A DNA stretch of 63,816 nucleotides, counting the filler, from Octopus bimaculoides (Eukaryota): NCBI RefSeq assembly GCF_001194135.2. It is 7 parts of 7 records of this genome, joined end to end, with 100 filler letters (N's around TTAATTAATTAA, not from the genome) between each part and the next. Parts side by side here need not be neighbours in the genome. Positions count along the whole stretch, not along the records: positions 1 to 26,139 come from NC_069008.1; 6 more parts are not named here. One strand, written 5' to 3'. Shown here in pieces: positions 1-63,816 of this stretch. The notes beneath the pieces are model-generated. The model saw nothing but the letters and a program-made list of their open reading frames with translations. It did not search any database and was not told the origin of the DNA. Each line of letters opens with the position of its first letter. Position 1 is the first letter of the stretch. Position numbers and translations under genes: made by a program.

Positions 1-392
1 GAACCTTAATTTTAAATATTTAAAAGGAATGAATAAAAAGGATTTTTGTCAAGTTTTTTTTTTTTAAGTTGGAATTTATTAAAAGAAATGAATGATGAAA
101 TTTTTAAAATGTCACAAAATAAATTAATTTCATTTTTCTCTTTTTACATGGCGAGTAATGAAAGAAAAAGCGGCAATATACGATATAACTGCTATTTCTA
201 GCTATCGGATTATCGCAAAGCGATCACTTTGTTAAATCGGATTAAATTTCGTTTGACTGCAACTGTAAACTGGCTTGATAATGATGTCTAACTAACGCAG
301 TTGATCCCTCCTGCTCATTGTTTCTGGCGCTCATATCTGTTACATTTTGGTGACCTGCTGACATGAAAAACGTCACATTTTGGTATACTTAC

Positions 393-532
393 CTTTGCAA
401 AAGGCTCGAATTGTTAAATTCCGCTATGTTGGAGCTAATACACATACTTCTCGACTTGTCTCTGTTAAGCTACAATGCTTGCACCAGCAATCGTTCGATA
501 TTGGTACACGACATCATTCACATGCGCACGCA
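393..532 (-). promoter_or_regulatory. Candidate promoter and non-coding first exon of a minus-strand gene continuing left of the window
   Basis: Strong minus-strand donor AAG|GTAAGT (exon ends 393) about 130 nt from a CpG-containing NRF1-like motif CATGCGCACGCA (521-532); same layout as the ZNF first exon at 25954-26063. Confidence 0.35.
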
Positions 533-600
533 GAACCTTCTCATGACAGACGTGTGATTCTCAGCAATATTTTATTTTTCTTACCTATGGACCCTTACGT

Positions 601-981
601 GGAGGCGCAATGGCCCAGTGGTTAGGGCAGCGGACTCGTGGTCATAGGATCGTGGTTTCGATTCCCAGACCGGGCGTTGTGAGTGTTTATTGAGCGAAAA
701 CACCTAAAGCTCCACGAGGCTCCGGCGGGGGACGGTGGCAAACTCTGCTGTACTCTTTCACCACAACTTTCTCTCACTCTTTCTTCCTGTTTCTGTTGTG
801 CCTGTAATTCAAAGGGTCAGCCTTGTCACACTGTGTCACGCTGAATATCCCCCGAGAACTACATTAAGGGTACACGTGTCTGTGGAGTGCTCAGCCACTT
901 GCACGTTAATTTCACGAGCAGGCTGTTCCGTTGATCGGATCAACTGGAACATTCGTCGTCGTAAGCGACGGAGTGCCAACC
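601..981 (+). mobile_element. Full-length tRNA-derived SINE with 14-bp target-site duplication
   Basis: tRNA-like head with A box (TGGCCCAGTGG) and B box (GGTTTCGATTCC); perfect flanking duplication ATGGACCCTTACGT at 587-600 and 982-995. Confidence 0.9.
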
Positions 982-2839
982 ATGGACCCTTACGTTACCA
1001 TTACAGAAAAGTTGCTTTATACACAGGACTACAACTATGGTAGCTTGGAAGTGACAAAAATTCGATAGCCACCCAAAATTTTGTCTCTCATGACAAATCA
1101 GAGCTTGCATTCTTCCACAAATCCATATGGAACCTTTGTCACATAAATACTTATAGTCACTCAAAAACTCTTTCAAAGCATGCACTTATTTTTTTCTCTT
1201 CGTTTAAGTTTCAGGTAATTAACACAAAACACTCCATGCATTCAAGTTTGTTATTTCTTAATTTGTTTGTTTCCTTTTCATATCTTTCTGTTAACAATAA
1301 TCTCTTCCATTCAAACCTTATTTCTTCACATAAAAGCACGTTTTGTAACACAAATTTAATGCCACATTCAATCCATCACGACAAGTAATTGCCACGCATG
1401 CATGGTTTTATGATGTTCCATTCTGTCGGCTCGCATATTATCTTTCATGCACACTTATCAGAAACTGTCTTATTCTTCCATGGTTTGTGCAACATATTTC
1501 GCCTGAATATTTGCAGTTCTACATCTTTTGTTCAACAAGAAAATAAAAAACATTCATACATACTTACCCTCAGATGTGTTAAACTATTTCTCATTCTTGG
1601 CTGTGTACATCTGATGCCTTCTTGAACCATAGAATGTGTCACTGGCTTCCTTGCTTCACCAGACATCCTAACCACTTATCCGTAAGCGCAGGAAAGAAAT
1701 TTGCTTATCGTGTGCAAAAATAGTTTTTTGGAAGGATGTTGAAAGCCCCAAAGTTTTAGTGCCTGCACTTTACAAACACATTTGTTCAACATCAATTGTA
1801 TTGGGGTGAGCAATAGGACAATGTAATCAATAAATGATTAAATGATCAATGTAATGATAAATAATGTAAAAGCTGAAGATTACAGGCCACACTGTCAAGA
1901 AGATAAATGAGTGAGAAGGCAGAGAGATAGAAAGACAGAGAGGCACTGATAAACAGATTGACAGGCAGGATTGTGAGTCAAGGAGACAGACAAACTGGGA
2001 GAGGAGTAAAGCTGTGAGAGCAGAACAGGTCCTTCAATTTAGAGGAGCTGCATGGCTATTCTGAATTAAGAAGAGGAGGGAAGGATCATGAGGAATCTCA
2101 TGGATCTCAGAAAGAGATTAACATAGTGGTAATGAAGTGTCAGACTTGGCCATCAACATACAAGAATGAATGGGGTAAAGGGAAGAAAAGTGTGGGAGAA
2201 TTGGTGGAGGCTGCAAGAATGTATGAGGGTTAGGTGGAAGGGTGAAGAGATGTAAAAAGTAGGCAATCTGCAATGATGCAAGACACATAGGGAGGGAGAG
2301 ATGGAGTAGGAGGTGACTGAGAATTCAGAGCAGCAGAAGAGTAATGATGATACAGTAGACAGGAGAAGGACAACACAAGTGACATAATGTTGGATAATTT
2401 GCAGGAACAGGTACAGAAGAGTGGGGCAGGATTGATGTAATACATACAAGCATAGTGAATAAACGATTTTTATTACAAATAATACAGCAGTAAGTTACCA
2501 AAGTTACCACAATTATGTCAACACAGTAGTAGTTATATGTAAAACAGCATAATTACATAACTTCTCACTAAATAAACTTAGACGATAACTGTGTATATTG
2601 GTTTTACAATAAAGGTATGGCATGCCTTGCTTATGTAATGTAAAAGGTGACTAAATGGCTGGCATCAAGAAAAGCATTAAGCTTTCAAAGATTATTTCAA
2701 AATAGGAAACAAAAGATTATTGATTAGGAAGAGTCGAGGGTACATATTGCTTCAGTGAATAAAAAATTGACTTGAGAGGTTTATCATTGTGTGAGATAAT
2801 GAATTTGGATAATAATACAGTTATACTTCTAAGTGGATA

Positions 2840-3376
2840 GCTAAGTGGGGAGATAATCTTTTGCCAGGGAATGATTTCTCAGAGATATCACAATATCACT
2901 TTTCTCCTGTCTGAATACATTTGTGAGTATGTAAAACGTTTCTTTGAGAAAATGATACATCACAGATGTCACAGTGATATGGTTTATCTCCCATATGAAT
3001 GCATAAATTAGTAAAATGAAACCTTCATGTGAATGATTTACCACAGATAATACAGCTATATTGATTTCTTGTATAAATATGTTTGTAACTAAGGTATTTA
3101 AATTACAGAATGATTTACTACAGATATCACATTGGTATGGCCTCTTTTGTGTATGAATGTTTGTGTCTACATAAAGCACCATTTATATAGAATGACTTAC
3201 AATGGATGTCACAGTGATATGGACTTTCTCATGTATGAACACATATGTGTTTAGTAAAGTCAGTTGAGAGAATGATTCGCTACAGATATCAGTCATATAG
3301 CTTCTCTGTATGAATGTGCTTAGATTTAGTTAAATGAGTACTTTCAGAAAAATATCTAACACACTGATATAGCTAA
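2840..3376 (-). pseudogene. Decayed C2H2 finger array downstream of the ZNF1 stop codon
   Basis: 84-nt finger periodicity and motifs (e.g. KRPYQCDICSKSF) persist, with frameshifts and stops. Confidence 0.8.
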
Positions 3377-4234
3377 TCACCTGTGAGTACGTTTGTGTTT
3401 AGTTAAGTTACCAGATTGAGAGAATGATTTACCACAAATATCACACTGATATGGCTTCACACCCATATGAATACGTTTATGATTAGTGAGACCGTCATTT
3501 CTAGAGAATGATTTACCACAGATGTCACACTGATAGGGTTTTTCTCCTGTATGAGTACGTTTATGTTTAGTCAAGTGACCAGATTCAGAGAATGTTTTAC
3601 CACAGATATCACAGTGATATGGTTTTTCTCCTGTATGAGTACGTTTGTGGTAAGTTAAGTGAACAGATTCAGAGAATGATTTACCACAGATATCGCAGTG
3701 ATGTGGCTTCTCTCCTGTATGAATACGTTTGTGACTAGTGACAGCATCATTTCTAGAGAATGATTCCCCACAGATGTCACACTGATAGGGTTTTTCTCCT
3801 GTATGAATACGGATGTGTCTGGTTAAGTTGTGAATATCAGTGAATGGTTTCCCACAGATATCACAGTGATAAGGATTTTCACGTGCATGAATACATTTGT
3901 GTGTAGTCAAGAGACTACTTCTAGTGAATGATTTACCACAAATATCACAGTGATATGGTTTTTCCCCTGTATGAGTACGTTTGTGGTTACTTAAGTGACC
4001 AAATTCAGAGAATGATATACCACAGATATCACACTGATATGGCTTCTCTCCTGTATGGATACGTTTATGTCTACTGAGACCATCATTTTTAGAGAATGAT
4101 TTACCACAGATATCACAGCGATATGGTTTCTCATCTCTATTAATACATTTGTGTTTAATGAGGTTACGTTCCAGAGAAAATGATTTTTGACAGACACCAC
4201 AATGGTATGAAGATTTTTCAGTCTCTTTTTGCAT
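3377..4234 (-). CDS. C2H2 zinc-finger protein (ZNF1), 285 aa, 9 canonical fingers plus 1 degenerate N-terminal finger, no effector domain
   Basis: Open frame from ATG 4234 (MQKETEK) to TGA 3377; CxxC-12-HxxxH repeats with TGEKP linkers. The ORF-track start at 4258 is a TTG. Confidence 0.92.
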
Positions 4235-4402
4235 CTCTTCAACAAAATAATGTATCAATCCTTTAAGTCTGTAACATTATTCATTGTTTCAATAGTTTTC
4301 TCTTCTCAGAACAATGTTTATTTTGTTGTTTCACTTTTTACTGTTCATTTATTTCAAATGTTTTATGGCTAATAATCCATCAATTCTGATTTTCATCAAT
4401 AT

Positions 4403-4659
4403 CTGAAAATGCCACAAACATATTTGAAACTTCATCAAAATTTAATTATGAGAAGGCAATTTCATCCCGTACATAATGCAGACTGTACAGGAGAGAAATG
4501 CTGCCATTAATCTTCATTCAGAAGAAATATTTCACTGTAGTTTACCATTGAGTTATATATTTGTTGCATGTAACGTTTTTCTGTAGTCTTTAAGAGGTAA
4601 TTAATGTTGATGATTAATTTGATGTAAGAAATTCTTTGATGTCACAGTTGTCTGATATT
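4403..4659 (-). other. ZNF1 5'UTR exon (4546-4659) and 143-nt intron (4403-4545)
   Basis: Acceptor TATTTCAG at 4660-61, donor TG|GTAAAC at 4545, acceptor TTTTCAG at 4403-04. The same sites and an identical 143-nt intron recur upstream of ZNF2. Confidence 0.55.
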
Positions 4660-4841
4660 CTGAAATAATAGAGAAACAACAGTATAAGATATAGAGGATA
4701 TCTTAATAGCAGAGATAGAATAGTGGAAGTACTACTCCATTTCTACAAAGATAAATTGTAGAAGTAAACAACTGAACTTTACTTTTCAATTTGTTATTAA
4801 AAGAATGTCACACAACATAATGCAAAGCCTATATCACATAT

Positions 4842-5057
4842 CATCATCATCATCGTTTAACGTCCGCTTTCCATGCTAGCATGGGTTGGACGATTTGACT
4901 GAGGACTGGTGAAACCGGATGGCAACACCAGGCTCCAGTCTGATTTGGCAGAGTTTCTACAGCTGGATGCCCTTCCTAACACCAACCACTCAGAGAGTGT
5001 AGTGGGTGCTTTTACGTGTCACCCGCACGAAAACGGCCACGCTCGAAATGGTGTCTT
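4842..5057 (-). mobile_element. 5'-truncated RTE-type LINE 3' end with (GAT)n tail
   Basis: Near-identical to the 3' end of the RT-bearing element at 39268-41812. Confidence 0.8.
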
Positions 5058-5074
5058 ATATATATATATATTGC

Positions 5075-5235
5075 CCCTCTTCCAAAATTCACTTGTCCAT
5101 GATAAAAAGTACTCCTCTAGTACTGTTCTGACCTCATCTACAGAATTCATATTTTTTCCACCCAAATAATTTTGAAGACTGCAGAATAAATAACAATTGC
5201 ATGGGACAATGTCCGGCATATATGATTCCCCCATT
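5075..5235 (-). mobile_element. Mariner transposase C-terminal fragment
   Basis: PDIVPCNCYLFCSLQNYLGGKNMNSVDEVRTVLEEYFLSWTSEFWKRG matches the mariner SPDLAPSDY-LF-SL and FW-RGI region. Confidence 0.7.
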
Positions 5236-5804
5236 ACATAATTACTGTAAAGTGTCAATATTTATAAAATCATGAAATATATCCAGTAGAAAAGGATAAA
5301 ATAATTAATAGAATTTATCAATAAAATAAACGAATTAAAAACCCCTACAAGTAGCTCTCTCTCTCTTTGCCCCTTTATTTCCCTCCTCTATCACCCTCCT
5401 CTCAATCTGTTTACCCTACCATACTCATTCTTTTCTTTTACTTCACAGTATTGTAGTGGAGAAGGTAACTTCGGTAGTGTTGGTACCAAGTACTCTGTGA
5501 AAAGTGATTGGCCGTCTGACAACGTAGTAAAGAAAGGACACTTTAGTTATATTGAAGACAATGCAGTCTATCTAGTGCTTGTGCCATCATAAAATATACT
5601 CAATACATTTTGTAAAGCATTTGGTGTTAAAGAGGGAATCTAGCTGTAGAAACAGTGCCAAGAATTTCTGCCATGAAATAGTAAATAAAATGTTAACAGC
5701 TTTAACAGGTAATTGTAGACAATCGAATACCACAGACACATTGATGCCTGTTTCTAGAGTAACAAACAAAGCTGTTATCTGCTTAAACCACACCATGTGT
5801 ATTT

Positions 5805-6010
5805 AACTTTTATCTTTTACTTGCTTCAATCATTAGACTGCAGACATGCAGGGGCAGCACCTTGAAGAAATCTGAGTTGAATGTATCAACCCCAGTATTT
5901 TTTTTTTTAAAGTCTGGAACTTATTCTATTGGTCTCCTATGCTGAACCACTAAGTTACAGGGACGGAAACAAATCAGCACTGGTTGTCAAGTGATGAGAG
6001 GGGAGAAACA
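5805..6010 (-). mobile_element. Diverged 3' half of the abundant tRNA-derived SINE (family B)
   Basis: Similar to the 3' part of the copies at 12156-12540 and 50820-51228. Confidence 0.65.
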
Positions 6011-7689
6011 CAGACATATGTATGTGTGTATATATATATGTGTGTGTGTGTGTGTGTATACCCATATTTGAATTCTTAAAAACTCAAATATGGGTACAAA
6101 TTGTAAAACCCACAACATTTTATTCCTCTCTCTGTCCCTAAAATATACTACTGTGATTTTAAACCTTATTTAATTTTCTAACAATTTTTGATTTGTATGG
6201 AATCTTAACCCCTTTTCAACTATATACATACATATATATACCTCTCTCTTCCTTACTCTATCATCCCATCTATGCTCTGATCCCTGCTCCTTGGAAGTAT
6301 ACCTTGGCCCCTCGTAGTCATCACTCTCATTGTCTCTCAATCTCTCTCTTTTGTTCATCCCTTGGCTGGGTAACTATGTATCTCTTCTACAGTACACACC
6401 TGTTTTTGCCTTCATTCTTGATCACTCTCTCTCCTTCTTTCTCCTGCTCTTATCTCTGGCCAGGTAACCATGTATCGATCTCCTTTACAATTGCTCCTGG
6501 CGTCTTTCATATTAACTCTCTCTCCTCAGGATAACCGCAAATCTCCTCTTCAGCCCTCATTCTTGAGCAGTATCTCTCTTTCTCTTGCTCTTCCATCCGT
6601 CTAGATAACCATGCATTTCCTTTACAGCAGCACACCTGCACCTGCCCTCTTTCTTGTTTAACTCTGTCCTCTTCTCTGGCTCGTACGTACATAAAAAAGG
6701 GTGCGAGAAAGGGGGAAGGTATTGGGAATGAAGTCGAAACAAAAAACATGCTGAGAACGAATGTATGCGTTCACGGACACACACATATAGACAGAAAAAC
6801 GAACTACGGGACGAGGGGTGACGGAGATGGGTTTAATTGCAAACTAAACAGGAAGTTCTATTACAGAGACACGAATTGACAAAAATAATTATACTGATTT
6901 TACAATAAAAATTCTCATTCTACAGCAAATGTAGGCAATTTACTTGGCGGAGGTAAAAAATATGTACACCACCCGTTTTCGGCGTAACAAATACCCTAAT
7001 CCTAACCTTAAATACCGGGTGGACGTATTCTTTACTTTCGCGATTTACTTTACGTAACACGCAAAAGTTATGCATAAACTTTTAAAAATAATAGATCAAC
7101 ATTTCAAACTGTGGAATTTTTCCAAAACTATTACGTGTTTTCCTACCAACATTATTACCGTATCCTTGAAACGTCACATTAGTCAATTTTCTATACACAT
7201 TATGACATAGCTAAACTTACCGTTTTCAAAATGTGAACAGCGAGACAGTACCCGTTGGAAACGACAGTTTGTCTAAGTTGTTTCCCTTTATAAAATTTAC
7301 TTCCTGAATTATCCAACAGATGGCTCTACTCACTTTCTTTTCTTTTTTGTTTATATTTAAATATAAACAATATGAGAGATCACTGTGTGGAACCCGTGAA
7401 TGCTAAAAATAAACGTCATTTCACTTCACTTTCCCAACTCTCTTTCTCCCGGGAAGCGATGTTTTCATTCCCTGCCGGGAAATTCCATATTTTTTTGAGG
7501 CGGTAAGCTGGCAAAATCATGAGGACGTTCTTAGTTCAAATTCCGCCCAAGTCGACTTTGAGAACTGCTGAAGATATATGAAACTACTGAATAGTGAAGG
7601 ATAAGATGTTTCTCTCATGAGAAACATCATTTGTCACTTTTGCGGTAATTGTTAAGTATAAGGAGTTTTAAAAAGTAGACAAAAATTAA

Positions 7690-8128
7690 GGGGGAGATAA
7701 AAGTGAACAAATGTCTTGCTCGTCTTTATTGAATTACCATCAACACTGCCAACTTCCATTGGGTTTTGTTGAAGCCAAACGTCACATACTTCACAACAGA
7801 AATTACACCAATCTAGGACTGTAGTCCGACTGTTTATGAAACGCATGTGTGACCAGCAATAAATGATCAAAACGATATTGTACAGTGAAATATGGCTTCT
7901 TTCGAAGAACAAAGAGTTATGAACTGATATCCTCCTTTTACAGACCCACGTTTTCCCATCAATAGTGTCACCACGCGTAGTAAGGACACATGGTGAATTA
8001 CAATTTTCACAAGTGCACATATTCATAATTAGCTGANNNNNNNNNNTGTCACCACGCGTAGTAAGGACACATGGTGAATTACAATTTTCACAAGTGCACA
8101 TATTCATAATTAGCTGACGCCGTGCCAA
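7690..8128 (-). mobile_element. Merlin / IS1595(ISXO2)-like DNA transposase fragment
   Basis: CENC zinc-ribbon, FFERSHISL-IIYCWS and TTVLDWCNFCCEVC-L-P-EVG motifs just upstream of where the DDE core would start; truncated. Confidence 0.65.
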
Positions 8129-10404
8129 TCAGTGAAGAATTTTGTCTTCTGATTCGGTTAATATGAGTGATATTCCAAGATTGATTCACAGTTGAGGACT
8201 TCATGTTCAGGAACAATGAATTGCGGTGCCGCTGGTCTTTCACATGCCATTCCAATCAATTCCAAAGTAAAGAATGATGGAACATACTTCGGTGTAAGTA
8301 AAGAATGAGAACCTAGTTATCTCCCCCTTAATTTTTATTTACTTTTTTAAAATCCATATAATGAACAATTACCGCTAAAATCTGAAAGAACTATATTCTT
8401 TTCTTTTCTAGGGANNNNNNNNNNNNNNNNNNNNNNNNNNNNNNNNNNNNNNNNNNNNNNNNNNNNNNNNNNNNNNNNNNNNNNNNNNNNNNNNNNNNNN
8501 NNNNNNNNNNNNNNNNNNNNNNNNNNNNNNNNNNNNNNNNNNNNNNNNNNNNNNNNNNNNNNNNNNNNNNNNNNNNNNNNNNNNNNNNNNNNNNNNNNNN
8601 NNNNNNNNNNNNNNNNNNNNNNNNNNNNNNNNNNNNNNNNNNNNNNNNNNNNNNNNNNNNNNNNNNNNNNNNNNNNNNNNNNNNNNNNNNNNNNNNNNNN
8701 NNNNNNNNNNNNNNNNNNNNNNNNNNNNNNNNNNNNNNNNNNNNNNNNNNNNNNNNNNNNNNNNNNNNNNNNNNNNNNNNNNNNNNNNNNNNNNNNNNNN
8801 NNNNNNNNNNNNNNNNNNNNNNNNNNNNNNNNNNNNNNNNNNNNNNNNNNNNNNNNNNNNNNNNNNNNNNNNNNNNNNNNNNNNNNNNNNNNNNNNNNNN
8901 NNNNNNNNNNNNNNNNNNNNNNNNNNNNNNNNNNNNNNNNNNNNNNNNNNNNNNNNNNNNNNNNNNNNNNNNNNNNNNNNNNNNNNNNNNNNNNNNNNNN
9001 NNNNNNNNNNNNNNNNNNNNNNNNNNNNNNNNNNNNNNNNNNNNNNNNNNNNNNNNNNNNNNNNNNNNNNNNNNNNNNNNNNNNNNNNNNNNNNNNNNNN
9101 NNNNNNNNNNNNNNNNNNNNNNNNNNNNNNNNNNNNNNNNNNNNNNNNNNNNNNNNNNNNNNNNNNNNNNNNNNNNNNNNNNNAATAAAAGAAAACAATG
9201 ATGAAATTGAAAAAAATGTCAAAAAATAAATAAATTTTTTTTTTTCATTGAGATTAATGAAAAAAGCGGCATTATGCAATATAACTGCTATTTCTAGCAG
9301 TCGGATTATGGCATAGCAAAAAGTTAGTTCAGTCACCAGTCGGTGACGACTCAACGAGTTGTCACACCACAACGAAGTCTGGCTGACCAGCTAGAAACTT
9401 GATCAGAGGGAGTAATGAAGCTTATTGTCAGCAACTGTGAGACAACGTCCCACACCCTACAACTCTCACTAGCTCTAATTCTATTCTCTTACAACATCAT
9501 TCTATCACTATCTATGAATTACTACTAACAATTCGTATATGCCAAACTATGCAAAGAAACACTCTACCACATTTTTCTTTTGCCTGCTCTCGGATGTTAT
9601 AGTCTGCCCGGCGAGGCAAGGTATTGTGATGTAATGGTAAATAAATACTTTCTTAAAACTTCGTGCATTGTTCATCTTTCGTATCCTGCAACATACTGTT
9701 ATAACAACTATTCTTAACCGTTACATATATATTGAGAAAAGCATTGTTGCTGTGAGAACGATTATCACCTATGCAAATAATATTTTTCTACATAATTCTA
9801 TTTGATTTTGTAGTAGTAGTAGTAGTAGTAGTAATGATAGTAATGAAAGGCATATACACAAAGCTAAAATAAAATTTAATTTAATAACCTGACAAATTTA
9901 TATTTCAACAAAATAACAGAGTTATTTCCCTTGCTTATCGTTTGTGTCTATGTGAACAAAGAAAAAAAATCATTTTAATTCCATAAACCAAACTTTAATG
10001 AGTATTTATGCCAAATTTTGGTGAAAATCCGTTCAGCCGCTTTCCAGTAATTTTGCAAAGACGAGCGACTACAATACCCTGCATTTGCTAACGTGTGCAG
10101 GGCAATAATTTTGTTTATGTGTGAAGTTTGGTGCCTTCAAACAGAAACACTTGGCAGTGTCTTCATGGTTGTCCAAATTATCTTCCTTTACATCAACGTT
10201 CTCTTTGTTTTTCGTATCTTATGTGAATGGCTAAAGAAGTACCAGACAATATATAATCAAATGAAAGTCTCCCCAAAGAAGAGCTTCAATATAACTACAG
10301 ACCAATGATTAAAATGGATAATAGAAAAGAAAGAATCAAAAGAATCTCTAATGTTTTATAAACAAAAGGAAGTTGATCCATGTCTAAAGCACAACACAGA
10401 CATT

Positions 10405-10790
10405 TTATTGAGTTTTTATGTGTAAGCTGGTTATAGACAGATAGCCTGAGGGTGTATTGCGACTGATGAATCCAGCCTTGTTCATTCTCAAAACGATTGT
10501 ATCATTAGCTTTAAGTTGGTATGTAAACGATGATTGCATTATGGTGTATTGTGACATATCTAAAGAACTACAACTTTTCTTCATAAATACATAATCTTCT
10601 TCATTATTTTTTTTCTGAAACATCAGGGTTACAACTGCTAGAAGGGTATCTTTGGGAATGAGCAATTGTACTGCATAGCTTATTTCATAAATACCATCTT
10701 GTGGCACAAATACGCAGGTTTCATTGACTAACTGAAAGTTGCCTACATTCTGGCTCTCATCTTTCTTCCAATGTAAATAATTTACTCCTT
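10405..10790 (-). CDS. TNF-superfamily ligand, exon 4 (most of the TNF homology domain, 386 nt including TAA)
   Basis: Acceptor TTTTTCTTTTTCAG at 10791-92, phase 1. Translation EGVNYLHWKKDESQNVGNFQLVNETCVFVPQDGIYEISYAVQL...YTIMQSSFTYQLKANDTIVLRM...SGYLSITSL follows THD strands A' to H. Confidence 0.88.
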
Positions 10791-10807
10791 CTGAAAAAGA
10801 AAAAGAA

Positions 10808-11565
10808 TGGTATGGTCATGTGGCAAGAATGGATGAGGATAGCTGTGTGATAAAGTACTACACCTTAGCAGTTGAGGGAAGACCTGGGATGAGGTGGTGA
10901 AGCACGACCTTCGAACAGTAAGGCCTCACCGAGGCAATGACTAGTGACCAAGACCTTTGGAAATATGCTGTGCATGAAAAGACCTGGCAAACCAAGTGAG
11001 ACCATAATCTGCGGCCTCTACCAGGGGTGTAGGCAGCCCACTTTTACGTACCTTTCCTTCATTGGACACTAAACTCTGCTTGCGAAGACCTGTTGAGGCA
11101 TGTGAAATCGAAATCGAAGCAAAGTTTGATGACTGGCACCCGTGCCAACCTTTCCTTCACTGGACTCTAAACTCTGCGTGCGAAGACCTGTTGGGGCAAG
11201 AGAAACTGAAATTGTAATTGAACCAAATTCGATGACTGGCACCTGTGCCAGTGGGGCACTAAGAGAACCATCCAAGCGTGATCATTGCCAGAGCAGTTGT
11301 CTGGCTTCCGTGCCAGTGGTACATAAATAGCACCATTTGAGTGTGATCATTACCAGCGTCGCCTTACTGGCACATGAAAATACATTTGAGCGAGGTCATT
11401 GCCAGTGCCACTGGACTGGCTCCTGTGCAGGTGGCATGTAAAAAACACCATTTTGAGAGCGTGGCCGCTGCCAGTATCGCCTGACTGGCTCTTGTGCCGG
11501 TGGCACATAAAAGCACTCGCTACACTCTCAGAGTAGTAGTAGTAGCAGTCCCATATGTCCCTAAT
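10808..11565 (+). mobile_element. RTE LINE 3' fragment (ORF end plus 3'UTR with internal ~60-bp repeats) in TNF intron 3
   Basis: WYGHVARMDEDSCV and WDEVVKHDLR C-terminal RTE motifs; 3'UTR shared with 39268-39790. Confidence 0.8.
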
Positions 11566-11647
11566 TACAATAACAGTTGACCCATGTCTTTCAAAATAAT
11601 TAACTCATGCTTGTCATAGCACTTAATTACAATGGTAACATACTTCA

Positions 11648-11757
11648 CCTAATTTCCCTCCTGCTAACCCTAACCCTGTCCCTAACCCTAATTTCCCTCC
11701 TGCTAATCCTAACCCTAACCCTAATTTCCCTCCTGCTAATCCTAACCCTAACCCTAA
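11648..11757 (+). repeat. Minisatellite containing telomeric CCCTAA units
   Basis: Three to four copies of CCTAATTTCCCTCCTGCTAA(C/T)CCTAACCCTAAC. Confidence 0.8.
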
Positions 11758-11926
11758 CAGCACAACTTAACCCAAGTATGAAATAGCAATCACATGTCTA
11801 TAATGAAAGTATTTTAATTAACACTGTAATAGTAAGAATTAGCTTAAATCTCTAACTTTAAATATCTAAGCAGGTAATTCGAATTACGAGAAAAAGTATG
11901 CAATAAAACTGTATAAATTAGCTTAC

Positions 11927-11974
11927 CTAAATCTGTGTAACCACTTGATTTTAGGTGGAAGAAGGCATGGTGGA
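11927..11974 (-). CDS. TNF-superfamily ligand, exon 3 (48 nt, THD strand A: FHHAFFHLKSSGYTDL)
   Basis: Acceptor CTTTGTATCTTACAG at 11975-76, donor TAG|GTAAGC at 11926; phase 1 to phase 1 keeps the frame open. Confidence 0.85.
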
Positions 11975-12155
11975 CTGTAAGATACAAAGAAGCAAACCAT
12001 AAGAAAGGAATGTTTTAATATCAAACAGAAGACTATTCAAAGAAAAGGGTACTTCCTGATGCATTTCATCTATTTAATACTTCAGGTTATCATCTGATAA
12101 ATGAGTATGCAATATATTAACTGTTTCATGATCATCATTATCATAATGAAAATGA

Positions 12156-12540
12156 CCGAGTGGCTTTGTGGTAAGTAGCTTGCTAACCAACCACATGGTC
12201 CCGGGTTCAGTCCCACTGCATGGCACCTTGGGCAAGGTGTATAGCCTCGGGCCAGCCAAAGCCTTGTGAGTGGATTTGGTAGACGGAAACTGAAAGAAGC
12301 TTGTCATATATATGTATATATATATATATGTGTGTGTGTGTGTATTTGTGTTTGTCCCCCTAGCATTGCTTGACAACTGATGCTGGTGTGTTTATGTCCC
12401 CGTAAATTAACAGTTCAGCAAAAGAGACCGATAGAATAAGTACTAGGCTTACAAAGAATAAGTGCCCGGGGTCGATTTGCTCGACTAAAGGCGGTGCTCC
12501 AGCATGGCCGCAGTCAAATGACTGAAACAAGTAAAAGAGT
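12156..12540 (+). mobile_element. tRNA-derived SINE, family B, near full length
   Basis: Head GAGTGGCT(T)TGTGGTAAG...GGGTTCAGTCCC, central (TA)/(TG) tract, 3' end GACTGAAACAAGTAAAAGAG. Confidence 0.9.
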
Positions 12541-12732
12541 ACAAGAGAGTACATGCAGAACAATTACCACACGTTAATGAAAGAGGGCTAAGATTATATA
12601 AACATCTATATATTATACACATCACATCGGAGTTTCATGAGCTGATAGTACAATTATACAAAACATACAGAGAAGGCTTCATCCTATGAAAGTGTCATCT
12701 AAAGCCATGGTCCAGTTAATTATTACTCTTTT

Positions 12733-12944
12733 TTTACTTTTACTTGTTTCAGTCACTTAACTGCGGCCATGCTGGAGCACCACCTTTAGTCGAGCAAATC
12801 GACCCCAGGACTTATTCTTTGGAAGCCTAGTACTTATTCTATCGCTCTCTTTTGCCGAACCGCTAAGTTACAGGGACGTAAACACACCAGCATCGGTTGT
12901 CAAGCGATGTTGGGGGGAACAAACATATACACACACACACACAC

Positions 12945-12991
<47 letters not shown>

Positions 12992-13152
12992 ACGGGCTTC
13001 TTTCAGTTTCCGTCTACTAAATCCACTCACAAGGCTTTGGTCAGCCTGAGGCTATAGTAGAAGACACTTGCCCAAGGTGCTATGCCGTGGGACTGAACCC
13101 AGAACCATGTGGTTGGTAAGCAAGCTACTTACCACACAGCCACTCCTGCGCC
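12733..13152 (-). mobile_element. tRNA-derived SINE, family B, full length, inverted relative to 12156-12540
   Basis: Reverse complement of the same consensus, starting GGCGCAGGAGTGGCTGTGTGG at 13152. Confidence 0.9.
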
Positions 13153-13371
13153 TTTTTGTAGACATTTCTTTCATATTTAATGAGGTGGGTAGTTTTACCA
13201 TTCATTTCTTTAGTATGTCTGTTACATATCAAGGTGAAAGTATTGTTGCCTATTTTAAGTCTGTAGTATATTGAAGACATGTTCAGTGATTTCATTAACA
13301 TTAAAATGTTCCAGATTCAGAGGATTTTATAGACACACGCAAGGTGAAATGGTGATAATATATATACTTAC

Positions 13372-13465
13372 ACTGCAGAGGAGGTGATATCATAGGCAGT
13401 GGTGACGTTGGTGCCACAAGCTGTGGAGGAGTTGACATCACAGAAGGCAGTAAATGATAATGCGT
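13372..13465 (-). CDS. TNF-superfamily ligand, exon 2 (94 nt, Pro/Ser/Thr-rich stalk)
   Basis: Long polypyrimidine acceptor TTGTTTTCTTTTGACTTTAG at 13466-67, donor AGT|GTAAGT at 13371; encodes THYHLLPSVMSTPPQLVAPTSPLPMISPPLQ, phase 0 to phase 1. Confidence 0.85.
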
Positions 13466-13626
13466 CTAAAGTCAAAAGAAAACAAGACGAGAACAGAAAA
13501 ATGAAGATAAGATGGTGACTGGTGTGCTTTCTATTGCTTTCATTATATTACTGTCCCCTTTAAGGCTTGTCTGTGTTTTGTAAGGATACACAGACCTGAT
13601 ACACTTGTCAGACTTATGAGATATAT

Positions 13627-13658
<32 letters not shown>

Positions 13659-13729
13659 TAAGGCTACCGTTGATATCATGTTAAGAAAAATATCTTAATA
13701 TCTTTATTTTTCAATCAGCATAAACTAGT

Positions 13730-14915
13730 AATTAGTGACTTTAGGCTCCAGGTCAGAAGGCTGCCAAGAAGTAAACCAATCTGGAAAAGAAGGATTTGGA
13801 AGCTTAAGGACACTTCTTATGATCAGAGATTTAGGGACATCCTAATTGTGAAATTCGATAAAAGGGTGGAGGAGCTAAAGACTTGTGGTATAGAGGGCAA
13901 CTAGGAATTTCTGAGGGACAGCTTGCTGAGTGCCACAGACCAATTCTGTGGCTGGTGCAAAGTCTTATCAAGACCTAGGGTAACATGGTGGTGGAGGATG
14001 CAGTAGATGGGGCCATTAGAGCTAAGAAACAGGCCTGGAAGAATGGGGGGTAGCAGGGAACTGTATCAGATTGCCAGAAGGGATGCTAGGAGACGTATAT
14101 ATCTAGACAGGGGAGAAGCAGAAAAGACATGAGATGAAGTGGTGAAGCATGATCTTTGAACTTTGAGCCTCACAGTGGCAATGACTAGTGACCAAGACCT
14201 TTGGCAATGTGCTTGAGAAGACCCAACAAGCCAAGTGCACCCATGCTGGTGGCACGTAAAGAACACCTTTCAAGCATTCGGCCTCATGGAGATAAAGTGG
14301 TCGAGTTCCTTTTGAGTGTTGCGCCTCATGGAGGCAATGACCAAGACCTTTAGCATTATGTCATGCTTGAGAAGAAGACCCATCAAGCTGAGCAAAATCG
14401 CAGTCATGACAGACACCAGTGTCATGCAAATTGGGATCCATGCCAGTGGCATGTAAAACCAACCTGGTGTCATGCAAAGGCATTCATGCCAGTGGCATGT
14501 TAAAGCTCCCATTACATTCTCAAAGTGATTGGCGTTAGGAAGGGCATCAGCCAGCCATAGAAAGCCATGCCAAATCATACTGGAATCTGGTGCAACTGTC
14601 CAAACCATGCCAGCATGTACAATGGATGTTAAATGATGATGATGACGATGATATACGGAGGTGTGCAGTGCGTGGGAGGACCCGGCAGGGCAGGGCAGGT
14701 AGGAGCATGGTCTGTGACCTCTGCCAAAGGTGTGGCCGGCTCACTAATTCATATCTTTGCTTCATTGGACACTGAGGGGCCCTGCTTGAAGGACTTGTTG
14801 AGCCAGGTGAATTTGGGATTTGAGGTTTGAGGTCTGAAATCGAAGTCAAACCGAGTCCAACGCCTGGCACCTGTGCCAGCCTCTCCTTCATTGGACACTG
14901 AATTCTGCTTGCGAG
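13730..14915 (+). mobile_element. Internally deleted RTE LINE in TNF intron 1, plus an extra 3'UTR piece (14740-14915)
   Basis: 13730-14130 aligns with the post-endonuclease region at 41350-41770, then jumps to the ORF end, 3'UTR and (GAT)n tail near 14640-14650. Confidence 0.75.
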
Positions 14916-16321
14916 GACCTTTTATTTTATAATTTNNNNNNNNNNNNNNNNNNNNNNNNNNNNNNNNNNNNNNNNNNNNNNNNNNNNNNNNNNNNNNNNN
15001 NNNNNNNNNNNNNNNNNNNNNNNGTTATCAGTGCAGCTACATCAGGATGCATCCTTTTGGCCAGTTTCAAAGCAAACTCAATGGAGGTAGTTTTTTGTTA
15101 GTTAGTGGGCAAACGTCAGTGATAGGTAGCACCCATAAGTTGGAATTTCTCCATTAAGACGGGGATTTTTCTGATTTTTTTTTTACACGGGTACTCTTAG
15201 AAATGTTTTTAGCAGAACACACACAAAAAAAAATTCTGAAAAAAAAAGGTTTCGTTTTGTACCCTCGCTTACACCCCCACCCCCCGGACCGATTTTGGTC
15301 GATTTTGTGGGCACTATGCACTTAAAAAAATCTTTCCATTAAAAAAAGAAAAAAAATTTCGACCCCCATATTTATGAATTTCTTTCTTAACGTGACACAT
15401 GGCATTTAAAAAAAACAAAACATTTTTCCATTACTCAGTTAAATACGTTTAAGGGGAAAATAACAAAGAAACAAGGAAGGTATCAGATGGTCGTGTGATG
15501 TGTAAAAAACGATAGCTAAATTGCCCTTAACATTCACAATAGTAAGAGCATATTCAACACCGTATTTATGATAATTTGTTTCTCACACCATGAAACATGC
15601 AATCTCTTTTTAAACCTGTTTCTGTTACTCAAACGAAAAATAAATGAATCTAAAAACTATTTTTTCAAACTTTTTCCATTACGCTCAACCAAAAAAGATA
15701 AACTATGAATGTCTGTCTCTCACTAAAAAGATATTTCCCATCGTTTCCAAGGGCATTGTGAAAGAAAATCTGTTTTTATCCAGCGAAAACAGAGAAATTT
15801 CCAACTTACGTGTGCTACCTATTGCTGACGGCCACCACTTAGTGTTCGGGGAGGGGCAGATGTGTAGAAACTGAAACTTTATCCATTTGCAGTTGATTTT
15901 TAATTCATACCGATCGCAGTCTATTTAGGTCAAGGTTAAAATCAGTGTTTTGGCATGGTCCTTTCTTTATTTTAGTGGTTGGGTTTGCTGTAGTTTTGAT
16001 TTCGAGTCTAGTTCCTATAGTGAAGAGTTCTTAATTGTTTATATATTCATTTTTATGGTTGTATTGCTGATGTATACGTTGGATATGGTACATGTTAGTT
16101 TGTTAAGGAGAACTATTAATTTTTTTAATTTCAGGGTATGTTTTTCTAACCGTCATATCACACTCAACTGTGGGTGGGGCATCGGCTCTCGAGAACCATC
16201 TTAATACTTTCCCAATACTGTTCAAGTCTTCTATTTACTAATGTGTTTGTTGAAGTAAATATCAGGTATATGCACAGGTTACATCTATTTCCACCTTCCC
16301 CCTCTCTCTCTCTTTACACAC

Positions 16322-16470
16322 ACACAGGTGGTTATGTGGTAAGAAATTTACTTAACTACATGGTTCTCAGTCCAGTCCCACAGCATAGCACCTTCGTCAA
16401 GTGTCTTCTACTATAGCCTTGGGCTGACTGAGGTCTTGCGAATGGATTTGGGAAATGGAAAATGAAAGAA
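16322..16470 (+). mobile_element. 5' fragment of family-B SINE
   Basis: Diverged head through GAAAGAAGCCCG followed by (TG)n. Confidence 0.7.
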
Positions 16471-16657
16471 GCCCGTTGTGTGTGTGTGTGTGTGTGTACA
16501 AGTGTATTAGTTTGACGCTCAGTGAAAGGAGAAAGTTTAACTCTTCGAGCATAGCTCTTCGCCAGAAAGGAGAAGGGGAAAAGTCCAAATAAGGTGAAAA
16601 AGAAGAAATCGCCAACGGCATGCGTGTAATTACATTGATTTGTGTGCGTGTGTGTGT

Positions 16658-16985
16658 AGGCCTAGTGGTTAGGGTGTTGTACTCACAATCGCGAGATCGT
16701 GGTTTCAATTCCTAGACTGGGTGGTGTTCTTGAGCAAAGCACTTCATCTCACGTTGCTCTGCGATCACTTCAACACCTGACACAGTGCACAAGTTCAGTC
16801 AATGTCGATTTGATGGAGTGAGTGCGCAGTATGAACATTTGATCACTATAAACAAATCATTTGAGCAGGTAGTTTGATACTAGGCTTTAAAACAAATAAG
16901 TTCTGGGGTCAATTTATTCGACTAAAAACCCTTCAAAACTGTGCTTCAGCATGGCCACAGTCAAATGACTGAAACAAGTAAATAT
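16658..16985 (+). mobile_element. tRNA-derived SINE with a different body but a family-B-like 3' end
   Basis: A box GGCCTAGTGG, B box GGTTTCAATTCC, ends CAGTCAAATGACTGAAACAAGTAA. Confidence 0.7.
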
Positions 16986-17392
16986 ATATATATATATATA
17001 ATCAATAATTATAACGATTTGGAGTATGGAGACAGTTGCATTTGCAACCAGGCATAATTTTCTGTGGAGTTCAAGTTCATTCCACCAGATGCCCTCTTCG
17101 CTTCGAGACATGTTTTCTCTTAATTGTTTAACTTTTTATGACCTATAGAAAAAAGGATGGCAGTAGTACGAGACGAAAATGTAATGTTGGGGGTGATGTT
17201 GCGAGTCGGGGACGGACGGATGGGAGGTGAACTTTAAAAATTTAACATTAAAAAATCTATTTCTCTCGTTTAGGAAAAAAACCTACCCTATTGTTCTGAA
17301 ATATGTAATACAAAAGAAAAAAATTCTGGCCAAACAGAAAATTCCAAGTTATTCAAACCCCAGCTGAAAGTAAATAAAGCTGAGAGTTTTAC

Positions 17393-17638
17393 CTGACTTA
17401 GGATAATAGCAGTCACCACACCCGCTAAAAGAAATATCTGAAAACAAAACGTTCCATATTTATAATATTTCGAGTCAAGAAACATCTGAGTTCTAGATTT
17501 TTCTTTCTGGGTTGACGGTTCATTTAATAATGAATTCACTATAATTTCATTTCCCTCGGTTGATGGTTGCATTGTTCTGTATGGGATATCTTGCTGGGCT
17601 GGTACTTGATTTGTTCTATTCTGTATTCTCGTCACCAT
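17393..17638 (-). CDS. TNF-superfamily ligand, exon 1 (82 codons: cytoplasmic tail and type II transmembrane helix)
   Basis: ATG at 17638 in AAGATGG context; hydrophobic GTFCFQIFLLAGVVTAIIL at residues ~62-80; donor CAG|GTAAAA at 17392, phase 0. Exons of 246+94+48+386 = 774 nt give a 257-aa ORF. Confidence 0.85.
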
Positions 17639-18238
17639 CTTCCTGGTTTGCTCTGTTTGCGGGATAAATCAATATTTTATCTTCGTTTTCCTGGGTTGAT
17701 GTTTGAATTGATCTGGCGTTATCTTACCAGGTTGATAGTTGCCTTGTTCTATTCCGCCGACGGCCTTATTGAAGAAAACTGCTCTTTTTATTAAGATTAC
17801 CTTGTCGGTTTGGCGAATGAGAATTTTCTTTCTTAAAGTTATTCACACTTTGAGTAGTTCCTTCCGTAACCCTCTCTCTGAATTTATCTCTTGAGTTAGG
17901 TTTTCCCGCGCAAAGAAATAAAACAACGTTAGCTGCAATTACAGGTGTGACTAAATTTGTTACGTCACATTCCAGAACTTCTCTCTAAACACATACAATA
18001 AACTTTCTCGTAACCTACTTCACTCACACTCTCGCTTTTTCTGCCAATATCTCCCTCTCTTGTCTTTCTCTTTTTCTCTCTCTCCCTTTCTCTATGTTCC
18101 TCTCTATCTCTTCCTCCACTCAATTTTTTTCAATCCTTTCACTAATTTTTGTTGCATTCGGCTGTCTATTTCAAAATATAGTTTACGTACCAAGGAAGTA
18201 CACAGGTGTAAATGTTTTGGCCAGCATATTTATATTTA

Positions 18239-18469
18239 TTTCTTTATTGCCCACAGGAGGCTAAACATAGAGGGTACAAACAAGGACAGACAAAGAGATT
18301 AAGTCGATTACATCGACCCCAGTGTGTAACTGGTACTTCATTTATCGACCTCCGAAAGGATGAAAGGCAAAGTCGACCTCGGCGGAATTTGAACTCAGAA
18401 CGTAGCGGCAGACGAAATACCGCTAAGCATTTCGCCCGGCGTGCTGACGACACTGCCAGCTCGCTGCTT
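18239..18469 (-). mobile_element. CORE-type SINE with 12-bp target-site duplication
   Basis: tRNA-like head plus CORE-like block GCCTTTCATCCTTTCGG-GGTCGATAAA-AAGTACCAG; TATTTATATTTA at 18227-18238 and 18470-18481. Confidence 0.88.
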
Positions 18470-19204
18470 TATTTATATTTAGGGGATCGTTGTTCTAAAA
18501 GTTAGTTGGTTTCTACTTAAAAACTTTAATCTTTGTGTTTAAGGTCAAATTTGGTGGCTACTTTCTATAGATATTTCTTCCATTCAGTTTCAAGCGTGTG
18601 TGTTGTACAATACAGGTATCTATGGCTTTGATTGACTAAAATTACCTAAAATTTGCAAACTTGTAAAAGCTATCAGCACTTTATTTCTTGATTTATGAAG
18701 AAAATTTATTTTATATCAATAAATACCATACAAAACTACATCAAGACACCAAATATGAAAACAACTAGAAAAAAAAAATTGAAGAAATTGAAAAGTGGCA
18801 GCCAAATAAAAGATCTGCCCTTCATTTGGTTTTTGCAACTGCATTAAGAATTGACAGAAATTATTTTACATCTATTTACATAAATAGTTTCATTTATGCA
18901 ATGCTGGTTGTTTGCAATTCCATTATGCTTGTAGCTATTGATTATGTAAAATGTTAGAGAAGGAAAGCTAATTGTTCCTGGCAATAAATACATCATACCA
19001 AAATTTTTCATGGACCCTTAAAATACTACTATAGGTCCCCAATTTAGTATTTTGTTAGTGTGGTCCCACAAATATTTTATAAGGGCACCCAGAGGTCATA
19101 TGGTTGAGAACCACAGACATAGGTGAAGAGACGAGGTCGTAAAAGAGGGTGAATGATGTCTCTTCATATCAATACTCTGTAGATTGTAGTGCCACGAAAT
19201 TATA

Positions 19205-19275
19205 GCCGCCATTGAGGAAGTACTATCTGCACATGCGCAACGGACTTGCCTTTCCGGAAGCTCCTTGAGTGCGCA
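19205..19275 (-). promoter_or_regulatory. Candidate CpG-rich core promoter (YY1-like, NRF1-like and ETS motifs)
   Basis: GCCGCCATT (19205-13), TGCACATGCGCA (19228-39) and TTCCGGAAG (19252-60) clustered within 60 bp, 1.6 kb upstream of the TNF ATG. Confidence 0.45.
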
Positions 19276-20299
19276 CGAGTAGTAAAACTAGTACTTAAAG
19301 AGTTTGTTTCACTTTGTAAGCTCAGTTGAGCGAGAGACCTTTGACGTGACAACACCTTGCTCCTCATTGAAGCACTCTTCACCACAATGCTATCGATGTG
19401 ATAGCTATTTGCTCCTCTGGCATGTATCAAGGAAGCTCTTAATCTTCCAGTACCGATTACAAATCAATCAGCGGCTGCTAAGTTGAGTGACACAGGGTTT
19501 ATAAAACCAAGCATCATCAAAAATAAAACTTATTTTTATCATGTTGTTAAATTGTTCTACTGTTTCTTCATATATAATTATGTTGAAAGGTGATAGAGAG
19601 AGACTAATGTCTCTATTACAACTATCAACCATTTACAAGATCAATATTGAAGGATCGCCCCTGAATCAGTAAAGAAACTAAATATGCAGGCATGTATCGA
19701 ATTTCCACAGTTCGACTTACAACTGGCAATAGCACACACTACTTCCACCAAAAACTGCAGCTGACCACGACTCACCTCATTGAACAACCAGAATCACATT
19801 GTTTTAAGTCTAAAACCCAAAATGCTGTACTCAAAAGCTATATAATAGTGACTATCAACGGGGAGCATGGGATCTAGTTTTCTTCTTTTTTTTTTTAGTG
19901 GGACATGGACTTTATGGAAATAATTTTTTCACAGTAAACATACTACACTTGTACTCAGCCAAGTCAAACCAATCCCTCCAGCCAAGCATACTGTGTGAAG
20001 ATTGTTTGCCAGTATAACACTGTTCTAAAAATAAAGTCTTTTGTCAACCACCGATGGGGGTATACATTTCTCTGGAAAGTTAGGGTTAGGGTCCTGGAGC
20101 CGAATTGGTTGGGAGACACTGCTCTACTAGCAGCCACTATGGAAGCCTGCGAGAGACAAAAATTTGATAGCCACCCAAACTTTTGTCTCTCATCCTGAAC
20201 TTTAGAACTTGCATTTTTCTAAAAATCCACATGGAATCTCCATCATATATATACTTATAGTCTCTCAAGAACTCTTTCTTAGCATGCACTCTTTTCCAG

Positions 20300-21534
<1,235 letters not shown>

Positions 21535-21790
21535 GGTCTGGTTACGGAGAAGAAGCAGCGAGCAAATTTCATATCTGTGCATTTTCTGGCTTTCGTTCAA
21601 ACCGTGTGGTACCCATTTGTCAAGCTGTTTTGATTTTCCGATTGCATACAAATGGTTGCAGGCAGTTTTCTGGTTAACTAGCAATTCTTTAGCCAGTTCT
21701 TGAGTGGTTTTTACATGAATCTTTCCCTTTAATTGACTGTCGTAGATGTGCGTCCACTACACTCATGATCTTCAAGGCTTGAAAATATTG
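21535..21790 (-). mobile_element. Mariner transposase N-terminal/linker fragment
   Basis: LEDHECSGRT, TTQELAKEL and HLYAIGKSKQLDKWVPHGLNESQK, equivalent to LEDEERSGRP and WVPHEL. Confidence 0.8.
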
Positions 21791-22869
21791 CTTAATTCTG
21801 AACTTGAGCTGATATATAGCAATGCATATACAGAAATTAGGAGCACAGTAGTGGCATATGGAAATTAAATTCAAAACAGATTATGTACACAAAATAAGCG
21901 TGAAGTACTGTATAAATGGTAAAGATCCCCTTCGGTCATGGATGACCACAGGATCACACCTAGGAAGTTCCCCTCCGAAAAACAAGTCCAGCCAAGGTCA
22001 TGTATGGAAGACCAGTAGTCACCCATGCATACCATCCTCCCCTCTCAACGCCATGGATGTTATCCAAGGAAAAGGCAAAGGGTAATACAGCTTGGCACCA
22101 GTTACATTGCAATCATTTCTACAGCCAAATGAACAGGATCCATTGGCACCGTAGCAGACAAGGTAACCTCAGTAATCTTGGTGCCAAGTACTCTGTGAAA
22201 AGTGATTGGCCATCGAATACAACATAACAGAGACAGGACTCTTTAGCTGTATTGAAGACAGGACAATCTGTCTACTGCTTGTGCCATCACAAAATACACT
22301 CAATACATTTTGTAAAGCATTTGGTATTAGAGAGGAGGATCAATGCCAAGAATTTTTGCCATGAAATAATAAATAAAATTCTAATAGCTTTCAAAATTTG
22401 CAAATTTCAGGTAATTTTAGCCAATTGAATATCACAGACGCATTGGTGCCTGTTTCTATAGTAACAAGTAAAGCTTAAACCACATCATGTGTATTTAACT
22501 TTTATCTTTTACTTGCTTCTATTATTAGACTTCAGCCATGCAGGGGCAGCATCATGAGGAAATTTTAGTCCAATGTATCAACCCCAGTGGTTTTTTTCTT
22601 AAGCATATTAGGAATCCACTATAGCGGTCTTTCCTCTTATTAATCGTAATATAATTTTTAAATCTTGTAATGGGAGAAATCGATTTGTAAACAATGTCGG
22701 AGTCAGCAGTTGTGCCGATAAAAGTTGGTTGTAAGATGGGAAAGATGAACAATGCATGAAGTTTTCAGGAAATATTTATTTACCGTTACGTTACAATACC
22801 TTGCCTCAACGGGCAGGTTATGATAGATTCAAAAGCATGCGAAGTAACGTTTGTGTCCTCTTCATTGTT

Positions 22870-23382
<513 letters not shown>

Positions 23383-25089
23383 CTATAGCTTCTCTCCTGT
23401 ATGAATAGGTTTGTGTTTAACGAGACCATCATTTCTAGAGAATGATTTACCACAGATATCACAGTGATATGGTTTTTCTCCTGTATGAATACGTCTGTGC
23501 TTAGTCAAGGAACCAGATTCAGAGAATGATTTACCACAGATATCACACTGATATGGTTTTTCTCCTGTATGAATACGGATGTGTCTGGTTAAGTCATCAG
23601 TAGCTTTGAATGATTTACCACAGGTATCACAAGAACAGGGCCACTCACCTGTATGAATATATTTGTGTTTAGTCAAGCCATTACTTCTAGAGAATGATTC
23701 ACCACAGATATCACACTTATATGGTTTTTCTCCTGTATGAATACGTTTGTGTCTGGTTAAGACACCGGTAGCTTTGAATGATTTACCACAGATATCACAA
23801 GTATGGGGCCTCTCACCTGTATGAATATATTTGTGTCTAGTCAAGTCATTACTTCTAGAGAATGATTTACCACAGATATCACAAGAAAAGGGCCTCTCTC
23901 CTGTATGACTACGTATATGGATGCTTAAGCTTTCATTATAAGAGAATGATTTACCACAGACGTCACAATGATATGGTTTCTGTTGCATATGAACATACTT
24001 GTGTGAAGTTAATCTATTTAATTGACTGAATGACTTACCACAGACGTCACAAGAATAGGGCTTCCCACCTGTATGAACATATTTGTGTGCAGTCAACACA
24101 CTACTTGTGGAGAATGATTTACCACAGATATTACAAGGATAGGGCTTCTCTCCTGTATGACTACGTACGTGGACAATTAAGTGCGAAGTAATAGGGAATG
24201 ATTTACCACAGATGTCACACTGATATGGTTTCTCTTTCGTATGAATGTATTTGTGTGAAGCTAAGTTACTTGATCGAATGAATGATTTACCACAGATATC
24301 ACAATGATGTGTCATTTCCCCTGTATGAATGCGTTTGTGAATACGTAAAGAAGCTAAGCGAGGGAATGATTTACTACAGACATCACAATGATATGGTTTT
24401 TCTCCTGTGTGCACGCGTATGTGAAAAGTTAAATCACTCTTGTGAATGAATGATTTACCACAGATATCACAATGCATCATTTCTCCTGTATGAATGTGTT
24501 TGTGAGCACGTAAAGAAGCTACGTGAGAAAATGATTTACTACAGACATCACATTGATGTGGTTTTTCTCCTGTGTGAATGCGTATGTGAACAGTTAAACC
24601 ACTCTTTTGTGAGAATGATTTACCACAGATATCACAATGATGTGTCTTTTCTCCTGTATGAATGCGTTTGTGAGTACGTAAATGAGTTAAACGAGTGAAT
24701 GATTTACTACAGACATCACAATGATGTGGTTTTTCTCCTGTGTGAGTGCGTATGTGACCAGTTAGATGATGCTTCAGAGAAAATGATCTACCACAGATAT
24801 CGCAGCGGTAAGGTTTTGCTTCTGTATGAACACGTTTGTGAGAATATAATTCAATTCTTTGAGAGAATGATTTACCACAGATATCACAATGATATGGCTC
24901 CTTGTCCATATGAATGCGTCTATGTTTAGCTAAGCAATTCTTTCTAGAGAATGATTTACCACAAACATCACAGGGATATGGTTTCTCACCTCTATTAATA
25001 CATTTGTGTTTAATGAGCCTACTTTCCAGAGAAAATGATTTTTGACAAATACCACAATGGTATGGGGATTTTTCAGTCTCTTTTTCCAT
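23383..25089 (-). CDS. C2H2 zinc-finger protein (ZNF2), 568 aa, 19 canonical fingers plus 1 degenerate finger, no effector domain
   Basis: Open frame from ATG 25089 (MEKETEK) to TAG 23383; N-terminus and last fingers are homologous to ZNF1. Confidence 0.93.
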   Translation of the reverse strand: MEKETEKSPYHCGICQKSFSLESRLIKHKCINRGEKPYPCDVCGKSFSRKNCLAKHRRIHMDKEPYHCDICGKSFSQRIELYSHKRVHTEAKPYRCDICGRSFSLKHHLTGHIRTHTGEKPHHCDVCSKSFTRLTHLRTHKRIHTGEKTHHCDICGKSFSQKSGLTVHIRIHTGEKPHQCDVCSKSFSHVASLRAHKHIHTGEMMHCDICGKSFIHKSDLTFHIRVHTGEKPYHCDVCSKSFPRLASLRIHKRIHTGEMTHHCDICGKSFIRSSNLASHKYIHTKEKPYQCDICGKSFPITSHLIVHVRSHTGEKPYPCNICGKSFSTSSVLTAHKYVHTGGKPYSCDVCGKSFSQLNRLTSHKYVHMQQKPYHCDVCGKSFSYNESLSIHIRSHTGERPFSCDICGKSFSRSNDLTRHKYIHTGERPHTCDICGKSFKATGVLTRHKRIHTGEKPYKCDICGESFSRSNGLTKHKYIHTGEWPCSCDTCGKSFKATDDLTRHIRIHTGEKPYQCDICGKSFSESGSLTKHRRIHTGEKPYHCDICGKSFSRNDGLVKHKPIHTGEKL

Positions 25090-25259
25090 TTCTTCAACAA
25101 AATAATAAATCAATCCTTTAAGTCTGTAACATTATCCATTGTTTCAATAGTTTTCTCCTCTCAGAACAATGTGTTTATTTTCCTTTTTCACTTTTTATCA
25201 TTCATTTCTCCGTAATGTTTTACAGCTATTTTCACATCAACTCTGATTGTTGTCAATAT

Positions 25260-25513
25260 CTGAAGATGCCACAAATATATTTGAAACTTCATCCAAATTT
25301 AATTGTCAGAGTGCAAGTTTGTCTTGTACATATTGCAGACTATACAGTAGAGAAATGCTGCCGATAATCTCAATTCAGAAGAAATATTTCATTGTAGTTT
25401 ACCATAGAATTATATATTTGTTCCATGTAAGCTTTTTCTTTAGTCTTTAAAAGAAAATAAATGTTGATGATGGATTTGATGTAAGCAATTTTTTATGTCA
25501 GTCGTCCGATATT
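25260..25513 (-). other. ZNF2 5'UTR exon (25403-25513) and 143-nt intron (25260-25402)
   Basis: Splice sites conserved with ZNF1 4403-4659. Confidence 0.55.
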
Positions 25514-25764
25514 CTGAAACAATAGAGAAACACCAGTATAAGATATTCTAATAGCAGAGATACAATATACAGATATAGAGGATATTTTAATAGCAGAGAT
25601 ACAATAGTAGAAGTGTTACTTCATTTCTATAAAGATAAATTGTGGAAGTTAACATTCACCTCAACAACCGAACTTTACTTTTCAATTTGTTTTTAAAATT
25701 GCATCACACAACTTAAGGCATAATTATTGCTGCTTCTTTAAAACAAATTTTATTCAACAAAAGC

Positions 25765-25870
25765 AATAACAACATTTAACAAAAACATCTTTAAATGATG
25801 GTTTGACTGTCTGCCAAGCAAATGGGAAGCAGTAATTGAAGTAGATGGTGAATATGCTCCAGAATAATCA
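25765..25870 (+). mobile_element. Mariner-like transposase extreme C-terminus
   Basis: LPSKWEAVIEVDGEY resembles LPERWQKVIENDGEY. Confidence 0.5.
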
Positions 25871-25953
25871 TTTAACAAATAGCCTTTAGTGTGACGGAGG
25901 GAAAAGACAACAGAACAAGAAGCAAAAGGGAGAAAGGAATACAGCGACCTTAC

Positions 25954-26063
25954 CTTGTCGACCGTGACAGGATAAGCGATCGCTTCATATGAAAACACAA
26001 TCAGCCAAATTAAATCCGGGACCTCTACGCTCGCCGTCCCTGCTCGAACTGCCACGCATGCGC
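25954..26063 (-). promoter_or_regulatory. Candidate ZNF2 promoter and non-coding first exon
   Basis: Donor CAAG|GTAAGG (exon ends 25954); CpG-rich stretch with GCGCATGCGT (NRF1-like) at 26054-26063. Confidence 0.55.
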
Positions 26064-26139
26064 CTGTGGCTCTTCAGCCGGGTCCTGCTGTCTTCACTTC
26101 CGTTTGCTTCACCTTCAATCCTCCTCCACATAGCTCATC

Positions 26140-26239
26140 NNNNNNNNNNNNNNNNNNNNNNNNNNNNNNNNNNNNNNNNNNNNTTAATTAATTAANNNNN
26201 NNNNNNNNNNNNNNNNNNNNNNNNNNNNNNNNNNNNNNN
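26140..26239. other. Artificial scaffold linker 44N-TTAATTAATTAA-44N
   Basis: Exactly 100 bp, stop codons in all six frames; identical at six sites. Confidence 0.95.
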
Positions 26240-28914
26240 GTTGATGCAAACGAATTATCCTTCTCCCGAATTTGCTGGCCTTGTGCTAAAATTTGAAAGT
26301 AAGCTTTCCTATTTCTATGGAAAAAGAACCAGAGTAACTGTAAGCCTTGTGATGAGCGGACTTTTCCGGTCAGATTTTAATTTCGAGTTTTCCGTACGTT
26401 ATTATAGTCATGAGAAAAGACACGCTCATCATGCAACATTAATCTTTCCTCTTTCATTCATTTATGGCTTGCACTTCAATAAATTGTCATATCCTTCATT
26501 TATAAGACAAAAAAAAAAAAGAAAGCAGAAACATCGAAATTATACTCACTAAACTAATCTTTTATTTTTCGTTAAAGTAACGGAAAAAATTTCAAAGCAG
26601 CCCAGAGTTGCGGAAAATTTTTTTTTCTTTCTGTTTTGTTGTTTTACTGTTCACAACTGAAGTTGTTGATAACAGATTGGATACACACCGCCAAGATTCT
26701 CGAACTGGAATCACCGGAGTAAAAATAATTTCTTGTTTTACCTCAGCAGACGCCTGTATCATTTATTGAACATCAAATAAGTTATTATTTTAGCTCATTG
26801 CATTCCTCCAGATAAGGTATTTTTCTTGAAGTTTCGAAATATTTAATTTTTTTTCTCCACAGTCGAGAGAAATAATTCTCTTCTACAATTTCTAATTCAA
26901 ATTCACTTTGAGAAAAGACTGAAGATGTTATCTTTAGATGGTCATTACAGATTTTTCACGTTAACAGCCTTTCAGCGTTAATGTCATACTCATTTGAGTC
27001 AATATGGTGTTAACTTACTGGACGAGAAACCCGCCTTGCACCAAAAAGGCTGTATTGTATTCATAGACAAGATATTCAATGTATTGTTTATTAAGATGTT
27101 GAATAAATATTATGGGGAAAGCGAAGGTACAGTTTTCAACGCTTACCGTCAGTCTTTCGTTAGTTAGCAACTAAGTTTAAATGTTCGTGTGAAGAAAGAT
27201 GGACATCACATTGTTGGCTTGCTTTGCCATAAATAGTTCACATGCGGACAAAGTAGTCTTATATTGAAATATTTAAGAAACATTTAACTATATTACATAC
27301 CAGTGACATCAAGAAAAAAAGCGACTTTAGAAAATGTATCGAACATCAAGCTGAAATAATGAGACATCGTGGGACAAGTAGAGATAATTTTTCTCTAAAA
27401 AGGAGCAAGGACAGTGTCCATACTCCTCCTTCAGAGTCTCCTTAGCTGTTGAAAAGGAGTTCTCCTCTGACCGGAGGCCTGATTCGAATACTTGCAGCGG
27501 AGTAGACTCTGCTAAAGATATCCAAGAACCAGGTGGTGATGTCAAACTGAGCAACGGATTGGGTTGGATATTTTCGACGAAATTTGTATTTATTTATATA
27601 TCAGCCATACAAGATTAGAAGTATTGTTATGGAGCAAAAACCGCTTTGCACATCGAAAAGTGGTTTGTCGAAAAATCAGCGAAATAGTGTCGAGAATATG
27701 AATTTGAACCGTTTGGTTTATAGAACGGTTAAATCGAAATTTGATCGAAATAATTTGATCGAAATAATTTGATTGAAAATATTTCAACAACAGCTGATAA
27801 TTATAACTTCAAGAAAAATGTTGAGGACGGAGCTTTGATTTTATTAACTGCAACCAAGGGTTAACATTGTCATATTATGCTAGTCTGTTTTATTCTGAGT
27901 TATTTAAAAATTCATAAACCACTACAACAGCAACAATGACGAATATAATTAAAAATTATATTTAGCCTAAGTTCTATGTCTGCCTTTTGTTTACCTATAA
28001 CTAAATTTTCGATGATGTAAGCACTAGTTTTTCTAGAAATGGTTCGCTCTTGCTGCTCACTTTAATTCGTTCACTAGATTAATGCAAAGACTACAATGAT
28101 TCAATATGGCGTCATAACAAACGTGCGATTTGATGAGAGGCTATATTAACTAAACTTATCACTACTTGCTAAACTTATGCACCCATATTCTAATCCGTTT
28201 CCCAAATTCTAGGAAACAAAATAATTGTATTAAGGCTTTTCTTGAATGACGATGCTCATTAATTCTGATTCAATAAATTAACCTTAATCTAACAACCTTC
28301 CAGCAAACCAAGTTTTAAATACGATGTTTCTACTAGGAAATTAGACTGTACTCTAGTAGCTTCGGGTCCGAGAACCACCCCACCCCCATATCTTACAAAG
28401 AAATGAAAGTAAAGAATTAGAAGGACGAAAGAAATGATGTCCTAATGGTGAATATATGAGTTTTCCCAAAGAAACTAACAAATTTAAATACTAAAAAACT
28501 TAACTTGATTGAGAAATCTTATTGCCAGAGAGTCAGTGACGCATGACAATCAATAAAAACCTTAGTGAAATTTGAACACTAAATTTTTGGATCAGTTTGT
28601 TCTTTGACATAACCTCTCGTTTAATAATAATTATTATTTCTTACATTCTTACGGTGGAACAAGAGTCACCAATTTTTACTTAATTTATCGATCCTTGAAA
28701 AATAAAAAAAATATGCATTTGAAGCAGAAATTAGACTCAAAGGTCCTATGTTGTAGGGACACGAGAAGTTCGAATGTTTACTTCTCTGTCAAAGTTTTCA
28801 GTGACACCCCTGAAGTAAAACTGCGAATTAAATACAAACCGAAGCCTCGATTCTCCCACATTTAAAACGAGGCTGAACATTTTTCTAGGGCGTGAAAAAG
28901 AAGAGCCTATTGAT

Positions 28915-29040
28915 TCGCCTCCAGTATTTAACTAGTTCTTTATTTTATCGTTTCAGGAGGATGAGAGACAAAGTTGACTCAGGGAGGATTTGAACTCGGA
29001 ACGCAATCATTCGGAAGAAATACCAACGCTCTAACGATTC
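28915..29040 (-). mobile_element. Decayed CORE-type SINE
   Basis: Diverged match to 18239-18469. Confidence 0.5.
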
Positions 29041-30649
29041 TATAACTCCAAGTCACTTATTCTAAGTCACTCATTGAAGTCAGTTGCTTTTAATCTCTTA
29101 GTATAGCAGTTTGTTTTATTCGAGAAGAATTACGGAAATGAAGGCTAAAATATGAAACAATCCAAATCCAGATATCAAGTTGTTCTTCTCATAAGTGTTT
29201 CTTCTGAGAAATGAGACTGTACTCTAGTAGCTGGTGGAGGAGGAATACAATAAATCTAAAGACAAAGGCGTTAGTTTAGTTCTGATAATACGAGAACAAT
29301 GAACGATTTTCACACTGAAACAAAAGTCATTACATCAATTAAGATACATAATAATTAAAATATTCTCAGAATATTCTAAGTAATTTACAAGTCTTTTTTG
29401 TAAAACTAAACAAAATAAAAAAATATTGCTTCTATATAAAAAAAAAAATTCCAATTGTAGAGTTTCTAAATTTCATTTAGATGTTATAGAATTATAATGC
29501 ATTTTCTAAAAGAATGCAGGAATGGTGGTGGTGATGTTAGTTCACCCAGTGTTGGGAGCAGCCTCAGTACTTCTAATAGTTGAGCTTGGACTGCCCCGAA
29601 TATTTTGACAACTTGAGAGCTTTAATAACATATCTAAAGGTCTTTAATGATTTTAGTTAATTCTGAATTATATAGAAAGTTTATTTAACGCTACACAATG
29701 GGGTCTTTTATGGGTGATCATAATTTTTAAGAGAAAGTTGCTATAGAATTAAACGGGGGCAGGAGCAAAAAGGAAATTATGAAGGGTTTGCGTACGAAAT
29801 ATTTAAATCACAGACATAAAAGGAAGCGTCTTGTTAATCAATCCATCGACGTCAACATTACACGATAAATTGAGCAGAAAATATCTAGGAATAAAACCTG
29901 ATTTTTAATATTGATCCACGTTAAAACGATGTCAGCCATCTTAATACTTGAATGAAGCAAAGTGAGATCAGTGGATAATGCAATATATTTACAAGTTTAT
30001 GGCGGAGGCTTTGTTTTTAAATGACAAACAAATGACTCAAGCAAGGCTTCAACTGAAGATAATCACTGCGCGTCTCAATTGCTTACAGGAACAATCGATA
30101 TGTTAAATTTGTCCTTCTCAAAAATCAATTCCTTTCGAAGATTAAGGCAAAAAGCGTTGGTTATCCGTATGTTATCAAGAAAACTATTTTGTTTTCTTGC
30201 AACGAGACATACACACACGCGCGCGCGCATATGTGTTTATGAATATATGTGCCTCAGCAGATATCTACGTATGAGTATACATACGAAATGTTGCTGTAAA
30301 CACCAATCAACGTTGTGGCTGGTGACGGCAAACATCTCAAGCTCTCCACCAGAAACAACATCGACCATTTGCAGTGAAACATCAGCAAGAAACGGAGATC
30401 ATTGCTACCGAGTCTGATATGTAAACGACAAACCGACCTAAACGACCGGCCTTTCTTTATTTTATTAAAATTTTTTTTTTCTTTTTTGTAATTCTTATAT
30501 AAAAAATATTAAAAAAATATTTGGAAAACATAGATTATGCAAGAAATTCAATGATTCCATCTCGATGTATAAAAACTCGGAGATGGTTTTACCAAAGCCA
30601 GTGGTTGTGAAGCAGTAGCTGTTTGCATATAAAGTGTATTGTTGGCAAC

Positions 30650-30692
<43 letters not shown>

Positions 30693-30702
30693 NNNNNNNN
30701 NN

Positions 30703-30746
<44 letters not shown>

Positions 30747-30948
30747 CAAAGTATACAGTATTATAGATGCATTTCATCACGCTTAACCAATCTGTTTTAC
30801 ACAGGGTATTAGATAACCAGATCTACCATCTCTGAAGAGTGCGTTGTATTATTTACTGTGTTGTTATGTAATATCCGGTTATTTAATATCCAGTGCGAAA
30901 CCGGTTGGTAAAGTCGACTGAAATGTATCTATAATACTGTATAGTTTG
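30747..30948. mobile_element. Small foldback (MITE-like) element with ~75-bp imperfect inverted arms
   Basis: CAAAGTATACAGTATTATAGATGCATTTCA versus the reverse complement of TGAAATGTATCTATAATACTGTATAGTTTG (2 mismatches in 30), with weaker pairing further in. Confidence 0.7.
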
Positions 30949-31015
30949 ATTAATACCCACTCTATTGACAAATATATGAGCGCATATTTTTTCTGGCCTA
31001 TGGATTCTTAGGTGA

Positions 31016-31051
<36 letters not shown>

Positions 31052-31338
31052 TGCTGTTTTCCACCTTACAAGTTCACTTTATTCTCTACAGCATTAGTTC
31101 AAATTACTGTTGGCAAATCATTGATTCTATTTGTCTATTATAATTTCAATGGTTATGTTTCTAATCTTATGTTAACAATTTAATTCACAAATTGTAATTT
31201 ATATAAAATATTTAAAGTGAAAACATAGATTTCTTTTGTTTTTAAATATGAATATCACAGGTTTTGTCTTAAAATGTGTTGGTTGTGAGTACAGAATATT
31301 AAGGCGGAAACTTATTACTGAAGTTTCGTTATTTAACA

Positions 31339-31438
31339 NNNNNNNNNNNNNNNNNNNNNNNNNNNNNNNNNNNNNNNNNNNNTTAATTAATTAANNNNNN
31401 NNNNNNNNNNNNNNNNNNNNNNNNNNNNNNNNNNNNNN
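31339..31438. other. Artificial scaffold linker
   Basis: 44N-TTAATTAATTAA-44N. Confidence 0.95.
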
Positions 31439-31939
31439 TATATATAAAAGAATGAGATAAAGAGACCAATGGCATAAGTAAATTTATATTTTATGTAGAA
31501 TGTTCAATGTATCCCTTCATCGGAGACCGTAATAGTAGAAGATAAGCATTATTACATCTGTATGAGGAGATTTGCAGTAAGAAATGAGAGCAATGCGGAG
31601 AAGAAAAAACAAAGAAGAAAAAGTACTTGGAGTATATCCACAAATGCAACTATAATCACCACTGGAAAATACCCACACGGATTCTATACATGGATATTTA
31701 CTGTTGGAATGGAACTATACTTCAAGTACTTTTTCTTCTTTGTTTTTTTCTTCTCCACATTGCTCTCATTCCTTACTGCAAATCTCCTCATACAGATGTA
31801 ATGATCCTTATCTTCTACTATTACCGTCTCCGATGAAGGGATACCTTGAATTTTCCCTGAAACAGCTGTAAGATATTCTACATAAAATATAAATTTACTT
31901 ATGCCATTGGTCTCTTTATCTCATTCTTTTTTATATATA
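31439..31939. repeat. 500-bp foldback with ~200-bp inverted arms (31439-31636 / 31716-31939), probably an inverted Penelope-like pLTR
   Basis: Arms are reverse complements apart from a few substitutions and a ~24-nt deletion in the left arm; the right arm carries a hammerhead motif. Confidence 0.85.
31826..31874 (+). ncRNA. Minimal type-I hammerhead ribozyme motif (U4C core variant)
   Basis: GTCT-CCGATGA-AGGGA[TACCTTGAATTT]TCCCT-GAAA-CAGCTG-TA-AGAT; palindromic stem III ACAGCTGT; predicted cleavage after GUA at 31870. Confidence 0.65.
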
Positions 31940-33164
31940 CACACACTAATACACGACCCATGTTATATTCCCTACTCATGTTGCAACCACATCAGGTGCA
32001 AAACTAGTCGGTATACAGCACTTACTCGGTATTACCTGTATCGTTAGGGTCTGGTTGACTCCATTACCCTCCATTACATTTCTTCAACAACTATGAGAAA
32101 CAACTGTTTTACACACAATAAACTACCATTTTTCTCACTCTCGGACTACTTTCTGTTGTTGTGTAGTCACAGTCTAGCTTCATCATATTGATCAATGATC
32201 TAAAGTATACTAACCATGACCATCGTAACTGTTTACCAATAACGTGCATTCAGAACTATAATCTAATGTCACCTCTTTTTGAAGATATTCAGGTATAATT
32301 TGAGGTAAATTAGACTGCTGTTTTTAGCAGAGTGAATGACCACATTACCTCCTGCAGTAACTCTTTCGACAGTACACCTTACTAACCCTTAATTCGGCTT
32401 CCAGTTTACATATTCAGTTTATATGTACACTCTACTAACACCTGGTCAACTATTAAAATAAAATTTGTCCTCAGGTACCCCTACTTTGAGTCCCATCCTG
32501 ATTATATGATCTATATGTTAACTCCTACTTAAGTCATCCATTAGTGTCTCTATACACTCTGCTTGACCCCCTACTATAGTCCTCTATTATGTAACATGCC
32601 TTCATACAGACTCTGTTCACCTCTATATCAGCTCCTCTGTTACTCATTCTGTTTGTCTACGTGCTACTCCTGTTTCAACTACCTATTATATAATGTTTCT
32701 CCTTGCTAGCTCCTAATTTAGTCAGCTATTATATAATAGGCCTTTATGTATATTCTGTTAGTCTTTGCTCTAGTCATCTATTACATAATCTTCCCACATG
32801 TACACCCTACAGGTCTCTGATTTAACCTTCATATATATATCATATATTATGTTAGATATCATATGTATCACATATCAGGTAATACACACACACACATCTA
32901 TATCCATTTTGGTTACATGCCTTTATACCCATCTTGTTTCACCTTTTCTCCTCCTCCTCTGAAGTCAAAAAGCTAAATACCAAACAAACTATTGGAGTTG
33001 ACAGAAGCAATCTCTTGAAAGTGGTACACTATGCCATCAGCCTCATAACTGAAACCAGTTAAGTGATAACAAATTCTATTAAATTTAAAGCTATGTGATG
33101 TTCAACATTTCACTTTCAGTTAGGGAAACTGAAAATTCTGAGTGTTTATAAATGAGTATATAAG

Positions 33165-33340
33165 ATTTTAGGTATAGCTGTGTGGTTAAGAGCTTTGCTT
33201 CATAAATACATAGTTTTGAGTTCAGTTCCAATGTGTGACAATCTGTGTAAAGATCTTCTGTTATAGCCCCAAGACAACAAATGCTTGTGAGTGAATTTTG
33301 TTGGCAGATACCATGAGCTAATTTGTTTTCCTGTGTTAGC
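33165..33340 (+). mobile_element. Old family-B-like SINE head
   Basis: GCTGTGTGGTTAAG...GAGTTCAGTTCC...GCTTGTGAGTGAATTT. Confidence 0.55.
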
Positions 33341-34979
33341 ATGAGTTAGAGGAATATACTGTGTGTGTGTGTGTGTGTGTGCAGCAACAACTGGCACCAG
33401 AAACATGGAGTCCTTTTCATAACTAGCACTAACATTTACTAAAGACTCTTATCTTCAATATAAAATGTTTTAAGGAAACTCTGAAGTGAGAGGTACCATG
33501 ATGTGCTCTGTTTGGGGTGAGATACACAGAAGGAGTAACAGTAAGTTCCTCAGACAATCCTGACAGTCAAACTTTCTCACCATTAATGAGGTAGTGACAT
33601 CTTTGCAATAGCTGATTCTGTTACAGAAGCCACCTTACTCTCAGATGAACATAACATCAAAGTTCTCAGTACAGAATTGAATGATAATTTTATAATCTCA
33701 AGTACAAAATAAATCTCAGATCATCCTATTTGCTTGCATTATGAACAGCAACAGTAAAGTCACAAGCATGAGAAGAGGTAAGTTTCCACATTCTGTCTTC
33801 ATGACTAATTACAAATTGTCTAAGACAAATATAGGTAGTATCTATTTCTATTTTCTAGCAAGCACAGTTCAAACAGCTATTAAAGATCAGCATCCAGTAC
33901 GGAGAAATGCCTGTGGAAACAAAAAGATTAATGCTATCACATGTTTAACCTAAATCTAGTTCAAAATTGCCTGACATCAAATGAAAACTTTTTTTAAGTG
34001 CATCCTACTATGTAGACATTTCAGAAAGTAGAAATGTTTTAGTATGTTGCAGGCCAAGGCAATTAAAAAGTGAAGTAAAATAATCATACAAAATGAAAGA
34101 AACAGTTTATTTTCTTAATTTTTTTAAACATCACCTGTTGTAATGAATGAATGAATGGCTACACATTTAATGACATAAAGATTGGTATGGGCCAAGTATG
34201 ACAGGATATGCAAGAAAGAGTTAAAACGTTCTTAGTTTGGCTGAATGTGAGCAATTGTGATTTTAGAGTAAATGAAGTACCAGCCAGTTGAATAGCTTTC
34301 CTCAATGGACAAATAAACATTTTTAGTCATTTTCTTCTTTTTCAAAATCGATTATTCATCTACAGTATATTGCCATACCTTGCATATTGTTAGTCTCCAT
34401 TGTTCTAATCATTTAGAAATATGAAAATATTTACTAATTAAAATATCACACCTGGGAAAAATCTTTCATTTCTTTTTACCAAATGAAGTTAACTAACTTT
34501 TAATTTGTATTAATTAATCTATTTGAGGTTATTGTGAAGATGATACTGCACTATTTCTTGATGCTGAATTTTGTTGTCCACAGAAAATGTCATTGCACAA
34601 AAATACAAACAATTTTTTGTAGGCAATGTTACATATTTCACAAAGATGATGAGTTGGATTTGGATCGTAGACAAATTTGCTAAAACCTGATGTAGACTAG
34701 TGTCACAGCTCTGAATATTTTAATTTATTGTTAACTATTTATCAAGTGCTTTGTGGTAGTTACATACTACAGATTAGATCAAATGGAATGTGTTGAGTTC
34801 AACACTTTTATAGAAAAATCTTTTATTACAAACTCCTTTGTCCACTAGCATTGTATGAGCAAGACCACAATGATGGTTGCCCTGTGTGCAAAATTCTTGC
34901 AATTGCAAAATCTTAAGAGAAAGAGAACTGAAGTGGTAATAATCCTTTCTACTATAGGTACAAGGTCTGAATTTTGTAG

Positions 34980-35160
34980 GGAGGGAGTAAGTCGATTACA
35001 TTGATTCCAGTAATCAATTGGTACCTATTTTATCAACCCTGGAACAATAAATGACAAAGTCAACCTTGGCAGAATTTGAACTAAGAACATGAAGACAGAC
35101 AAAATGCCACTAAGTACATTGTCTGGTGAGCTAACGACTCTACCAGTTCAATGCCTTAAA
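34980..35160 (-). mobile_element. Diverged CORE-type SINE
   Basis: Matches 18239-18469 with many substitutions. Confidence 0.65.
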
Positions 35161-35189
35161 TAAAGTAGTAATAATAAAATAGACAAACT

Positions 35190-35624
35190 TGTTGATATGA
35201 CTAGTGTGTCCTGGAGTTCCTGCCAACGAATTTTTGGCAGGAATTACGAATGAAAAGAGTTGCAGCAAAATTTGCACCTCACTTATTCACAGAAGATCAA
35301 AACCAGTCGTGACTGAATGCATGTCGTGAACTGAAAGAACAGTTGGAAGTTGATCCAGACTTTTTATTTAAGGTCATCACTAGTGACGAAAGCTGGTGCT
35401 ATGGAATTTGCAGATGTGGAAGAGGCGAAGAAAAAAATGAGAGAAGCATTGAAAGCATCACTTCGCAAGAATTGCAGTACAGCTTTGATCAGTGGAAAAC
35501 ACATCTGGATCAATGCATTGCTTCAAATGGAGAAAACTTTGAAGGCAATAAAAGTGTAAACATGTAAAACTAAGTGAATAAAATAATATTGCAAAATTAT
35601 GGTTTCTTTTGGGTACCCCCTCAA
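35190..35624 (+). mobile_element. Internally deleted mariner element with right terminal inverted repeat
   Basis: MKRVAAKF-P-L-TEDQ...ELKEQLEVDPDFLFKVITSDESWCYG fused directly to the C-terminal DQWKTHLDQCIASNGENFEG; TIR-like GGTTTCTTTTGGGTACCCCCTC near 35602-35623. Confidence 0.8.
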
Positions 35625-36400
35625 AATAAACAGTACAAAAGCTGTAAGTTCTGTATTAGGTCATCATAAATATCCTCTTTTTCTGAACTTTTGATGGTAC
35701 TTTCACATCTGCTGGGCAGCTGACTTCTACAATGGTGCATGGACTTTTGTGCCTCTTCACAGAAAAACAGGTTTGTTGTGTTTGCAATGGATTGCTGTTT
35801 TACTGGAATAATTTACCAGTATTCCTTGTTTTTACAAAACAAATGTAAATGCATTCTGGTTCTAACATGCTTTTGATATATCCATCTGAGTAATTCCTCC
35901 CGTTAATACCAATGTAAATACTTTTCCAACTATATCATGTCTCAAGAGAAGGTAGGATTTTGTAGACATTTTGGGACAGCTAATGATGATACTTCCATGT
36001 TGGTATAGCATAACCGACATTTTCTATCACAACTTGGTGGTTTTTTTTTATTTATTTATTTATTTATGTGTTTCAGCCAAGTGGCTGCGGTCATGCTGGT
36101 GCACCATCTTTTGACTCTCTTGTTTATCAGGTATTTAGTAGCTGTCTCCTGTTCCAGTACAGCAAAGGCACTTCCGTCAAGATGTAATGTATCTATTGCA
36201 GGTCAAGGGAAGAGGCTATTTTTCCTGTCAATATTACTATTATTCTTTAGCATGTGGGATGTGTACCCATGCATTGTTTTCTGCAGGCATGATCAGTGCT
36301 TCTCTCAGCTTCTGTCAAGTAGGTCATCCCAGCTTCCTTTCAGTCATGTGATACTGTTGTACACTCACAACACCTTCTTTTATCTATTCTAAAGATATTG
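35625..36400 (-). mobile_element. RLE-type (R4/Dong-like) non-LTR retrotransposon, C-terminal fragment, degraded
   Basis: IIISCPKMSTKSYLLLRHD (zinc knuckle to RHD), CKHNKP and IVEVSCPADVKVPSKVQKKEDIYDDL (PD-(D/E)xK nuclease). Confidence 0.72.
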
Positions 36401-36641
36401 TTTTCACTTTTAAGTACACATGTAATGTACTCAGTTCTTTCTTTACTGTTCAGCAAGTATTATCTGAGTGACACAATGCAACACTCAAATACTTTTGACT
36501 GTCTTTAAACCTCTTATGCTATCTCTTTGTTGTATAGAGATTCTGTTGGTGTTGGTGTTAATGTGGAAGTTGCCAGTGGTGGCCAGTATCTTTCTACCTT
36601 TTGACATACATGCTGCTGATCTTTTCAAGTGTCCAGTCCAT

Positions 36642-36673
<32 letters not shown>

Positions 36674-36808
36674 TGCGTGTGTGCATGTACATATTTGCAT
36701 ATAAGCATGTTTAAGTATATATATATATATATATATAGCGATATTTTTGATACACACAGAACAAAAAAAACAGTAGAGAAGAGTAAAAAAACCACCTGCC
36801 TTTAGTTA

Positions 36809-36870
36809 ATTTAGTACGATCGTTTCACAGTTAAGAGTAAAGAATACTCTATTCTGATCTTCAGCTAAAT
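36809..36870 (-). ncRNA. Minimal type-I hammerhead ribozyme motif
   Basis: ATTTAG-CTGAAGA-TCAG AAT AGAGTA[TTCTT]TACTCT TAA CTGT-GAAA-CGATCG-TA-CTAAAT; perfect 6-bp stem I, canonical core, palindromic stem III ACGATCGT; U-U mismatch at the base of stem II. Confidence 0.75.
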
Positions 36871-37512
36871 ATTCTAATAAATTTGTTAATGTCTAAATAA
36901 CTCACGTTAATTTTGACCATGCGACATCAATACCACGTGAGGAAGACGTTAAGAAATTTATCGGCCAGTGAGTTCAAAATCCCTCACCCTAATGAATTCA
37001 ATTCAGTGTGCATCATAAATAGTCCCGCATAGAAAAGAGACCCGTACGAACTTCTTGCGGNNNNNNNNNNNNNNNNNNNNNNNNNNNNNNNNNNNNNNNN
37101 NNNNNNNNNNNNNNNNNNNNNNNNNNNNNNNNNNNNNNNNNNNNNNNNNNNNNNNNNNNNNNNNNNNNNNNNNNNNNNNNNNNNNNNNNNNNNNNNNNNN
37201 NNNNNNNNNNNNNNNNNNNNNNNNNNNNNNNNNNNNNNNNNNNNNNNNNNNNNNNNNNNNNNNNNNNNNNNNNNNNNNNNNNNNNNNNNNNNNNNNNNNN
37301 NNNNNNNNNNNNNNNNNNNNNNNNNNNNNNNNNNNNNNNNNNNNNNNNNNNNNNNNNNNNNNNNNNNNNNNNNNNNNNNNNNNNNNNNNNNNNNNNNNNN
37401 NNNNNNNNNNNNNNNNNNNNNNNNNNNNNNNNNNNNNNNNNNNNNNNNNNNNNNNNNNNNNNNNNNNNNNNNNNNNNNNNNNNNNNNNNNNNNNNNNNNN
37501 NNNNNNNNNNNN

Positions 37513-37569
<57 letters not shown>

Positions 37570-37805
37570 CACATATATACATATACATCTATATATATAT
37601 ATGTATATATGTATGTATATATATATATATATATTCTTTTATGTTTCATCCCTGAGGCTGTAGCCATGCTGGGGCACCGGAACACTGAAAAGGAAAGTCA
37701 ATTCTTCAAAAGTAGCTTAAGACATTCTGAGATAGAGTAATGTCAATAATATACTTTAAAGGTATCTAAATTCATATATTCATTATTAAAATAGAAAGGA
37801 TATAA

Positions 37806-38550
37806 GGATAAAATGTATATAAGATTTTATCAAGTAGCCAGTGTGCAAAACCAATTGAGGAAAAAATTATTAATACAAAGTATATAATTTTTTTCCTTAT
37901 ATATAAAATACATTATTATATCAAGGGCTATAACTGTAAGTAAAGCCTCATGCTGTGAGGGGACTCTAAAGTCAAACTACTTCAATAAATATACACAGAC
38001 ACCAAATTCGAGGGAATGAATGTAAGAGAAATTCCATATATCATTAATGATTTCATGGTCAGCATATATAATATGCTCTCCATTCATCAGTACAAACATC
38101 ATCAGGAAAATATAAATATAAACATCTATACATACCATGTGAACACAATGCATCCAGCAGAGCATATATAAATGTTGACACTTATATATCTATAGAAGGG
38201 GATTCTCTTTTGTGTTCATCTCAGCTACGTGTGTATGATCGGAACAACTCAGCACTGAATATATTCAAGGATAAAATCTATATAAGATTTTACAAAGTAG
38301 CTATCGTGCAGAACCAACTAAGGAATTTTTTCCTTATATACTAAATACATGAATGGAGGGCATTATTATATAAGTTGCCCATGAAATCATTAATATTATA
38401 CGACTAAACCTTTTTAAAAAAATTTCTCTTATGTTCATTCCCTCAAATTTGGTACCTGTATATATTTAATGAAGTAGTTTGACTTTAGAGTCCCTTCACA
38501 GCATGCAGCATTACTTATACTAATACCCCTTGATATAATAATGTATTATA
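37806..38550. repeat. Mixed direct and inverted duplication (A-B-C-A'-inverted B')
   Basis: 37806-37911 resembles 38269-38350 directly; 37908-38088 resembles the reverse complement of 38348-38550. Confidence 0.75.

Positions 38551-63816: not shown

Follow-up and report, generated by a model that had tools for sequence, protein, structure and literature searches.

Ligands of the TNF superfamily (TNFSF) are type II membrane proteins, without signal peptide and with a single transmembrane (TM) segment, which carry a C-terminal TNF homology domain (THD) of jelly-roll fold, a 10-strand beta-sandwich. In Octopus, a lineage-specific expansion of TNF ligands was already noted in a preprint. Neither a characterisation nor an experimental study of cephalopod TNFSF ligands was found in the literature searched, which also made no mention of the gene or protein accessions of LOC106878338, the locus of Octopus bimaculoides (California two-spot octopus) analysed here.

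The locus lies in a window (the whole stretch of DNA analysed) of 63,816 nucleotides, filler included. A preliminary description made from this sequence presented it as a hidden gene and, by implication, as a new one. It was found that the gene is already annotated, though uncharacterised. Its 257-aa product is identical over the full length (100% identity) to XP_014783019.1 (LOC106878338 isoform X1) in RefSeq, and UniProt A0A0L8G9I3 is the same protein, whose TNF-family name derives from a match to the PROSITE TNF profile (PS50049). The same 7,234-bp CDS span is present in the gene call of GCA_001194135.2, on chromosome CM046628.1. The databases label the product either 'uncharacterized' or 'TNF family profile domain-containing protein'. 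Because public databases already contained this same gene model, TNF-family label included, the description was correct but did not amount to a discovery. The biological gain is little, as the gene model, the label and the Octopus TNF ligand expansion were already public. The multi-exon gene, including exons of 48 and 94 nt, was correctly reconstructed from raw sequence alone.

Gene structure and the gap in intron 1

Four exons with canonical GT-AG sites and an uninterrupted 774-nt ORF had been proposed, and both were reproduced when splice sites and translation were checked against the sequence. The four minus-strand exons (Table 1) joined into this ORF, which was translated without any stop into 257 aa. 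All three introns were GT/AG, with AG directly 5' of exons 2–4 and GT directly 3' of exons 1–3. The intron phases were 0/1/1, and an in-frame stop was located 11 codons 5' of the ATG. Two exons had been said to be invisible in the ORF track; these were exons 2 and 3, which were missing from the ORF list because, at 94 nt and 48 nt, they are too short. The four-exon gene, which encodes a membrane-anchored TNF-type signalling protein, is real. The product of exon 3 forms the start of the THD with strand A (HHAFFHLK...GYTDL), and exon 4 encodes most of the domain, from strand A' to strand H, the last strand being GYLSITS at aa 245–251.

Table 1. Features of the LOC106878338 locus, in positions of the window
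Feature	Position	Strand	Details
Coding exon 1	17393..17638	(-)	246 nt, aa 1-82; phase 0 end, followed by GT donor
Start codon	17638-17636	(-)	In exon 1
Predicted TM helix, aa 62-81	about 17396-17455	(-)	In exon 1; ~61-aa cytoplasmic tail encoded 5' of the helix
Intron 1 (GT...AG)	13466..17392	(-)	Carries the assembly gap
O. bimaculoides-specific repeat-bearing segment	about 14237-15377		In intron 1
Assembly gap	14936-15023		Inside intron 1
412-nt block	13716-14127		In intron 1; 93% identity to O. vulgaris
Coding exon 2	13372..13465	(-)	94 nt; aa 83-113 and one further nt; Pro-rich extracellular stalk
Intron 2 (GT...AG)	11975..13371	(-)	
Coding exon 3	11927..11974	(-)	48 nt; starts and ends in phase 1; aa 114-129
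Intron 3 (GT...AG)	10791..11926	(-)	
Alternative terminal coding exon, isoform X2	11069..11187	(-)	AG acceptor; inside a locally duplicated ~98-nt repeat
Coding exon 4	10405..10790	(-)	386 nt, aa 130-257; TAA stop at 10407-10405

The blocks flanking the assembly gap (gene coordinates 1–2261 and 3512–4466) were found in the same order and orientation in the ungapped intron 1 of O. vulgaris, and the orthologous O. vulgaris protein runs unbroken through the exon 1/2 junction. Therefore, the gap leaves the reading frame untouched, and the comparison with this orthologue gave no sign of a missing coding exon in it. The 412-nt block of intron 1 was considered as an alternative exon of the short isoforms of O. 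vulgaris/sinensis and was rejected. The alternative N-terminal peptides of those isoforms matched neither the block nor any other part of the loci examined, and no long ORF was found in the block. Rfam returned no RNA families over the window.

Topology and assignment of the C-terminal domain

The protein had been described as a 60-aa cytoplasmic tail followed by one TM helix and a Pro-rich stalk. The hydropathy plot exhibited a single peak with its maximum at aa 62–80, and a helix was predicted at aa 59–82 in the full-length AlphaFold2 model, which was otherwise unusable (5-sequence alignment, pLDDT of 38). A tail of ~61 aa before a predicted TM segment at aa 62–81 agrees with both, with Lys57 and Lys60 N-terminal of the segment, and the Pro-rich stalk is present at about residues 88–112. 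The predicted topology is thus that of a type II protein, with no signal peptide, a single TM segment and a C-terminal THD. Of the two cysteines and two N-glycosylation sequons pointed out in the THD, only one sequon was found to be conserved. C155 and C203 are both present but lack conservation (at C155, O. vulgaris has Asp and paralogues have Tyr), and therefore a conserved disulfide is not implied; the NET sequon (152) is absent from the O. vulgaris orthologue, whereas NDT (225) is kept in the five closest family members.

The 257-aa protein itself showed no match to Pfam TNF (PF00229). Its sole Pfam match was BclA_C, a domain of TNF/C1q-like fold, which was sub-threshold (19.5 bits versus a cut-off of 38), and adenovirus fibre proteins appeared at E of about 1 in the search of a family profile against the PDB. 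As the folds of TNF, C1q, BclA and the viral fibre knob are alike, both observations would fit a C-terminal domain that is C1q-like or another non-TNF jelly-roll (gC1q, BclA-like or viral fibre knob). However, Pfam TNF was matched by 5 of the 15 family members, at least one of them above the cut-off, and Pfam C1q (PF00386) by none of the 15. The paralogue P0005, which is 52% identical to the octopus protein (E=2.4e-49), reached 26.7 bits for Pfam TNF (cut-off of 23). When family profiles were searched against the PDB, lymphotoxin-alpha (7dov) was obtained at E=2.4e-5 and 1.7e-5, with matches spanning the L-x-W ... P-x-D-G-I-Y motif; the search with the single sequence gave lymphotoxin-alpha only, at E=0.4. 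Homology to the THD family was thus detectable through P0005 and the family profiles. The canonical TNFSF motifs are L-x-W in strand A', G-x-Y in strand C and [FY]-F-G in strand H. Residues L135, W137, G162, Y164 and I166 do not vary among clade members and line up with the motifs of lymphotoxin-alpha.

The AlphaFold2 model of the THD only, which like the full-length one was predicted as a monomer, was all-beta with 11 DSSP strand segments (15 sequences, pLDDT of 85.9, pTM of 0.82). The 50 best Foldseek matches in the PDB were all TNFSF ligands (TM of 0.68–0.82, E of 6e-9 to 8e-8), including CD40L, RANKL, TNF, TRAIL, FasL and TL1A, and no C1q chain was among these 50. The model and its matches place the domain in the jelly-roll THD fold. 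Besides, an N-terminus made of a tail and a type II TM segment, without signal peptide or collagen (G-X-Y) repeats, is the architecture of TNFSF ligands and not of C1q-domain proteins, which are secreted and mostly carry both of these elements. A C1q-like or other non-TNF domain was accordingly considered extremely improbable. The THD proposed in the preliminary description held when TNF was weighed against C1q, because the Pfam score of the paralogue, the family profiles and the fold matches all pointed to TNF; the TNF assignment of the octopus protein is sound.

Orthologue, paralogues and selection

LOC115226699 of O. sinensis/vulgaris (XP_036371275.1, CAI9742887.1) is the orthologue, with identity of 79% overall and 87% in the THD. 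It has the same four coding exons and the same phases of 0/1/1, and its exons 2 and 3 are likewise 94 and 48 nt long. In contrast, its protein is longer by 3 aa and is without Cys155 and the NET sequon, and its intron 3 is about 9.4 kb compared with 1.1 kb in O. bimaculoides. The exon layout of the paralogue LOC106873363 is as in LOC106878338, including the length of 48 nt and the phase of exon 3, and when L004, a 1,277-nt contig derived from spliced RNA of a related octopus, was aligned to this paralogue, its blocks ended at the predicted exon boundaries.

Examples from the octopod paralogue cluster are LOC106873363, LOC106872472/3 and LOC106880432 of O. bimaculoides, five O. sinensis loci and Argonauta hians. 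These paralogues share with LOC106878338 the type II TM segment, the stalk, the THD, the exon layout and a signature (HHAFFHLK...L-x-W...PQDGIYEI...SSYLSITSL), but the THD identity is 24–63%, and they are clustered on another chromosome, at least partly in tandem. In LOC106878338 both the cytoplasmic tail and the stalk are longer. The gene is a dispersed copy amid C2H2 zinc-finger genes, most of the other paralogues lying in the cluster. Among 1.84 billion representatives, every relative that could be detected came from an octopod, in keeping with a lineage-specific expansion of paralogues, and a profile search of a 5.8-billion-protein collection added none outside octopods. To call the protein divergent and lineage-specific was therefore fair, given its lack of a Pfam TNF match of its own and its octopod-only relatives.

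Between O. bimaculoides and the orthologue, the dN/dS values of the THD and the N-terminal 113 aa were 0.32 and 1.27, respectively, at dS of 0.16. An N-terminal value of about 1.3 might point to a duplicate in decay or a non-functional gene, with a 257-aa model that arose as an artefact of annotation and is not expressed as such. The position away from the main paralogue cluster would be in line with this, as would the THD-less or truncated isoforms in the annotation of both Octopus species (RefSeq isoform X2, XP_052833475.1, has 168 aa and no THD). In the collections searched, no transcript of this gene and no transcript contig for the exact protein was found, the sole contig carrying the gene being genomic. 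However, both species, at this dS, retain an unbroken ORF with every splice site and phase, and the dN/dS of the THD indicates, from the sequence comparison, that this domain is under purifying selection. Exon 4, the THD exon, is 93% identical to that of O. vulgaris, compared with about 82–84% for most aligned intron blocks. Rapid evolution of cytoplasmic tails and stalks is usual in TNFSF ligands. Decay or artefact was thus regarded as very unlikely.

Proposed function and comparison with known ligands

In all likelihood, LOC106878338 is a type II TNFSF ligand of an octopod-specific clade, composed of a cytoplasmic tail, a TM segment, a Pro-rich stalk and a THD of ~145 aa. By analogy with established TNFSF biology, the THD would form a homotrimer on the cell surface. 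No furin site (R-x-K/R-R) was found in the protein or its stalk, so that shedding, if any, would be by a non-furin protease. Its partner might be a Wengen-type TNF receptor with cysteine-rich domains, whose clustering by the ligand could set off signalling of the TRAF/JNK/NF-kB type with a role in immunity or in cell death. For O. vulgaris, four receptor homologues of this type are given in a preprint supplement (10.1101/2024.07.27.603686).

The H strand of the clade is S-Y-L-S-I-T, compared with the canonical F-F-G-A-F. With this non-canonical strand, neither a conserved disulfide nor a furin site, and detection only in Octopoda, the octopod clade may be so divergent that its receptor or assembly mode is non-canonical, and the THD-less isoforms, recurrent in the annotation of both Octopus species, could be regulated decoys or signalling stubs; this was considered unlikely. 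Not all TNFSF ligands have the H-strand motif, OX40L and GITRL being divergent examples.

Compared with the vertebrate ligands CD40L, RANKL, TNF-alpha, lymphotoxin-alpha, TRAIL, FasL and TL1A, the octopus protein has the same jelly-roll THD fold (TM of 0.7–0.8), although the structure-based identity is only 11–17%. The L-x-W of the A' strand, the P-x-x-G-x-Y of the C strand and the type II topology are also shared. The octopus protein is unlike them in its H strand (YLSIT and not FFGAF), in having no conserved disulfide and in the stalk without furin site. Drosophila Eiger, a TNFSF-type ligand, probably resembles the octopus protein in fold, motifs and topology.

Exon structure and conservation of LOC106878338

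Translation of the window showed that the four exons of LOC106878338 (see the table) join into 774 nt encoding an uninterrupted protein of 257 aa that ends in TAA, with intron phases of 0, 1 and 1 and an in-frame stop upstream of the ATG, at 11 codons. The ORF list contained exon 1, extended by read-through, and a portion of exon 4 but no other exon; exons 2 and 3 are too short to feature there. The exon boundaries, the summed length, the translation and the ORF-list check therefore demonstrated that the preliminary description, which had proposed four canonical GT-AG exons in one frame with two of them invisible in the ORF track, described the sequence accurately. The stop sits within an AATAAA hexamer (10401-10407), as it does at the equivalent sites in the Octopus vulgaris orthologue locus (L002) and the O. 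bimaculoides paralogue locus (L003). In the paralogue, LOC106873363, the transcript nevertheless continues for at least 410 nt as 3' UTR, so polyadenylation probably relies on a signal other than this hexamer.

Coordinates of the exons and of the flanking zinc-finger arrays (window positions)
Feature	Position	Strand	Remarks
Exon 1	17638-17393	minus	GT donor
Exon 2	13465-13372	minus	94 nt; AG acceptor and GT donor
Exon 3	11974-11927	minus	48 nt; AG acceptor and GT donor
Exon 4	10790-10405	minus	AG acceptor; ends in TAA
Alternative terminal exon of isoform X2	11187-11069	minus	inside intron 3
C2H2 zinc-finger arrays of 84-nt tandem units	3377-4258, 20760-21038, 22869-23189, 23383-25113	minus	both flanks of LOC106878338

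The orthologue LOC115226699 (O. vulgaris/sinensis), 79% identical, likewise has four coding exons; its exons 2 and 3 (94 and 48 nt) equal those of LOC106878338 in length, and its phases agree. LOC106873363 also has four exons, the third of 48 nt, with phases 0/1/1. An RNA-derived Logan contig of 1,277 nt (L004, SRR16213285), which encodes an uninterrupted 225-aa relative, aligned to LOC106873363 in four blocks whose ends coincided with the predicted exon ends. Splicing at the conserved positions was therefore demonstrated for the family, not for LOC106878338 itself. For this pair of Octopus orthologues, O. bimaculoides and O. vulgaris/sinensis, dS was 0.16, and dN/dS was 0.32 in the C-terminal TNF homology domain (THD) and 1.27 in the N-terminal 113 residues. 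The THD exon was 93% identical between O. bimaculoides and O. vulgaris, and most aligned intron blocks about 82-84%.

N runs were found at 8037-8046, 8415-9183 and 14936-15023, the last within intron 1 (13466-17392). L002 is gap-free throughout the gene, and both flanks of this last gap were collinear with it, order and orientation being kept (gene coordinates 1-2261 against 1-3215, and 3512-4466 against 4166-6082); the stretch between these blocks, which contains the gap, was unaligned and held dispersed repeat fragments. Judged from these collinear flanks and from the gapless alignment of the orthologous proteins across the exon 1/2 junction, the gap is intronic and has no bearing on the reading frame. 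Another part of intron 1, a 412-nt block at 13716-14127, shared 93% identity with intron 1 of O. vulgaris, which is the level of the THD exon and well over that of the adjacent intron blocks. No ORF in it exceeds 66 aa and Rfam gave no match; it may be a conserved regulatory element.

Assignment to the TNF-superfamily ligands

The 257-aa protein alone gave no Pfam TNF match, in keeping with the divergence proposed for its THD; its sole Pfam match was BclA_C, of TNF/C1q-like fold (19.5 bits, below the cut-off of 38). The 52% identical paralogue P0005 scored 26.7 bits for TNF, over the gathering score of 23, and the orthologue and two further relatives 18.8-20.8 bits. Among 15 clade members, TNF was matched by five and C1q by none. 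Clade profiles matched lymphotoxin-alpha (7dov) with E=2.4e-5 and 1.7e-5, over the L-x-W and P-x-D-G-I-Y motifs (strands A' to C). The full-length AlphaFold2 model, built with five sequences, had a pLDDT of 38; the domain-only model, built with 15, reached a pLDDT of 85.9 and a pTM of 0.82 and was all-beta, DSSP assigning it 11 strand segments. The final strand, GYLSITS (aa 245-251), confirms the earlier assignment of strand H (SGYLSITSL). The best 50 Foldseek matches in the PDB were all TNF-superfamily (TNFSF) ligands (CD40L, RANKL, TNF-alpha, TRAIL, FasL, TL1A), with TM-scores of 0.68-0.82, E of 6e-9 to 8e-8 and identities of 11-17%.

The single TM helix of the preliminary description was recovered at about residues 59-82 as a hydropathy peak and a predicted helix, with lysines on its N-terminal side; no furin motif was found in the protein. 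Homology, fold and predicted TM topology thus give the architecture of a type II TNFSF ligand. A secreted C1q-domain protein was rejected on the type II TM architecture and the lack of C1q matches among the 15 clade members and the 50 best Foldseek matches.

The two Cys and the NET and NDT sequons reported earlier are present, but not all are conserved. Cys155 is specific to O. bimaculoides (Asp in the orthologue, Tyr in paralogues) and Cys203 is common to only a few clade members, so the THD has no conserved disulfide. The orthologue lacks NET; the five closest members all keep NDT (residue 225).

The proposed mechanism starts from what was shown here (gene structure, conservation, THD selection, THD homology and fold, predicted membrane topology) and takes its later steps from established TNFSF biology: the THD would form a homotrimer, which would be displayed at the cell surface or shed via a non-furin protease, and would engage a cysteine-rich-domain TNFR to signal through TRAF/JNK/NF-kB.

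Existing annotation, isoforms and flanking sequence

The product was identical over its full length (100%) to RefSeq XP_014783019.1, isoform X1 of LOC106878338, and also matched UniProt A0A0L8G9I3, named "TNF family profile domain-containing protein". The GCA_001194135.2 gene call (chromosome CM046628.1; 7,234 bp) covers exactly 10405-17638 and is identical in sequence to the window. The gene is thus not "hidden": the reconstruction and family call are correct, yet it was already annotated under a TNF-family name. No paper naming the gene was found in a literature search for LOC106878338 and its protein accessions.

RefSeq isoform X2 (168 aa) has exons 1-3 in common with X1 and lacks the THD, because its terminal exon replaces exon 4. 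That exon sits in a locally duplicated unit of ~98 nt (11050-11212; 88% identity between copies), with a further 67% copy at about 14703-14923, beside the gap in intron 1; the exon therefore has the appearance of an interspersed repeat that was exonised. The O. vulgaris/sinensis orthologue, too, has annotated isoforms that are truncated or THD-less (P0007, P0019, P0021). Two of them, P0007 and P0019, have tails that map to L002 36595-36669 and 38545-38610, which is 10-12 kb downstream of the exon encoding the THD. The window has weak counterparts of these sites at 7221-7304 and 4599-4658, upstream of the zinc-finger gene; such isoforms are possibly read-through or chimeric transcripts.

Of the four flanking C2H2 arrays, two are fragments and two form long open ORFs, of 293 and 576 aa; such arrays fit the large expansion of C2H2 genes in octopus genomes. 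Within 7652-8128, the same 23-aa peptide, QLIMNMCTCENCNSPCVLTTRGD, is encoded on either side of the 10-N gap at 8037-8046, which suggests that sequence was duplicated in the assembly where scaffolds were joined; the ORF had no Pfam match.

Distribution and paralogues

An exhaustive phmmer search of 1.84 billion representatives returned only 24 matches at E<=1e-3. Those identified were all from Octopoda (O. bimaculoides, O. sinensis, O. vulgaris or Argonauta hians), consistent with the lineage-specific cytokine suggested at first. The one non-homologous match whose sequence was read, P0025 (2,246 aa, repetitive), looks like a bacterial surface protein. P0028 and P0030 each matched the query in 5-10 short stretches, all within its N-terminal, TM and stalk part. 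Most of the paralogues are located on a single other chromosome, LOC106878338 being a dispersed copy. Directly downstream of LOC106873363 lies the first exon of the paralogue LOC106872472 (L003 17315-17667, CM046624.1); its RefSeq model (P0010, 315 aa) holds one and a half THDs and may therefore fuse tandem genes into one model.

LOC106878338, whose function is uncharacterised, belongs to a known expansion of paralogues in octopods. In O. vulgaris, eight Eiger-type ligands and four Wengen-type receptors were reported in a preprint, in which six TNFSF paralogues form a monophyletic cluster with 100% support (10.1101/2024.07.27.603686).
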